Position numbers and translations under genes: made by a program. DNA of 64,000 nt from Myxococcota bacterium (GTDB taxonomy: Bacteria > Myxococcota_A > UBA9160 > PR03), in the NCBI GenBank assembly GCA_041611735.1, contig JBFIML010000002.1, forward strand, positions 32,001 through 96,000. The letters run 5' to 3'. Positions 1-64,000 of this stretch are shown piece by piece; within the stretch, counting starts at the first letter, position 1, and each line of letters begins with the position of its first letter. Below the pieces are notes generated by a model. That model saw only the letters and a program-made list of their open reading frames with translations. It did not search any database and was not told the DNA's origin.

Positions 1-1212
1 GAGGGCCGCCCGTCCCGAGCCCTCCAGCGGGAAGGTCCGCGACAGGGTCGGATGGATCGAGCCCTTGCAGATCAGGCGGTTCGCCTCCCAGGCCTCCCGG
101 TAGTTGGCGAAGTGCGAGCCCACGATCCGCTTGAGGCTCATCCACAGGTAGCGGTTGTCGTAGACGTGCTCGTAGCCCGTGGTGGAGGCGCAGGTCACGA
201 CGAGGCCCCCCTTGCGCGCGACGAAGACGCTCGTCGCGAAGGTCTGGCGCCCCGGGTGCTCGTAGACGATGTCCGGGTCCTCGCCGCCGGTCAGCTCGCG
301 GATGCGGGCCCCGAAGCGGCGCATCTCCTTCATGTTCATCCTGTCGCCGTCCCAGAACCGGTAGTCGTCGGCCTTGCGGTCGATCACCCGTTCGCAGCCG
401 AGACGCCGGACGATGTCCACACGCTTCGGGCTCGAGACCACGCCCACCGGGAAGGCTCCCCCGTTGAGGGCGTACTGGGTGGCGTAGCCGCCGAGGCCCC
501 CCGACGCGCCCCAGATCAGCACCACGTCGCCCTGCTTCATGGCGGCGCCGTTCCGGGAGACGAGCTGCCGGTAGGCGGTCGAGTTCACCAGGCCGTTGCA
601 GGCCGACTCCTCCCAGGTCAGGTGCTCGGGCTTCGGCATGAGCTGGTTGGCCTTGACCAGCGCGATGTCCGCCATGCCGCCGAAGTTGGTCTCGAAGCCC
701 CAGATCAGCTGGTAGGGATCGAGCATGGCGTCGCCGTAGCCGTCGGGCTCCTGCATCTCCACGTCGGCGCAATGGATCACCACCCGGTCGCCGGGCTTCC
801 ACTTGGTGACGCCGGGACCCGTGCGCAGCACGACCCCGGAGGCGTCGCTCCCCTGGATGTGGTAGGGCAGGTCGTGGCGCTCCCAGAGCTCGCCGCGCCG
901 GGCGTTGCGCTCCAGAAAGACGAACGTGGGCAGCGGCTCGAAGATCGACGTCCACACCGTGTTGAAGTTGATGGCGGAGGCCATGACGGCCACCAGCGCC
1001 TCGTTGGGCCCGAGCTCCGGGACCGGGACCTCGTCCACGTGCAGGGACTTGGTCGGGTCCTTCTCGGCGGAGGGCATGCCCTCGAACATGGCCGCCTCGT
1101 CCTTGTGGGTCGTGACGGCCCGCATGGTCTTCGGGAGCGGGATTCCCAGGATCTCGTCGGCGCCGGCGCGGGCCTCGATGGCCTGGACGATGGGCTTCAT
1201 GCGAGCAGACAT
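1..1212 (-). CDS. ccrA: Crotonyl-CoA carboxylase/reductase (3' end runs off the window)
   Basis: Not in the ORF track because it is truncated. Manual translation: MSARMKPIVQAIEARAG...VMASAINFNTVWTSIFEP...HIQGSDASGVV...IWGFETNFGG...VLIWGASGGLG...YDNRYLWMSLKRIVGSHFAN, typical of actinobacterial-type Ccr. GGGAGG RBS before the ATG at 1212. Confidence 0.93.
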   Translation of the reverse strand, partial: MSARMKPIVQAIEARAGADEILGIPLPKTMRAVTTHKDEAAMFEGMPSAEKDPTKSLHVDEVPVPELGPNEALVAVMASAINFNTVWTSIFEPLPTFVFLERNARRGELWERHDLPYHIQGSDASGVVLRTGPGVTKWKPGDRVVIHCADVEMQEPDGYGDAMLDPYQLIWGFETNFGGMADIALVKANQLMPKPEHLTWEESACNGLVNSTAYRQLVSRNGAAMKQGDVVLIWGASGGLGGYATQYALNGGAFPVGVVSSPKRVDIVRRLGCERVIDRKADDYRFWDGDRMNMKEMRRFGARIRELTGGEDPDIVYEHPGRQTFATSVFVARKGGLVVTCASTTGYEHVYDNRYLWMSLKRIVGSHFANYREAWEANRLICKGSIHPTLSRTFPLEGSGRAAL

Positions 1213-1301
1213 GCGGGGACCTCCCTGACGCGGCCGGGACGGACGTTGGGCCGCTAGGGTACCCGCGTCCCCCGGCGCTCGCGAGAGGCTACGCTCCGCT
1301 C

Positions 1302-2099
1302 GTGCACCGACCTCTGGAGCTGCACCGCAGCGCCTTCCCGGGACGGCCGGCCTTCGACACGGCGGTCTCGCGGGCGCTGTTGTGGCGGGTGGCCGACGGC
1401 TCGCTGGCCGAGAGTCTGCGCCTGTATCGCCCGGACGACGTCCTGGCGTTCTCCGTGCAGGACCGCACGCGTCCCGGCTTCGCCCGGGCGGTGGAGGCCG
1501 CCCGCGCCCGGGGCTTCGCGCCGGTCCTGCGCCTGGCGGGCGGGCGGGCGGCCGTCTTTCACTCCGGGACCCTGGCCTTCGCCTGGAGCGCTCCGATCCG
1601 GGACGCCCGCCTCGGCATCCGGGAGCGCTTCGAGAGCATGGCGACCCTCGCCGCCGACGCGCTCCGGCGTCTCGGCGTGGACGCCCGGGTGGGGGAGGTG
1701 GCGGGCGAGTACTGCCCGGGCGCCTGGAGCGTGAATGCGCGGGGGCTCACGAAGCTTGTCGGTGTGGGCCAACGGCTGGTGCGCGGTGCGGCCCACGTCG
1801 GGGGCGTGGTGGTGGTGCGCGGGCACGAGCGGGTGCGCGCGGTGCTCGAGCCGGTCTACCGGGAGCTCGGCTTCGAGTTCGATCCCCGCACGGTCGGCAG
1901 CGTGGAGGCCGAGGTCGGCGACGTCACCCCCGAACACGTGACCGAGGCGCTGTTGGCGGAGTTCCGGCGCCGGACGACGGGCATCGTCGAAGCCGAGCTC
2001 GACGCCGAGACCCTCGCCCTCGCCGCGCGCCTCGAGGCGCAGCATCGGGCCACCGCTGCGCCGCCCGGCGTGCTTGCCCGCCTGCCGGAAACCGGTTAG
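1302..2099 (+). CDS. Lipoate-protein ligase family protein (BPL/LplA/LipL catalytic domain only)
   Basis: RLAGGRAAVFH, YCPGAWSV and KLVGVGQ motifs. Confidence 0.8.
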   Translation: MHRPLELHRSAFPGRPAFDTAVSRALLWRVADGSLAESLRLYRPDDVLAFSVQDRTRPGFARAVEAARARGFAPVLRLAGGRAAVFHSGTLAFAWSAPIRDARLGIRERFESMATLAADALRRLGVDARVGEVAGEYCPGAWSVNARGLTKLVGVGQRLVRGAAHVGGVVVVRGHERVRAVLEPVYRELGFEFDPRTVGSVEAEVGDVTPEHVTEALLAEFRRRTTGIVEAELDAETLALAARLEAQHRATAAPPGVLARLPETG

Positions 2100-2155
2100 C
2101 GTTCGCGGGTCTTCGCGCCGCCGCCCGCGCGCGCGGCCGCCCTGGGAAAGGGTCC

Positions 2156-3355
2156 ATGCGTTTCTACGAGTACGAATCGAAGGCGCTCTTCGACCGCCAC
2201 GGGCTTCCGCTCGGAAAGCGTGGCGTGGCCCGCACGCCGGAAGAGGCGCGCCGCATCGCCGCCAACCTCGGCGGCCCCGTGGTGCTCAAGAGTCAGGTGC
2301 TCTCCGGCGGGCGCATGAAGGCCGGCGCCGTGAAGTTCGCCGACACGCCCGACCAGGCCGCCCGTTGCTTCGACCAGATCCTGCCCATCCTCGTGAACGG
2401 GCAGAAGGCGCGCGCGGTGCTGGTCGAGCAGAAGAGCCCGGTGGCCCAGGAGTACTATGCGGGAGTCACGTGGGACGCGCGCGCCAAGCGCCCCGTCATC
2501 GTGTTCAGCGACATGGGCGGCATCGACGTGGAGGAGGTGGCCGAGAAGCACCCCCAACACGTTTCCAAGACCCACCTGTCCACGATCCTGCCCTTCACGC
2601 CGCGCGTGGCCAAGGAGGCCGTCGCGGCCACGGGGGTGACCGGCAACGAACTCAACCGGCTGACGCCGATCGTCGCCACGCTCGTCGAGATCTTCCTGCG
2701 CTACGACCTGACCCTCGCCGAGATCAACCCGCTTGCGCGTCTCGAGGACGGGCGCTTCGTGGTTCTCGACGGCCACGTGGACATGGAGGCGGAGGCGCGC
2801 GACAAGCACGCGAAGCTGCTCGAGGAGCTCGGCATCCGTCCCGAGGAGACCCGCCAGGCCCGGCCGCCCACGGAGTTCGAGATCCGCGGCGCGCAGGTGG
2901 ACCGCGTAGACCCCCGCGGCGTGGCGGGCAACGTGGTGGAGTTCGACGGGAACCTCGGCCTCGTGATCGGGGCCGGGGGGGGCTCCCTGACCCTCTTCGA
3001 TGCGGTGCGCAAGCACGGCGGGAAGCCTGCCAACTACTGCGAGATCGGCGGGAACCCGAGCGTCAAGAAGGCCTGTGAGCTCACCAAGCTGATCCTCTCC
3101 AAGCCGGGCGTGGAGAAGATCGCGGTGATGATGAACGTCGTGTCCAACACCCGCGTCGACATCGTGGCCCGCGGAGTGATCAAGGGCTGCGTGGAGTCCG
3201 GAAGGCACCCGAAGGACGTGATCGCCATCTTCCGCATCCCCGGCTCCTGGGAGGAGGAGGGCTCCAAGATCCTGCGCAAGTACGGCGTCGAGTATTGCGA
3301 CCGCAGCGTCTCCATGTACGACGCAGCGGGCCGCGCCGTCGCGAAGATGGGCTGA
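2156..3355 (+). CDS. ADP-forming acyl-CoA ligase beta subunit (SucC/MtkA/CcsA family, divergent)
   Basis: MRFYEYESK start, KSQVLSGGRMKAG ATP-grasp, AEINPL, NYCEIGGNP; start at ATG 2156 inside ORF 1382..3355. Confidence 0.88.
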   Translation: MRFYEYESKALFDRHGLPLGKRGVARTPEEARRIAANLGGPVVLKSQVLSGGRMKAGAVKFADTPDQAARCFDQILPILVNGQKARAVLVEQKSPVAQEYYAGVTWDARAKRPVIVFSDMGGIDVEEVAEKHPQHVSKTHLSTILPFTPRVAKEAVAATGVTGNELNRLTPIVATLVEIFLRYDLTLAEINPLARLEDGRFVVLDGHVDMEAEARDKHAKLLEELGIRPEETRQARPPTEFEIRGAQVDRVDPRGVAGNVVEFDGNLGLVIGAGGGSLTLFDAVRKHGGKPANYCEIGGNPSVKKACELTKLILSKPGVEKIAVMMNVVSNTRVDIVARGVIKGCVESGRHPKDVIAIFRIPGSWEEEGSKILRKYGVEYCDRSVSMYDAAGRAVAKMG

Positions 3356-3380
3356 GGCGAGCCGGGGCACGAAGCAAGCC

Positions 3381-4286
3381 ATGTCGATCCTCATTCACAA
3401 GGACACGACCTTCATCGTCCAGGGCATCACCGGCCGCGAGGCCGTGAACCTGACCCGCGAGAATCTGGCCTACGGCGCCAGGATCGTGGGTGGCGTCACC
3501 CCGGGGCGGGCCGGTCGCGAGGTCTACGGCGTGCCGGTCCACGATTGCGTGCGCGACATCACGTCGCAGCGGAAGGTGGATGGCGCGGTGGTGAGCGTCC
3601 CGCCGAAATTCACGCGCGACGCGGTGTTCGAAGCGCTCGAGAACGGGATCCAGCTGATCGTGATCGTGACCGAGCGCATCCCGCGCCAGGAAGTGGCTCA
3701 GATGGTGGAGCTCGCGAAGCTGCGTGGCGCCCGCATCATCGGGCCGAACTGCCTCGGCATCATCTCCCCGGGCGAGGCGAAGATGGGCGGGATCGGTGGG
3801 CCGGCCGAGGACACCCGCAAGGCGTACAGCCAGGGCCCGGTGGGCGTCATGTCGCGCTCCGGCGGCATGACCACGGAGATCGCCAACACGTTGACCGCCG
3901 CCGGCCTCGGGCAATCCACTGCGGTGTCGATCGGCGGCGACGCCGTCATCGGCTCCACCTATGCGGAGCTCATGCCGCTCTTCGAGGCGGACAGCGAAAC
4001 CCAGGCGATCGCAATCTACTCCGAGCCAGGGGGGCGCATGGAGGCGGAGCTGGCCGAGTGGGTGCAGGAGAACCGGTCGCGGCTCCCGATCGTGGCCTTC
4101 ATGGCCGGCCGCTTCATGGACGAGATGCCGGGGATGCGCTTCGGACACGCCGGCACCATCGTAGAAGGCAAGGCGGATACCACCGCCGAGAAGATCGCCC
4201 GGCTGCACAAGGCTGGCATCGCCGTCGCGGAGCGCATCGAGGAGATCCCGGCGCTCATCCGCGAGCGGCTCGGAGAGGCGCACTAG
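3381..4286 (+). CDS. ADP-forming acyl-CoA ligase alpha subunit (SucD/MtkB/CcsB family)
   Basis: VQGITG, GGVTPG, IGPNCLG, SRSGG, phospho-His motif FGHAG. Confidence 0.9.
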   Translation: MSILIHKDTTFIVQGITGREAVNLTRENLAYGARIVGGVTPGRAGREVYGVPVHDCVRDITSQRKVDGAVVSVPPKFTRDAVFEALENGIQLIVIVTERIPRQEVAQMVELAKLRGARIIGPNCLGIISPGEAKMGGIGGPAEDTRKAYSQGPVGVMSRSGGMTTEIANTLTAAGLGQSTAVSIGGDAVIGSTYAELMPLFEADSETQAIAIYSEPGGRMEAELAEWVQENRSRLPIVAFMAGRFMDEMPGMRFGHAGTIVEGKADTTAEKIARLHKAGIAVAERIEEIPALIRERLGEAH

Positions 4287-4290
4287 TCCC

Positions 4291-4515
4291 ATGCCCGGCA
4301 TGTTCATCGACGTCCGCGTGGATCCCCGGGTCGCCAAGGACCCGGCCGTGGCCCGGAAGCTCACGGAGGTGTGCCCGGTGGCCATCTTCGCCCAGCGCGA
4401 GGATGGCTCGCTGCGCGTCGTCGAGGAGAACCTCGACGAATGCGTGTTGTGCGACCTCTGCACCGAGGCCGCCCCCTCCGGCAGCGTCCGGATCGTCAGA
4501 CTGTACGAGGAGTAG
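4291..4515 (+). CDS. Small ferredoxin, probably one [4Fe-4S] cluster
   Basis: VCPVAIF plus CVLCDLC motifs. Confidence 0.8.
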
Positions 4516-4520
4516 ACGCC

Positions 4521-5597
4521 ATGCGTCCCGCCAAGGATTTCTTCCGGCCCCTGGCCATCGGCGCGCCCGAGCCGGTCCGCGAGATTCCCGTCCGGCCCTC
4601 GCGGATGATCCACTTCTTCGACCCGAGCAACCCGAAGATGGCGGCCAAGGTCCCGGAGCTGGCGCCCCGCTGCGACGTGCTGCTCGGGAACCTGGAAGAC
4701 GCCATCCAGGCCGACCGCAAGGTGGAGGCCCGCGAAGGGCTGATCAAGATCGCCCGCAACACCGAGTTCGGCGATTGCCAGCTCTGGACGCGGGTGAACA
4801 GCCTGGACAGCCCCTGGGCCCACGACGACCTGGTCCGGCTCGTCACCGAGATCGGGGACAAGCTCGAGGTGATCATGATCCCCAAGGTGGAGGGTCCCTG
4901 GGACATCCACTACGTGGACCGGATCGTGGCCCAGCTCGAAGCCAAGGCGGGGCTGCGTCGGCCGCTGCTGCTGCACGCCATCCTCGAGACGCACCTGGGC
5001 GTGGTCAACGTGGAAGCCATCTGCGGGGCGAGCCCCCGCATGCAGGGCCTCTCCTTCGGACCGGCGGACCTGGCCGCTTCGCGGCGCATGAAGACCACGC
5101 GCGTGGGGGGCGGGCATCCCGGCTATCTGGTGCGCACGGATCCGGACCCCGAGAACCCCGACGCAGCGCGCATCACCGCCCAGCAGGATCCCTGGCACTA
5201 CACGCTGGCCCGCATGGTGGACGCCTGCACCGCCCACGGCTGCCTGCCCTACTACGGGCCCTTCGGCGACATCCGGGACACCCTCGCCTGCCAGGACCAG
5301 TTCCGCGCCGCCTTCCTGCTCGGCTGCGTGGGAGCCTGGTCGCTGCACCCGGCCCAGATCGAGATCGCCCGCAAGGTGTTCAGCCCGCCGGTGGAGGAGG
5401 TGCTGTGGGCGAAGCGCGTGATCGCGGAGATGGGCGAGGGCAGCGGCGTCGTGATGATCGACGGGAAGATGCAGGACGACGCCACCTACAAGCAGTGCAA
5501 GGTGATGGTGAACTACGCCAAGCTCATCGCCCGCAAGGACCCGGAGCTGGCCGAGCAGTACGGCTTCTCCGCCCAGGACCTGGCGGACCGAAGCTAG
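4521..5597 (+). CDS. mcl: Malyl-CoA/beta-methylmalyl-CoA lyase (HpcH/HpaI-CitE family, Chloroflexus-type)
   Basis: [57 protein letters not shown] and [10 protein letters not shown] match Mcl as I recall it. Confidence 0.9.
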
Positions 5598-5648
5598 GCG
5601 GCCGCGCCGCGTGCCCTGGGGACGCGGGGTCTCGGCCTCCTCCTCGCA

Positions 5649-6605
5649 CTAGGAGGAGAGCTCGAGCATGCGCTCGAGGGGCCGCAGCGCCCGCACCCGG
5701 ATCGCCTCGGGCACGGTGACCTCGGGCGCCAGGTCCCGCAGGCAGAGGTAGAGCTTCTCGAGGGTGTTGAGCCGCATGTAGGGACAACGGTTGCAGGCGC
5801 AGCTCTCGTCCAACCCTGGCGCCTGGATCAGCGTCTTCTTCGGCACGCGCTTCTGGATCTGGTGGAAGACGCCGTCCTCGGTGGCGATGATGAGCGTCTG
5901 GGCCGGCGAGGCCACGGCCCGCTCGATGATCCCCTTGGTGGAGCCGATGAAATCGGCCTGGTCCAGCACCGCCTCGTCGCATTCGGGGTGGGCGAGCACC
6001 TCCGCGTCCGGGTGCTTGACGCGAAGCTGGGTCAGGGCCTTCGCGTTGAACTGCTCGTGCACGATGCAGGTCCCGGGCCAGATGATGAGGTCCGGACGCT
6101 TGGCCTGCTTCGCCACCCAGCGCCCGAGATGACGATCCGGCGCGAAGATCACCGGTCGGTCGGCGAAGTGGGACACGATCTCCGCCGCGTTCGACGAGGT
6201 GCAGATCACGTCGGAGAGCGCCTTCACCTCGGCGGAGGTGTTGATGTAGCTCACCACCACGGCACCCGGGTGCTCGTCGATGAACTTCTGGAAATCCCCG
6301 GCCGGACACCCGTCGGCCAGGGAGCAGCCCGCCTCCAGGTCCGGCACCACCACCGTCCGCTCCGGGTTCAGGATCTTCGCGGTCTCGGCCATGAAGTGGA
6401 CCCCGCAGAAGGCGATCACGTCGCGCTCCACCTTCTGGGCCGTGCGCGCGAGCGCGAGCGAGTCGCCCACCACGTCCGCCAGGTCCTGGACCTCGGACTC
6501 CTGGTAGTAGTGGGCCAGCAGGATCGCGTTGCGCTCCTCCTTCAGCTGGAGGATCGCCTCCTCGAGATCCGCCGGGAACGTCTGGCGGAGCGGTGCGGCC
6601 GTCAT
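5649..6605 (-). CDS. nadA: Quinolinate synthase
   Basis: LAHYYQ, GDSL, FCGVHFMAE, AGCSLA, YINTSA, CTSSNA, CIVHE, AHPEC, CPYM. Confidence 0.96.
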   Translation of the reverse strand: MTAAPLRQTFPADLEEAILQLKEERNAILLAHYYQESEVQDLADVVGDSLALARTAQKVERDVIAFCGVHFMAETAKILNPERTVVVPDLEAGCSLADGCPAGDFQKFIDEHPGAVVVSYINTSAEVKALSDVICTSSNAAEIVSHFADRPVIFAPDRHLGRWVAKQAKRPDLIIWPGTCIVHEQFNAKALTQLRVKHPDAEVLAHPECDEAVLDQADFIGSTKGIIERAVASPAQTLIIATEDGVFHQIQKRVPKKTLIQAPGLDESCACNRCPYMRLNTLEKLYLCLRDLAPEVTVPEAIRVRALRPLERMLELSS

Positions 6606-6723
6606 CGCCTGGCCGGTGCAACCTCCTGCGCTTGGAGAAAAAAGAATAAGCATGAGGACTTGGAAGACAAGGGCAGGCTCGGGCCCCGGACCCCGGCGCT
6701 GTAGAGCCGCTCCCGGCCCGGAG

Positions 6724-6739
6724 GGGAAAACCCTTTCCC
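6724..6739. promoter_or_regulatory. Inverted repeat GGGAAA-ACCC-TTTCCC, candidate enhancer-binding-protein site
   Basis: Perfect 6-4-6 dyad about 120 bp upstream of a sigma54-like promoter. Confidence 0.35.
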
Positions 6740-6856
6740 AATCGGCGGAATGGCCGTTCCGAGACGTCGCGTTTCCCAGGCCGCCGGGAGGCGACCGCGA
6801 GGAGCCAAGCTGCTGATTTCCAAGGGCTTCAGGAAATCGAGGCGCACTGAGCAGGC

Positions 6857-6872
6857 TGGAACGGGAGTTGCA
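6857..6872 (+). promoter_or_regulatory. Sigma54 (-24/-12) promoter upstream of the PEP-CTERM genes
   Basis: TGGAACGGGAGTTGCA: GG-N10-GC with TTGCA, close to the TGGCACG-N4-TTGCW consensus. Confidence 0.65.
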
Positions 6873-6994
6873 TCGGGTTTGCCACGGGAAGGGATGCGCC
6901 TTGCATCTCGAGGGCCGGTCCGCCCCTTCCCAGGGTGAACCGGCGCCTTGTTCGGATGGCGGCCAGAGGAAGCAGCGGCCGGAGGAAGCAGCCG

Positions 6995-7927
6995 ATGGCG
7001 GGCGGAGTCGGAATCGGGATGGCCAGTCTCGCGCCGGGAGCGCGGATCGCGGCGGCCCTCGGCCTGGTGGGCGCTCTCGTGCTGCTGGGCGCCCCCGCCC
7101 AGGCGGTCTTCCTGGGCCTCCAGCCGGGCGACACCATCGACAGCATCGGCTACACGATCGATCCGGGTGCAGGCGCCTTCGCGGATGCCGCGGATACCCT
7201 CGACATCGACGCCCAGGCCGACAACATCGACGTGGGCACGGGCGTCCGCACCGAGATCAGTGGCGGCGCCATCGCGGTCAACCTGAACCTGGCTTCCGAG
7301 TCCCTGCTCTTCCTGGGCGACGGGGGCACGGGCGGCCTGACCTTCATCTACGAGTACACCGCCAGCTTCGCCGGGCGCGCCGGCGTCGATGACGTCGCCC
7401 TCTACGCCCCGACGGGCGGTCCGGCCCCGGAGCAGGACGGCCGCCTGCTGATCCGCGGCGAGTTCGTGTCCGACCCGACGGCCGAGGTGAGCGTGTTCTT
7501 CGACACGGCGGGACTGCTGGGCCCGCCGAGCCTGACCATCACCGGCACCTTCGACGTGCAGGCGGGCGGCGACCCGATCTTCGAGAGCGCGTTCGGAAGC
7601 CAGGGTGACCTGGCCGACATCATCGGGATCAGCTCCTCGAGCAGCCCGTCGCTCGTCGCGCTGCTGGCCGACGGCTACCTCTTCTCGGTGCGCGACACGG
7701 ACCTCGGAGCCTCGGGCTGTGGCTCGCAGGCGGCGGGAACGCCGTGCGTCGGAAACGTCGTGAACCAGACCGGCGGCTTCACCTTCTCCGGCAACGGGGA
7801 GATCGTGCCCCAGAATCCGTCGGCGTTCGTGCCGGAGCCGAGCACTGCCGCCCTGCTCGCACTCGGATTGGCGGGCCTCGCCCGGGGAGGCCGCGCGCGG
7901 CATCGGCGCTCAGGGGCGCGGGGATGA
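6995..7927 (+). CDS. PEP-CTERM sorting-domain surface protein
   Basis: Signal peptide ending APAQA; C-terminus VPEPSTAALLALGLAGLARGGRARHRR; GGAGG before ATG 6995 (start uncertain). Confidence 0.9.
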   Translation: MAGGVGIGMASLAPGARIAAALGLVGALVLLGAPAQAVFLGLQPGDTIDSIGYTIDPGAGAFADAADTLDIDAQADNIDVGTGVRTEISGGAIAVNLNLASESLLFLGDGGTGGLTFIYEYTASFAGRAGVDDVALYAPTGGPAPEQDGRLLIRGEFVSDPTAEVSVFFDTAGLLGPPSLTITGTFDVQAGGDPIFESAFGSQGDLADIIGISSSSSPSLVALLADGYLFSVRDTDLGASGCGSQAAGTPCVGNVVNQTGGFTFSGNGEIVPQNPSAFVPEPSTAALLALGLAGLARGGRARHRRSGARG

Positions 7928-7957
7928 ATCAACTGGATTCCGGAGGGGGGTCCTAGC

Positions 7958-8656
7958 ATGGCATGCGCGAAGCGATTGCTGATGGCGACGTTGTTGTTGA
8001 CGTTGCCGGTGACGGCCGGCGCCACTTCGTTCGAGCTGATCACGGCGACGGATCCGAAGGCCCGCTTCACCGTGAGCAACGGCGTCGTCACCTCGCTCGA
8101 GGCGGGCGGCAGCGACGCGGTGGTCCTGCCGGGGACCTCGCTGGGCGGCAACGCCCGGCTCCACATCGAGCTCCAGAAGTCGGGAGCGGAGACCCAGTTC
8201 GTCGTGGGGACTCCGTTTGCGGGCACCCCGGACGGCGTTCCGGACCTCTGGATCGTGGATTCGGTGACCTCCCAGGTGCTGATCACCGCGCAGCTGAACT
8301 CGATCAAGGTGAGCGGCTACACGGGCGGCGCCGCCGGCTCGGCCCTCACGTCGGTGACGTTCGGCGGCCTCGACCCCTTGCAGAGCGACCTGACCCTGAC
8401 CGGCGGGTCCCGGGCCGGCAGCTTCGGCGGCGTCGGGGCCAAGGCGGAGCTCTCGATCCTGCTCAACAAGCCGACCGTCGCCTTCCCCACCACCTTGCAG
8501 CTGTTCTCGGGCGCGGATCTCTTCGACGAGAACTTCGACGCCCAGATGAATGTGCAGCTCCAGTTCCACACCCCGGAGCCGGGCTCCCTGGCCCTGGTCG
8601 GGCTGCCCCTGATCGGTCTCGCGGCCTGGAGAGGCGCGCGTCGGCGTCGCGCCTAG
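7958..8656 (+). CDS. PEP-CTERM sorting-domain surface protein
   Basis: Signal peptide ending TAGA; C-terminus TPEPGSLALVGLPLIGLAAWRGARRRRA. Confidence 0.88.
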   Translation: MACAKRLLMATLLLTLPVTAGATSFELITATDPKARFTVSNGVVTSLEAGGSDAVVLPGTSLGGNARLHIELQKSGAETQFVVGTPFAGTPDGVPDLWIVDSVTSQVLITAQLNSIKVSGYTGGAAGSALTSVTFGGLDPLQSDLTLTGGSRAGSFGGVGAKAELSILLNKPTVAFPTTLQLFSGADLFDENFDAQMNVQLQFHTPEPGSLALVGLPLIGLAAWRGARRRRA

Positions 8657-8738
8657 CCGCCTGCGCTCCGGCCCCTCGCCCCCGCGTTCGCCCGGCTCGG
8701 GGTATGCTGAGCCCACGACGCCGCCGTCCGGAATCCGT

Positions 8739-10520
8739 GTGTGCATCCTCCTCCTGGTGGCCGGGCTCCTCGTCCCGGCTTCCGGCGCGGCCCAGCTCCT
8801 GACGGGCGATCTCAACGGCGACGGGGAGGTGGACGCAGCCGACGCCGCGCTGCTCCCGGCCTGGTACGGCGCCGCTCCGGGAGACCCGACCTTCGAGCCG
8901 GCCGCGGACCTGAACGGCGACGGGCGCATCGACTTTCTGGACCTCGGTCTGTTCGGGGCTGGCTTCGGGGCCACCGGCGGGCCCGTGGACACGACGCCCC
9001 CGACCCTGTTCGTGACGCTGAACGACGTCCCCGACGACATGAACGACCTGCTCGTGGTGCCCCCGGAGCGCTTCCAGGTCACCCTGGCACTCGACAGCGC
9101 CGGGGGAAGTGCCCTCGACACGGCCTCCCTCTCGGTGACGAGCGACCAGGCCGCGGGGATCCACCCGGCCGGCGCCGAGCTGGCCGGAGAGTTCACGGTG
9201 ACCCCCACCCGGGCGGCGTGGGAGCTGCCCGCCGGGAGCAACCTGCCCCGCACGTCGCACTTCCTCACGGTGTCGGTACGGGACCTGGCAGGCAACCTGG
9301 CCTCCCGGGTGTACGGCTTCGCGGTGCGCGACTTCGCGGCGGGAGCGCCGCTCGAAAACCTCCAGACCGTCTTCCTGGACTTCGACCAGAACCGCAGCCT
9401 GACCACCGCGGTGGACTTCCTGGAGGACCTGCGCGAGTACGGCCTCTCCGCCGCGGCGGCGCCGACCATCGAGACGCAGATGCGCGACCGGCTCGTCGCC
9501 GAGATCGTCTCCCGCGCGCATCCCTTCTTCGGAGTCAACCCGGACGGGACGCCCGGTCCGGACGCGGCGAACCTGGTGTTCCAGGCCACCCTGCCCGGCG
9601 TCCCGCACTCGCGCCTCTGCGTGGGCGGGCAGTCCTCCCTGGGCGGCTCCTTCCTGGGCTCCTCGACCCTGGACGTGAACAACCTGAACGAGACCTCCGA
9701 CGAGTGCGCGCTCGGTTCCGTGTTCGGGGTGTTCCCCCAGGCGATCGACAACCTGTGGGGCGCCAACGCCGGCTTCCAGGCGACCTTCGGCCCCCTGGAT
9801 CCCGACGCAGGCGGCACGCCGGTGGGCCTCCACCCGCTCGACGCGACGGTCCTGGCCCCCGGCTTCGATCCGGCCGGCGCCCCGTCCGCCCAGCTCGCCC
9901 GCTGGAGCGCGATCGAGAGCGCCGTGGACACCTTCGCCCAGATCGTGGCCACCGCGGTCGCCCACGAGACCGGCCATCTGCTGGGGCTGGTGGCCCACGG
10001 CCCCGCTCCCGGCGGCCTGTGGGGTGGGTCGACCGGCGGCAACAAGGATCACAACGTGACCCCGGGCGGAACGACCCCGGCCCCCAACTGGCTGATGAAC
10101 AGCGGGGGAAGCTTCACCTTCGAGGAGATCACGGCACGCGGGGGGGTCCCCCTCCCGGTGTTCCGCCCCCTCAACTGGGCCTATCTGCGCGATCGGGTCG
10201 TGCTCGACGCCTCGGTGACGGGGCTCTTCCCGGCCCCGACCCTGACCAGCGTGCAGCCCGCCTCGTTCTCCTTCGCGGGCGCGGGCTCCCAGCTCGTGAC
10301 CTTCCAGGGCACGAACTTCCTCGCCACCCCCGGCATCGAGCTGCTGACCGAGGGCGACCCCACGCCCAATCCCGTCCTGAGCGTGGCCTTCGTGAACTCG
10401 CAGACCGTCACCGGAATCGTCTTCTCGTTCCTGGCGCCGCCCGCCCTCTACGACGTCCGGCTGCGCAACCCGGACGGCCAGGAGGTGATCCTGGTGGGCG
10501 GACTCGAGATCCTGCCGTGA
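8739..10520 (+). CDS. Secreted dockerin-domain zinc metalloprotease (dockerin, Ig-like, HExxH, IPT-like)
   Basis: Signal peptide; duplicated GDLNGDGEVDAADA / ADLNGDGRIDFLDL; HETGHLLGLVAH followed by LMN; C-terminal PTLTSVQP...YDVRLRNPDG. Confidence 0.8.
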   Translation: MCILLLVAGLLVPASGAAQLLTGDLNGDGEVDAADAALLPAWYGAAPGDPTFEPAADLNGDGRIDFLDLGLFGAGFGATGGPVDTTPPTLFVTLNDVPDDMNDLLVVPPERFQVTLALDSAGGSALDTASLSVTSDQAAGIHPAGAELAGEFTVTPTRAAWELPAGSNLPRTSHFLTVSVRDLAGNLASRVYGFAVRDFAAGAPLENLQTVFLDFDQNRSLTTAVDFLEDLREYGLSAAAAPTIETQMRDRLVAEIVSRAHPFFGVNPDGTPGPDAANLVFQATLPGVPHSRLCVGGQSSLGGSFLGSSTLDVNNLNETSDECALGSVFGVFPQAIDNLWGANAGFQATFGPLDPDAGGTPVGLHPLDATVLAPGFDPAGAPSAQLARWSAIESAVDTFAQIVATAVAHETGHLLGLVAHGPAPGGLWGGSTGGNKDHNVTPGGTTPAPNWLMNSGGSFTFEEITARGGVPLPVFRPLNWAYLRDRVVLDASVTGLFPAPTLTSVQPASFSFAGAGSQLVTFQGTNFLATPGIELLTEGDPTPNPVLSVAFVNSQTVTGIVFSFLAPPALYDVRLRNPDGQEVILVGGLEILP

Positions 10521-11014
10521 GGGGGAAGACCCTGGCGCTGGCCCTCGGGGCGCTCGCGCTGCTGGGAAGCCCGTGCGGTGGAGGGCCGGCCGGGCCGAGT
10601 GCCGCCGTGAGCCTGGATCCCTTGTTCGTGACGGTGCAACCGGGCGGCTTCGTGGACCTGGCCGTGCTGATCACCGGTGCGACCCAGCCGGTCCAGGCCT
10701 TCGAGTTCACCGTGGAGGGCGATCCGGGCATCCTGATCCCCTGGCAGGCCCTGCCCCATGCCCAGTACGACGACGACGGGAAGCTTTTCGTGGCGCCGCA
10801 GGTCGATCTCGGGACGGGGCGCATCGAGCGGGTGGTGGACCTCCGTCACGGTGCCGGGGCACCCACCGGCTCGTTCCGGGTGGCGACGCTGCGCTTCTTC
10901 GCCTGGGAGAAGGGGACGACGACGGTGCGCGTGGTGGGAGGCGGGCTCGCCACGGCAAGCGGCCAGCCCTTCGACACGACCCTCTTCTCGGCCACGGTGA
11001 ACGTCGTGCCGTGA
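10517..11014 (+). CDS. Secreted cohesin-like domain protein
   Basis: GTG overlaps the previous stop (GTGA); signal peptide then VSLDP..TVQPG..VDLAVLI...VQAFEFTV..DP.IL...GSFRVATLRF.A...GTTTVRV, a cohesin-type beta-sandwich pattern. Confidence 0.65.
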   Translation: MRGKTLALALGALALLGSPCGGGPAGPSAAVSLDPLFVTVQPGGFVDLAVLITGATQPVQAFEFTVEGDPGILIPWQALPHAQYDDDGKLFVAPQVDLGTGRIERVVDLRHGAGAPTGSFRVATLRFFAWEKGTTTVRVVGGGLATASGQPFDTTLFSATVNVVP

Positions 11015-11029
11015 GCGCGACGGCAGGCG

Positions 11030-12064
11030 TCAGAGATCCCAGAAGAAGTCCTGGTTGGTGAGCTCCCGAGCCTCGGCAAGGGTCTCTCCGCCCGGCGCGC
11101 CCGGGACCGCGGCGCGCAGGCGCGCCACCTGCTGCTCCAGGTCGAGCGTCTCGCGCTCCCAGTAGTCGTCGGTGCCGAAGTGCGGAAAGGTCGATCGGAA
11201 CGGCGCCTCCTCCCAGCGGCTCGCGATCCAGCCTGCGATGCGCAGGAAGCGCAGGGCCCGCAGCGGCTCCACCAGCTCGAGCCAGCGCGCGTCGAAGTCG
11301 TGGAACTGCCGGTACGCGGCCACGAGCCGCTCGCGCTGCCGCGCCCCTTCCGCGTCGCGCCCGGGCACCAGCATCCAGACATCGTGCACCGCCGGCCCCA
11401 CCACGAAGTCGTCGAAGTCCAGGAAGAACCAGCCTTCGCGGCCCCGCAGCAGGTTGCCCGGATGGCAGTCGCCGTGGATGCGGTGGAAGGGGACGCCGCC
11501 GCTGCGATCGGCGTACACCCGGGCGGCCTCCTCCACGGCCGCCCGGTAGGGGCGGGCCCGGGCGGCGGGAAGGAAGCCACCCGCCTCGAGCCGCTCGAGC
11601 GGCTGCAGGAAGAAGCCTTCGGCGCTGAGACGCGGGCGGTTCGGCGCCGCTCGCGTGGCGCCTACCGCATGGACCCGCGCCAGCAGCCGCCCCAGGATTT
11701 CCAGGTCCTGGTCCGAGAACTCTTCCGGCTCCCGCCCGCCCGTGCGCGGCCAGACGCCGAAGAAGACGCCCGCGAGGGCGCCCAGGGTGCCTCCGTCCGG
11801 CAGCCGGAGCGGCGCGCAGACGGGGATCTCGGCATCGCGCAGGTCGAGCAGGAAGCGGTGCTCGTCGAGAAGGGCCTCCCGGCTCCAACGCCCGGGCCGG
11901 TAGAACTTGACCACCACGTGGCGCTCGTCCTCGAGGCGCACGTCGTAGACGCGGTTCTCCAGGAAGCGCAGCGGCGCGCACTGGCCCGTGGGCCGCAGGC
12001 CCGCCGCCTCGACGGCGTCGAGGGCCGCCGCGGGCCCCAGGCGATGGAAGAATCCTTCCCGCAC
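11030..12064 (-). CDS. srkA: Stress-response Ser/Thr kinase, SrkA/YihE/RdoA family
   Basis: ENRVY, VKFYRPGRWS, IHGDCHPGN, LDFDD, WIASRW...FPHFG. Confidence 0.88.
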   Translation of the reverse strand: MREGFFHRLGPAAALDAVEAAGLRPTGQCAPLRFLENRVYDVRLEDERHVVVKFYRPGRWSREALLDEHRFLLDLRDAEIPVCAPLRLPDGGTLGALAGVFFGVWPRTGGREPEEFSDQDLEILGRLLARVHAVGATRAAPNRPRLSAEGFFLQPLERLEAGGFLPAARARPYRAAVEEAARVYADRSGGVPFHRIHGDCHPGNLLRGREGWFFLDFDDFVVGPAVHDVWMLVPGRDAEGARQRERLVAAYRQFHDFDARWLELVEPLRALRFLRIAGWIASRWEEAPFRSTFPHFGTDDYWERETLDLEQQVARLRAAVPGAPGGETLAEARELTNQDFFWDL

Positions 12065-12103
12065 GGACGCCGAGCGTAGCGGAGCCGCATCGGCGGGCCC
12101 GGT

Positions 12104-12132
12104 TTGCTCCGGGAGAACGGTTTGTGTAGGAT
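12104..12132 (+). promoter_or_regulatory. Candidate sigma70 promoter for ecm
   Basis: TTGCTC-N17-TAGGAT. Confidence 0.4.
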
Positions 12133-12157
12133 TCGCGGGGACTTACGGAGGGACCTC

Positions 12158-14137
12158 ATGTCCCCGGCGCAGCGCCATCGCCCCTGGGTGTTCCGCACCT
12201 ACTCCGGGCACACCTCCGCCCGCGCCAGCAACGCGCTCTACTGCAGCAACCTGGCCAAGGGGCAGACGGGCCTGTCCGTGGCCTTCGATCTTCCCACCCA
12301 GACCGGCTACGACTCGGACCATGCCCTCGCCCGAGGCGAGGTGGGCAAGGTGGGCGTCCCCATCTGCCACGTGGAGGACATGCAGACGCTCTTCGAGGGC
12401 ATCCCCCTCGAGCGCATGAACACCTCCATGACCATCAACGCCACGGCGGCCTGGCTGCTGGCGCTCTACGTGGCGGTGGCCGAACGCCAGGGTGCGAAGA
12501 CCAGCGACCTGCAGGGCACCACCCAGAACGACATCATCAAGGAATACCTCTCCCGGGGCACCTACGTGTTCCCCCCCGAGCCCTCCCTGCGGCTGATCAG
12601 CGACATGGTGGCCTACAGCGTGGATGCGATCCCGAACTGGAACCCCATCAACGTCTGCTCCTACCACCTGCAGGAGGCCGGAGCGACACCGGTGCAGGAG
12701 ATCGCCTACGCCATGGCCAATGCGATCGCCGTCCTCGACGCGGTGCGGGCGCGAGGCGACGTGCCCCGGGACGCGATCCCGCGGGTGGTGGGCCGCATCT
12801 CCTTCTTCCTGAATGCCGGGATCCGCTTCGTCGAGGAGACGTGCAAGGTGCGCGCCATGACGGAGCTGTGGGACGAGATCACCCGGGAGCGCTACGGGGT
12901 GGCGGACGCCAAGCTGCGCCGTTTCCGCTACGGCGTGCAGGTGAACAGTCTCGGGCTCACGGAGGCGCAGCCCGAGAACAACGTGATCCGCATCGTGCTC
13001 GAGGCCCTGGGGGTCACCCTCTCCGAGCGCGCGCGCTGCCGCGCCCTCCAGCTGCCGGCCTGGAACGAGGCCCTGGGGCTTCCACGCCCCTGGGACCAGC
13101 AGTGGTCGCTTCGCATCCAGCAGATCCTGGCCTACGAGACGGACCTGCTCGAGTACCCCGACCTCTTCGACGGATCTCCGGTCGTGGAGGCCCGGACCGC
13201 GGAGCTCAAGGAGGCCGCGCGCGAGGAGCTCGAGCGGGTGCTCGCCCTGGGCGGGGCCGTGGCGGCCGTCGAGAACGCCTACATGAAGCAGCGGCTGGTG
13301 GAGTCGCACACGGCTCGGCTGCGGGCGGTGGAGTCCGGCGAGATCCAGGTCGTCGGCGTCAACTGCTGGACCGAGACCGAGCCGTCGCCGCTGCTGGAGG
13401 GCGCGCGCTCGGTCCTCCAGGTGGACGAGTCCGCCGAGCGGGAGCAGGTGGAGCGCCTGCGCGCCTTCCGCAGCCGCCGCAACCCCGGGGAGGTGCGGGC
13501 GGCGTTGCGCAACCTGAGGGACGCGGTGGCGGCCGGCGGCAGCGTGATGCCGCCCTCCATCCGCGCCGCCCACGCTTGTGTCACCACCGGGGAGTGGACC
13601 GACGCGCTGCGGGAGCTGTTCGGGGAATACCGGGCGCCCACGGGGGTGGTGGCCCGGCCGGCCGAGGAGGCGGACGCGCGCATCGCGGCGCTGCGCGCCC
13701 GCACCCGCGAGCTCGGTCGGCGCCTGGGGCGGCCCCCCAAGATGCTGGTGGGAAAGCCGGGCCTCGACGGCCACAGCAATGGCGCCGAGCAGATCGCTGT
13801 GCGCGCGCGGGACGTGGGCATCGAAGTGGTCTACGAGGGGATTCGGCTCACCCCGGACGAAATCGTGCAATCCGCACGCGACGAGGGCGTGCACGTGATC
13901 GGGCTCTCGATCCTGTCCGGCTCCCACGGCGTGCTGGTCCTGGACGTCCTCGATGGCCTGCGCAAGGCGGGCCTGCAGGACGTCCCGGTGGTGGTGGGCG
14001 GCATCATCCCCGAGGACGACGCGGAGCGACTGCGCGCCGCCGGGGTGTGCCGCGTCTACACGCCGAAGGACTTCGACCTGACCCGGATCCTGGAGGAGAT
14101 CGTGGATCTCGTGGGAGGGTCGGCCGCTGAGGCCTGA
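12158..14137 (+). CDS. ecm: Ethylmalonyl-CoA mutase (MeaA/Ecm), B12-dependent
   Basis: PWVFRTYSGH, GLSVAFDLPTQTGYD, YGVQVNSLGLTEAQPENN, LQLPAWNEALGLPRPWDQQWSLR, B12 motif GLDGHSNG; GGAGG RBS. Confidence 0.93.
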   Translation: MSPAQRHRPWVFRTYSGHTSARASNALYCSNLAKGQTGLSVAFDLPTQTGYDSDHALARGEVGKVGVPICHVEDMQTLFEGIPLERMNTSMTINATAAWLLALYVAVAERQGAKTSDLQGTTQNDIIKEYLSRGTYVFPPEPSLRLISDMVAYSVDAIPNWNPINVCSYHLQEAGATPVQEIAYAMANAIAVLDAVRARGDVPRDAIPRVVGRISFFLNAGIRFVEETCKVRAMTELWDEITRERYGVADAKLRRFRYGVQVNSLGLTEAQPENNVIRIVLEALGVTLSERARCRALQLPAWNEALGLPRPWDQQWSLRIQQILAYETDLLEYPDLFDGSPVVEARTAELKEAAREELERVLALGGAVAAVENAYMKQRLVESHTARLRAVESGEIQVVGVNCWTETEPSPLLEGARSVLQVDESAEREQVERLRAFRSRRNPGEVRAALRNLRDAVAAGGSVMPPSIRAAHACVTTGEWTDALRELFGEYRAPTGVVARPAEEADARIAALRARTRELGRRLGRPPKMLVGKPGLDGHSNGAEQIAVRARDVGIEVVYEGIRLTPDEIVQSARDEGVHVIGLSILSGSHGVLVLDVLDGLRKAGLQDVPVVVGGIIPEDDAERLRAAGVCRVYTPKDFDLTRILEEIVDLVGGSAAEA

Positions 14138-15104
14138 CCTGGCCCGGCGCCTCCTGGCCCGGGAACGAGAGGCGGTGGCCGAGGCGCTGAACCTGGTCGA
14201 CGACCGGCGCCCGGAGCGCCGCGAAGCCGCCCTGGTGCTGCTCGACACCGTCGACCGCGAGGGTCCGCGTCCGGGCGCCCACCGCGTGGGTTTGACCGGC
14301 GCGCCCGGGGCGGGCAAGTCGACGCTCCTCGATGCGCTGGTGCGCCTGCTGCGCCGGCGCGGCGAGACGGTGGGGATCGTGGCGGTGGACCCGTCGAGCC
14401 GGGTCTCGGGCGGGGCGCTGCTCGGGGACCGCGTGCGCATGCGCTCCGGCGCGCGCGACCCCGGCGTGTTCGTGCGCTCCATGGCCGCTCGCGAGCGCCT
14501 GGGCGGGATCGCCGACGCCACCCGCGCCGGGGTGACCGTCCTGGCCGCGGTCTTCGACTGGGTCTTCGTGGAGACGGTTGGGGTAGGCCAGTCGGAGACC
14601 GACGTGACCGCGCTGGTGGATACGCTCGTCTTCGTGGCACAGCCCAACTCCGGCGACACGCTCCAGTTCATGAAGGCCGGGGTGCTGGAGCACCCGGACG
14701 TGTTCGTCGTGAACAAGGCGGACGCGGGGCCGGCGGCGGAGCGCACGGCCCACGAGCTCGAGGCGGGGCTCGGCCTGGGGCGGCGCACCACGGGAGGATG
14801 GAACGCCCCGGTGCTGCGCGCCTCGGCCCGGGACGGCCGCGGCATCGATGCCCTGCTGGAGGCCCTCGAGGCGCACCGGCGCCACCTCGAACAGGCGGGC
14901 CGGCTGGAGGAGCGGCGCCGCCGCGGGCGGGACGCCGGGGTGCGCGAGACCCTCGAGCGCCGTTACGGCAGCTACGGGATCGAGCGGGTCGGCGGCCCCG
15001 AGGGCCTGGCGGCGCGAATCGCTGCGGCGCCGCACGCCTCCCCCTACGCCCTGGTGCTCGGCCTCGGTCGGGAGATCGAGGACGCCCTGCGCAAGCCCCA
15101 CTGA
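14127..15104 (+). CDS. meaB: Mutase-associated GTPase chaperone (MeaB/ArgK); start uncertain, 14127 CTG or 14175 GTG
   Basis: TGAPGAGKST, AVDPSS, GGALLGDRVRM, ETVGVGQSE, GDTLQFMKAG, NKAD. Confidence 0.92.
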   Translation: MRPDLARRLLAREREAVAEALNLVDDRRPERREAALVLLDTVDREGPRPGAHRVGLTGAPGAGKSTLLDALVRLLRRRGETVGIVAVDPSSRVSGGALLGDRVRMRSGARDPGVFVRSMAARERLGGIADATRAGVTVLAAVFDWVFVETVGVGQSETDVTALVDTLVFVAQPNSGDTLQFMKAGVLEHPDVFVVNKADAGPAAERTAHELEAGLGLGRRTTGGWNAPVLRASARDGRGIDALLEALEAHRRHLEQAGRLEERRRRGRDAGVRETLERRYGSYGIERVGGPEGLAARIAAAPHASPYALVLGLGREIEDALRKPH

Positions 15105-16255
15105 TGGCCTCGGTCGTGCGCCGGGCGCGGGTGCTCCACATCGCGCGGGAGACCCTCTCCCGTCCGACCGCGCCCTACCGGGAGGGTGCGGTCATCGAGT
15201 GGGTGCGCCGCTTCGTGGCGGGGAGGCGGCATCTGGTGCTGCACGAGGATCCCGACGGGAACCTGTTCGTGCGGCGACGCGGGGTAGCGCGCAGCCGCAC
15301 CCCGCTCGTCCTGGCGGCCCACCTGGACCACCCCGGCTTCCGGGTGCTGCGCTCCCGCCGCGGGCGGAGCGGGGTGCAGATCGAGGCGCTCTTCCTGGGC
15401 GGCGTGCGGCCGGAGTTCTTCCCGGGGGCCGGGGCGCGTTTCTTCGCCGGCCAGCGCCAGATCCGCGCCCGGGTGCTGCGCACGCAGCCCGACCGCCGGA
15501 GCGGCGAGCAGCGCGTCACGCTGCGGGCCCGGGAGCCGGTGCCGGCGGGAGCCTTCGGGATGTGGGACCTGCCTGCCTTCCGGCATGCGCGGCGCCAGCC
15601 GGACCGACTGGAGACGCGCGCCGCCGACGACCTGGCGGGCGTCGCCGCGTGCCTCGCGCTGCTCGACGCAGTGGAGCGGATCGACCCGGCGCGCCGGGTC
15701 GACGGGGTCGGCCTGTTCACCCGGGCCGAGGAGGTGGGCTTCGTGGGCGCCCTGGCCGTGGCGCGGGGTCGGCGGCTTCCACCCGGGGCACGCATCGTCG
15801 CCATCGAGGCCAGCAAGGCCCTGCCCGACGCGCCCCAGGGAGCGGGCCCGATCCTGCGCGTCGGCGACCGCACCAGCATCTTCGACGACGCGCTGACGCG
15901 CTGGATCGCCCGGGTGGGAGCCCGGCTGGCGGGACCGCGCGGGCGCGGCTTCCGCTGGCAGCGGCGCCTGATGGACGGGGGAACCTGCGAGTCGACCGCC
16001 TACCAGCTCTACGGCTACCGTTGCGCCGCCATGTGCCTGCCCCTGGGCAACTACCACAACATGGCACCGAACGGTCGCATCGCGCTGGAGTCGATCCGTC
16101 TCTCGGACCTGGTGGGCCTGGTGCGGTTCTTCGAGGGGCTCGTGCGCGACCTGGCCCGGGCGCCTGGCACGGCCCGGGAGGATCCGCTGCGTGCCCGGCT
16201 CGAGCGACGCTTCCGCCGCGCGCGCCGGGAGCTGGCCCGTGACCCCTTCGCCTGA
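15104..16255 (+). CDS. M20/M28/M42-type co-catalytic metallopeptidase/hydrolase
   Basis: AHLDH, ADDLAG, AEEVG, GGTCE, YHN; TGATG coupling to meaB. Confidence 0.75.
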   Translation: MASVVRRARVLHIARETLSRPTAPYREGAVIEWVRRFVAGRRHLVLHEDPDGNLFVRRRGVARSRTPLVLAAHLDHPGFRVLRSRRGRSGVQIEALFLGGVRPEFFPGAGARFFAGQRQIRARVLRTQPDRRSGEQRVTLRAREPVPAGAFGMWDLPAFRHARRQPDRLETRAADDLAGVAACLALLDAVERIDPARRVDGVGLFTRAEEVGFVGALAVARGRRLPPGARIVAIEASKALPDAPQGAGPILRVGDRTSIFDDALTRWIARVGARLAGPRGRGFRWQRRLMDGGTCESTAYQLYGYRCAAMCLPLGNYHNMAPNGRIALESIRLSDLVGLVRFFEGLVRDLARAPGTAREDPLRARLERRFRRARRELARDPFA

Positions 16256-16412
16256 GCGGCGCCGCCCGTTGGCCCGGCTGTTGCGGGCCCTGGGCCTCGG
16301 GCTGCTCGGCGCCTTCGTGGTGGGCTTCGCGATCGGCACCTGGCTGCGCTGCGAGCTGGAGACGCCCGTGCGCTACCTGGGCTCGGCGGAGGCCCCGGGG
16401 CCCCGGGGCTAG
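16239..16412 (+). CDS. Small single-TM membrane protein
   Basis: LLRALGLGLLGAFVVGFAIGTWL hydrophobic segment; overlaps the upstream stop. Confidence 0.45.
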   Translation: MTPSPERRRPLARLLRALGLGLLGAFVVGFAIGTWLRCELETPVRYLGSAEAPGPRG

Positions 16413-16963
16413 CCGCGCTGGCCCTCCCACTCCACATCCGGGACGCCGGCGCGCCGGTTCTCGATGCGCGCCATCACGAAGAGCAGATCCGAGAGGCGGT
16501 TCAGATAGCGCAGCGCGGCCGGCTCGAGCGGCTCCACGCGGTGCAGGGCCACGGCGCGCCGCTCCGCCCGCCGGCACACGGTGCGGGCCACGTGGAAGGT
16601 GGCGGCCGCGGGCGTCCCGCCGGGCAGGACGAAGCGACGTAGCGCCGGAAGCTCCTGCTCGAGGACGTCGATGCGCCCCTCGAGGCTCGCCACGTCCGCG
16701 TCGGCCGGTCCGGTCCTGCCGCGCGCAGCGCGGGCGGTGGCGGGAGTGGCCAGGCGCGCGCCGAGGTCGAAGAGCGTGTGCTGGATCGCGTGCGCGAGCT
16801 TGCGCAGATCCTCCTGGGCGGTGGCTGCCGCGCAGACACCGAGTGCCGCGTTGAGCTCGTCGACGCTGCCGTAGGCGTCCACCCGCAGGTGGTCCTTGGA
16901 GACGCGACCGCCCCCGAAGAGGTCCGTCTCGCCGGCGTCGCCCCGCCGCGTGTAGATCTTCAC
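16409..16963 (-). CDS. PduO-type cob(I)alamin adenosyltransferase
   Basis: KIYTRRGDAGET, AYGSVDELNA, FVLPGG, RTVCRRAER, YLNRLSDLLFVMAR. Confidence 0.93.
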   Translation of the reverse strand: MKIYTRRGDAGETDLFGGGRVSKDHLRVDAYGSVDELNAALGVCAAATAQEDLRKLAHAIQHTLFDLGARLATPATARAARGRTGPADADVASLEGRIDVLEQELPALRRFVLPGGTPAAATFHVARTVCRRAERRAVALHRVEPLEPAALRYLNRLSDLLFVMARIENRRAGVPDVEWEGQRG

Positions 16964-16988
16964 GGCGGCGAGTATACCGGCCGGGCGA

Positions 16989-17453
16989 TCAGCGTCCCTC
17001 GAGCTCGCGGTCCACCAGGCGCTCGAGCTCCGGGTCCATGGGCTCGGCCCGGGCCACCGAGGGTGGCGGCGCGGCGCGGGTCTGCCGACGCAGGAACCAG
17101 ACCACGAGGGCACCGCCCGCCACGAGCACCCCGGCCGGGATCACGTAGGCCGCGAGACCGAAGCCACGCGGGTCGGGCGTCTGGCGGACCACTTCGCCGA
17201 AGCGGGCCAGCAGCTGCGCCTCCACCTCCGCGCGGCTCTGGCCGAGTTCCTCCTGGCGCCGGATCCAGTCGCGCAGCTCCGTGGCCTGCGTACTCGGACA
17301 GTCCACCAGGGTGCGTCCGGGACAGAAGGGGCTCATGAGCTCCCGGGAGAGCTCATAGGACCAGCCCGGCTCCTCGGCCCGCAAGCCGTCCGCCGCTCCC
17401 AACAGGAGGCCGAGGGCCAGGGCGGCACCGAGAACGAAACGGGATCGTTTCAC
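16989..17453 (-). CDS. CcmH/NrfF-like cytochrome c biogenesis protein
   Basis: Signal peptide, LMSPFCPGRTLVDCPS, ELRDWIR...LLARFG, C-terminal TM helix. Confidence 0.7.
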   Translation of the reverse strand: MKRSRFVLGAALALGLLLGAADGLRAEEPGWSYELSRELMSPFCPGRTLVDCPSTQATELRDWIRRQEELGQSRAEVEAQLLARFGEVVRQTPDPRGFGLAAYVIPAGVLVAGGALVVWFLRRQTRAAPPPSVARAEPMDPELERLVDRELEGR

Positions 17454-18334
17454 CAGGACTCGCCCTCCGGCGGCACGGGCTCGAAGGCGGCCACCACCCG
17501 GGCCAGCTCCCGGAAGCCCCTGGCGGCCGGCGCATCCCACTCGGCGGCTTCGCCATAGGGGCGACCGGCGTCCCCTGCGCCGGCCAGGGCCGGGTCGAAG
17601 GGGATGCGGGCAAGCAGGGGCAGGTCCAGCTCCGGGGCCCGCGTCGTCACGTCCACCTCCTGGAAGAGCGGACCCTCGGCCCCACAGCGCGCGCAGAGCG
17701 TGCGTCCCAGGTTCTCCACCAGGCCGATCAGGGGCACGCGGGCCTCGCGCGCGCGCCGCACCGAGCGCTCCACCGCCAGCAAGGAGACCTGCGTCGGGAT
17801 CGTGACGGCGACCGCCCCCGTCAGTGCGGGCAGCAGGCGCACCAGCGCCGGCAGGCGGTCCGCGCCCGGGGGCAGGTCGATCACCAGCACGTCCAAAGTC
17901 CCCCACTCCGTCTCGGCCAGGAGATCCGCCAGGGCCGCGTCCTCGAGCGCACTGCGCCAGGGCGCCCCCTCCCCGGCCGGCCCGTCCCAGGCCAGGGGCT
18001 GGGTGCCCTGGAGGAAGAAGTCCATGCTCTGCACCACCAGCCCTTGCGGCCCTGGGGTGGGGCGCAGCCCCGACGCCGCCACGCGCAGCGGCTGACCTCT
18101 CAAGCCGAGCATGCGGGCCACGGTGGGGCTGTTCAGATCCCCGTCGAGCAGGCCGGCGCGCTCCCCCTGGCGGGCCAGGGCCAGGGCCAGGTTCACAGCC
18201 ACGGCGGTCTTGCCGACCCCACCCTTGCCGCTCATGACCGCGACCGTGCGCCGCACGTCGGCGAGCTGCGCCGCCACCCGAGCCCGGACCTGCGCGAGAT
18301 CGCGGAGCGGCTCCGCTTCCGCAGCCTCTCCCAC
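17450..18334 (-). CDS. Mrp/NBP35 (ApbC) Fe-S carrier ATPase
   Basis: MSGKGGVGKT, WGTLDVLVIDLPPG, GLVEN, CARCG, RIPFDP. Confidence 0.88.
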   Translation of the reverse strand: MGEAAEAEPLRDLAQVRARVAAQLADVRRTVAVMSGKGGVGKTAVAVNLALALARQGERAGLLDGDLNSPTVARMLGLRGQPLRVAASGLRPTPGPQGLVVQSMDFFLQGTQPLAWDGPAGEGAPWRSALEDAALADLLAETEWGTLDVLVIDLPPGADRLPALVRLLPALTGAVAVTIPTQVSLLAVERSVRRAREARVPLIGLVENLGRTLCARCGAEGPLFQEVDVTTRAPELDLPLLARIPFDPALAGAGDAGRPYGEAAEWDAPAARGFRELARVVAAFEPVPPEGESW

Positions 18335-18337
18335 CGC

Positions 18338-19213
18338 TCAGATGTCCCAGTGGAGCTGCTCGGACTGCTCCTCGCACCCGGAGTCGCGCTGCATCTGCAG
18401 GCGGGGCGGCTCGATCTGGACCTTCGAGCACGGCGGCACGGAGTGCGTGAGCCAGACGTTGCCGCCGATCACGCTGCCGCGCCCGATCACCGTCCTGCCG
18501 CCCAGGATGGTGGCACCGGCGTAGATGGTGACGTCGTCCTCCAGGGTGGGGTGGCGCTTGCGCCCGCGCAGCGACTCCACCTGATGGGTGGAGAGGGCGC
18601 CGAGCGTCACCCCCTGGTAGAGGACGACCCGGTCGCCGATCTCGCAGGTCTCCCCGATCACGACGCCGGTGCCGTGGTCGATGAAGAAGCGTCTTCCGAT
18701 GCGGGCACCCGGGTGGATGTCGATGCCGGTGCGCGCGTGGGCATGCTCGGTCACGATGCGCGGCACGAGCGGCACGCCGAGCACGTGCAGCTCGTGGGCC
18801 AGCCGGTAGGTGCCGATCGCCCAGATGGCCGGGTAGGCGGACACGATCTCCGCGAAGCCCTCGGCGGCGGGATCGCGCTCGAAGGCCGCCTCCACGTCCT
18901 CGGCGAGGAGCGCCCGCACGGCGGGCAGGCGGCGCAGGAAACGCGCCACCACGCCCTCGGGATCCAAGCCGTTGGGCAGGGACAGGCTGCCCAGGATCCC
19001 GCGCAGGCGGCCGGCCAGCTGCGGGAGATCCGCCCGCAGGGCGCGAGGATCCCGCTGGTGGAGGATCAGGGCGAGCAGGCGATCCGCCCAGTCGACGACG
19101 TCGTGCCGATCGGGAAAGCCCTGGTCGGCGGCCTTGGACAAGGAGTCGTCGCCCGGCGCGGAGAGGGCGGCCAGCGCGTCCCTCAGGCTCTCGTCCACAC
19201 GGTCGGAAGACAT
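18338..19213 (-). CDS. cysE: Serine O-acetyltransferase
   Basis: DPAA, YRLAH, TGIDIHPGA, FIDHGTGVVIGET, QGVTLG, KRHPT. Confidence 0.92.
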   Translation of the reverse strand: MSSDRVDESLRDALAALSAPGDDSLSKAADQGFPDRHDVVDWADRLLALILHQRDPRALRADLPQLAGRLRGILGSLSLPNGLDPEGVVARFLRRLPAVRALLAEDVEAAFERDPAAEGFAEIVSAYPAIWAIGTYRLAHELHVLGVPLVPRIVTEHAHARTGIDIHPGARIGRRFFIDHGTGVVIGETCEIGDRVVLYQGVTLGALSTHQVESLRGRKRHPTLEDDVTIYAGATILGGRTVIGRGSVIGGNVWLTHSVPPCSKVQIEPPRLQMQRDSGCEEQSEQLHWDI

Positions 19214-19404
19214 GGCTTCGACCTCCCCGACCCCCCGGCAAAGCTTCAGTGTAGCGCCGCAAGCCGCGTCCGGCCGGACTGCCGGCGGGTGTGGCCGGGA
19301 CCCGCGAACGGTGCCTATACTGGCGTCGGCGTTCCCGCTGCGCTCACCCCTGGCATCGGGCCCTGCCTTCCTCCGCGAGCCGGCGCGTCCGGCGGAGGAG
19401 ATGC

Positions 19405-20259
19405 TTGGCCCGCGTCTACAGCCACTCGCGCCTGTCCTGTTTCGAGAACTGCCCCAAGCAGTTCCAGTTCCGATACGTGCTGCGGCTGCCGATGGAAACG
19501 GAGTCGATCGAGGCGTTCCTGGGCAAGCGCGTGCACGCGGTGCTCGAGCGGCTGCACCGCTTCGTACGCCGGGGGCGCGTGCCCGGGCTGCCCAGCGTGC
19601 TGCAGCGCTTCCAGTCCGACTGGGTGCAGCGCTTCGACGCGGCGCGCATCCGCATCGTCCGGTCGGGCGAGCCCGCCGACTCCTACCGCGAGCGCGGCGA
19701 GCGTTGCCTCGGTCACTACTATCGGCGTCACTATCCGTTCGACCGCGAGGAGACGCTCGGGGTGGAGGAGGAGGTTTCCTTCGCCCTCGATCCCCGCGGC
19801 CGCTATCGCGTACGGGGCGTGATCGACCGCGTCGCGCGGGCCCCGGACGGAGCGGTCGAGATCCAGGACTACAAGACCGGCCAGCGCATCCCGTCCCAGC
19901 GGGTGCTGGACGAGGACCGCCAGCTGGCCCTGTACCAGATGGGGCTGAACGGCCGCCTGGGCGGCCCGGGGACTTCGGTGCGGCTCGTATGGCACTACCT
20001 GCTGCACGATCGGGTGCGGACTTCGACGCGCACGCCGGAGCAGCTCGAGGAGCTCGGCGCCCGGACCGTCGAGCTGATCGACCGCATCGAGGCCGAGGCG
20101 GACTTCGAGCCGCGTCCCGGCCCCCTGTGCCGGTGGTGCGAGTACAACGATCGCTGTCCGGCGCAGGCGGACGCGACGCAGGCCGCGCCGCCGCCGCCGG
20201 CCCTCGGGGCCGACGCGTTCGCGCCCCCGGTCACCGATCAGCTCGATCTCTTCGGGTAG
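19405..20259 (+). CDS. PD-(D/E)XK RecB/Cas4-like nuclease with probable Fe-S cluster
   Basis: YSHSRL..FENCP, G.RVH, RGVIDRV, DYKTG, QLALY, CRWCEYNDRCP; TTG start after GGAGGAG. Confidence 0.88.
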   Translation: MARVYSHSRLSCFENCPKQFQFRYVLRLPMETESIEAFLGKRVHAVLERLHRFVRRGRVPGLPSVLQRFQSDWVQRFDAARIRIVRSGEPADSYRERGERCLGHYYRRHYPFDREETLGVEEEVSFALDPRGRYRVRGVIDRVARAPDGAVEIQDYKTGQRIPSQRVLDEDRQLALYQMGLNGRLGGPGTSVRLVWHYLLHDRVRTSTRTPEQLEELGARTVELIDRIEAEADFEPRPGPLCRWCEYNDRCPAQADATQAAPPPPALGADAFAPPVTDQLDLFG

Positions 20260-20319
20260 CAGTCCGACCGCTTCGCCGCCGCGGTGAAGCTCCCCGGTGG
20301 AGCTGCTAGCGTCGAGGGC

Positions 20320-21078
20320 ATGGGGCTTCGCATCGAACGCATTCCGACTCTCCAGGACAATTACACCTACCTGCTCGTGTGCGAGGCGACGGGGAACGCC
20401 ACGGTGGTGGACGCGCCGGAGGCGGGTCCCGTGCTGGCGCGCGTCGAGGCGCTCGGCGTCCGCGTCGAGAAGATCCTGTCCACCCACCACCACCCGGACC
20501 ACTCCATGGCGAACCCCGCCCTGGCGAAGCGCTGGGGCGTGCCCGTCTTCGGCCACGCCTCCGACTCGGGGCGGCTGCCGGGCATGACCGACGGGCTCGA
20601 GGAAGGCGATGGCGTGCGGGTGGGCGACTGCCGGGCCCGTGTGCTGCACATCCCCGCCCATACGCGAGGGCACGTCGCCTACGTGTTCGACGAGGACCGC
20701 GCGGTCTTCTGCGGCGACACGCTCTTCGCCGCGGGCTGTGGCCGCCTCTTCGAAGGCACACCCGAGATGATGTTCGAGGCCCTGCACGAGAAGCTCGGAC
20801 GCCTCCCGGACGCGACCCGGATCTTCTGCGGACACGAGTACACCGAGAGCAACCTGCGCTTCGCGGCGCACGTGGAGCCCGACCACGCCGCGGTGCGGGA
20901 GAAGCTCGCCCGGGTGGAGAAGATCCGCGCCGCCCGCGCCCCGGACTGGCACGACGCCGGGCCCGGCGAGATGACCATTCCCTCCACGATGGCCGACGAG
21001 CGGGCCACCAACCCGTTCGTGCGCGCCCGCGACGCCGCCGAGCTCGGCCGCCTCCGCAGCCTCAAGGACCGCTTCTGA
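20320..21078 (+). CDS. gloB: Hydroxyacylglutathione hydrolase (glyoxalase II)
   Basis: DNYTY, THHHPDH, HTRGH, CGDTLFAAGCGRLFEG, CGHEYT..NLRFA, ERATNPF. Confidence 0.93.
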   Translation: MGLRIERIPTLQDNYTYLLVCEATGNATVVDAPEAGPVLARVEALGVRVEKILSTHHHPDHSMANPALAKRWGVPVFGHASDSGRLPGMTDGLEEGDGVRVGDCRARVLHIPAHTRGHVAYVFDEDRAVFCGDTLFAAGCGRLFEGTPEMMFEALHEKLGRLPDATRIFCGHEYTESNLRFAAHVEPDHAAVREKLARVEKIRAARAPDWHDAGPGEMTIPSTMADERATNPFVRARDAAELGRLRSLKDRF

Positions 21079-21132
21079 GGAAGGGCCGGGGTTGAGCCAT
21101 GGACTGTTCCCGGGTCGTGAGGCCCCAAGAAG

Positions 21133-21579
21133 TCAATGGGTCAACAGCGCCCCCCGGACGCGCTCGGCGGCCCAGGCGCTGACACGCTGGATGGCCTCCA
21201 GGGCGTCCCCGCGCCCGGGCCAGTGGGCGCGCACCAGGTCCGGGTGGGTGGCGTTCACCAGCCGGGAGAGGACGAACCCCACCACCAGCAGGTCGTCGAT
21301 CAGGGCCACCGGGCCGAACAGCAGGTCCGGGATCAGATCGAAAGGCGAGAGCAGGTAGCCGAAGCCGAGCGCCGCCACGACCTTCGACCTCCAGGGGACG
21401 CGCGGCTCGCGCAGCAGACGCGCCAGCAGCACGGTGAGATCCGGCAGCAGCAGCAGCAGGTCCCGCAGGCTCGAGCCCGCTCCGGGGCGGGGCGTCACCA
21501 CCTGGGCGCGAAGCCGGTCGTAGAGGCGTCGCTCGCGCGGGTTCAGCTCGATCACGAACGGCGTGTCGGCGTCAGCCAT
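21133..21579 (-). CDS. DUF1232 (YkvA) membrane protein
   Basis: PRVPWRSK, YLLSPFDLIPD, IDD. Confidence 0.8.
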   Translation of the reverse strand: MADADTPFVIELNPRERRLYDRLRAQVVTPRPGAGSSLRDLLLLLPDLTVLLARLLREPRVPWRSKVVAALGFGYLLSPFDLIPDLLFGPVALIDDLLVVGFVLSRLVNATHPDLVRAHWPGRGDALEAIQRVSAWAAERVRGALLTH

Positions 21580-22082
21580 GACGTTCCTCCGGCCCCGGCC
21601 GTCTCTGCGATGCGAAGCTCGAGGCACCGATCGCCTCCATCATAGATCTCCGTGGCGAAGAGCGGGCGCCGCGCCGCCAGGAGCCGGGGCAGCAGCTCGG
21701 CCACGTCACCCACGAGCGGGAGCTCGCGGAGCCCCGCCAGGGGCTGCCAGGCCAGCTCGACGCCCCTCCCGGGCTGCAGCCCCCGCGTCGCGCTCTCGCC
21801 CACGAACAGGAAGACCACGTAGTCGTGGCCGAGCAGGCCCTGCTCGTGGATCACCCCGCGCAGCTCGAGCGGCGCGTCGAGACCGGTCTCCTCGCGCAGC
21901 TCCCGACGCGCAGCCGCCAGGATGTCCTCTCCGGCCTCCACGTGACCCCCGACCCCGTTCCAGCGCCCGGCGAAGCGGTCGCTCCCGGCGCCGTGCCGGA
22001 GCAGCAGGACCTCGTCCCCGTGGCGTACGAAGGCCACCGTGGCGAGGCGCACGCAGTGACGCGCCGAGGCGCCCCCGCTCAT
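21552..22082 (-). CDS. NUDIX hydrolase
   Basis: Nudix box GGHVEAGEDILAAARRELREETGL; ATGA overlap with the upstream SDR. Confidence 0.88.
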   Translation of the reverse strand: MSGGASARHCVRLATVAFVRHGDEVLLLRHGAGSDRFAGRWNGVGGHVEAGEDILAAARRELREETGLDAPLELRGVIHEQGLLGHDYVVFLFVGESATRGLQPGRGVELAWQPLAGLRELPLVGDVAELLPRLLAARRPLFATEIYDGGDRCLELRIAETAGAGGTSWLTPTRRS

Positions 22083-22882
22083 CCGCAGATGCCCTCGCCG
22101 CCGTCCACCCGGATCACGTTGCCGGTCATCCAGCCGCAGGCCGGGGACGCCAGCGCCACCAGCGCGCGGGCCACGTCGTCGGGGGTGGTCAGACGACCCC
22201 TTGGATTGCGGGCCCGGGCGTCGCTCACGAGCCGCTCGTGGCCCGGGACCTTGCGCAGGGCCGGCGTGTCGGTCACCCCGGCGCAGATCGCGTTCACGGT
22301 GACCTCGCAGGGGGCGAGCTCGAGGGCGAGCTGGCGCACGCCCGCCTCGAGGGCCGCCTTGGCCAGGGCGACCGGCCCGTAGGCGGGCCACGCGACGCCC
22401 CCGCCCGCGCTGGTCATGGCGAACAGCCGCGCCCTCCGTTCGAGCAGGCCTGCCGCGACGAGAGCCTGGGTCCAGTCCACGCAGCTCGTGGCCATCACCT
22501 GGAGGGTCATGGCCAGCTGCGCCGGGGAGACTGCGTCGGCGGCGCACTCGGCCACCAGGGGCTTGAGCGTGCCGAAGGCGAGCGAGTGCAGGAGCACCCG
22601 CACGCCGGGGCCGTCGCCCGCCTCGGCCCGCAGCGCCTCCACCACCTCCGTGCGCCGCTCCGGATCGTTGGCGTTCACGTTGAAGAAGCGCGCGCGGCGG
22701 CCCGCCGCCTCCACCTCCTTCCGCACGCCCTCGGCGGCCGCCAGCGTCCCGCGCCGGTCCAGGTGGACGCCGCACACGTCGAGCCCCGCCGCGGCAAAGC
22801 GCCGCACGGCAGCGGCTCCGAAGCCGCTGGAGGCACCCAGCACCAGACACCAGCCCGGCTCGAGGACGAGGTCAGCCTCCAT
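22079..22882 (-). CDS. SDR family oxidoreductase (enoyl-ACP reductase-like)
   Basis: LGASSGFG, YGPVALAK, NAICAGVTDT, GNVIRVDGG. Confidence 0.85.
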   Translation of the reverse strand: MEADLVLEPGWCLVLGASSGFGAAAVRRFAAAGLDVCGVHLDRRGTLAAAEGVRKEVEAAGRRARFFNVNANDPERRTEVVEALRAEAGDGPGVRVLLHSLAFGTLKPLVAECAADAVSPAQLAMTLQVMATSCVDWTQALVAAGLLERRARLFAMTSAGGGVAWPAYGPVALAKAALEAGVRQLALELAPCEVTVNAICAGVTDTPALRKVPGHERLVSDARARNPRGRLTTPDDVARALVALASPACGWMTGNVIRVDGGEGICG

Positions 22883-24452
22883 CGCCTCCCGCTCCCCGGC
22901 GCGGCGCCGCACCCCGACGCCGGCTCGGGCCGAGCAGTCCCACCAGGGGACGCCCGTCCACCGGGCCCAGACGCAGACCGAGCATCCGCGCCAGGGTCGG
23001 CGCCACGTCGGCCTGGTGGATCTCGGGCACCCGGATGCGCGCCCGGAAGCCGGCCCCCCAGGCCACGAATCCCGCCTGCATCCCGGGCCGCTCGGGCAGA
23101 TAGCCACCGGCCGCCCGCAGCGACGAGACGCCCACGGCGGGCCCGCGTGCCGCGTCCTCGAAGCGGTAACCGGGCTCCGCCTCGAGTCCGAACCAGGCCT
23201 CCGGATCGGCGCCCAGGCGCAGCATCTCCTGGGCCGAGACGATCCGGAAGGCCCGGGTCTCGGCGGCAGCCGCGGCCAGGGCGCGACGCGCGAGCACCGC
23301 GGCGTCCTCGTCCCGGGCGTAGAGGAAGGCGGAGCCGCCGTTCGAGCGCACCACGGCGTTCCAGCGGGTCAGGACGCCGTGCTTGTCCACGCTGACGAGG
23401 CCCGCCTCGGCGAGCAGCGCGTTCGGCCGCACGGCGGTGTGTACCGCCAGCGTGCCGTGGTCGCCTGCGACCACCACGGCGGCGCGCTCCAGCCGCCCGG
23501 CCCGGTCGAGGCAAGCGAGGATGCGTGCGAGCTCCGCGTCGGCCCCGGCGAAAGCACGACGTGCCTCCTCGGACTGCGGCCCGTGGGATTCGAGGGCTGC
23601 GGCGGTCTGCGACAGGCGGAGCAGCAGCAGGCCGGGCGGTGCGTTCGATTCGAGCACCGCACAGGCGACGCTGGCCAGCACCGCGTCCCGCTCCGGGCCC
23701 GGCCGCGCCGCGGCAGGAGCCTCCGCCCCGGCCCCCCGGGCGAGCTCCGCCAGCCAGGGGGTCGCCCATTGGTCCAGGAGCCCGGCCCAGGTCTCGCCGC
23801 TGCGGCGCGGCAGGACGTCCGGCAGCAGGCCGGCAACCGCCGCTCCACCGGTGGCGGGCCAGTCGAGGGCCGCCGCCGGCAGGCCGGCCTCGCTGGCCAG
23901 CTGCCAGAGCGTCGGGGCCCGCACGTGACTGGCGTGGGCATGGAACTCCGCTCGCACGCCGCGGTCGCCGAGCAGCCGGTCCGCAGGCACCCCGTGCCGG
24001 GCAGGTTGCTGACCGGTGACGAGGGTGGTCAAGGCAGGGTACGGGGCCGGCGGAAAGGCCGGCACCAGGGCGTCGGCAGCCAGTCCCTGGGCGGCCAGGC
24101 CCGCCAGGGTGGGCATGGCGGGCACCGGATCGAGATAGCGCTCCGGCGACAGACCGTGCACCGCCACGAGGAGCAGGCGCTCGGGAGGCACCTCCGAGGC
24201 CGGCGTCCGCAGGACGAGGGCGGGCGCGGTCCCAGCGGGAGCGACTGCCCGCGGCGTCGTCCCCGGCGCGCAGGCCAGGACGAGCGTCGCCACGCTCGCT
24301 GCCACCCCCGCCGCACCCCGCCCCCTGCCACCTCGTGCCGGAAGGCCGGCTCCGCCTCGGGGAGCTGCGGCCCGGCCACGGAACGCGGACGCCGCGCGCG
24401 GACCCGGCGCGTGAACTCGCGCCGCAACGACGCGCTGGGGACGCGCGATCAC
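22872..24452 (-). CDS. Alkaline phosphatase-superfamily nucleotide pyrophosphatase/phosphodiesterase, possible lipoprotein (start uncertain)
   Basis: MPTLAGLAAQG, LVTGQQPARHG, WPAT, AGDHG, DVAPTLA; LVLAC lipobox-like. Confidence 0.75.
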   Translation of the reverse strand: MIARPQRVVAARVHAPGPRAASAFRGRAAAPRGGAGLPARGGRGRGAAGVAASVATLVLACAPGTTPRAVAPAGTAPALVLRTPASEVPPERLLLVAVHGLSPERYLDPVPAMPTLAGLAAQGLAADALVPAFPPAPYPALTTLVTGQQPARHGVPADRLLGDRGVRAEFHAHASHVRAPTLWQLASEAGLPAAALDWPATGGAAVAGLLPDVLPRRSGETWAGLLDQWATPWLAELARGAGAEAPAAARPGPERDAVLASVACAVLESNAPPGLLLLRLSQTAAALESHGPQSEEARRAFAGADAELARILACLDRAGRLERAAVVVAGDHGTLAVHTAVRPNALLAEAGLVSVDKHGVLTRWNAVVRSNGGSAFLYARDEDAAVLARRALAAAAAETRAFRIVSAQEMLRLGADPEAWFGLEAEPGYRFEDAARGPAVGVSSLRAAGGYLPERPGMQAGFVAWGAGFRARIRVPEIHQADVAPTLARMLGLRLGPVDGRPLVGLLGPSRRRGAAPRRGAGGDGG

Positions 24453-25354
24453 TAGCTGAAGATTCCGCGCCGCTCGCGGCGCCCCCGCTGCAGCAGCGCG
24501 CCGATGCGGCTGCGCACCTGCTGGACCTTGACCTGGATCTCGGCGTCGTCCTCCTCCGGCGAGCCCTCCACGTGGAGCGGCTCGCCGAAGTAGATCCGGT
24601 ACTTGGTGGGCAGGGGAAGCAGACCCAGCGGCCCGAGCCACGGGAAGGTGGGAGTCAGCGGGAAGGCCGGCATGCCGAGCAGCCGCCCGAGCCGCGGCAG
24701 GTTCGTCAGGGCCGGCTGCTGCTCCTCGGATCCCACCACGCCGACGGGAACGATGGGCGTCTCCGTCTCCAGGGCGAGCCGCATGAAGCCGAGGCCGAAG
24801 CGCTGGAGTCGATAGCGCTCGCGCCAGGTCTTGTTCATGCCGCGCACGCCCTCGGGGAAGACGAGCACGCACTCGCCAGCCTGGAGCATCTGGGCGCACG
24901 TCTCCGGAGTGCCCACCACGAGGCCACCCCGCGTCATCACCACGCCCACCCACGGCAGGCGGGCGAGCCAGTACTCCCCCATGGCGCGCACCAGGCGGGG
25001 CGGCTCGGCCTGGAGCAGCATGGAGACGGCGATCATCATGCCGTCGAAGGGAAGCTGACCCGCGTGGTTCGCGACGAGCAGGGCCCGTCCGGCAGGGACC
25101 TGCTCGATGCCGTGGACCGAGACCCGGAAGTAGTGGCGATGGAGCAGCGTGGTCAGGAGCGCCACCTGACGGATGCTATCGGGATGGAAGCCGAACGGAT
25201 CGTAGCCGTACTCGTTGAGCCGGGTCGGCACCTTCCGGATGCGATCCTCGATCTCGCGCTCCAGCTCGCGCACCGAGAGGGGAACGAAGGCCCCGGCGAG
25301 ATCGCGCGCCGCACTCGCGAAGCCGCTGCGACGGACCAACGCGGACTTCCTCAC
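24452..25354 (-). CDS. Lysophospholipid acyltransferase (PlsC/LPLAT family)
   Basis: YDPFG, NHAGQLPFDG, FPEG, YRLQRFG, PIVPV; GTGA overlap with the upstream SDR. Confidence 0.88.
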   Translation of the reverse strand: MRKSALVRRSGFASAARDLAGAFVPLSVRELEREIEDRIRKVPTRLNEYGYDPFGFHPDSIRQVALLTTLLHRHYFRVSVHGIEQVPAGRALLVANHAGQLPFDGMMIAVSMLLQAEPPRLVRAMGEYWLARLPWVGVVMTRGGLVVGTPETCAQMLQAGECVLVFPEGVRGMNKTWRERYRLQRFGLGFMRLALETETPIVPVGVVGSEEQQPALTNLPRLGRLLGMPAFPLTPTFPWLGPLGLLPLPTKYRIYFGEPLHVEGSPEEDDAEIQVKVQQVRSRIGALLQRGRRERRGIFS

Positions 25355-26268
25355 TTCGCCACGCTGTGGAAGATCTCTTCGAGACCGAACAAGGGACGGA
25401 AGTTGGTGGCCTCGACGAAGCGCTTCCCGGAGAGCGTCACCGGGTACTTGAGGTAGTCGATCGCGCCGGTCGGATAGGGCCAGATACCCCAACGGAACAT
25501 GCGCTCGAACAACGGCCGCACCAGGGGCTCCGGCAGCGCCAGCGCCGTGCCCCCCGACTCGCGGATCGCCGTGGAGAGCGGGACCGCACCGGGCCCGGCC
25601 ACGTTGAAGACGCCCTGGAGGCCGTGCTCGAGGGCGAGGGCGATGGCCTCGGAGACATCCTCCTCGTGGAGGAACTGCATCATCGGGTCGAACCCGAGGA
25701 TGGTCGGCACCCGCCTCTGGCGCAGATAGGAACCGATCATGGAGTGCACGTAGTAGCCGAGCACGTTCACGGGGCGCAGCACGCAGGTGCGGATGTGGGG
25801 ATACTTCCACAGGAAGGCGCTCGCGAGGGTGTCGACCTCCACCAGGTCACGGATCTCGGGGTAGGACCGGCTCGCCGAGAGGGGTTGATCCTCGTCCATG
25901 TAGTAGGGGTTCTCCGGGAAGGCCCCGTAGACGTAGCCGCTGGAGAGCACCACGAGCTTCTGGACGCCGTAGTTGACGCAGTGGTCGAGCACCTGCTTGG
26001 TGCCCCTCACGTTCACCTCGTGGCGGATCCGGTCGGAGACGCGGAAGTGGCGCACGAAGGCCATGTGGACCAGGGCGGTGGGCATCTCCGTGCGGACCAC
26101 GTCCTCGAACTTCTTCTTGCGCAGGTCCACCACGTGGACCTTCACGTCGCGGGGACGCCCCTCCCAGCGCGCGCGGTCCACGCCGCACACCTCGTAGCTC
26201 TCCAGGAGCCGGCGGGCGAGCAGCCGCCCCTGGCCCCCCGAGATCCCGGTGATCAGGACCTTTTCCAT
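25351..26268 (-). CDS. NAD-dependent epimerase/dehydratase (extended SDR)
   Basis: LITGISGGQG, NVRGT, SSGYVYG, LGFDPMMQFLHEEDV, GVFNVAG. Confidence 0.85.
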   Translation of the reverse strand: MEKVLITGISGGQGRLLARRLLESYEVCGVDRARWEGRPRDVKVHVVDLRKKKFEDVVRTEMPTALVHMAFVRHFRVSDRIRHEVNVRGTKQVLDHCVNYGVQKLVVLSSGYVYGAFPENPYYMDEDQPLSASRSYPEIRDLVEVDTLASAFLWKYPHIRTCVLRPVNVLGYYVHSMIGSYLRQRRVPTILGFDPMMQFLHEEDVSEAIALALEHGLQGVFNVAGPGAVPLSTAIRESGGTALALPEPLVRPLFERMFRWGIWPYPTGAIDYLKYPVTLSGKRFVEATNFRPLFGLEEIFHSVAK

Positions 26269-26376
26269 CGGGTCTCCGGGTAGTTGCGGTGGGAGGGTAC
26301 CCGCTTCGGGTAGCCCGTTCTACTCTGCCGCCCCGCGCTTCCGTGGTATATAGAGGCGCCCCCCGGAGGGAAGGCC

Positions 26377-27096
26377 GTGGTCGAGCCGGCGCCCCGCTTC
26401 GAGGCCGTGAAGATCCCGCTGGACGAGCCCGTGAACGAGCTCGACAGCGTCAGCGGCGTGCTCGGCATCCCGGAGTGGTGGCCCACCGGATCCCGGGTGG
26501 GCATCGTGATCTCCCACGGGGCGGCCCGGAACCTGTCGGATCCGCTCCTGGAGGCGCTCCAGCGCGGGCTCACCGAGCGCAAGTACCTGTCCCTGCGTTT
26601 CAACTTTCCGTTCGGGGAGTCCGGCAAGCGGCGCCCGGATCCCGAGCCGGTCCTGCAGCGCACCTTCCGCGCGGCGACGGCCCTGCTCGGCCGCGACCCC
26701 ACCGCCGCACCGGCGCACCTGTTCGTGGGCGGAGCGGGCATCGGCGGTCAGGTGGCGGCCCAGATCGCCGCCGGTCGCGCGCGCGTGGACGGTGTCTTCC
26801 TGCTCGGCTACCCGCTCCACTCCCGCGACGACCCGACCCGGAACGTGCAGACAGACGCCCTGTTCCGCATCGTTTCGCCGCTCCTGTTCATCCAGGGCAC
26901 GCGCGATCGCCACTGCGACCTGGAGGCCCTGCGCCAGACCCTGGCCCGCGTGGGCGCCCCCACCACCATGCACGTCGTGGAGGAGGCGGACCAGTACTTC
27001 GGGGTGCCCAAGCGCTCGGGCCGCGGCCTCGACGACGTGGTGCAGGAGATGCTCGACGCGCTGGACAGCTGGTGCCAGCGGGTGCTCGGCGCGTAG
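26377..27096 (+). CDS. Alpha/beta-hydrolase fold protein (KANL3/Tex30-like), catalytic residues degenerate
   Basis: HGA, LRFNFPF, RPD, LGYPLH, LFIQGTRD; nucleophile elbow reads GGAGIGG. Confidence 0.8.
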   Translation: MVEPAPRFEAVKIPLDEPVNELDSVSGVLGIPEWWPTGSRVGIVISHGAARNLSDPLLEALQRGLTERKYLSLRFNFPFGESGKRRPDPEPVLQRTFRAATALLGRDPTAAPAHLFVGGAGIGGQVAAQIAAGRARVDGVFLLGYPLHSRDDPTRNVQTDALFRIVSPLLFIQGTRDRHCDLEALRQTLARVGAPTTMHVVEEADQYFGVPKRSGRGLDDVVQEMLDALDSWCQRVLGA

Positions 27097-27101
27097 CGCC
27101 C

Positions 27102-27605
27102 GTGTGGCACGCTTTCGGGGACCGGCTGCGCCGCGCCGTCCTCCTGGACGGCGCCGTCTACCGGGAAGTGGCGGCCGACGTCCACGCCACGGGGCCAGCG
27201 GTCGCCGTGGTGATCGGCTCGGCCCTGGCGGAGGGGCTCGGTCGCCTGCCGGGCGAGGGACTGGCGGGTCTGCTGGCGAGCGTGGCCGAGGGCTGTCTCG
27301 CCTGGTCGTTCTGGCTGCTGGGCGTCGCCGTCAGCATGCGGCTGCTCGAAGACACGCCCTTCCCGCCGCTCTTCCGGGCGCTCGGCTTCGCGGCGGCGCC
27401 CTTCGCCCTGGGCGCCCTGGAGCCGCTTCCGTGGATCGGAAGCCTCGTTCTGCTGGCCAAGTGGGCGCTCGGTCTGGCCGCCGCGGTGACCGCGCTGCGA
27501 GAGGGGCTGGGGGTGGAAACACCCGGGGCCCTGCTCGGCTGCGGCTGCGGTCTGCTGGCGGCCGTCCTGCTCTCGCTCCCGTTGGCGTGGCTGGTGGGCC
27601 CCTAG
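27102..27605 (+). CDS. YIP1-like multi-pass membrane protein
   Basis: RLRRAVLLDGAVYREVAAD start, LFRALGFAAAP, several hydrophobic helices. Confidence 0.6.
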   Translation: MWHAFGDRLRRAVLLDGAVYREVAADVHATGPAVAVVIGSALAEGLGRLPGEGLAGLLASVAEGCLAWSFWLLGVAVSMRLLEDTPFPPLFRALGFAAAPFALGALEPLPWIGSLVLLAKWALGLAAAVTALREGLGVETPGALLGCGCGLLAAVLLSLPLAWLVGP

Positions 27606-27682
27606 AGCCAAACCCGGTTTCAATCTCACTGTTTGCGGTGGTAAGATGCCGTTTGTCGGGGGGTGGGATCGGGAGAGCCGTC

Positions 27683-28393
27683 TTGCCCCGACCCGATCCG
27701 TCACGTCTGCTTCCGGCGGGCAACCAGCCGACCCGGGGCCCGCTCACGGTACTGCTGCTGGGCATCCTGCTCGTCGCTCCGGGCGCCTTGGCGGAGCCGC
27801 CCGCTCCCGAACCCACCACCCACATCGTTCAGGCCGGAGAGACGGTCTGGCGCATCGCTCGCCGCTACGACGCCACGGTGGAGGAGCTGGTCCGCGCCAA
27901 TCGGATCACGGACGTGACCCGCGTGTTCGCGGGCGCGGAGCTGGTCATCCCGGGCAAGCGCACGCCCCAGCGCGTCCCCCGAGCGGCGGCCCCGCCAGCC
28001 GCCAGCGTCTTCGAGGCGCTGCTGGCCCGGGCCGAGTCCGAGGTGGCCGAGGCGCGCTTCGAGCAGGCGCTGGCCACGGTGGCGGAGGCGCGCGCCCGGC
28101 TCGCCGCCGACCCGGGGAGCCCGGTGCCCGGGGCGAAGACCGCGCGCCTGGAGGTGCTGGCGGCCACCGCAGAGGCGGCCTTCGGGCGCCAGGGAGCCGC
28201 CCTGGAGAGCTTCGTGCGGGCCCTCACCGCCGATCCCCGCCTGGAGCTGGACCGGGGCGCCACCTCGCCCAAGCTCCTGCGCAGCTACGATGCGGCGCGC
28301 GACCTCATGCGTCCGGTGGGCCGGCCGGCGTCCCCAGGGCGTTCTGCAACCGGTTCACGAGACGCCCCACGCCACCCCCCGCCCAGCTCTTGA
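27683..28393 (+). CDS. Secreted LysM-domain protein with TPR-like C-terminus
   Basis: Signal peptide; HIVQAGETVWRIARRYDATVEELVRANRI...GAELVIP; start uncertain (TTG after GGGAGAG). Confidence 0.78.
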   Translation: MPRPDPSRLLPAGNQPTRGPLTVLLLGILLVAPGALAEPPAPEPTTHIVQAGETVWRIARRYDATVEELVRANRITDVTRVFAGAELVIPGKRTPQRVPRAAAPPAASVFEALLARAESEVAEARFEQALATVAEARARLAADPGSPVPGAKTARLEVLAATAEAAFGRQGAALESFVRALTADPRLELDRGATSPKLLRSYDAARDLMRPVGRPASPGRSATGSRDAPRHPPPSS

Positions 28394-28670
28394 CCCGCTT
28401 CCCGTCCACGTAGAGCACGTTGAAGGGCAGCGAGTCGACCGTGGCGATCCACGGGTTGGCACGCTTGAACTCCACGAGGCCGCGCTGGTCCAGCAACAGC
28501 TTGCCGAAACGCACCTCGCCGAAGCGCTCGTCCTCGGCCAGGAAGGCCTCCAGCTCCGCCGCCCATTGCCGGCACGCCTCGCAGTCGCTCTTGCCGAGCA
28601 CCAGCACGGCCCCCGGCGCGTCCAGGAAGGCCTTCCAGTTGCCGGCGTCCACGGCCTCGAAGCGACTCAC
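28305..28670 (-). CDS. Thioredoxin-fold protein
   Basis: CEAC motif, SLPFNVLYVDGK; GTGA-type start downstream of the peroxiredoxin. Confidence 0.7.
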   Translation of the reverse strand: MSRFEAVDAGNWKAFLDAPGAVLVLGKSDCEACRQWAAELEAFLAEDERFGEVRFGKLLLDQRGLVEFKRANPWIATVDSLPFNVLYVDGKRVKSWAGGGVGRLVNRLQNALGTPAGPPDA

Positions 28671-28710
28671 CCTCGTCCCTCGCGACGCGGCCGCCGGCCG
28701 CGTCGCATTC

Positions 28711-29235
28711 TCAGCCCACGAACTTCTCGCCCTTGTGCCAGTCGGCCCCGCACAGGCCGCCGCTCTGGAGCGCCTGCACCGTGCGCAGCGTCTCGGCGGG
28801 GCTGCGCCCCACCGGCAGATCGTTGATCACCACCGAGCGGATCGTGCCCTTGTCGTCCACGATCACCGTGGCGCGGAAGGCGACGCCCTCTTCCTCCTTG
28901 AGCACCCCGAAGGCCTTGCTCACCTCGTGGTTCGTGTCGGCGAGGATCGGGTGGGTGATCTCCTGGGGAAAGGTCTTGCGATCCGCGAACCACGCCTTGT
29001 GGCTGAAGAAGGAGTCCGTGCTGACCCCGATCAGGGCGACGCCGTCGTCTTCGAACTCGCCGCTCAGGGATTGGAAGCCCTTGATCTCCGTCGGACAAAC
29101 GAAGGTGAAGTCCAGGGGATACCAATACAGGACGTACCACTTGCCCTTGTAGTCCTCGCTCTTGATCGTCTTCTGCTGGCCCTTCGCGTAGGCCGTGCCG
29201 CGCCAGGCGGGCGCCTTCTGACCGACCATGGACAT
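28711..29235 (-). CDS. 2-Cys peroxiredoxin (AhpC/Prx1)
   Basis: YPLDFTFVCPTE, GVSTDS..SHKAW, FRAT, GRS, GGLCGADW. Confidence 0.93.
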   Translation of the reverse strand: MSMVGQKAPAWRGTAYAKGQQKTIKSEDYKGKWYVLYWYPLDFTFVCPTEIKGFQSLSGEFEDDGVALIGVSTDSFFSHKAWFADRKTFPQEITHPILADTNHEVSKAFGVLKEEEGVAFRATVIVDDKGTIRSVVINDLPVGRSPAETLRTVQALQSGGLCGADWHKGEKFVG

Positions 29236-29396
29236 GGACGAACCACTCCTTGCCTTGTGGGGGGCGGGACGGCGCGGGCCGACCGCCGGCCGCGCATCCA
29301 CCCGTACCCGGTTGATCGCAAACCGTGCGGGGGTCGTCGAGAGCGGGCAGCATACAGGGGTTCGGGGAGGAAGCGCTCTTTCCCCTGGGGAACGCC

Positions 29397-30098
29397 ATGA
29401 CGGAACCGAGCGACCTCTACTTCCAACAGCTCCCGGTCGGGCGCATGGCCAACCTCGCCTACCTGATCGGGAGCCGCTCTGCCCGTCGGGCGTGGGTGGT
29501 GGACCCGGCCTGGGACGTGGACGCGTTGCTCGACCGGGCCGAGCGCGACGACGTGGAGGTCGTCGGGGCCCTCGTGACCCACTACCACCCGGACCACGTG
29601 GGAGGCGAGATCTTCGGGCACTCGATCGAGGGGCTGCCGCGTCTGCTGGCCCGCCGCCCGGTCCCGGTCCATGCCCACGCCGACGAGGCGGACGGGGTGC
29701 GGCGGGTGACGGGGATCTCGACCTCGGACCTGGTGGCCCACGAGGCCGGCGACGTGCTGGCCCTCGGGGAGGTGCGCGTGCGGCTGCTGCACACGCCGGG
29801 GCACACGCCTGGCTCCCAATGCTTCCTGGTGGAGGAGCGGGGGCACCCGGGACGGCTGGTCTCGGGCGACACGCTCTTCCTGGGCGGGTGCGGCCGGGTG
29901 GACCTGCCGGGGGGGGATCCGGAGGCCATGTACCGCAGCCTGACGGGGGTGCTGCGGGCCCTCCCGGACGCGACGCAGATCTTCCCGGGTCACCTCTACG
30001 CGCCCGAGGCCTCGTCCACCCTGGGCAGCGAGAAGCAGCGGAATCCCACCCTGCGCGTGACCAGCCTCGATCAGTTCCTGCGCTTCGTGGGGGCCTGA
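29397..30098 (+). CDS. Metallo-beta-lactamase fold hydrolase
   Basis: THYHPDHVGG, HTPGHTPGS, GDTLF..GCGRVDLPGG, FPGH. Confidence 0.88.
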   Translation: MTEPSDLYFQQLPVGRMANLAYLIGSRSARRAWVVDPAWDVDALLDRAERDDVEVVGALVTHYHPDHVGGEIFGHSIEGLPRLLARRPVPVHAHADEADGVRRVTGISTSDLVAHEAGDVLALGEVRVRLLHTPGHTPGSQCFLVEERGHPGRLVSGDTLFLGGCGRVDLPGGDPEAMYRSLTGVLRALPDATQIFPGHLYAPEASSTLGSEKQRNPTLRVTSLDQFLRFVGA

Positions 30099-30171
30099 GC
30101 GGGCGTCGGCCGCGGCCCTGCACATCGCCCCAAGTCCGCGAACTGGAGTCACTTTTCGGCGCCTGGCCCGG

Positions 30172-30200
30172 TTGAAATCGCTTCGCCCGTCGGTTAGGGT
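30172..30200 (+). promoter_or_regulatory. Candidate sigma70 promoter for etfBA
   Basis: TTGAAA-N17-TAGGGT. Confidence 0.5.
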
Positions 30201-30272
30201 TCTGCCGCCCAAGACGACCCCCCGGGACAGTCCGAGCCGGGGAGTGCTCTCTCCCACGGAGGCTCCCGCGCC

Positions 30273-31055
<783 letters not shown>

Positions 31056-31076
31056 GCCGGCGAGGGGAACGACGCC

Positions 31077-32051
31077 ATGGGCAGCATCCTCCTGGTCGCA
31101 GAGCTGCAGAAGGGCAAGATCCGTGAGGCCACCTACGAGCTGGTCTCCTTCGCGCGCAAGCTGGCGGAGGGCACGGGTCGCCAGGTGCACAGCCTCGTCC
31201 TCGGCGCGAGCGCGGGCGGGCCGGCGGAAGAACTGGCCAAGCGCGGCGGCGGGCAGGTGCACCTGGCGGAGGACGCATCGCTCGAGCACTACCAGCTCGA
31301 TCCGTTCCTGAAGGTAGTTCAGGCGGCCGTCGATGCCGCGTCCCCCGACGTGGTGCTCCTCTCGAACACGCCGACGGGCTGGGACCTGGCGCCGCGCCTG
31401 GCCGCCGCCCGGGACGCCGCCTTCGTGAGCGACTGCTTCGACCTGCAGGTGCAGGGCGAATCGCTCGTCTTCCTGCGCCGCCTCTTCAACGGCAAGCTCG
31501 ATGCGCGCATGGTCCCTACGCTGCCCGTCGTCGCCACCATGCAGCCGGGCGCGACGGCCGCCTTCGAGGGGTCGAGCCAGGGTCAGGTGTCGAAGCTCGA
31601 TGCCGGGCTGGCCGGCGTGGAGTCCCGCACGGAGTTCGTGGAAGTGCGCGAGGCCGAGAAGAAGGGGGTCGATCTCACCAAGGCCAGCATCATCGTATCG
31701 GGAGGGCGCTCCCTCGGCGGCCCGGAGAAGTTCCAGGAGGTGATCAAGCCGCTGGCGGACGCCCTCGGCGGCGCCATGGGCGCGTCGCGCCCGGTGGTGG
31801 ACGCGGGCTGGCTCCCACACGCCTACCAGGTGGGCTCGTCGGGGCAGGTCGTCTCGCCCAAGCTCTACATCGCCGCGGGGATCTCCGGAGCGATCCAGCA
31901 CCTAGTCGGCATGAAGAGCTCCAACTACATCATCGCCATCAACAAGGATCCGGATGCCCCGATCTTCGAGGTGGCCGATCTCGGCGTGGTCGCGGATCTC
32001 TTCGAGGTGGTGCCGGCCCTCACCAAGGCCGTGAAGGAAGCCAAGGCCTAG
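31077..32051 (+). CDS. etfA: Electron transfer flavoprotein alpha subunit
   Basis: IVSGGR, GASRPVVDAGW, QVGSSG, GISGAIQH, AINKDPDAPIF. Confidence 0.95.
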   Translation: MGSILLVAELQKGKIREATYELVSFARKLAEGTGRQVHSLVLGASAGGPAEELAKRGGGQVHLAEDASLEHYQLDPFLKVVQAAVDAASPDVVLLSNTPTGWDLAPRLAAARDAAFVSDCFDLQVQGESLVFLRRLFNGKLDARMVPTLPVVATMQPGATAAFEGSSQGQVSKLDAGLAGVESRTEFVEVREAEKKGVDLTKASIIVSGGRSLGGPEKFQEVIKPLADALGGAMGASRPVVDAGWLPHAYQVGSSGQVVSPKLYIAAGISGAIQHLVGMKSSNYIIAINKDPDAPIFEVADLGVVADLFEVVPALTKAVKEAKA

Positions 32052-32063
32052 GCCGACGACCCC

Positions 32064-32088
32064 CGGACCGTCCCCTCGGGACGGTCCG
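32064..32088 (+). terminator. GC-rich hairpin after etfA
   Basis: CGGACCGTCCC-CTC-GGGACGGTCCG, 11-bp perfect stem; no U-tract. Confidence 0.5.
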
Positions 32089-32113
32089 AAAGCCCTCTCC
32101 GACGCAATCTTCG

Positions 32114-32142
32114 TTGACAGTCCTGCGTCGCCGGCGTAGGAA
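32114..32142 (+). promoter_or_regulatory. Candidate sigma70 promoter for the parA-like operon
   Basis: Perfect TTGACA-N17-TAGGAA (weak -10). Confidence 0.4.
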
Positions 32143-32245
32143 GGATGCGGGGGGATTGCCTGCCCGCATCGGATCCGCTGCTCCTGGTGGCCGCCGATCC
32201 AACGCCCGGTGACGGGGACGGGGTCCACCCGGAAGGGGGAAGCCC

Positions 32246-33082
32246 ATTCCGCGGCGCATCGCCTTTTTGAACGAGAAGGGCGGCAGCGCGAAGACCACGC
32301 TCGTCGCCAATCTTGGCGCCTACCTCGCGCTCGAGCGGGGCCGTCGCGTGCTCGCCATCGACATGGACCCCCAGGGACAGCTCGGGCCGGTCCTCGGGGT
32401 CGAGGCGGCGCGGCGCGCCCACGGTTCGGCCATCGAGCTGCTGGTGGACGCGGCGCTCCGGGAAGCGCCGGACCCGACCCAGCCGGAAGGCCCTCCCGGC
32501 ATGCTTCCCATCGTCCGCACCCGCATCCCGACCCTGCAGCTGATCCTCGCCAACAAGGCGCTGGGCCTGGCACCGGCCCTGGAGAGCCAGGGCGCCGATC
32601 CCACCGGCCGCCTGGCCCGCCGCCTCGACGCCGCCCCGGAACTCGACGGCTACGACTTCGTCCTGGTGGACGGCCCTCCCTCCTTCGGACCGCTCACGCT
32701 CAACGTGCTGCGGGCCGTGGAAGAGGTCGTGGTGCCGGTGCCCCTCACCTTCCTCGCCCTCGACGGCTGCGCCCAGATCCTGCGCACGATCTCGACGGTG
32801 CGCATGCGCTACGAGCACCCGCGTCTCGTCATCACCATGGTGGTGCCCACCTTCTATCGACGCACCCGCATGGCCAACCAGGTGCTGGAGCGCCTGAAGG
32901 CCCGCTTCTCGAAGGAGCTCTCCCAGCAGGTACTCGGCTTCCACGTGAAGATCGACGAGGCCTCCTCCCACGGGCTCTCGGTCTTCGAGTATGCGCCGCG
33001 GGACCGCGGGGCCCGCGCCCTCGCGGCGCTGGCCGAGGAGCTCGAGGCGCGGCGACCGGCCAACGAGGAGGCGACGAGCTGA
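32246..33082 (+). CDS. ParA/Soj family ATPase (orphan; probable ATT start)
   Basis: RRIAFLNEKGGSAKTT, IDMDPQG, LVDGPPSFG, VPV, SVFEYAP. Confidence 0.9.
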   Translation: MPRRIAFLNEKGGSAKTTLVANLGAYLALERGRRVLAIDMDPQGQLGPVLGVEAARRAHGSAIELLVDAALREAPDPTQPEGPPGMLPIVRTRIPTLQLILANKALGLAPALESQGADPTGRLARRLDAAPELDGYDFVLVDGPPSFGPLTLNVLRAVEEVVVPVPLTFLALDGCAQILRTISTVRMRYEHPRLVITMVVPTFYRRTRMANQVLERLKARFSKELSQQVLGFHVKIDEASSHGLSVFEYAPRDRGARALAALAEELEARRPANEEATS

Positions 33083-34194
33083 TGCGGATCGAGGAGCCGC
33101 CGCGCGGCCGGCCGGACCCGGATCCGCCCGTGGCCCCGGAGCCCGGCGTGGCCCCGACGGTGCTCGGGTCCGATCCGTTCGAAGAGGCCGGCCCCGATCC
33201 CCTGACGGACTGGCTGGATGCCCTGGAACGCGTGGCTGCCCGAGCCGCCACCACGCGAGAGGTATCGCGCCGCAACGGACGCCCCCTGGCCCAGGTGCCC
33301 CCGGCGGCGCCGGAGCTGCCGCCGCGCCGGGGCGTGCCGCTCACCGAGGTGGAGCTCCCTCCCGAGGCGCGGGGACTCGAGCGGCTGATCGGGGACGAGC
33401 CGCGGCGGCGGCTCGCGGCGCTCCTGGCCGGCCTGGGCGAGGCGGAGGCCTACGACCGCTTCGGCCTCTCGCCCGCCGCCCTGCGCCGGGCCTTCCCGGC
33501 GGTGTACGCGCTCTATCGCTTCTATTTCCGCGTGCGCAGCACCGGCCACGAGCGCCTGCCCGTCGACGGGCCGGCGGTGCTGGCGACGAACCACGCCGGC
33601 CTGCTGCCCTTCGACGGCGCCATGACCGTGCTCGACGTGCTGCTCCACACGGACCCCCCGCGGCTGCCCCGCGCCATCGTGGATCGCTGGGCCGGGTCGC
33701 TTCCCTTCGTGAACGTCTTCTTCGCCCGCGTCGGCCAGGTGGTGGGCACGCGCGAGAACTTCGCCGCGCTGCTGGAGGATGGTGAGCTCGTGCTGGTCTT
33801 CCCGGAGGGCATGGAGGGCATCCGCAAGACCGTCACCCAACGCTATCGCCTGCAACGCTTCCACGTGGGCTTCGTGGAGCAGGCCCTACGCGCACGCGCC
33901 CCGATCGTCCCCGTGGCGGTGATCGGGAGCGACGACCAGACGCCGATCCTGTACGACGTGAAGCCCCTGGCGCGACGCCTCGGGCTTCCGGTGGCGCCGA
34001 TCACGCCCACCTTCCCGTGGCTGGGCCCGCTGGGGCTCCTGCCCTATCCCGTCGGCTACCACATCGTGTACGGAGAGCCGCTCCGCTTCCACGAGCGCTT
34101 CGGTCCCGACGCCGCCGAGGACACGCCGCTGGTCCGTGCCCTGGCGAGCCAGGTACGACGCGCCGTGCAGCTTCTCATCGACCGGAACCGCTGA
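33082..34194 (+). CDS. Lysophospholipid acyltransferase (PlsC/LPLAT) with Pro-rich N-terminal extension
   Basis: YDRFG, NHAGLLPFDG, FPEG, YRLQRF; TGATG coupled to parA. Confidence 0.88.
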   Translation: MRIEEPPRGRPDPDPPVAPEPGVAPTVLGSDPFEEAGPDPLTDWLDALERVAARAATTREVSRRNGRPLAQVPPAAPELPPRRGVPLTEVELPPEARGLERLIGDEPRRRLAALLAGLGEAEAYDRFGLSPAALRRAFPAVYALYRFYFRVRSTGHERLPVDGPAVLATNHAGLLPFDGAMTVLDVLLHTDPPRLPRAIVDRWAGSLPFVNVFFARVGQVVGTRENFAALLEDGELVLVFPEGMEGIRKTVTQRYRLQRFHVGFVEQALRARAPIVPVAVIGSDDQTPILYDVKPLARRLGLPVAPITPTFPWLGPLGLLPYPVGYHIVYGEPLRFHERFGPDAAEDTPLVRALASQVRRAVQLLIDRNR

Positions 34195-35204
34195 TGCCGA
34201 ACGTCCTCGTGACCCATGCGGACGAGCCCCTCGGGCGTCGCGTCGTCAAGCTGCTCTGGCACGACGACCGGGTGGGCCGCATCTTCGCGGTGGGAAGCGG
34301 ACCGGCTCCCCGAGCCTACGACCGCTACCGGGTCGGAGCCCTCCCGCGCCTGCACTACGCCCGGGCCGACCTGGCCCGACACCGGCCCGTGGCAGACCTG
34401 TTCCGCTCCAAGCGGCTGCGGGACGCGGCCGTGGACACGGTCGTGCACGTGCCCCAGCACGCGGTGCCGTCCAGCGACCGTCCGGTGGTCGCGCGGGTCC
34501 CGGGCCGGACCGCCGAGGCGCGCCTCGTGCTGCAGCATGCGCTCGAGTCGCGCAGCATCCGCGCCCTGGTGGGCCTGGGCAGCGCCTTCGTCTACCGGCT
34601 CGCTCCGGGCAATGCCAACCGGATGCTCGAGACGAGCGAGCTCGACCTGGACCCCGACGTGCCGCCGGAGATCCGCTCCTGGATCGATTGCGACATGCTC
34701 TTCCATGGCGAGATCGGAAGCCCCCGGCTGCGGGTGGTGCTGCTGCGGGTGCCGACGGTGCTGGCCTCGGGGGGTTACGTGTACCTGCACCCCGGTCTGG
34801 CGGGACGCTCCGGCCCCCGGCTGCGCGCCGCCGGGTTCGACCCGTTGTGCACGGTGATCGCCGACAAGGACGTGGCCCGTGCGGCCCAGGCGGCCATCCA
34901 CTCCGACTCGGCAGGCGTGTTCAACGTGTCGGGCCACGAGGCGGTGCCCCTCTCCGTGCTGGGGCGCTGGACCGGCCGGCGCGGCCTGCCCGTGCCCGGC
35001 CCCGTGCTCGGCCTCGCGTCCCGGGTCGCGGCCCGACTCGCCGGAGAAGTGGCGCGGGACCTGCTGGATGGTCGTCACCTGCGCTACGGATTCACCCTCG
35101 ACACGCGGCGGGCCGAGCGCGTGCTCCAGTTCCGTCCCGCCTATCGCATCGGCCTGGCGCGGGCCGGCGACGGCGCGATGCGCCTCGAGGCGGTGCCCGC
35201 CTAG
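34194..35204 (+). CDS. Extended SDR/epimerase-like protein with degenerate Rossmann motif
   Basis: VLVTHADEPLG, GSAFVY, AGFDP, DKDVA, GVFNVSG; TGATG coupled. Confidence 0.7.
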   Translation: MPNVLVTHADEPLGRRVVKLLWHDDRVGRIFAVGSGPAPRAYDRYRVGALPRLHYARADLARHRPVADLFRSKRLRDAAVDTVVHVPQHAVPSSDRPVVARVPGRTAEARLVLQHALESRSIRALVGLGSAFVYRLAPGNANRMLETSELDLDPDVPPEIRSWIDCDMLFHGEIGSPRLRVVLLRVPTVLASGGYVYLHPGLAGRSGPRLRAAGFDPLCTVIADKDVARAAQAAIHSDSAGVFNVSGHEAVPLSVLGRWTGRRGLPVPGPVLGLASRVAARLAGEVARDLLDGRHLRYGFTLDTRRAERVLQFRPAYRIGLARAGDGAMRLEAVPA

Positions 35205-35278
35205 CGGGCCCGGCACCGTCGGCTATCTTCCGGCCACCCTCCCGGATCCCGAGCCGATTCCACGCGTCGGAAGGCAGC

Positions 35279-35842
35279 ATGGCCGTCGATACATCCCAAT
35301 TCCGCAACGGACTCAAGATCGAGCTGGACGGCGAGCCTTTCGTGATCGTCTTCTTCCAGCACGTGAAGCCGGGCAAGGGAGGCGCCTTCGTGCGCACCAA
35401 GGTGAAGAACCTGCGCACGGGACGCGTCCTGGACCGCACGTTTCGCTCCGGCGAGCGGATCGCGGAAGCCGACGTCGAGGACCGGAAGATGCAGTACCTG
35501 TACCGGGACGGCGAGCAGTACGTCTTCATGGACACCACGAGCTACGACCAGATCCCCTTCTCGCCGGACCAGCTGGGCGATGCGACCCGCTACCTGCAGG
35601 AGAACGTGCAGGTGGACGTCCTGTTCTGGCGCGGCAAGCCGCTCCAGATCGAGCTGCCGGCCTTCATCGAGGCCCGCATCACCCAATGCGACCCGGGCGT
35701 GCGGGGCGATACCGCCTCCGGCGCCACCAAGCCGGCGACCCTCGAGACCGGCGCCGTCGTGCAGGTGCCGCTCTTCGTCAAGGAAGGCGAGACGATCCGA
35801 GTCGACACCCGGACCGGCCAGTACGTCGAGCGGGTGGGCTGA
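35279..35842 (+). CDS. efp: Elongation factor P
   Basis: QHVKPGKGGAFVRTK, PGVRGDTA, KPATLETG, VDTRTGQYVER. Confidence 0.97.
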   Translation: MAVDTSQFRNGLKIELDGEPFVIVFFQHVKPGKGGAFVRTKVKNLRTGRVLDRTFRSGERIAEADVEDRKMQYLYRDGEQYVFMDTTSYDQIPFSPDQLGDATRYLQENVQVDVLFWRGKPLQIELPAFIEARITQCDPGVRGDTASGATKPATLETGAVVQVPLFVKEGETIRVDTRTGQYVERVG

Positions 35843-35850
35843 GGGCGGAG

Positions 35851-37116
35851 GTGACGGCGTCTCCGCCGGACGGCCGCCCGCGACGCGCGGTGGTCCTCTC
35901 GGGGGGTGGCGCCCGCGGCGCCTACGAGGCCGGGGTCCTGCGCTTCGTGCTCGACGAGCTGCCCGCCCGCCTCGGTCACGCTCCCCGCTTCGACCTGATC
36001 TGCGGCACCTCCGTGGGCGCGATCCACGCCTGCTACCTGGCGGCCACCGCCCACCAGGAGGCCAAGCGCGGCGAGGAGCTGACACGGGCCTGGCAGGCCC
36101 TGCGACTCGACGAGATGCTTCCGGTCGCGCCCGGCGACCTGTTCCGGCTGCCCGGCCGGCTGCTCGGCCTGCGGCGCATCGCCCGCGACCTGCGCAGCGG
36201 CCGTCTGCCCGAGCGCCTGTACGGTCTGGTCGACCCGCGCCCCCTGGAACGGGTGGTGCTGCGCACGATCCCCTGGCGCTCCATCCGGCGCAACGTGGAG
36301 CAGGGACAGATCACGGCCCTGGCCGTGGCCGCGACGCAGATCTCCACCGGCCGCGCGGTCGTGTTCGTGGAGAACCGAACGCGCCGCATCCCAGGCTGGA
36401 CCCGGGATCCCTTCACGGTGGCGCGCCCCGCCCGCATCGGACCCTCCCACGCGCTGGCCTCGGCGGCGATCCCGATCCTGTTCCCGGCCGTGCGTGTCGG
36501 CAGCACCTACTACGCGGACGGCGGGCTGCGGCTGAACACCCCACTCGCCCCGGCGCTGCGGCTGGGAGCAGAACGGGTCCTCGTCATCGTGCCCCGGCGT
36601 GCCCACTCCGAACGCATCGACGCGGAGCTGGGCGAGGCGCGGGTGGAGTCGTACGGGAATCCGCTGTTCCTGTTCGGCAAGGTGCTGGACGCCCTGCTGC
36701 TCGACCACATCGAGACCGACCTGGCGCAGATGCGGCTCTTGAACGAGATCCTGCGCGACGGAGTCGAGGCGTTCGGCGACGAGTTCCTGGCCCGCATCAA
36801 CGCGGTGGCGAAGCGCACGCGCGGACAGGGGTTCCGCCTGGTGGACGACGTGGTCGTCCGGCCGGGCAGCGACCTCGGCGTGCTGGCGGGCCAGGTGCTG
36901 CAGGCGCAGGGGACCCGCCAGCGCATCTCGCCGCTGCTGCGGCTGTTCCTGCGCGCCCTGCCCACTGCGGAGGGCCCGGTGGAGGCGGATCTGCTCTCGT
37001 ATCTGCTGTTCGACACCGAGTACGTCTCGACCCTCGTCGAGCTCGGCTGGGCGGACGCCAAGGCCCGGGAAGAGGAGCTGGCGCGCTTCTTCTCGGACGA
37101 CCTGGCGGCGGCGTAG
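35851..37116 (+). CDS. Patatin-like phospholipase
   Basis: SGGGARGAY, GTSVG, ASAAIP, DGG. Confidence 0.9.
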   Translation: MTASPPDGRPRRAVVLSGGGARGAYEAGVLRFVLDELPARLGHAPRFDLICGTSVGAIHACYLAATAHQEAKRGEELTRAWQALRLDEMLPVAPGDLFRLPGRLLGLRRIARDLRSGRLPERLYGLVDPRPLERVVLRTIPWRSIRRNVEQGQITALAVAATQISTGRAVVFVENRTRRIPGWTRDPFTVARPARIGPSHALASAAIPILFPAVRVGSTYYADGGLRLNTPLAPALRLGAERVLVIVPRRAHSERIDAELGEARVESYGNPLFLFGKVLDALLLDHIETDLAQMRLLNEILRDGVEAFGDEFLARINAVAKRTRGQGFRLVDDVVVRPGSDLGVLAGQVLQAQGTRQRISPLLRLFLRALPTAEGPVEADLLSYLLFDTEYVSTLVELGWADAKAREEELARFFSDDLAAA

Positions 37117-37118
37117 CG

Positions 37119-38138
37119 GTGCGAGGCGAGCAGCTCGCCCGGCAGTGGCGCCTGATCCAGCGGCTGGCGCGCAGCCGCGCTGGAGTGGGCCTCGACGTCC
37201 TGGCCGAGGAGCTCGAGTGCGTGCGGCGCACCGTCTACCGGGACCTGGACGCCCTCATGATGGCGGGCTTCCCGCTGCTGAGCGAGCGCCGCGACGGGCG
37301 CGTCTACTACCGGTTCCTGGACACCTTCCGCCTGGGCGACGTGCCGTTCACGGCCGACGAGATCCTGGCCCTCGCCTTCGGCGAGGACCTGCTGCGCACC
37401 CTGGAGGGCACGGTCTTCCACGACTCGATCCGCTCGGCCCTGGAGAAGATCCGGGCCGCCCTGGGGCCCGAGGTCTCCGCCTACCTGGCCCGGCTGGGTC
37501 AGTCGTTTCGGGTGCTGCCGGGACCCCACAAGAGCTATGCCCACCAGCGCGACACGATCCGCGCCCTGAACGAGGCGGTGCTGGACCGACGCACCCTGCG
37601 CATCCGCTACCGCACCGGACGCACCGGCAAGGAGGGCGACCGCGAGCTGGATGCCTACCGGGTCTGGTACCGGGACGGGGCGCTGTACGTGGTCGGGCAC
37701 GATCATCACTCCGGAGAGATCCGCACCTTCGCCGTGGACCGCATTCTCCGCCTGGCCACCACGTCGAAGCGCTTCGAGATTCCCGAGAGCTTCGACTTCG
37801 ACGCCTACATGGGCTCTTCGTTCGGGGTGATCGCGGAGCCCGCCGTGCCGGTGCGGATCCGGTTCGACCCGCGTTGGGCCGAATGGGTGGCCGAGCGCAC
37901 CTGGCACCCGAGCCAGCAGCTCGAGCGTCTGGCGGACGGAAGCCTCGAGCTGCGCATGCAGGTGGGCGGGAACGCCGAGCTGCGGGGCTGGGTGCTCTCG
38001 TTCGGATCCGGCGCCGAGGTGCTCGAGCCCGAGGCCCTGCGGAGCGAGGTGCGCCGCGAGCTGGCCCTGGCCCTGGCCCGCTACGAGCGCGGCGGCCGGC
38101 CTCGCGTCACCCGGCCTGCCCGGACGCCCGGTCCCTAG
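37119..38138 (+). CDS. HTH-WYL-WCX transcriptional regulator (PafB/C/DriD-like)
   Basis: LAEELECVRRTVYRDL, LYVVGHD...IRTFAVDRI, WVLSFGSGAEVLEP. Confidence 0.9.
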   Translation: MRGEQLARQWRLIQRLARSRAGVGLDVLAEELECVRRTVYRDLDALMMAGFPLLSERRDGRVYYRFLDTFRLGDVPFTADEILALAFGEDLLRTLEGTVFHDSIRSALEKIRAALGPEVSAYLARLGQSFRVLPGPHKSYAHQRDTIRALNEAVLDRRTLRIRYRTGRTGKEGDRELDAYRVWYRDGALYVVGHDHHSGEIRTFAVDRILRLATTSKRFEIPESFDFDAYMGSSFGVIAEPAVPVRIRFDPRWAEWVAERTWHPSQQLERLADGSLELRMQVGGNAELRGWVLSFGSGAEVLEPEALRSEVRRELALALARYERGGRPRVTRPARTPGP

Positions 38139-39195
38139 AGGCCGCCCGCCGCGCCGGGCCCTCGGAGCCCACCATCATGCCGAGGCTGCGGTAGCGCTCC
38201 TCGCTGCGTTCGGTGATCAACCCGAGCGCCCGCAGGTTCGGAATCACCGTGTGCATGTAGACCAGGCTGTTCAGCTCCGCGAAGTTCGGAAGCTGCAGCG
38301 TTGCTCGCACCACCGCATCCGGGTCGATGTCGTACTTCGGCCCCAGCAGATGGAGCATGTCGAGCTGCTGGTTCGCGTTGAGCGCCTCCAGGACGCTGAA
38401 CGCCCAGTCCTCCATCTCGGCGAGCTCCTCGGGCTCCGCCTCGCGCACGGCGCGGCGCATGCAGAGGACGCCGAACGCCGCATGGCGTGACTCGTCCTGC
38501 TCGACGCGGCGGATCATCTCCTTGAGCAGCGGCTGCTCCGTCTCGCGGCGCATCAGGTCGAAGATGCCCACGGCCATGCCCTCGAATAGGCACTGCATGC
38601 CCAGCGTCTTCTTGCGCGCCGTTTCCGCACGGAGCAGCTCGTCCAGCAGGATCTTGAGGGTCGGTCCGATCGGGTAGATGGTCCCCATCTTGCGTTGGAG
38701 GAACTTGGCGATCGCCTCCACGTGGCGGGCCTCGTCCGCCACCTGACTGGCCGCATACCACTTCTCGTCCATCTTGGTGCACGCGTTGGTGAGCTGGCCG
38801 CACAGCTGCAGGGCTGCCTGCTCGCCGTGAAGGAGCTGGGAGAGCACGTGGGCGAGCTCGTCGAAGGCGGCGGCCCGCTGGGTGGCCTCGTCCCGACCCA
38901 TGAGCCGCAGCACCTGCGCCAGCAGGGAAGCCCGTGGCTGGACGACCCAGGCGTCCTTCGAGACGGGGATCGACCAGTCCAGATCCCGCTCGGCGTTCCA
39001 CTGGTTCACCTTCCCCTTCTCGTAGAGGTTGCGCAGCTCCTCCACCTGCTGGCCGTACTCCCAGGTCCAGTTCAGCTCGAGGGGCACCGCCACGTCGGTC
39101 TGGCGGCGCAGCCGCTCGATCTCTTCGGTGTCCACGAACTCCACCACCTCGAAGTCTCCGAAGCGCCGCCGGTGCTCCCGGATCAGCTTGTCCAC
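38107..39195 (-). CDS. Ferritin-like diiron protein
   Basis: LHGEQAAL, DEARH, FEGMA and DESRH give paired E...ExxH ligands. Confidence 0.82.
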   Translation of the reverse strand: MDKLIREHRRRFGDFEVVEFVDTEEIERLRRQTDVAVPLELNWTWEYGQQVEELRNLYEKGKVNQWNAERDLDWSIPVSKDAWVVQPRASLLAQVLRLMGRDEATQRAAAFDELAHVLSQLLHGEQAALQLCGQLTNACTKMDEKWYAASQVADEARHVEAIAKFLQRKMGTIYPIGPTLKILLDELLRAETARKKTLGMQCLFEGMAVGIFDLMRRETEQPLLKEMIRRVEQDESRHAAFGVLCMRRAVREAEPEELAEMEDWAFSVLEALNANQQLDMLHLLGPKYDIDPDAVVRATLQLPNFAELNSLVYMHTVIPNLRALGLITERSEERYRSLGMMVGSEGPARRAASRDRASGQAG

Positions 39196-39869
39196 CTGGG
39201 TTCCTCCCCTTCGTACGAAGCCCGCGCGGCGAGCCCGTGCTGCAAGAGCGCCTTCACCTCGCGCTTTCGGCGCGCCACCGCCTCGGCCGAGAGCAGCGGA
39301 CCGCCGAGCAGCCCTTCGCCGAACTCGCCCGAGGCGAAGTGGTAGACCGTGGCGCCGATCAGGCTCTGGATGGTGTGCGCCGTGGAGACGCGGCGGAACT
39401 CGCCGCGGGCACGTCCCTGGCGCAGGAGGCCGCCGATGCCCGAGAGGATGCCCTCGAGGCGCCGCTGGGCGGCGGCGCCCTCCGGCCAGGCCTCCGCGTC
39501 GAAGTCGTCGTCCTCGAAGAGCGCCCGCAGCAGGAGTCGCGCCGCAGGCGGATCCTCGACGAGGGCGTCGATGAGCCCGTCCAGCCAGCGGTCGAGCCGC
39601 ATGCCCGCGTCGCCGGGCGCGTCCAGGCAGGAAGCGAGCCGCTGCTCCAGGCTCTCGAGCACGCGCTCGATCACCGCCAGGTAGAGCTGGGCCTTGGCCC
39701 GGAAGTGGTGGAAGAGCGAGGACTTGCCGAGCCCGGCGGCGTCGGCCACCTCCTGCATGCCGACCCCGGCGAAGCCGCGCCGGGCAAACAGCACCTCGGC
39801 CACCACGAGGATCTTGTCCCGGGAGGGCGACGGCGCCGGGGCGGGCCCGCGCGCGGGCGCTCGGTCCAT
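39183..39869 (-). CDS. TetR/AcrR family regulator
   Basis: ILVVAEVLFARRGF...MQEVADAAGLGKSSLFHHFRAK. Confidence 0.92.
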   Translation of the reverse strand: MDRAPARGPAPAPSPSRDKILVVAEVLFARRGFAGVGMQEVADAAGLGKSSLFHHFRAKAQLYLAVIERVLESLEQRLASCLDAPGDAGMRLDRWLDGLIDALVEDPPAARLLLRALFEDDDFDAEAWPEGAAAQRRLEGILSGIGGLLRQGRARGEFRRVSTAHTIQSLIGATVYHFASGEFGEGLLGGPLLSAEAVARRKREVKALLQHGLAARASYEGEEPRWTS

Positions 39870-39883
39870 GCTGACTCCTCGGC

Positions 39884-39899
39884 CCGACCGATCGGTCGG
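39884..39899. promoter_or_regulatory. Perfect 16-bp palindrome, likely TetR operator
   Basis: CCGACCGATCGGTCGG just upstream of the tetR RBS/start. Confidence 0.65.
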
Positions 39900-39947
39900 T
39901 TCAGCTCCAAGGTAGGCCGGCGCCCGCGACCGCGTCAACGGGGCCGG

Positions 39948-41375
39948 CTAGGGCTGCACCACCTGCACGGGGCCGAGATCCGCCAGCTGGGGGCGGAGCG
40001 CCTGGGCCGGGCCCACCACGACGATGGCAGCCCGCTGCGGGTGGAGACGGGTGCGCGCGGCTCGCGCCACGTCGTCGGGGCCCACCGCCCGAACGCGCGA
40101 GCGGTAGGTGTCGAGGGCGTCCGGGGGCAGGCCGTAGACCTCCAGGTCCACCAGGCTGCCGGCGATGGCGGCCGCGGTCTCGAGCTCCAGGGCGAAGCTG
40201 CCGGCCGCGTAGCTCTTGGCCGTCTCCAGCTCCGCGGGACTCGGCGGCTCCTGCTGCATGCGCACGAGCTCGGCCAGGACGAGATCCACCACCTTCCGCG
40301 TCTCCGGGACTCGCGTGAAGGTGCCCACGGTGAACGGCCCCGGCTGCCGCCGGAGCGAGAAGCCCGAGCCGACGGCGTAGGTCAACCCCTCCCCGGACCG
40401 CACCCGCACCATGAGGCGCGAGAGGAAGCCGCTCCCACCCAGCACGTCGTTCATGAGGCCGGCGGCCACGCGCTCGGGATCGCTGCGCGCCATGCCCTCG
40501 TGGCCGATCACGATCTGGGCCTGGTTGAGGTCGGGACGGTCCACGATCACGACCCGACGCTCGGGAGGAGCCGGCGCCGGCGGCTCCGGGGTGAGCCGCG
40601 ACAGGTCGCCCGACGGCCAGTCTCCCAGGGCAGCCCGGGCGAACGCCTCGATCTCGGCGCGCCCCACGTCGCCCACGGCGAACAGGATCGCATCGCGGGC
40701 GCCGAAGGCCTGCGCGTGGAAGGCGCGCACCGCGGGAGCGTCGAGCCCGGCCACGGTCTCCGAGGTGCCCTCCAGGGGCAGCCCGTAGCGGTGATCCGGG
40801 TAGAGGGCCCGCAGGAAGGCCCAGCCCGCCAGGGTGCCCGGATCGTCCTTGGCCCGCTCGAGGGCGGCGAGCCGCTCCGAGCGGGCGCGCTCCGCCTCCG
40901 GGGCTTCGAAGCGTGGGCGACGCACCACGTCCACCAGCAACCCGAGCAGGGCGTCCCGGTCCTCGGACAGCCCCGAGAGCAGCACCCGGGTGGAGTCCCA
41001 GCCGGCCGAGACGGCCAGATCGGCGCCCAGGTCGTCCACCGCCCGCGCCAGGGCCAAAGCGTCCCGTTCGCCGGCGCCCCGCTCCATCAGGTCGGCGGTC
41101 AGGCTGGCGAGGCCCGCCCGCTCGCGCTCTTCCACGCCGGCGCCGCGCGGGACCACGAGGCCGAGCCGGAGCCGGGGCAGGCGCCGATCCTCGAGCACCA
41201 GCACCTGGAGGCCGTTCGGCAAGGTCGTGCGGTACAAACGCTCGCCGGGCACCACCGGCCCTTCGCGCACCGGGGGCGGCGGGCGCTCCCAGGCCGGCGC
41301 CGGCTCGAGCCAGGCGCAGGCCGCCGCAAGCAGGGCCACGGCTCCGAGCGCCGCCGCTTCCTGGAGCGCCCTCAC
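39948..41375 (-). CDS. M16 peptidase, non-catalytic subunit (lipoprotein)
   Basis: LAAAC lipobox, LPNGLQVLVLED, GLASLTADLM (no HxxEH), SRL..VR..GLTY; GTGA coupled. Confidence 0.88.
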   Translation of the reverse strand: MRALQEAAALGAVALLAAACAWLEPAPAWERPPPPVREGPVVPGERLYRTTLPNGLQVLVLEDRRLPRLRLGLVVPRGAGVEERERAGLASLTADLMERGAGERDALALARAVDDLGADLAVSAGWDSTRVLLSGLSEDRDALLGLLVDVVRRPRFEAPEAERARSERLAALERAKDDPGTLAGWAFLRALYPDHRYGLPLEGTSETVAGLDAPAVRAFHAQAFGARDAILFAVGDVGRAEIEAFARAALGDWPSGDLSRLTPEPPAPAPPERRVVIVDRPDLNQAQIVIGHEGMARSDPERVAAGLMNDVLGGSGFLSRLMVRVRSGEGLTYAVGSGFSLRRQPGPFTVGTFTRVPETRKVVDLVLAELVRMQQEPPSPAELETAKSYAAGSFALELETAAAIAGSLVDLEVYGLPPDALDTYRSRVRAVGPDDVARAARTRLHPQRAAIVVVGPAQALRPQLADLGPVQVVQP

Positions 41376-42727
41376 GGCGGCGCCACCGCGCCGGCCGGCG
41401 CGACGACCCGGATCACGCTGCGCCTTGCGTCCTGGAGATAGGCGCGCGCCACCCGCTGCACGTCCTCGGCGCTGACCCGGCGGTAGGCGGCGAGACGCTC
41501 CTCCAGCGGACGGATGCGGCCGAGCAGGACCCAGTCGCTCCCGATGCGCGATGCGAGCGAGCTGGTGCGCTCGAGGCCTGCCAGCAGGGCAACCTCCAGC
41601 TGCCGCTTGGCGCGGGCCAGCTCCTCGGGCGCCACCGGCTGCTCCCGCAGCCGGGCGATCTCGCCGAACAGCAGCGACTCGGCTCGTTCGAGGGAGGCGT
41701 CCGGTCGCACGTCGGCCCAGGCGTAGAAGAGGCCGGCCTGCTGCAGCTCCCAGTACGCCCCGTGGGCCGCCAGCGCCTGGCGCTCCTCGTAGACCAGGCG
41801 CCGGTAGAGGCGGCTCGAGCGACCCGCGGAGAGGATCTGGCTCGCCACGTCCAGCGCCTCCGCATCGGCGTGTCCCGCGGGCGGCGCGTGCCAGGCAGCG
41901 GCGAGGATGGGGGCGCGGGCCTCGAATTGGACCGTCGCCTGGCGCTCTCCGCGCTGCTCCGGCTCCCGGGTCGGGTTGCGGGGGATCGCGGACGCCGCTT
42001 CGAGCGCTCCGAAGCGCCGGCGGATGCGCGCGAGGGCCGGCTCCGCCTCGAAATCCCCCACCACCACCAGCACCAGGTTGTCGGGCGCATAGTAGGTGCG
42101 GAAGAAGTCGCGGCACGCCTCCACGGAGACGGCTTCCACGTCGCTGCGCCAGCCGATCACCGGCCAGCGGTAGGGGTGGGACTGGAACGCCAGGGCGAGG
42201 AGCGCCTCGAAGGCCTGTCCCTCCGGACGTGTCTCGGTGCGCAGACGGCGCTCCTCCAGCACCACCTCCCGTTCGCTCGCCAGGGTTTCCTCCGTCACCC
42301 GCAGGTTCGCGAAGCGCTCCGCCTCGAGGTCGATCACGAGCGGCAGCGTCTCGGCCGTCACGTCCTCGAAGTAGACCGTCACGTCCCGGGTGGTGTAGGC
42401 GTTCACGCGCCCGCCCCGGGCCTGGATGAGCTGGCCGTGCCGTTCGGGGGGGAGCCGCTTGGTGCCCCGGAACATCATGTGCTCGAAGAGGTGGGCGAGC
42501 CCCGTGTAGCGCGACTCGTCCTTGGAGCCGACCCGCACCCAGACCTGGAACGACACCACGGGGGTGTTGCGGTCTTCGACGAGCAAGGCGGTGAGGCCGT
42601 TCGGGAGCGTCTCGACGCGCGTCCGGGCGGCCGGGTCCGCGACGTCCGCGGCAGCCGCTGCGGCGGCCAGGAGGAATCCGAGCAGCACGGCGGGGGCGGA
42701 CGGAAAGGCGCGCGCTCGGGACCCCAT
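41372..42727 (-). CDS. M16 (pitrilysin) zinc peptidase, catalytic subunit
   Basis: GLAHLFEHMMF, NAYT, VVLEERR, HPY, YYAPDN. Confidence 0.92.
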   Translation of the reverse strand: MGSRARAFPSAPAVLLGFLLAAAAAAADVADPAARTRVETLPNGLTALLVEDRNTPVVSFQVWVRVGSKDESRYTGLAHLFEHMMFRGTKRLPPERHGQLIQARGGRVNAYTTRDVTVYFEDVTAETLPLVIDLEAERFANLRVTEETLASEREVVLEERRLRTETRPEGQAFEALLALAFQSHPYRWPVIGWRSDVEAVSVEACRDFFRTYYAPDNLVLVVVGDFEAEPALARIRRRFGALEAASAIPRNPTREPEQRGERQATVQFEARAPILAAAWHAPPAGHADAEALDVASQILSAGRSSRLYRRLVYEERQALAAHGAYWELQQAGLFYAWADVRPDASLERAESLLFGEIARLREQPVAPEELARAKRQLEVALLAGLERTSSLASRIGSDWVLLGRIRPLEERLAAYRRVSAEDVQRVARAYLQDARRSVIRVVAPAGAVAPP

Positions 42728-42739
42728 CGGAGGGGGAGC

Positions 42740-43498
42740 CTATCGGGCCGGGTGGTGGGCGTCCAGCGGGGAGGCGGGGCCCGACAGCTCCTCGACCCGG
42801 TAGCGCAAGGCGCGCCGCTGCATCCAGCGCACCGCGAAGACGTCCTCGAGCCCGACGAAGAGCCGGTCCAGGATGCCGTACTTCGAGCGGCCGTGGATGC
42901 GCGGCCGGTGCGAGACCGGGATCTCGACCCCGCGCGCCCCCTCCAGGCGGAGCAGCGTGGGCAGGAAGCGGTGCATGCCCCGGTAGAGCTTGACGCGTCG
43001 CAGGTAGCCGGTTCGCATGGCCCGCAACGAGCAGCCCACGTCGGTCACCGACTCGCCGGTGACGCGGTTTCGGAAGCCGTTTCCGATACGCGAGGCGATC
43101 CGGCGCAGCCAGGTGTCGCGGCGGCCGACCCGCACGCCGTTGACCACGTCGGCCCGGTCCAGGTGCGCCAGCAGGCGCGGGATGTCGGCGGGGTCGTTCT
43201 GGAGGTCCGCATCCAGGGTGACGGTGACCTCGCCCCGCACGGCGCGGAAGCCGGCTTCGAGGGCGGCCGTCTGTCCGTGCTGTCCGTCCAGGCGCAGCAC
43301 CCGCACGCGGGAGTCCTTCTCGGCCAGCTGGCGCAGCCGGCGGGGCGTCGCGTCGCGGCTCCCGTCGTCCACGAAGACGAGCTCGATCCCACCCGCGATG
43401 CCCGCCAGGGCGGCATCGAGCTCCCGGTAGAGCGTCTCGAGCGAGTCCTCCTCGTCGTGAACCGGCACGACGATCGAGAGCTGGAGCTCCTCGGTCAC
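42740..43498 (-). CDS. GT2 polyprenyl-phosphate glycosyltransferase (ArnC/Dpm1-like)
   Basis: SIVVPVHDEE, VDDGSRD, GQTAAL, LDADLQNDP, DVGC, HRFLP, GRSKY. Confidence 0.9.
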   Translation of the reverse strand: MTEELQLSIVVPVHDEEDSLETLYRELDAALAGIAGGIELVFVDDGSRDATPRRLRQLAEKDSRVRVLRLDGQHGQTAALEAGFRAVRGEVTVTLDADLQNDPADIPRLLAHLDRADVVNGVRVGRRDTWLRRIASRIGNGFRNRVTGESVTDVGCSLRAMRTGYLRRVKLYRGMHRFLPTLLRLEGARGVEIPVSHRPRIHGRSKYGILDRLFVGLEDVFAVRWMQRRALRYRVEELSGPASPLDAHHPAR

Positions 43499-44124
43499 GG
43501 GCGATCGTCCTCCCGGCACAGCAGGAACCAGCTGCCGAGATCCTTGCCGTGGCGCGCGGCCGATCCGATCGTGACGTGCTCGGAGACGCCCCGCAGCGTG
43601 TCCACCATGCCGCCGTAGACGAGTCGCGCCAGGCCGCGCTCGTTCCCGCGGATCTCGGGCCAGCCCGGGGGCCGCTCGGCCGGGAGCTCGCGGTAGTCGA
43701 TCAGCACCTCGGACCGGATCCCGTGGGACCGCGCCACGAAGTAGCCGGGCCCCGTCGCGAAGGAGGTCGACTGGAAGTTGTAGCCGTACAGGCGATCCGG
43801 CCGCCCGGGCTCCGCGTCGGCCGGGCGGCAGAAGCGCTTCTCGAAGCGCGTGAAGAGAGGCAGCGTGTTGCGCCCGTGGTGACGCACGGTGGCCAGGGCC
43901 GCGCGGTTGGGCGGCACCAGGTCCTCCAGGCACAGCTCACGAAAGCCTTCCGCCAGCTCGTACAGGCGCCGTTGCCCGCTGCGGCCCACCTGCCGGATCG
44001 CCTGGATCCGCTCCGCCGGGGTGAGCGCGTCCAGCAACCGCGCCACGTCCAGGGGCTTCACGGAGACTTCATGCAGGCGGGCTACCAGCTCGGCGCCCGG
44101 ACTCGACGCAGCGTGCGAGGACAT
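43495..44124 (-). CDS. Conserved hypothetical protein
   Basis: Protein-like ORF (GRNTLPLFTRFEKRFCRP, GYN, TGPGYF); stop overlaps the GT2 start. Confidence 0.7.
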   Translation of the reverse strand: MSSHAASSPGAELVARLHEVSVKPLDVARLLDALTPAERIQAIRQVGRSGQRRLYELAEGFRELCLEDLVPPNRAALATVRHHGRNTLPLFTRFEKRFCRPADAEPGRPDRLYGYNFQSTSFATGPGYFVARSHGIRSEVLIDYRELPAERPPGWPEIRGNERGLARLVYGGMVDTLRGVSEHVTIGSAARHGKDLGSWFLLCREDDRP

Positions 44125-44198
44125 GCGGTACCTCCCGGGAGGACAGGGTACCGTCCCGCCCCGGCTGGTGGAAGGCGGGCCGCGCAGAGGAGGGAGGC

Positions 44199-45842
44199 AT
44201 GGGCACGGCGTCGGCTCCGCCGCGCCTCGCCGCGCTGATGGTGGCGGCGGCGGCGCTGCTGTTCTTCGCCCGCCTGGGCGCCACGGATCTCTGGGCCCCC
44301 GACGAGCCCCGCTACGGTCAGATCGCCGCGGAGCTCCACTCCATGCGCCACGGGGCCTCGGGCCTGGTGCTGCTGCACCTGAACGACCAACCCTATACCC
44401 AGAAGCCTCCGCTCTACTACTGGCTCGCCGCGGCGGCAGGCTGCGTCTTCGGACGCGTCACCGAGTCCGCGGCACGCCTGCCCTCGGCGCTGGCGGGCCT
44501 CGCGCTCGTGGTCCTCACCTGGCGCTTCGGACGCCGGCTGCTGGGCGCCTCGAGCGGCCTGTTGGGGGCCGCGTTCCTCGCCACCACCTGGGAGTTCGCG
44601 ACCCGCAGCCGCCGCGTGCAGCTCGACGCGCTGCTGGCGCTGTTCGAGACCCTGGCGCTCGTGGCCTTCTGGCGCCTGGAGCGGGGGCTCGGTTCGCGGC
44701 GGACGAACCTGTTGCTCCTGCACGGTGCCATGGGCCTGGCGGTCCTGACCAAGGGGCCCGTCGGCGTGCTCGTCCCGCTGGCGGTGATGGCCGCCAGCCT
44801 GGCCTGGGAACGGCGCCTGGGTACCCTGGCGCGGCTGTTCCCGCCCTGGGCCCTGATGCTGTCGCTCGGCCCGGGCCTGGCGTGGATCGTGGCAGCGGTG
44901 GCGCTGGCGCCACCCGGCTTCTTCGCCGAAGCGGTGGGCGAGAACGTGTTCGGACGCTTCTTCGCGGGCACCTCCCACGCGCGGCCAGCCTGGTACTACC
45001 TGTACGCATTCCCCGTGGACCTGCTGCCCTGGACGCCCCTGGGCGTGGCCGTGGCGTGGGCCGCCCGCCGCCGCGTGTTCGTGCCGGGTGCGAGCCAGGA
45101 AGCGCGCCAGGCATGGCGCTTCCTGCTGGCCTGGGTCGCAGCCACGCTGGTCTTCTTCTCGCTCTCCAGTGGCAAACGGGGCCTCTACCTGCTGCCGGCG
45201 TTTCCCGCCGCCGCGTTGCTCATCGCGGACGCCACCTTGCGCTGGGTGGCGGCGCAGCCGCGCTTCCCGCTCGCCTTCAGCGTCGGAGCGGCGTCCGGGG
45301 GCACTCTGCTGGCCGCTGCAGCCGTCTGGCTGGCGCTGGCGGATCCGGTCCACGACGCCACCGTATCCCGGGCCACGGGCGCGGCCGTGTTGCTGGCGGT
45401 GAGCCTCGCGGCCGTGGCGTGGACGCTGGCGCGCCGGCGTGGGGCGGCGCGTCTCACCCGCGTCGCCATCGCGGTGGCGGCCGTGTGGGCCGTCGAACTC
45501 GCGCTCTTCGCCGGGCTCTTCCCGGCCCGCAACCCGGAGAAGTCGCCCCGCCCCCTCGCGGAGGCGGCGGCACGGCTGGTGGGTCCCGGCGAGCCCGTGG
45601 GCCTGCTGCAGAACCGTGCCCTCACGGGGGGGCTCGTCTACTACGGCGGCCACCGCGTCGCGAACCTGGCCGGGCCGAAGAGCGTGGCGCGCTTCTTCGC
45701 CGAGGGCGGCCGTGCGGTCGTGATGCGCGAGAGCTCGCTCGAGCGGGTGCGCGAGCGGGTGCCCGTGGAGGTCCGTTTCCGGGTCCGTGGCGGCCATCGC
45801 GCCATGCTGGTGGTCACGCCGGCCCCCGCGGTCCGGGAATGA
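44199..45842 (+). CDS. ArnT/GT39-83 family membrane glycosyltransferase
   Basis: DEPRY, KPPLYYW, ARLPSA, LTKGP, LLPWT, K..YLLP; many TM helices. Confidence 0.9.
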   Translation: MGTASAPPRLAALMVAAAALLFFARLGATDLWAPDEPRYGQIAAELHSMRHGASGLVLLHLNDQPYTQKPPLYYWLAAAAGCVFGRVTESAARLPSALAGLALVVLTWRFGRRLLGASSGLLGAAFLATTWEFATRSRRVQLDALLALFETLALVAFWRLERGLGSRRTNLLLLHGAMGLAVLTKGPVGVLVPLAVMAASLAWERRLGTLARLFPPWALMLSLGPGLAWIVAAVALAPPGFFAEAVGENVFGRFFAGTSHARPAWYYLYAFPVDLLPWTPLGVAVAWAARRRVFVPGASQEARQAWRFLLAWVAATLVFFSLSSGKRGLYLLPAFPAAALLIADATLRWVAAQPRFPLAFSVGAASGGTLLAAAAVWLALADPVHDATVSRATGAAVLLAVSLAAVAWTLARRRGAARLTRVAIAVAAVWAVELALFAGLFPARNPEKSPRPLAEAAARLVGPGEPVGLLQNRALTGGLVYYGGHRVANLAGPKSVARFFAEGGRAVVMRESSLERVRERVPVEVRFRVRGGHRAMLVVTPAPAVRE

Positions 45843-45936
45843 GCCGATTCCCGCCGGGCTGTGGCGACGCCGTGGCCTCGGCTAGACTCCCGCCCGTCGC
45901 GAAGGCGCTCGTGAGATCGACACAAAGGAGTCCGTC

Positions 45937-47223
45937 ATGGCCGAGACCGCAGAGATTCGCATCGGCGACAAGACGGTGAGTCTTCCCGTCCTGGTGGGCA
46001 GCGAGGGGGAGCGCGCCATCGACATCCGGCGCCTGCGCAGCCAGACGGGCTGCATCACCCTGGACCCGGGCTACGCGAACACGGGCTCCTGCAAGAGCGC
46101 CATCACGTTCATCGACGGCGAGAAGGGCATCCTCCGCTACCGCGGCTATCCGATCGAGGAGCTGGCCGACAACAGCACCTTCCTGGAGGTGGCCTACCTG
46201 CTCATCTACGGGAAGCTGCCCGGACGCACCGAGCTCGAGTCCTACGTGGACTCGATCCGGCGCCACACCATGTTGCACGAGGACTTCAAGCGCTTCTTCA
46301 GCGCGCTTCCGAAGGACGCCCACCCCATGGCGGCCTGCTCCGCAGCGGTGGGCGCCCTGGCGACCTTCTATCCCGACTCACTCGATCCGCGCAAGCCGCG
46401 CGAGGTCGAGATCTCCGTGCACCGGCTGATCGCCAAGCTTCCGACCATGGCTGCCTACGCCTACAAGCACTCGATCGGCCAGCCCTTCATGTACCCGGCC
46501 AACCAGCTCAGCTACGTGGGCAATCTCCTGTACATGATGTTCGCCACTCCCTGCGAAGAGTTCGAGGTGGACCCGGTGGTCGAGAAGGCCATCGACCTGC
46601 TGCTGATCCTGCACGCGGACCACGAGCAGAACTGCTCCGCCAGCAGCGTGCGCCTGGTGGGCTCCTCCATGGTGAACCTGTTCGCCGCCAGCGCCGCGGG
46701 GATCAACGCCCTGTGGGGGCCGCTGCACGGCGGGGCGAACCAGGCCGTGATCGAGATGCTGGCCGCGATCCGGGACGAGGGAATGACCGCGCGCCAGTTC
46801 GTGGAGCGCGCCAAGAGCAAGGACGACACCTCGCGGCTCATGGGCTTCGGCCACCGCGTCTACAAGAACTTCGATCCGCGCATGAAGATCATCAAGAAGG
46901 CCTGCTTCGACGTGCTGCAGAAACTCGGCGTGCACAGCAAGCTGCTCGAGATCGCCGTGGAGCTGGAGGAGATCGCGCTGAAGGACGAATACTTCGTCGA
47001 GCGCAAGCTCTATCCCAACGTCGATTTCTACTCCGGCGTGATCTACAACGCCATCGGGACGCCCCAGAACATGTTCACGGCCATGTTCGCGATCGGTCGC
47101 CTGCCGGGATGGATCGCCCAGTGGATGGAGCTGCACCAGGACCCCGACTTCAAGATCGGGCGCCCCCGGCAGATCTACGTGGGCGAGACCGAGCGCCATT
47201 ACGCAGCCATCAACAAGCGCTGA
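45937..47223 (+). CDS. gltA: Citrate synthase (type II)
   Basis: LDPGY, LRYRGYPIE, HADHEQN, LWGPLHGGAN, MGFGHRVYK, YPNVDFYSG. Confidence 0.97.
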   Translation: MAETAEIRIGDKTVSLPVLVGSEGERAIDIRRLRSQTGCITLDPGYANTGSCKSAITFIDGEKGILRYRGYPIEELADNSTFLEVAYLLIYGKLPGRTELESYVDSIRRHTMLHEDFKRFFSALPKDAHPMAACSAAVGALATFYPDSLDPRKPREVEISVHRLIAKLPTMAAYAYKHSIGQPFMYPANQLSYVGNLLYMMFATPCEEFEVDPVVEKAIDLLLILHADHEQNCSASSVRLVGSSMVNLFAASAAGINALWGPLHGGANQAVIEMLAAIRDEGMTARQFVERAKSKDDTSRLMGFGHRVYKNFDPRMKIIKKACFDVLQKLGVHSKLLEIAVELEEIALKDEYFVERKLYPNVDFYSGVIYNAIGTPQNMFTAMFAIGRLPGWIAQWMELHQDPDFKIGRPRQIYVGETERHYAAINKR

Positions 47224-47245
47224 CCGCGCACCGCGGCGCCCGGAC

Positions 47246-48043
47246 GTGTCCGGTCCCCTGCGCCAGTGGATCGACGGAGCCCCGCTGGCGGGCGCGCCGC
47301 ACGTGGGCGCCGGCGACAGCGCGTTCCGCGAGGGTCGCGGCTGCTATACCAGCGCGCTGGCGGAACGGGGCCGGGTGCGGCATCTGACGCGCCACGCGGC
47401 GCGGCTGCGGCGCGACGCCGCGCGCATCGGCCTCGGCGAGCTGGATGAAGCGCTGTGCCGGCGCGCGCTGCTGGAGCTGGCGGAGGCGGCCGCTTCGGAC
47501 GGCGCCCGCGTGGTTCGGCTGCAGGCCAGCCGCGCGGCGGACGGCGCCCTCCACCTGGTCGGCACCGCCCGCCCCCTCGGTGCCGACCCGGCTGCCTGGC
47601 AGGCGCTGCGGGCGCCCTTCCCGCACCAGGGCCCGGCACCGTGGATGGGGGCCAAGGTCACCAGCCGTCTGCGCTTCGCCCTGGCTGGCGACCTGGCCCG
47701 GGCGGCCGGGGCGCAGGAGGCGATCCTGCTCGACGCCACCGAGCACCTGGTGGAGGGCGCGCGCACCAACCTCGTGGTGGTCGACGCGGCGGGAGTGGCG
47801 CGCACGCCGCCCCTAGCGCGAGGCGGCGTGGCGGGTATCGCTCGGGAGATCCTGTTGGAGCGGTTGACGGAGCTGCGGGAGGAGGACGTCCGCCTCGCCG
47901 TCCTGCACGGGGCCCGAGAGCTGGTGGCGGTGAACGCCGTGCGTGGCGCGCGGCCGGTGGTGGTGCTGGACGAGCGGAGCGTCGGCGACGGGCGGCCCGG
48001 CCCGTGGTGCGCACGGCTCGCCAGCGTGCTCGAGTCGGACTAA
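47246..48043 (+). CDS. Class IV PLP aminotransferase / aminodeoxychorismate lyase-like
   Basis: H..RL, AKVT, EGARTNL, GIAR, NAVRG. Confidence 0.78.
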   Translation: MSGPLRQWIDGAPLAGAPHVGAGDSAFREGRGCYTSALAERGRVRHLTRHAARLRRDAARIGLGELDEALCRRALLELAEAAASDGARVVRLQASRAADGALHLVGTARPLGADPAAWQALRAPFPHQGPAPWMGAKVTSRLRFALAGDLARAAGAQEAILLDATEHLVEGARTNLVVVDAAGVARTPPLARGGVAGIAREILLERLTELREEDVRLAVLHGARELVAVNAVRGARPVVVLDERSVGDGRPGPWCARLASVLESD

Positions 48044-48070
48044 GCTGCGCCGACGCACGACGGAGACCGC

Positions 48071-48841
48071 ATGGAGATCGCAGGCATCGGCGCGATCGTG
48101 ACGGGGGGCGCCTCGGGACTCGGCGAGGCCACGGTACGGGCTCTCGCCGCGCGCGGTGCGCAGGTGGCCGTCCTCGACCTGGCGAGTTCGAAGGGCGCCG
48201 ACGTGGCCCGATCCCTGGGGAGCGGGGTGCTCTTCCTGCCCGCGGACGTGACCCACGAGGAGCAGGTGGGGCAGGCGGTGGAGCGTGCCGCCGAGGCCTT
48301 CGGGGGCCTGCACGTCGCGGTGAGCTGCGCCGGCATCGGGATGGCCGGCCGCACCGTGGACCGGGAAGCCCGGCCCTTCCCCCTCGCGCTCTTCGAAGCC
48401 ACCCTGCGCGTCAACCTGATCGGGACCTTCAACGTGGCACGCCTCGCCGCCGCCCGCATGACCCGCAACCCACCCAACGACCAGGGTGAACGCGGGGTCC
48501 TGGTGCACACGGCCTCCATCGCCGCCTTCGATGGCCAGGTGGGTCAGGTGGCGTACGCCGCCTCGAAGGGCGGCGTAGTGGGGCTGACCCTCCCCATGGC
48601 GCGCGACCTGGCTCCGGCCGGCATTCGCTGCTGCACCATCGCCCCGGGCACCTTCGCGACGCCGATGCTGATGGGGATGCCGGAGCCGGCCCGCCAGGCG
48701 CTCGCCGCCCAGATCCCCTTTCCGAGCCGGCTGGGCGACCCGAGCGAGTACGCGGGGCTCGCCTGCCACATCGTGGAGAACCCGATGCTGAACGGCGAGA
48801 CGATCCGTCTGGACGGCGCCCTGCGCATGCCGCCGCGCTGA
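48071..48841 (+). CDS. 3-hydroxyacyl-CoA dehydrogenase type II (HSD17B10-like SDR)
   Basis: TGGASGLG, CAGI, GTFNV, ASIAAFDGQVGQVAYAASK, NGETIRLDGALRM. Confidence 0.92.
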   Translation: MEIAGIGAIVTGGASGLGEATVRALAARGAQVAVLDLASSKGADVARSLGSGVLFLPADVTHEEQVGQAVERAAEAFGGLHVAVSCAGIGMAGRTVDREARPFPLALFEATLRVNLIGTFNVARLAAARMTRNPPNDQGERGVLVHTASIAAFDGQVGQVAYAASKGGVVGLTLPMARDLAPAGIRCCTIAPGTFATPMLMGMPEPARQALAAQIPFPSRLGDPSEYAGLACHIVENPMLNGETIRLDGALRMPPR

Positions 48842-48858
48842 GGGGCTCGGAGGCCCAG

Positions 48859-49785
48859 ATGTCGGAGCGAGGCAGCGTGGTCGTGACGGGCAGCACCGGT
48901 TTGGTGGGGAGCCGGCTACTGCCGCTCCTGATCGAGGCGGGCTACGACGTGCGCGCGATCACGCGCGACGCGAAGCGGGCCGCCGGCCGGCTGCCCGGGG
49001 GCGCGCAGGCGGTGGGCTGGGACGGGCTTCACGTGCCGCCCCAGGCCCTGAGCCGGAGCGTCGCCGTGGTCCACCTGGCCGGCGAGCCGATCTTCGCCGG
49101 ACCGCTCACGGCGCGCCGGCGCGAGAAGGTGCGCACGAGCCGGGTGGACTCGACGCGCGCGCTGGTGCAGACGCTCGGGCGTATGGCGGCGGAGGAGCGC
49201 CCGCGCGTCCTCGCGTGCGCCTCAGCGGTGGGCTTCTACGGATCCCGCGGCGAGGAGATCCTCGACGAGTCGGCTCGCGCGGGCCAGGGCTTCCTGGCCG
49301 AACTGTGCGTGGACTGGGAAACGGCGGCACACGATGCGGAGGCGCACGGCATCCGCGTCGTCTCGCTGCGCATCGGGCTCGTGCTGGCGCGCGACGGCGG
49401 CGCCCTCCCGCTCATGGCCCGGGCCTTCCGCCTCGCCCTGGGGGGCCGGATCGGCAGCGGTCGCCAGTGGGTGCCCTGGGTCCACGTGGACGATCTCGTG
49501 CGTCTGGTGCGCACCACCCTGGAAGACGAGCGCCTTGCGGGACCCGTGAACGCCGTCTCCCCGGTTCCCGTACGCAACGAGGAGCTGACCCGCGAGCTGG
49601 CCCGGGCGGTGCACCGACCGGCGATCCTGCCGGTGCCGGCCTTCGCGCTGCGCGCCCTGCTGGGCGACCTGGCTGGCGAGCTGCTGGACAGCCGCCGGGT
49701 GGTACCGCGCCAGGCCGAGGCGCATGGCTTCGGCTTCGGCTACCCGCGCCTCCCCGACGCCCTGGCGGCCGAGCTCGGGAGCTGA
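48859..49785 (+). CDS. TIGR01777/YfcH-like NAD-dependent epimerase
   Basis: TGSTGLVG, HLAGEP, SRVDST, ASAVGFYG, GSGRQWVPWVH. Confidence 0.9.
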   Translation: MSERGSVVVTGSTGLVGSRLLPLLIEAGYDVRAITRDAKRAAGRLPGGAQAVGWDGLHVPPQALSRSVAVVHLAGEPIFAGPLTARRREKVRTSRVDSTRALVQTLGRMAAEERPRVLACASAVGFYGSRGEEILDESARAGQGFLAELCVDWETAAHDAEAHGIRVVSLRIGLVLARDGGALPLMARAFRLALGGRIGSGRQWVPWVHVDDLVRLVRTTLEDERLAGPVNAVSPVPVRNEELTRELARAVHRPAILPVPAFALRALLGDLAGELLDSRRVVPRQAEAHGFGFGYPRLPDALAAELGS

Positions 49786-49791
49786 GGGCCG

Positions 49792-50205
49792 TCAGTCCCC
49801 GGAAGCGTCCGCGGGCGGCGCGAAGACCACCTGGAGCACCGAGCCGACGCTGAGCGCCGCGCTCCCGGGCCCCACGCGGAAGTAGCCCACCGAGATGCTT
49901 GGATCGCCGGCGGCGGGAAACTGTTCGCGGAAGCCCAGCAGCAGGCGCTCCACGATACGCACGGCGGCTTCCGGTTCCACGTCGGCCAGGAACAGCACCG
50001 CCCGCTCGCGCGTCATGCGGAACACCGCATCCTCCACGCGCAGCTCGCTCTCCACGAAGCGCATCACGTCCGGAAACAGCAGATCCCCCTCGGGCGCCGC
50101 GAGGCCCACCACCACCGAGCCGACGGCGTGCTCGCTGGCGAGGTTTCGCAGGCGTCCGAAGAGATCCCACAAACGCCGCGGATCGTCGCTCGTCGTCTCG
50201 CCCAT
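49792..50205 (-). CDS. Stand-alone degenerate GGDEF-like domain protein
   Basis: ELRVEDAVFRMTRERAVLFL...A.RIVERL...SISVG aligns by eye to the GGDEF fold. Confidence 0.55.
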   Translation of the reverse strand: MGETTSDDPRRLWDLFGRLRNLASEHAVGSVVVGLAAPEGDLLFPDVMRFVESELRVEDAVFRMTRERAVLFLADVEPEAAVRIVERLLLGFREQFPAAGDPSISVGYFRVGPGSAALSVGSVLQVVFAPPADASGD

Positions 50206-50283
50206 GGCGGTCGCTCCGCGCATGAACCCTTATCGTCCGCGCCCTGCCCCCCCTTGACGCCTGCAGCCACCGGCGCGGCGCCG

Positions 50284-51039
50284 CTAGCGGCCGGCCTCGC
50301 GCTCGAAGGCCGCCACGGCCACACCCACCGACAGGGCGGCCAGCCCCACGAGGACCAGCGCGCTGCGCAGCGGCGGGATCTCGTGCACACCCAGCAGCCC
50401 GTAGCGCAGCAGGTCGACGCCGTAGGTCAGCGGATTGGCGTGGGCGAGCGCCCGCGACGCGGCCGGCAACGTGGTCACCGGATAGAAGATTCCGGACAGC
50501 AGATACAGGGGGACGGTGGCCAGGGCGGCCAGCAGGCGAAAGGCCTCGAGGCTGCGCAGACGCGCTGCCAGGGCGACGCCCAGCGCCACGAAGCAGGCGG
50601 TCACCCCGAGGATGGCGAGCAGCGCCGCGCCCGGGTGGGCCAGGCCCACGGAGGTGAAGGGAGCGAAGATCGCCAAGAGGACCGTGACCAGGCCGAGCGA
50701 GGCCACCCCGCGCGCCGCGATCTTGCCCAGCACCAGGCCCGTGCGCGAGACCGGCGCCACCACCAGCGCGCGCAGGAAGCCGCTGTCCCGATCCTGGATC
50801 AGGGAGAAGCCGGCACCCACCGCGCCGGAGCCCACCAGGAGCGCCAGCACCCCGGACGCCAGATGCCCCAGATAGTCGGCGCCCGTGGGGAGTCGAACCA
50901 CGTCGTTCAGCCCCAGGCCGAGGAAGAGCACCACCGCCAGCGGGAAGACGAGCTGACCGATCCAGTAGGCGCGGTCGCGGCGGTAGCGCAACATCTCGCG
51001 CCGGAAGATGGTCGCCGCGTCCGTGAGCAGCGTCGTCAC
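50284..51039 (-). CDS. ABC-2 type exporter permease
   Basis: DRDSGFLRALVVAPVSR, LSGIFYP, NPLTYGVD; GTGA coupled. Confidence 0.9.
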   Translation of the reverse strand: MTTLLTDAATIFRREMLRYRRDRAYWIGQLVFPLAVVLFLGLGLNDVVRLPTGADYLGHLASGVLALLVGSGAVGAGFSLIQDRDSGFLRALVVAPVSRTGLVLGKIAARGVASLGLVTVLLAIFAPFTSVGLAHPGAALLAILGVTACFVALGVALAARLRSLEAFRLLAALATVPLYLLSGIFYPVTTLPAASRALAHANPLTYGVDLLRYGLLGVHEIPPLRSALVLVGLAALSVGVAVAAFEREAGR

Positions 51040-52013
51040 GGGGCTTGCTCCGGCTCGAAGGGATGCCCCGTGTGGTGCAGGAAGACGTGCTCCAGGGTGG
51101 GACGCCGGAGCTCCACGGCCCGGATCCCCAAGGGACGCGCGGCCTCCAGGAGCGCCGGCAGGCGCTGGGGCCCGTCGCGCGTCACGATCGCGACGCGCAC
51201 GGGACCCCGCCCGGCGGGCGCGGGCTCCGGGACGACCCGGATCACACCCGGCACGGCGCCGAGGGCCGCCTCCACCCCCTCCCCGCGCTCGAGCTCGAGC
51301 GCCACGCGATCGCCGCCCAGGGCGGCCTTCAGGGCCTCGGGCTCCCCTTCCGTCACGAGCCGCCCGCGGTCGAGGATGCCGATCCGTCCACACAGGGTGT
51401 CGGCCTCCTGCATGGAGTGGGTGGTCAGGAAGAGCGTGGTCCCCCCCTCGGCGTGGACCCGTCGCAGGTGGTCCCAGACCGCCAGGCGGGCCGCCACGTC
51501 GAGCCCGACGGTGGGCTCGTCCAGGAAGAGGACGCGCGGCTGGTGGAGGAGCCCGCGGCCGATCTCGAGCCGGCGGCGCAGCCCCCCGGAGAGCTGCCGG
51601 ACCGGGCGGTCCGCGTCGCGCTCGAGCCCCAGCCACGCCAGGCTCTCCGCCACGCGACGCCTCCGCTCCGGCAGGTGGTAGAGCCGTGCGTGGAGATCGA
51701 GCTGCTCGCGTCCCGTGAGCTCGCGGTCCAGGGTCGGCTCCTGGAACACGATGCCGACCAGACCGCGCACCGCCCCACGCTCCGCCACCACGTCGCGGCC
51801 GAGCACGTGGGCCCCTCCGGCGGTGGGGCGGGTCTGGCTGGTCAGGATCGACACGGTCGTGGTCTTTCCGGCGCCGTTCGGTCCGAGCAGGCCGTAGCAG
51901 GCGCCCTGGGACACGCGGAGGTCGAGGCCGGCCAGGGCGTGCACGCTGCCGTAGCGCTTCTCGAGCCCGCAAGTCTCGAGAGCCGGGACGCGCGTTGTCG
52001 CGGCAGGGGGCAT
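51036..52013 (-). CDS. ABC exporter ATP-binding protein (DrrA-like)
   Basis: GPNGAGKTT, LSGG, LFLDEPTVGLD, TTH. Confidence 0.93.
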   Translation of the reverse strand: MPPAATTRVPALETCGLEKRYGSVHALAGLDLRVSQGACYGLLGPNGAGKTTTVSILTSQTRPTAGGAHVLGRDVVAERGAVRGLVGIVFQEPTLDRELTGREQLDLHARLYHLPERRRRVAESLAWLGLERDADRPVRQLSGGLRRRLEIGRGLLHQPRVLFLDEPTVGLDVAARLAVWDHLRRVHAEGGTTLFLTTHSMQEADTLCGRIGILDRGRLVTEGEPEALKAALGGDRVALELERGEGVEAALGAVPGVIRVVPEPAPAGRGPVRVAIVTRDGPQRLPALLEAARPLGIRAVELRRPTLEHVFLHHTGHPFEPEQAP

Positions 52014-52081
52014 CTTCTACCGTCCGAGCGGGTCGCTGCGCCTGCGGGCGCGGCGGCGAGATCCTACGCAACGGAGCCTCC

Positions 52082-54292
52082 GTGCGCGACACGACCGCAG
52101 CGGACGTCCCGCGCCGCGCGCACCGCCTGGCCCGGGGCTTCGGGGCGCTGGTGGCCCTCACCTTCGGGCTGATCGTGCTCGGTGCGCTGGTGCGCGCCCA
52201 CGATGCCGGCCTGGCCTGCCCCGACTGGCCCCGCTGCTTCGGGGTCTGGGTCCCCGCCATGGACCTGCGCGTCGCCTTCGAGTGGACGCATCGTCTGCTG
52301 GCGGGCAGCGTGGGGGTCGTCTTCCTGGGTCTGGCCGGCCTGGCCCTGCGCGGCAGGGAGACCCGTCGCGCCGTGGGCATCCCGCTGGCGCTGGCCAGCG
52401 TCCTGCTGGTTTCCCAGGTGGTGCTGGGCGGCCTGACGGTGCTCCTCGGCCTCGCGCCCTGGACCGTGACCCTGCACCTGGTGACGGGAAACGCCTTCGC
52501 GGTGACGCTCCTCCTGGTGGCCCTGGGCCTGCGCGAGCAGGCGGCCCCGCGGCTGCGCGGGCCGGTTGCGCCGCGTGTGCAGGGGGCCGTGGTCGTCGTG
52601 GCCGGCCTGCTGGCGCTCCAGATCGTGCTGGGCGGCCTGGTCTCCTCCCACTACGCCGGGCTCGCCTGCCCGGACTGGCCCGCCTGCCACGGCGGGGCCT
52701 GGTTCCCCTCCTGGCAGGGTGCCGTCGGGCTCCACCTGCTGCACCGCAGCAACGGCTACCTGCTGCTGGCGGCCCTGGCCGGCGCCGCCTGGATCGCCCG
52801 CAGGCAGCAGCGCGTGGCACGCCCGCTCCGCCTACTGCTCGCCCTCGCCCTGCTGCAGGTCGCGGTGGGCGTGGCGAACGTGCTGCTGGCGATCCCGGTT
52901 GCGGTGACGGGGCTCCACTCGGCGCTGGCGGCGGCGCTGGTGCTCGGCCTGGGCTGGGGCGCCCGGGAGGCCTGGGCGCGGCCCGCGCCGGCGCCCGCGC
53001 GGCAGCCGCGGGTGGTCGTGGTCGGCGCCGGCTTCGGCGGCCTCGCCCTGGCACGTCGGCTCGCCGACGCACCCGCGGACGTACTCCTGATCGACCGCCA
53101 GAACTTCCACGCCTTCCTTCCGCTGCTCTACCAGGTGGCGACGGCAGGCCTGAGCGTGCAGGACGTGTCGCACCCCGTGAGGGCGATCCTGCGCGGACTG
53201 CCGAACGTGCGCTTCCGCCTGGGGGAGATCGTGGGCGGTGACCTGGAGGCCCGTGTGCTCCAGACCGCTACCGGTGACCGCATCCCCTACGACGTCCTGG
53301 TGCTCGCCGCCGGTAGCACCACGGAGTTCTTCGGCCGGGCCGACGTGGCCCGGCACGCCTTCCGGCTGCACCACGCCGCGGACGCCCTGGAGCTGCGCAA
53401 TCAGGTGCTCTCGGCCCTCGAGCGGGCCGACGTCGAAGCGGACCCCAAGCAGCGCGAGGCCCTGCTCGGCTTCGTGGTGGTGGGGGGCGGGCCCACGGGA
53501 GTCGAGCTGGCGGGCATGCTCGCCGAGCTGCGCCAGCACGTGCTGCCCCGGGACTTCCCCGGCATCGCCGCCGACATGCGCGTCGTCCTGGTGGAGGGTG
53601 GGGAGCGCCTGCTCCCCGCCCTGCCGGCGGGGCTGTCCCGACGCGCGCTGGAGCAGATGCGCGAGCTCGGGGCGGACGTTCGTCTCGACGCCTTCGTGGA
53701 GGCCGTGGACCCGGACGGGGTGCGTCTGCGGGGCGGCGAGCGGCTTTCGGCTCGCACGACGGTGTGGGCCGCTGGCGTGCGCGGGGCCGGTCTGGCCGCG
53801 GCCCTGGGCCTGCCGACCGACCGGCGCGGACGCGTCGCCGTGGGATCCACCCTGGAGGTGGCGGGGCGCCCGGACGTGTACGTGATCGGGGACCTGGCAT
53901 GCGCGGAGGGGCAGGCGTCGATCCCGCAGGTGGCGCCGGCAGCCATCCAGCAGGGACAGCTCGTGGCGGACAACCTGAAGCGCCGCGTGCTCGGCCGGCC
54001 CCCCGTGGCCTTCCGCTACCAGGACCTGGGCACCATGGCCACGATCGGGCGCAACCGCGCCGTCGCCCACCTGATGGGCCTCGAGATCGCGGGCCGGCTG
54101 GCATGGTGGGCCTGGCTGCTGGTGCACCTGGTGAAGCTGGTGGGGTTCCGCAACCGTCTCGTCGTGTTCGTGAACTGGATCTATCACTACTTCAGCTACG
54201 ACCTGGAGCTGCGGGCGGTGGTGGGGCCCGAGGCCCGGGCGCCCCGGTCGGAAGAATCCGCCGCAGCCGCGCGGCACGCAACCCAGCGATGA
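52082..54292 (+). CDS. Fusion: heme A synthase (CtaA/Cox15) + type II NADH dehydrogenase (NDH-2)
   Basis: N-half: GLACPDWP twice, EWTHR, LHL, LLHR, GLHS, about 8 TM helices. C-half from about 53000: VVVVGAGFGG, PLLYQVATAG, VVVGGGPTGVELAG, VIGD, FRYQDLGTMATIG. No stop between the halves. Confidence 0.88.
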   Translation: MRDTTAADVPRRAHRLARGFGALVALTFGLIVLGALVRAHDAGLACPDWPRCFGVWVPAMDLRVAFEWTHRLLAGSVGVVFLGLAGLALRGRETRRAVGIPLALASVLLVSQVVLGGLTVLLGLAPWTVTLHLVTGNAFAVTLLLVALGLREQAAPRLRGPVAPRVQGAVVVVAGLLALQIVLGGLVSSHYAGLACPDWPACHGGAWFPSWQGAVGLHLLHRSNGYLLLAALAGAAWIARRQQRVARPLRLLLALALLQVAVGVANVLLAIPVAVTGLHSALAAALVLGLGWGAREAWARPAPAPARQPRVVVVGAGFGGLALARRLADAPADVLLIDRQNFHAFLPLLYQVATAGLSVQDVSHPVRAILRGLPNVRFRLGEIVGGDLEARVLQTATGDRIPYDVLVLAAGSTTEFFGRADVARHAFRLHHAADALELRNQVLSALERADVEADPKQREALLGFVVVGGGPTGVELAGMLAELRQHVLPRDFPGIAADMRVVLVEGGERLLPALPAGLSRRALEQMRELGADVRLDAFVEAVDPDGVRLRGGERLSARTTVWAAGVRGAGLAAALGLPTDRRGRVAVGSTLEVAGRPDVYVIGDLACAEGQASIPQVAPAAIQQGQLVADNLKRRVLGRPPVAFRYQDLGTMATIGRNRAVAHLMGLEIAGRLAWWAWLLVHLVKLVGFRNRLVVFVNWIYHYFSYDLELRAVVGPEARAPRSEESAAAARHATQR

Positions 54293-54308
54293 GCTACAAC
54301 CAGCCGCC

Positions 54309-54791
54309 ATGCGCGCCTGGCAGATCTTCGCGGGCATGTCGCCGGAGCAGGTCCAGGCGTGGTGCCGGCGCCTGGCGGACGAGTCACCGCCCGCCTTCGC
54401 CCAGGCGCTGGCCGCGGCCGCGGCGCTCTTGAAGGCGCGGCCGGTCTACGTGCGCAAGCTCCCCTTCGAACGTCGCGCGGAGCTGGTGCGTCGCGCCCTG
54501 GCCCGGGTGGCAGCCAACGACCTGGCCGAGGAGATACTGGCCAGCTACTTCCTGGACTGCCGGCGCGAGCTGCTCGAGGAATGGCTCGACGCGGTGGGCG
54601 TCGAACACGAGGATGGGATGCTCAAGAGCGATGCGCCGGCCGCGCCCGCCAAGAGGAAGCTCGACGCGGCGGTGAAGCGCTTCCGGGCCGGCGGCGGCGA
54701 CACGGACAGCAGCGACCGCGAGCTCCTGCTGCGCACCTTTGCGGCCCAGCGCGCCATCGAATGGCCGGACCTCGACGCCCTGCTGGCCTGA
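54309..54791 (+). CDS. Hypothetical helical protein
   Basis: Protein-like ORF directly after the fusion gene (WLDAVGVEHEDG). Confidence 0.65.
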   Translation: MRAWQIFAGMSPEQVQAWCRRLADESPPAFAQALAAAAALLKARPVYVRKLPFERRAELVRRALARVAANDLAEEILASYFLDCRRELLEEWLDAVGVEHEDGMLKSDAPAAPAKRKLDAAVKRFRAGGGDTDSSDRELLLRTFAAQRAIEWPDLDALLA

Positions 54792-54797
54792 CGCCCG

Positions 54798-54823
54798 GGC
54801 CTCGCCGGGGAGCCGGCGAGGCC
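54798..54823. terminator. Hairpin between convergent genes
   Basis: GGCCTCGCCGG-GGAG-CCGGCGAGGCC, 11-bp perfect stem. Confidence 0.55.
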
Positions 54824-54827
54824 GGCC

Positions 54828-55682
54828 TCACGAGCCCAGAGTGATGGCAGCGTTGCTGATGACCGGCGACTGGCGCTCCCGGGTCTGCGCCGCCAGCAGG
54901 ATGCGGTCGCCCTCCTCCCAGAGCGAGGTCACGACCGTCTCGCCCGGGAAGACGACGCCCGCGAAGCGGGCCTGGTAGCGCGCTACCCGCGCCACGTCCC
55001 CGCCCAGCACCTGGTCCACCACCGCCTTGCACACGATCCCGAACGAGCACAGCCCGTGCAGGATGGGTCGGTCGAAACCGCCGAGCTTGGCGAAGTCCGG
55101 GTCGGCGTGGAGCGGGTTCTTGTCGCCCGAGAGGCGGTAGAGGAGCGCCTGCTGGGGCAAGGTGGGCGACTCCACCACCCGGTCCGGCTTCCGCTCCGGT
55201 GGCTGGTTGCCGGCCTTCGGCCCCGCCTCCCCGCCGAAGCCACCTTCGCCGCGCAGGAAGATGGAGGAGCGGTTCGTGAACAGCTTCTTCCCGGAGTCGT
55301 TCCGGGTCTCCACCTCGACGACCACGAGCGCGGCCTTTCCCTTGTCGTAGACCCCGGCGATGCGGCCGGCGCTCTGCACCCGGGCCTGGGTCGGGATCGG
55401 ACCGAACAGCTCGATGTCCTGCTCGCCGTGCAGCAGCAGGGCCGGATTGAACTGCAGCCCGGGCACACCCAGGATGCCCCCCATGGCGGGAAAGGCGGGG
55501 ATCACCCCGTAGCTCGGCATCACCCGGAGGCTCTTCTCGTAGGTGAGGGCCAGCTCGCCCGGCTCGGTGGGCGGGTTCCCGGCCCCGATGCCCAGGTGGT
55601 AGAGGATCACGCGGTCCGGGTCCCACTGGTACGGGACCGGCGGAAGCTCCGCTCCGAGCGCCTTGTGCGGATCGATCGGCAT
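54828..55682 (-). CDS. (R)-specific enoyl-CoA hydratase 2 (double hot-dog MaoC)
   Basis: ILYHLGIGA, LLHGEQ, YRLSGDKNPLHADP..A...F.RPILHGLC, VFPGET. Confidence 0.9.
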   Translation of the reverse strand: MPIDPHKALGAELPPVPYQWDPDRVILYHLGIGAGNPPTEPGELALTYEKSLRVMPSYGVIPAFPAMGGILGVPGLQFNPALLLHGEQDIELFGPIPTQARVQSAGRIAGVYDKGKAALVVVEVETRNDSGKKLFTNRSSIFLRGEGGFGGEAGPKAGNQPPERKPDRVVESPTLPQQALLYRLSGDKNPLHADPDFAKLGGFDRPILHGLCSFGIVCKAVVDQVLGGDVARVARYQARFAGVVFPGETVVTSLWEEGDRILLAAQTRERQSPVISNAAITLGS

Positions 55683-55693
55683 GGCCCCCTCCC

Positions 55694-56596
55694 CTACTTC
55701 AAGAGCTCGAGCAAGAGCTTCATCTCGTCGGCGATGCTGTCCGGGATGATGAAGCCGTCCGTCTTGCGGATCTCGTCCATGTGGTCCCGCACCTCCTCGG
55801 CGCCGGGCTTGGCGTCGGGGCCCGCGAACCAGCCCCGGGTGAGACCGACGAACATGCGCGCGTAGCGTCCGCCGCCCACCGAGAAGATCTGGTGGGTGAG
55901 GTCGCACTGCTCCGAGCAGAGGTACGTGACGAGCGGCGTCACGCACTCCGGATCCAGCTTCTCCGCCATGGGCCCGAGCAGCTCCTCGGTCATGCGCGTG
56001 CGGGCCACGGGCGCGATCACGTTGCTCTTGATGTTGTACTTGGCGCCCTCGATGGCGAGCACGTTCGAGAGCCCGACCAGACCCATCTTGGCCGCGCCGT
56101 AGTTGGTCTGCCCGAAGTTGCCGAGCAGACCCGCGTTGGAGGCGGTGAAGACCACACGCCCGTAGTTGTTGTCCTTCATGGCGCGGAAGGCCGGCTGGGT
56201 GACGAAGAAGGCGCCCTTCAGGTGGACGGCCAGCACCGCCTCCAGGTCCTCGGGCGGGAGCTTGGCGAAGGTCTTGTCGCGCAGGATGCCCGCATTGTTG
56301 ATCACCACGTCGAGGCGCCCGAAGGCGTCGAGGGCCGTCTTCACCATGGCCTCGCCGCCCTCGGGGGTGGCGACCGAGTCATAGTTGGCCACGGCCTCGC
56401 CGCCGGCCTCCTGGATCTCCTTCACGGTCTCGTCGGCCATGCTGTGGCCGCCGCCCTCGCCGCGCGTGCTGCCACCCAGGTCGTTCACCACCAGCTTGGC
56501 ACCGCGCCGTGCCATCTCCAGGGAGTAGGTCTTGCCGAGGCCACCGCCTGCTCCGGTCACGAGGGCGACCCGTCCGTCGAAGCGAATCTCGCTCAT
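55694..56596 (-). CDS. SDR 3-hydroxyacyl-CoA dehydrogenase (MFE-2/HSD17B4-like)
   Basis: RFDGRVALVTGAGGGLG, VVNDLGG, NNAGILRD, GNFGQTNYGAAK. Confidence 0.92.
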   Translation of the reverse strand: MSEIRFDGRVALVTGAGGGLGKTYSLEMARRGAKLVVNDLGGSTRGEGGGHSMADETVKEIQEAGGEAVANYDSVATPEGGEAMVKTALDAFGRLDVVINNAGILRDKTFAKLPPEDLEAVLAVHLKGAFFVTQPAFRAMKDNNYGRVVFTASNAGLLGNFGQTNYGAAKMGLVGLSNVLAIEGAKYNIKSNVIAPVARTRMTEELLGPMAEKLDPECVTPLVTYLCSEQCDLTHQIFSVGGGRYARMFVGLTRGWFAGPDAKPGAEEVRDHMDEIRKTDGFIIPDSIADEMKLLLELLK

Positions 56597-56684
56597 GAAG
56601 CCTCCTGGGGGGGCGCGCGCAAGCGCGCCGCCAGTGAAAGCGCCGCTGCCCGGGGACCTCCCCGGGCCCGACAACATACGCCGG

Positions 56685-57812
56685 CTAGCCGGCCGAGGCC
56701 ATCTCCTTGAAGGCCCGACCGATCTTCTTGCGGCCGCGATTGATCTCCCGGAGCTCGGCCATGGCCGCGTCGGCGATGTCCTCGCCGGCGACCCACTCGC
56801 CCTCGCGCGCGAGCTCGCCCATGTCCACCCAGGCGGCGTAGAGGGGACGGGTCCGCTCGGTGATGATGCCGGCGTTGGCCAGCGTCTTGATCAGCACCCG
56901 GAAGATGTTGGTACTCTGCCGCATGAGCCGGCGGCGATCCTCGTCGGTGAAGGCCTCCTGGACCGCGCTCCGCACCCACTGCCAGTCGAGCCCGAACTGC
57001 GGGTAGAGTGCCTGCTTCTGTTCCGCGTTGACGAGGTTGTTGAAGACCCGGTGGAAGCAGTGGGCCGCCCAGTCCTCGACCTTCACGTGCTCCTCTTCGG
57101 TCAGCTTGGGAACGGTGCGGTTGGCCCAGATGCGCCCGAAGCGGTGGTGGAAGGCCTCATCGGTCATGACGAGCTGCACCACGCGGCGCAACAGCGGGTC
57201 GTTGGTCCGGGAGTGGAGGGTGGCGAAGGCGCCCATGGCGAGCCCCTCGATGAGCATCTGCATGCCCACCAGCTTCTTGTACACCTGCGGAGCCTCCACG
57301 ATCTCGACCATGAGCTCCCGCAGCGTCCGGCCCGCCTCGATCGGGGTGCCCCAGCGGGCCTGGATGTAGCGCGAGAAGGCGGTCACGTGGCGCGCCTCCT
57401 CCCGCACCTGGTTGGCGGCGTACTCCTGGGCGCCCGGGTCGTAGAGCACGTCGCACAGGCTCGCCGAGAGCGAGAGCGCGCCCTGCTCTCCGTGCAGGAT
57501 CTGGGAGAGGTTGAAGCGCGTCACCTCGTTGGCGAGACGGATCTTCTGGCCCTCGTCGAGGCGATCCGCCACCGCGCAGTTGAGCTCCACCACGAAGTCG
57601 CGCGGCATCAAGGTCTCGTTGGCGACGTCGAAGGGCTGCTGGAAGTCCACGTAGCTCGGGTCGTTCGGATCCCAGAAGTGGTCCACGGTGGCCGAGATGA
57701 TCTCGTCGAAGGCGCCCGTACGCCGCGCGTAGCGCTCCACCTCGATCATCGAGGCGAAATCGTCGGGAGCGACGGTGTCGTAGATCGGATCGTGGGTGAT
57801 GTGATCAGCCAT
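56685..57812 (-). CDS. Ferritin-like diiron protein
   Basis: LHGEQGAL, EEARH, IEGLAM, DEAFHH. Confidence 0.82.
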   Translation of the reverse strand: MADHITHDPIYDTVAPDDFASMIEVERYARRTGAFDEIISATVDHFWDPNDPSYVDFQQPFDVANETLMPRDFVVELNCAVADRLDEGQKIRLANEVTRFNLSQILHGEQGALSLSASLCDVLYDPGAQEYAANQVREEARHVTAFSRYIQARWGTPIEAGRTLRELMVEIVEAPQVYKKLVGMQMLIEGLAMGAFATLHSRTNDPLLRRVVQLVMTDEAFHHRFGRIWANRTVPKLTEEEHVKVEDWAAHCFHRVFNNLVNAEQKQALYPQFGLDWQWVRSAVQEAFTDEDRRRLMRQSTNIFRVLIKTLANAGIITERTRPLYAAWVDMGELAREGEWVAGEDIADAAMAELREINRGRKKIGRAFKEMASAG

Positions 57813-57838
57813 GGCTCTCGCGTCTCCTCCTGACGGCT

Positions 57839-58447
57839 TCAGGCCGCGGCCAGCGGATGCAGCCGCACCAGGGTGTCTACCACCGCCTCGCGGGGGGCGC
57901 GGGTGGGATCCTCCACCCACCACGCCACCACGCGGGTCCACATGGCCACCAGCGCCCGGGCGGCCACGGCCGGGTCGAGACCCGGCGCCAGCGCCCCCGC
58001 CTCGAGCCGCTCGCGCAGGCGGGCTTCGACCCCCGGCAGCAGCTCGTCCACCACCGCCTCGCCGAGATCGGGAGCCTCCGGGCCGCGCCCGAACAGGACC
58101 TGCACGAGGCTGCGGTTCTCCTCGGCGAAGGCCACCAGCTCGGCGGTCGACGCGTGCAGGACAGCGGCCGGATCGGCGCCGGCCGCGCGCCGGGCCCGCT
58201 CCATGCGAGCACGCAGGCGTCCCAGGGCATCGAAGACGATCTCCCGGAACAGCTCGCGCTTGTCCCGGAAGTGGAGGTAGTAGGTTCCCGCGGCGACCCC
58301 GGCGCGACGGGCGATCTGCACGGTGGTGGTGCGGTGCAGGCCCTGGCGGGCGAACAGCTCGGTGCCCGCATCGACCAGACGCCTGCGCGTCTCGAGGCGG
58401 CTGCGACCGGGGGCGGTGGCGGGGTCGCGGGGGAGGGTGATTCTCAT
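57839..58447 (-). CDS. TetR/AcrR family regulator
   Basis: RRRLVDAGTELFARQG...QIARRAGVAAGTYYLHFRDK. Confidence 0.92.
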   Translation of the reverse strand: MRITLPRDPATAPGRSRLETRRRLVDAGTELFARQGLHRTTTVQIARRAGVAAGTYYLHFRDKRELFREIVFDALGRLRARMERARRAAGADPAAVLHASTAELVAFAEENRSLVQVLFGRGPEAPDLGEAVVDELLPGVEARLRERLEAGALAPGLDPAVAARALVAMWTRVVAWWVEDPTRAPREAVVDTLVRLHPLAAA

Positions 58448-58451
58448 TTCA

Positions 58452-58475
58452 TGGACTGAAGCGGATTTCAGTCCA
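58452..58475. promoter_or_regulatory. 9-6-9 inverted repeat, likely TetR operator
   Basis: TGGACTGAA-GCGGAT-TTCAGTCCA immediately upstream of the tetR start. Confidence 0.65.
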
Positions 58476-58528
58476 CGCAGGGTAGACGCCTCCCAGCCGG
58501 GTCGTCAAACGGAAGACAGCCGGGGACC

Positions 58529-59035
58529 TCAGCTCCCTGCGGGGGCGGATGCCTCCACGGGGATCTCCAGGGCCGGAGGGGCCAGCGCCCGGGACGCGAT
58601 TCGCAGCGCCGCGGCGAGTCGCGGCACGTCCACGCCCAGCAGGCGGGGAGGCAGGCCGGCCAGGCTCGCCGCGGCACGCAGCGCCAGGCGTCGGGACGCC
58701 GCCCCGTGACCGCAGGCGCGCTGGAGCTCCGCGGCGGCAGCCAGCACCAGGGCCTTCATCAGACGGCCCTCGGCGGAGCTGCGGCCGAAGGCGAACCACA
58801 GCCCCTCCAGGAGCTCGTGACTCTCCCACCAGTAGCCGGCGTGGAACAGGTCGAGGGCGTAGAGGTAGTCACTGCTGGTGCGCCAGGACTCCGGCGCGAA
58901 GGCCGCGGGCACGGGCTCCGCGCTGCCGTAGGAGTGACCGTCGGGGCTGCGGCGGGGGTGCGGGTGGCGGCCGGGCCGATAGGCGTAGGCCGGGAAGGGA
59001 CATCTCGTCCAGCGGCGCGCCAGCCGGGTGGACAC
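58529..59035 (-). CDS. DUF309 domain protein
   Basis: LFHAGYWWESHELLEGLW; N-terminal YAYRPGRHPHP. Confidence 0.78.
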   Translation of the reverse strand: MSTRLARRWTRCPFPAYAYRPGRHPHPRRSPDGHSYGSAEPVPAAFAPESWRTSSDYLYALDLFHAGYWWESHELLEGLWFAFGRSSAEGRLMKALVLAAAAELQRACGHGAASRRLALRAAASLAGLPPRLLGVDVPRLAAALRIASRALAPPALEIPVEASAPAGS

Positions 59036-59050
59036 GCCGGTCCGTCGGGG

Positions 59051-59857
59051 TCAGACCAGACCGCGCCGCGCGATCAGCTCGCTGATGCGGCGGGTGAGGG
59101 CGCGGGGGACCGAGCGCGTGAAGGCGGCCAGGGCACGGTTGCCCAGCCCCGGGATGCAGATCACGTCGCCCCGGCGCAGGGCCGCCAGCGACGCCTCCAC
59201 CACCGGCGCCGGCTCCATCCAGGCGAAGGAGGGAATCCGGCTCGCATCGACGCCGGCCCGCTCCTGGAACTCCGTGCGGGTGAAGCCCGGGCAGAGCGCC
59301 TGGACGCGCACGCCGCTGCCGCGCAGCTCCTCGTGGAGGGCCTCGGTCAGGGAGTTCACGAAGGACTTGGTGGCCCCGTAGGTGGCGTTGTACGGGCTGG
59401 GCTGGAAGGCGGCCAGGGAGGAGACGTTGATGACGGACCCGTGGCCGCGCTCGACGAAGCCGTCCAGGGCTGCGCGGGTGAGCCGCAGCAGGGCGATCAC
59501 GTTCAGCCGGACCTCTTCCTCTTCGCGATCCGGGTCGAGCTCCGCAAAGCGCCCGAGCGTGCCGAACCCGGCGTTGTTCACCAGCAGGTCGAGGGTGCGT
59601 TCGGAGGCGATGCGCTCCTCGACGCGGCGCAGGTCCTCGGTCCGCGTCAAGTCCGCGGCGAGCACCGTCACGTCGTGGCCATGGGCCTCGCGCAGCCGCT
59701 TGGCCAGCGCCTCCAGCCGCTCGCGGTTGCGGGCCACCAGGACGAGGTCGTAGAGGTCCCGGGCCAGGCGCTCGGCGAAGGCCTGGCCCAGGCCCGCCGA
59801 GGCGCCCGTCACGAGCGCCGTGCGGCGCGGGCCCGGATGTTCGTGGGCTGCCGACAT
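59051..59857 (-). CDS. SDR family oxidoreductase
   Basis: TGASAGLG, NNAGFG, NVSS, YGATK, CPGFTRTEF. Confidence 0.92.
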   Translation of the reverse strand: MSAAHEHPGPRRTALVTGASAGLGQAFAERLARDLYDLVLVARNRERLEALAKRLREAHGHDVTVLAADLTRTEDLRRVEERIASERTLDLLVNNAGFGTLGRFAELDPDREEEEVRLNVIALLRLTRAALDGFVERGHGSVINVSSLAAFQPSPYNATYGATKSFVNSLTEALHEELRGSGVRVQALCPGFTRTEFQERAGVDASRIPSFAWMEPAPVVEASLAALRRGDVICIPGLGNRALAAFTRSVPRALTRRISELIARRGLV

Positions 59858-59932
59858 GACGGAACCTCCCCGGGCCGACGACGTGGGACGCGCCGCGGCG
59901 TCGAGAGAGCATGACACCCGGGCGGGGTTGCG

Positions 59933-60310
59933 TCAGCTCTCCTCCACCAGCTCCAGCACCCGCTCCGGCGGGCGCCCCACCACGGCCCGCCGGCCCCGCA
60001 CCAGGATCGGCCGTTCCATCAGGATGGGATGGCGGGCCATGGCCTCGAGCAGCGCGTCCGGCGGCGAATCGACCGAGAGGCCCGCCTCCCGGAAGGCCCC
60101 CTCCCCCCGCCGCACCCAGTCTCCCGGCGGACGGCCCAGCCGCCGCCCGAGCTCCTGGAGCTCCGGCCGCGAGAGCGGCTCCTCCAGGTAGCGTCGCTCG
60201 GCGAAACGCACGCCTCGCTCCTGCAGCACGGCCCGCGCCGCCCGGCTCTTGGAGCAGCGGGGATTGTGAAGCAGGACGAGCTCCTGCTCGGATCGGGGCA
60301 GGCCGGGCAC
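59933..60310 (-). CDS. ArsC/Spx family glutaredoxin-type arsenate reductase
   Basis: HNPRCSKSR, HPILMERPI, GRPPE. Confidence 0.88.
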   Translation of the reverse strand: MPGLPRSEQELVLLHNPRCSKSRAARAVLQERGVRFAERRYLEEPLSRPELQELGRRLGRPPGDWVRRGEGAFREAGLSVDSPPDALLEAMARHPILMERPILVRGRRAVVGRPPERVLELVEES

Positions 60311-60376
60311 CGTGGAGTCCTCTTCACCTATGCTACCCGACACGAAGGCGGGCGCGGACGCCTGCCGGGGGCCTGC

Positions 60377-60934
60377 ATGAGCTTCCTGCTTCGCTACCTG
60401 GGACTCGGCGACGAGAGGGCCCGCGCGGGCTCCGGCTCCGGCGCCGAGACCGCGACCGTGCGGGCGATCGCGGCGCGCCTCGAGCGCCTGCCGCCGGAGA
60501 CGGCGCGGCACCTGGCCGCCTTCGCGTACGTGCTGGCGCGCGTGGCCCACGCGGACCTCCGGATCACCGAGGTGGAGACGCGCGCCATGGAGCGCATCGT
60601 GGCGGAGCGGGCCGGCCTGCCTCCCGAGGAGGCCGCGCTGGCGGTGGAGATCGCCAAGTCCCAGGCGCGTCTGCTGGGCGGCACCGAGAACTACGTGGTG
60701 ACCCGGGAGTTCCGCCGCATCTCCGAGCGGGCCGAGCGGGCCCGTCTGCTCGAGTGCCTGTACGCGGTGGCCGCCGCGGACGGGACGATCTCCGCGGCCG
60801 AGAGCCGCGAGATCGCCCAGGTCGCCGACGAGCTGGGCTTCACCCGGGCCGAGGTGAATGCGCTGCGGGCCGCGCACCGGGACCAGCTCTCGGAGCTTCG
60901 TGACCTGCCCGGGGGTCCCGACCCCCCCGCTTGA
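60377..60934 (+). CDS. TerB family protein
   Basis: RVAHADLRITEVE, AVAAADGTISAAE..I..ELG. Confidence 0.82.
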   Translation: MSFLLRYLGLGDERARAGSGSGAETATVRAIAARLERLPPETARHLAAFAYVLARVAHADLRITEVETRAMERIVAERAGLPPEEAALAVEIAKSQARLLGGTENYVVTREFRRISERAERARLLECLYAVAAADGTISAAESREIAQVADELGFTRAEVNALRAAHRDQLSELRDLPGGPDPPA

Positions 60935-61052
60935 CGGAAGGGCGGAGCGCACGCAGATTCCGGCGGCGGATCTGCCGGTCCCGCTGCGCTCGGTCCGCCA
61001 GGAGCCGGGGCGGCGGCGAGACGGAGCGGCCGGGAGGGAGGAACCAGATTCC

Positions 61053-61277
61053 ATGGCAGCACGAACCAAGAAGCGGGCGAAGAAGGCGGCGCGCAAGGCG
61101 CGGGCGGCCTCCTCGGCGCGGCGCGGCGCGGCCCGGCCGCGTGCCCGCGCAGCCAAGAAGAACCCGGCGCGCGGCAAGAAGGCGACCCGGACGGACACGG
61201 CTCCCGAGCGGGCCGGCGTGGTCTACACCGACGTCCTGCACCAGATGCGTTCGCGGCTGCTGGGCCGCCTCCAGTGA
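61053..61277 (+). CDS. Small Lys/Arg/Ala-rich basic protein
   Basis: GGAGG RBS; MAARTKKRAKKAARKARAASS...GVVYTDVLHQMRSRLLGRLQ. Confidence 0.6.
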   Translation: MAARTKKRAKKAARKARAASSARRGAARPRARAAKKNPARGKKATRTDTAPERAGVVYTDVLHQMRSRLLGRLQ

Positions 61278-61301
61278 GGACGGCGGCCCGCCGTGACCGG
61301 C

Positions 61302-61991
61302 TCAGCTGCGCACGAGCAGCAGGGTGTTCGGATCCAGGGAGACGTGCAGCTCGCTCACGTCGGGGTTGTCGTGGTCCTTCAGGGCGCGTAGGCCCACCAC
61401 GCCCTCCCCGGGCTCGAGAGCGAGGATCACGCCGAACACGGACTCGAGATCCCGGAGCGCAGCGGGAAGCGTGCCGATCTGCTCCTCCGGAGCATGCGCG
61501 GAGACCCAGAGCTCCACGTCCGCTTCCTCGGCGATGCGCTTCCAGGCCGCCAGCTCATCTCGCGAGGCGCTCGCCACGTCGAAGCCCTCCACCACCACCA
61601 GCGCGGGCTTCCCGCCCGCCTCGGTCTCGAGCTGGATGGCCTCGCGCAGCCGCTTGGCGTCGAACGCGGTGGGGGGGTAGGCGCGGATGCGGCGCAGGCG
61701 ATCCACCTGCGCATGCACTCGTGCCAGGTTCTCCAGGTGCGTGCTCGACGCGAGGTCGTCGAAGACGGTGTCGTAGTAGGCGCGCACGTGGGACACGGTG
61801 TGGTCCAGGCTCACGTGCAGCACGGTCTGGCCCCGCAGCAGGTCGTCGAGTGCGAGCCCGATCAGGAACGAGGTCTTCCCCACGCCGGGCCCCGCCAGCA
61901 CCAGCCCGAGGTTGCCACGCCCGAGGCCGCCGTGGAGTCCCTTCTCCAGCAGCCGCAGCGGACTGCGGGCGTTCAGGAAGCGGCTGTCCAT
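61302..61991 (-). CDS. RecA/KaiC/DnaB-like P-loop ATPase (stand-alone)
   Basis: GGLGRGNLGLVLAGPGVGKTS, LHVSL, LVVVEG. Confidence 0.78.
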   Translation of the reverse strand: MDSRFLNARSPLRLLEKGLHGGLGRGNLGLVLAGPGVGKTSFLIGLALDDLLRGQTVLHVSLDHTVSHVRAYYDTVFDDLASSTHLENLARVHAQVDRLRRIRAYPPTAFDAKRLREAIQLETEAGGKPALVVVEGFDVASASRDELAAWKRIAEEADVELWVSAHAPEEQIGTLPAALRDLESVFGVILALEPGEGVVGLRALKDHDNPDVSELHVSLDPNTLLLVRS

Positions 61992-62013
61992 CGGGGGCCT
62001 CCGGGCTGCGGAC

Positions 62014-64000
<1,987 letters not shown>

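Follow-up and report, generated by a model that had tools for sequence, protein, structure and literature searches.

A single gene on the forward strand at positions 52082..54292 of the 64,000-nt stretch of DNA analyzed in this study (the window) encodes, in one reading frame, a heme A synthase (CtaA) and a type II NADH:quinone oxidoreductase (NDH-2), both complete and joined by an 11-residue linker; this arrangement was confirmed. The reading that we prefer, with a probability of roughly 0.45, is that both modules are active and that the NDH-2 module is a built-in reductase that draws on NADH to support heme A synthesis.

The fusion gene and its surroundings

The open frame containing the gene spans 51995..54292 on the forward strand and would encode 765 amino acids from a TTG codon. 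The earlier note placed the start at a GTG at 52082, giving 736 amino acids, and database protein P0002 is an identical 736-residue protein with the same start. A divergent ABC-transporter gene on the opposite strand starts at 52013. The features discussed below are as follows.

52072..52075, forward strand: likely ribosome-binding site GGAG, read directly, 5 nt upstream of the GTG start
52082..54292, forward strand: ctaA-ndh fusion gene, 736 codons plus a TGA stop (open reading frame, Pfam, identical P0002)
52082..52975, forward strand: heme A synthase module, residues 1-298, eight transmembrane helices, class B / type 1B (Pfam, 6a2j match, AF2)
52976..53008, forward strand: linker ARPAPAPARQP, residues 299-309, from transmembrane helix 8 to the first Rossmann strand (sequence)
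53009..54289, forward strand: type II NADH:quinone oxidoreductase module, residues 310-736 (Pfam, 9mqy, Foldseek)
53024-53041, forward strand: FAD motif GxGxxG, residues 315-320 (sequence)
53483-53500, forward strand: NADH motif GxGxxG, residues 468-473 (sequence)
about 54026-54190, forward strand: NDH2_C C-terminal membrane helices (Pfam)
54309..54791, forward strand: orf160, a conserved all-helical protein of 160 amino acids, 16 nt past the stop of the fusion gene

The CtaA module was recognized by PF02628 (COX15-CtaA) at 145.8 bits against a cut-off of 29.9 (residues 52-317 in the 765-residue numbering), and the fusion protein scored 146.8 bits with the same family in the genome-wide search. 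The Bacillus subtilis heme A synthase structure 6a2j matched the module with an E value of 2e-9, and H70 and E67 align to its sequence. Helices were predicted by AF2 at residues 8-39, 62-90, 92-121, 126-154, 164-189, 213-238, 243-269 and 272-298. Both CPDWPxC loops are present (C46/C52 and C196/C202), as are E67-x-x-H70-R71 and then H132, H221 and H279, and none of these cysteine, glutamate, histidine and arginine residues varies among the 49 fused proteins. In B. subtilis CtaA, we take H60, H123, H216 and H278 to be the heme-ligand histidines; its conserved glutamate is given as E57 in PMC7140478. According to PMC12808453, class B / type 1B heme A synthases are defined by a cysteine pair in both periplasmic loops, and the module carries such pairs in both L1 and L5. 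The alphaproteobacterial type 2 equivalog NF045570 scored only 39.6 bits against a cut-off of 550, a result below threshold that is expected because the synthase of the fusion is of type 1.

The NDH-2 module matched PF07992 (Pyr_redox_2; 153 bits against a cut-off of 26.1, residues 339-654), PF00070 (51 bits) and PF22366 (NDH2_C; 41.4 bits against 27.7, residues 678-732), with the residues again in the 765-residue numbering. Mycobacterial NDH-2 (9mqy) matched residues 301-718 with an E value of 2.3e-81 in an alignment that passes through the C-terminal helices, and the best Foldseek matches of the fusion were NDH-2 structures. The glycines of both Rossmann motifs (G315, G317, G320, G468, G470 and G473) are invariant in the fused modules, as are E475, E505, D604, Q623, Q624 and G625. 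The motif AQxAxQ, presumably the NDH-2 quinone site, was found in 45 of 49 fused proteins, while the window's protein and three others have APxAxQ; residue 619 of the window's protein is thus Pro at a position where Gln occurs in 45 of 49. Homology to known NDH-2 enzymes suggests that the module is an NADH:quinone oxidoreductase with non-covalent FAD. Both halves of the fusion are under purifying selection, and no catalytic residue varies.

The ctaA/ndh junction is free of stops, frameshifts and anything resembling a Shine-Dalgarno motif. H279 and G315 are 35 residues apart in 41 of the 49 fused proteins (34 in five and 39-40 in three), the motif REAWLRPV is conserved in the linker region, and the AF2 pLDDT around the junction is 92 for residues 291-300 and 77 for residues 301-310. 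The earlier note had described one uninterrupted frame of about 736 codons, a complete-looking CtaA half, a short PAPAPAR linker, an NDH-2 with both GxGxxG motifs and C-terminal helices, and the lack of an obvious ribosome-binding site at the junction, and its description agrees with the present results on each of these points.

The window comes from an uncultured marine Myxococcota bacterium. The genome is 95% complete and encodes a heme O synthase, CtaB (320 bits against a cut-off of 246), and a CtaD-like, A-family oxidase subunit I; given these two genes, it appears to need heme A, and this context supports the likely conversion of heme O to heme A by the CtaA module. No second CtaA and no second true NDH-2 were found in this genome, making the fusion the sole one of each, and complex I (NuoH) is present for bulk NADH oxidation. 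A scan of positions 51900-55000 returned no promoter or terminator, where the consensus may not fit a genome of 74% G+C. No terminator-like site lies between the fusion gene and orf160, and the two are probably co-transcribed. The orf160 gene was present in each of 41 genomes from the order, and in most of them it follows ctaA directly. Its product had no Pfam or NCBIfam match and matched only 'hypothetical protein' clusters in the Atlas (0.89 or below). Its AF2 model has a pLDDT of 94, and no fold match was found by Foldseek (best E 2.6) or VIA-align (best Z 4.9, none at least 5).

Distribution and origin of the fusion

Of 16 genomes from this family, 14 carry the same CtaA-NDH-2 architecture. 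Among the matches listed, there were 50 full-length two-domain clusters from NCBI, JGI, ENA and Logan with identities of 59-100%, and both Pfam families were carried by 56 of the 120 matches listed. Further fused loci were identified in 10 named MAG records and in 11 JGI or other metagenome contigs, and the gene occurs in marine and sediment habitats. Contigs from four public runs cover the fusion, and no indel occurs in any of them. In run X1, possibly the source sample, a 2235-nt contig covers 52082-53534 with no differences; in run X5, which belongs to a different study, one contig covers 52160-53013 with no differences and a second continues from 53012, but position 53012 is not bridged by one contig with 31 letters on each side. 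This unbridged position aside, nothing was found in favor of a decaying pseudogene or of an artefact of assembly or gene calling. Such explanations are already contradicted by the in-frame architecture across the family and the four sequence sources, the additional MAG and metagenome loci, the indel-free runs and the invariant catalytic residues, and we consider that there is practically no chance of their being correct. A stop or frameshift at the junction and a one-off artefact, which the earlier note had named as possible refutations, are likewise excluded by the intact sequence, relatives and contigs and by the conservation of the fusion across the clade.

Beyond this clade, no CtaA-NDH-2 fusion was found in the library search, among the long CtaA proteins listed or at CtaA loci from other phyla, where NDH-2 was present in the flanks (up to 3 kb) of none of 65 loci. 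The whole-library search listed 33 relatives longer than 530 amino acids, 30 of which were scanned with Pfam. Many library proteins of 680-740 amino acids resemble distant CtaA-NDH-2 fusions; CtaA was identified by Pfam in none of the 30. In the three left out of the scan (P0162, P0168 and P0210), NDH-2 begins at residues 14-35, leaving no space for CtaA. The fused partners recognized among the 30 scanned long NDH-2 relatives were DoxX (12), FTR1 (one), an Na/Ca exchanger (one) and DUF3891 (one). Of the 120 long CtaA proteins listed, 52 were CtaA-CtaB fusions. The CtaA-NDH-2 fusion is narrow and confined to one family of uncultured Myxococcota; the earlier proposal of a Rosetta-stone fusion was correct in that the in-frame fusion is real, but it does not extend to a widespread link between the two proteins. 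A literature search found no published CtaA-NDH-2 fusion, and the author of the earlier note knew of none; the partners of the 'fusion proteins' excluded in PMC12808453 may be named in its supplementary tables, which this search did not cover.

The usual arrangement in the order is a ctaA-orf160 pair. In a sister genus in the order, g19 (G036 and G028), the genes are ctaA, a separate ndh and orf160 in that order, with the ctaA stop abutting the ndh start, and the ndh product is 61% identical to the fused NDH-2. This arrangement represents a precursor state of the fusion, which could have arisen by insertion of ndh between ctaA and orf160 followed by loss of the ctaA stop codon. In genus g5 of the same family (G004 and G008; 91% and 87% complete), orf160 lies directly behind ctaA and a heme-copper oxidase is encoded, and no true NDH-2 was found in either genome (the best match is partial, with 34% identity). 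The CtaA tree (36 rows) supports the family clade at 89/87 and the monophyly of the fused proteins at only 59/44; it puts g5 inside the family clade at a position without firm support, and g19 is not sister to the family. Genus g5 may either have lost NDH-2 or never had it, as the tree fits both. Outside the family, an NDH-2-like match at E <= 1e-20 was absent from 9 of 23 CtaA-bearing relatives, and NDH-2 at an identity of at least 44% was found in only 10 of 24 relatives. Seven stand-alone NDH-2 clusters (P0056-P0062) share a clade with the 49 fused modules (SH-aLRT 99), and neither ctaA nor orf160 was found within 2.5 kb of three stand-alone loci of this type.

This distribution bears on the possibility that the chain holds two independent enzymes, encoded by neighboring operon genes that were fused through stop-codon loss. 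CtaA would then use the generic donor of other bacterial CtaAs, NDH-2 would simply provide the cell with an alternative NADH:quinone oxidoreductase, and the fusion would be kept because it is harmless or merely aids co-expression and membrane placement. Such independence fits the presence of CtaA without NDH-2 in many relatives, including g5, the grouping of an unlinked stand-alone NDH-2 lineage with the fused clade, and the fusion of NDH-2 to DoxX, FTR1, the Na/Ca exchanger and DUF3891. In addition, because the genome has no other true NDH-2, any general NDH-2 role must fall to the fused one. However, a bulk respiratory dehydrogenase would then be tied 1:1 to a biosynthetic enzyme despite the presence of complex I, and there is no clear gain in anchoring, since NDH-2 retains its own C-terminal membrane helices and does not depend on CtaA as an anchor. 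The fusion has also survived divergence to 59% identity, the genes were coupled stop-to-start already before fusion, as in g19, and a purely neutral tether would need neither a linker of fixed length nor a conserved motif within it.

Predicted topology and the proposed electron route

AF2 modeled the whole fusion chain with a pTM of 0.77, a mean pLDDT of 78.3 and an ordered junction, and the confidence for the entire chain is a further point against independence. When the halves were modeled as separate chains, the ipSAE was 0.33 (runs of 0.32, 0.33 and 0.33) compared to 0.00 for the best of three controls, a score for which the interface tool returned 'weak support' and which lies in a band labeled as more often wrong than right. 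Among 80 solved complexes, 58 attained the tool's mark, as did 2 of 110 mismatched pairs; at 0.60 or under, it was reached by only 7 of the 80 solved complexes but by both mismatches. The runs shared at least 86% of contacts, with a partner pLDDT of at least 82. Lys and Arg make up 18 of 68 residues on inside-facing segments but only 3 of 79 on outside-facing segments, a bias that places the C-terminus and NDH-2 in the cytoplasm. The CtaA part is thus predicted to be N-in/C-in, with its eight helices arranged as two four-helix halves and NDH-2 on the cytoplasmic face. Dimers are the usual form of NDH-2 enzymes. Heme A synthase, in contrast, is described as a trimer (PMC7327177).

The four heme-ligand histidines are 6-8 residues from the periplasmic helix ends, in the outer leaflet, and 17-22 residues from the cytoplasmic helix ends, which corresponds to about 25-33 Å at 1.5 Å per residue when the FAD-heme separation is judged from helix positions. 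The limit for electron tunneling is about 14 Å, so transfer in one step from a cytoplasmic FAD to the heme would be too far. This distance and the weak predicted interface both favor two independent enzymes, which we regard as quite possible, if not the reading that we prefer.

Under the preferred reading of a built-in reductase, NADH would reduce the FAD of the NDH-2 module, which would then reduce a membrane quinone at the NDH-2 quinone site on the cytoplasmic membrane surface. The quinol formed beside CtaA would reduce the CtaA heme b cofactor in the outer leaflet, and heme b would activate O2 for conversion of the C8 methyl of heme O into the formyl of heme A. Coupling would probably occur by local supply of quinol rather than by direct FAD-to-heme tunneling, and the fusion may represent an optional, lineage-specific improvement rather than a universal requirement of bacterial CtaA. 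The fixed linker, the invariant catalytic residues, the pTM of the whole chain and an interface that is weak yet above controls are points for coupling, while CtaA without NDH-2 in many relatives, the stand-alone NDH-2 lineage, the other fusions of NDH-2 and the outer-leaflet hemes are points against it. Also counting against the built-in reductase are the Pro at residue 619, the lack of NDH-2 beside CtaA in other phyla, the band in which the interface score lies and the mismatch between trimer and dimer. A dedicated NAD(H)- or quinone-linked electron route, as proposed in the earlier note, is in line with the conservation of the linker, with the operon seen as a precursor and with the use of ferredoxin in eukaryotes; it is weakened by the first four opposing points, and is plausible but unproven. 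The stronger proposal, that NADH, FAD, membrane quinone and heme b form a complete path on one chain and make the protein a natural self-sufficient heme A synthase, seems doubtful.

It is also conceivable, although rather improbable, that the NDH-2 module serves a role other than feeding catalysis. It might tune heme A synthesis to the redox state of NADH/NAD+ or quinone, maintain the proper redox state of the ECL cysteine pairs or of the iron in heme O/A, or limit reactive oxygen species from the O2-activating heme b. The module appears to be an intact NADH- and FAD-binding enzyme, CtaA is reported to activate O2 at a heme (PMC13213658), and a lineage-specific, optional link is what would be expected of an accessory or regulatory add-on. 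However, the cysteine pairs and hemes are periplasmic, away from NDH-2, and the sequence offers nothing to tell such a role from plain electron supply.

Significance and comparison with known systems

To our knowledge, the physiological electron donor of bacterial heme A synthase is unsettled, and we know of no NADH-driven assay with the purified enzyme. The fusion offers a candidate route from NADH through quinol to heme b on a single protein. If the self-sufficient synthase were real, quinol would be the long-sought physiological reductant for type 1 heme A synthases of bacteria generally, with the fusion merely localizing its supply; the protein would allow heme O to heme A conversion, driven by NADH, to be reconstituted in vitro for the first time, and NDH-2 would be a portable electron-input module for membrane enzymes that need reductant (CtaA, DoxX and FTR1). 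If the halves are independent, the case still documents the passage from a tight operon to a fusion and the proneness of NDH-2 to fuse with membrane proteins.

Compared to B. subtilis CtaA (6a2j), the CtaA part has the same eight helices in two halves, cysteine pairs in both periplasmic loops, ExxHR glutamate and four heme-ligand histidines; it differs in its 438-residue C-terminal extension (linker and NDH-2), and overall similarity is low, as the E value above indicates. The NDH-2 part shares two GxGxxG Rossmann domains and a C-terminal membrane-binding domain with mycobacterial Ndh (9mqy/9mqz) and the enzymes of Staphylococcus aureus (5na1) and C. thermarum (4nwz). Unlike these, it is attached through its N-terminus to a polytopic heme enzyme and, in the window's copy, Pro replaces the first Gln of the quinone-site motif.

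The redox module of the Myxococcota fusion is C-terminal and lies on the N-side of the membrane, and the ferredoxin part of Schizosaccharomyces pombe Etp1 is also C-terminal. Etp1 is described as a ferredoxin/Cox15 fusion (PMC11408685), and mitochondrial Cox15 is reported to require O2 together with external electrons, delivered by ferredoxin and ferredoxin reductase (PMC13213658; PMC7140478). As in Etp1 and the yeast system of Cox15, Yah1 and Arh1, a redox protein of an NAD(P)H-to-synthase route is found on the synthase chain (PMC11408685; PMC7140478). In contrast to those systems, the partner is a quinone-reducing FAD flavoprotein instead of a [2Fe-2S] ferredoxin, the host is a bacterium and the synthase is of type 1 rather than type 2. 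No ferredoxin domain was found among the Pfam matches of the fusion chain, and the domain content indicates an analogue of the Etp1 type rather than a member of it.

CtaB is the common known fusion partner of CtaA, and CtaA-CtaB fusions are mentioned in PMC9145763 and PMC12808453. Whereas CtaA-CtaB joins successive enzymes of a pathway, CtaA-NDH-2 joins an enzyme to a candidate supplier of reductant. As in DoxX-NDH-2 and its kin, NDH-2 lies C-terminal to a polytopic membrane domain some 250-320 residues long, but the N-terminal partner in those proteins is a different one and is CtaA in none of them.

Integrity and distribution of the fused gene

An open frame on the forward strand spans 51995 to 54292, and the GTG at 52082, with GGAG 5 nt upstream, is the start that yields 736 residues. 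Pfam domains of both halves score above their cut-offs (COX15-CtaA, 145.8 bits; Pyr_redox_2, 153 bits; Pyr_redox; NDH2_C, 41.4 bits), and the DNA at the CtaA/NDH-2 junction holds no stop, frameshift or Shine-Dalgarno-like motif, so both the single uninterrupted frame and the lack of an obvious ribosome-binding site there, as described in an earlier note, hold. The identical 736-aa protein occurs on 12 database contigs (P0002). Contigs covering the gene from four public sequencing runs contain no inserted or deleted letters, which supplies the sequence support across the junction that the note had sought. One 2235-nt contig from run X1, possibly the source sample, covers 52082-53534 and crosses the junction with 0 differences; in X5, a separate study, one contig covers 52160-53013 and a second continues from 53012, with 0 differences each. 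No single X5 contig bridging 53012 by 31 letters on both sides was found, probably because the Rossmann motif there is common to other metagenome genes. That the fusion is an artefact is exceedingly improbable.

Nor is the architecture a one-off, the other point raised for checking. A length-matched search with the fusion protein gave 2475 matches; among the 120 listed, 56 carry PF02628 and PF07992 on the same protein, and 50 of these are full-length fused proteins (701-781 aa, 59-100% identity; from NCBI, JGI, ENA and Logan). The fused gene lies in one open frame in 14 of the 16 same-family genomes among 40 relatives compared; the fusion also occurs in 11 of 15 metagenome loci and in 10 named MAG records, labelled Myxococcota, Deltaproteobacteria, Proteobacteria and Spirochaetales, the last label being probably wrong. 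P0015 was the sole protein matching both halves among the matches listed from 1.84 billion 50%-identity representatives, and CtaA was absent from all 30 longer NDH-2 relatives scanned. When the CtaA part alone was searched among proteins of 404-1288 aa, the 120 listed comprised 51 CtaA-NDH-2, 52 CtaA-heme O synthase, 14 with CtaA only and 3 of other kinds; all 51 share at least 52% identity with the CtaA part of the query and therefore belong to the window protein's own clade. Around 65 CtaA loci belonging to other phyla, the flanks (up to 3 kb) contained no NDH-2. The fusion is real, had a single or nearly single origin and, in these searches, is restricted to a single family of uncultured Myxococcota from marine and sediment metagenomes.

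Gene neighbourhood and history

Genes around the fusion (window coordinates; g19, sister genus; g5, genus inside the family)
48859-49785, +, NAD-dependent epimerase with DUF1731, kept upstream of ctaA in the family and g19 (loci L022, L023, L024)
49792-50223, -, 143-aa protein with a faint GGDEF-like match, kept upstream of ctaA in the family and g19 (L022, L023, L024)
50284-52013, -, ABC-2 permease and ATPase pair, divergent from ctaA, in the window and genomes G028 and G004
52082-54292, +, ctaA-ndh fusion gene
54309-54791, +, orf160, 160-aa all-helical protein
56685-57941, -, 418-aa ORF, weak diiron oxygenase family matches only (AurF E 5e-6, under its cut-off)

Starting 16 nt 3' of the fusion, orf160 has a single-copy homologue in each of 41 genomes from the order, usually placed directly downstream of ctaA, of the fusion or, in g19, of ndh. 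It begins at most about 110 nt 3' of the CtaA match in 12 of 22 relatives outside both the family and g19; one genome, G019, has orf160 and no CtaA. The protein belongs to no Pfam or NCBIfam family, and its confident AF2 model (pLDDT 94, pTM 0.87) matches no solved structure (Foldseek best E 2.6; VIA-align best Z 4.9). We regard it as a candidate for a hitherto unknown accessory of heme A synthesis. At three loci (G031:C118, G030:C245, G018:C317), 0.8-1.3 kb separates the CtaA match from orf160, room for a ~400-aa gene, with no NDH-2 match reported there.

In g19 (G036, G028) the order is ctaA, ndh, orf160, the ctaA stop abutting the ndh start, and the ndh product is 61% identical to the fused NDH-2 module. 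In g5 (G004, G008) orf160 lies directly behind ctaA with no NDH-2 module between, and on either side the locus has the same ABC transporter and SDR genes as the window. These gene orders indicate that ndh was inserted into a ctaA-orf160 pair before fusing with ctaA. On the CtaA tree, fused and g5 sequences group together (support 89/87), a result compatible with either loss or original absence of the module in g5. In the NDH-2 tree, 49 fused modules and seven stand-alone clusters form one clade (SH-aLRT 99), and its sister clade (96) contains the g19 type; neither ctaA nor orf160 was found near stand-alone-type NDH-2 at 3 loci.

Function of the two modules

Conservation was scored on an alignment of 49 fused proteins. 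Invariant are, in the CtaA half, both Cys pairs (C46/C52, C196/C202), E67, H70, R71, H132, H221 and H279, and, in the NDH-2 half, both GxGxxG motifs, E475, E505, D604 and Q623-Q624-G625; by these residues both halves look functional. The earlier description of a complete-looking CtaA (Cys loops, ExxHR, three other His) joined to an NDH-2 with both Rossmann motifs and C-terminal membrane helices is thereby borne out, the strong match to mycobacterial NDH-2 9mqy (E 2.3e-81) running through those helices; Foldseek agrees with the NDH-2 assignment. The CtaA half matches B. subtilis heme A synthase (HAS) 6a2j weakly (E 2e-9) and is type 1B / class B under the scheme in the available text of PMC12808453. 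Residue 619 (window 53936-53938), the first Gln of the AQxAxQ quinone-site motif in 45 of 49 fused proteins, is Pro in the window's protein, as in g19 stand-alone NDH-2s.

The window's genome (4.09 Mb, 95% complete) contains no second CtaA and no further NDH2_C match, and the closest NDH-2-module paralogue is a flavoprotein at only 29% identity. Genes for heme O synthase (320 bits, above cut-off) and a CtaD/CoxA-like subunit I (589 bits; this family scored best, under the equivalog cut-off of 670) are present, so heme A is needed, and with no other CtaA the fusion gene would have to make it. NuoH is encoded, so complex I can oxidise NADH. A second, more distant COX1-family gene (G000:C48:8527-9888, +, locus L004; 188 bits), which may be of oxidase or NO-reductase type, is located 5 kb away from the gene for the A-family subunit I.

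Our tentative reading, with a probability of about 0.45, is that the NDH-2 module supplies CtaA locally, electrons passing from NADH to quinol at the NDH-2 module and on to heme b in the CtaA module. In its favour are the conserved fusion, the fixed linker length (35 residues between H279 and G315 in 41 of the 49), the precursor operon in which stop and start abut, the need of heme A synthesis for reductant plus O2, the precedent of the Cox15-ferredoxin fusion Etp1, and the 1:1 tie between a biosynthetic enzyme and what would be a bulk dehydrogenase, despite complex I; NDH-2 also has its own membrane helices and therefore needs no anchoring by CtaA. However, outside the family 9 of 23 relatives with CtaA gave no NDH-2-like match, g5 has an oxidase yet no NDH-2, a stand-alone NDH-2 lineage exists, and NDH-2 is also fused to DoxX, FTR1 and others. 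It is quite possible that the chain simply carries two independent enzymes; a regulatory or protective role for the NDH-2 module is improbable.

Geometry bears on the same choice. The AF2 model of the whole chain, built from the 49-sequence alignment (mean pLDDT 78.3, pTM 0.77), has eight helices, the last of which (TM8) ends at 298; an ordered linker follows, and the first strand occupies 310-314. Lys and Arg make up 18/68 residues on inside-facing versus 3/79 on outside-facing segments, which by the positive-inside rule places both termini, and hence NDH-2, in the cytoplasm. On their helices, the four heme histidines are 6-8 residues away from the periplasmic end and 17-22 from the cytoplasmic one. 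Direct FAD-to-heme transfer is therefore unlikely, and the link would plausibly be a quinone/quinol relay; the distance counts against coupling. So does the weak interface score: with the halves run as separate chains against 3 controls, ipSAE was 0.33 (best control 0.00; verdict 'weak support'), with at least 86% of contacts shared between runs and a partner pLDDT of at least 82. Of 80 solved complexes 58 reached the mark, as did 2 of 110 mismatches; only 7 of the 80, but both mismatches, did so at 0.60 or below.

Comparison with known systems

A full-text literature search found no description of a CtaA-NDH-2 fusion, and it is absent from the available text of the HAS surveys PMC9145763 and PMC12808453; the latter, from 2026, left 'fusion proteins' out of its alignments, and its main text names only a heme O synthase fusion. 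Supplements of that survey aside, the architecture is, as the earlier note supposed, undescribed within the literature searched, and database entries carry generic names ('COX15/CtaA family protein', 'NADH dehydrogenase'). It is a new domain architecture from two well-known families.

Other membrane domains, too, often precede NDH-2 in fused proteins: DoxX-NDH-2, for which no paper was found in the literature search, occurs in many separate 50%-identity clusters, and FTR1-NDH-2, Na/Ca-exchanger-NDH-2, DUF3891-NDH-2 and NDH-2 followed by a cyclic-nucleotide-binding domain were also seen (fusion proteins noted: P0143, P0149, P0151, P0158, P0179, P0198, P0199, P0200, P0204, P0209, P0212, P0233; P0139; P0182; P0132; P0136).

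For S. pombe, the available text of a 2020 review (PMC7140478, section 3.3.2) gives 'Yah1 and Arh1' as a tandem fusion, in conflict with that of a 2024 paper (PMC11408685), followed here, in which Etp1 is a ferredoxin/Cox15 fusion. Etp1 is analogous to the CtaA-NDH-2 fusion, but its partner is not homologous; mitochondrial matrix ferredoxin and Cox15 pose the same topological puzzle as cytoplasmic NDH-2 and CtaA.
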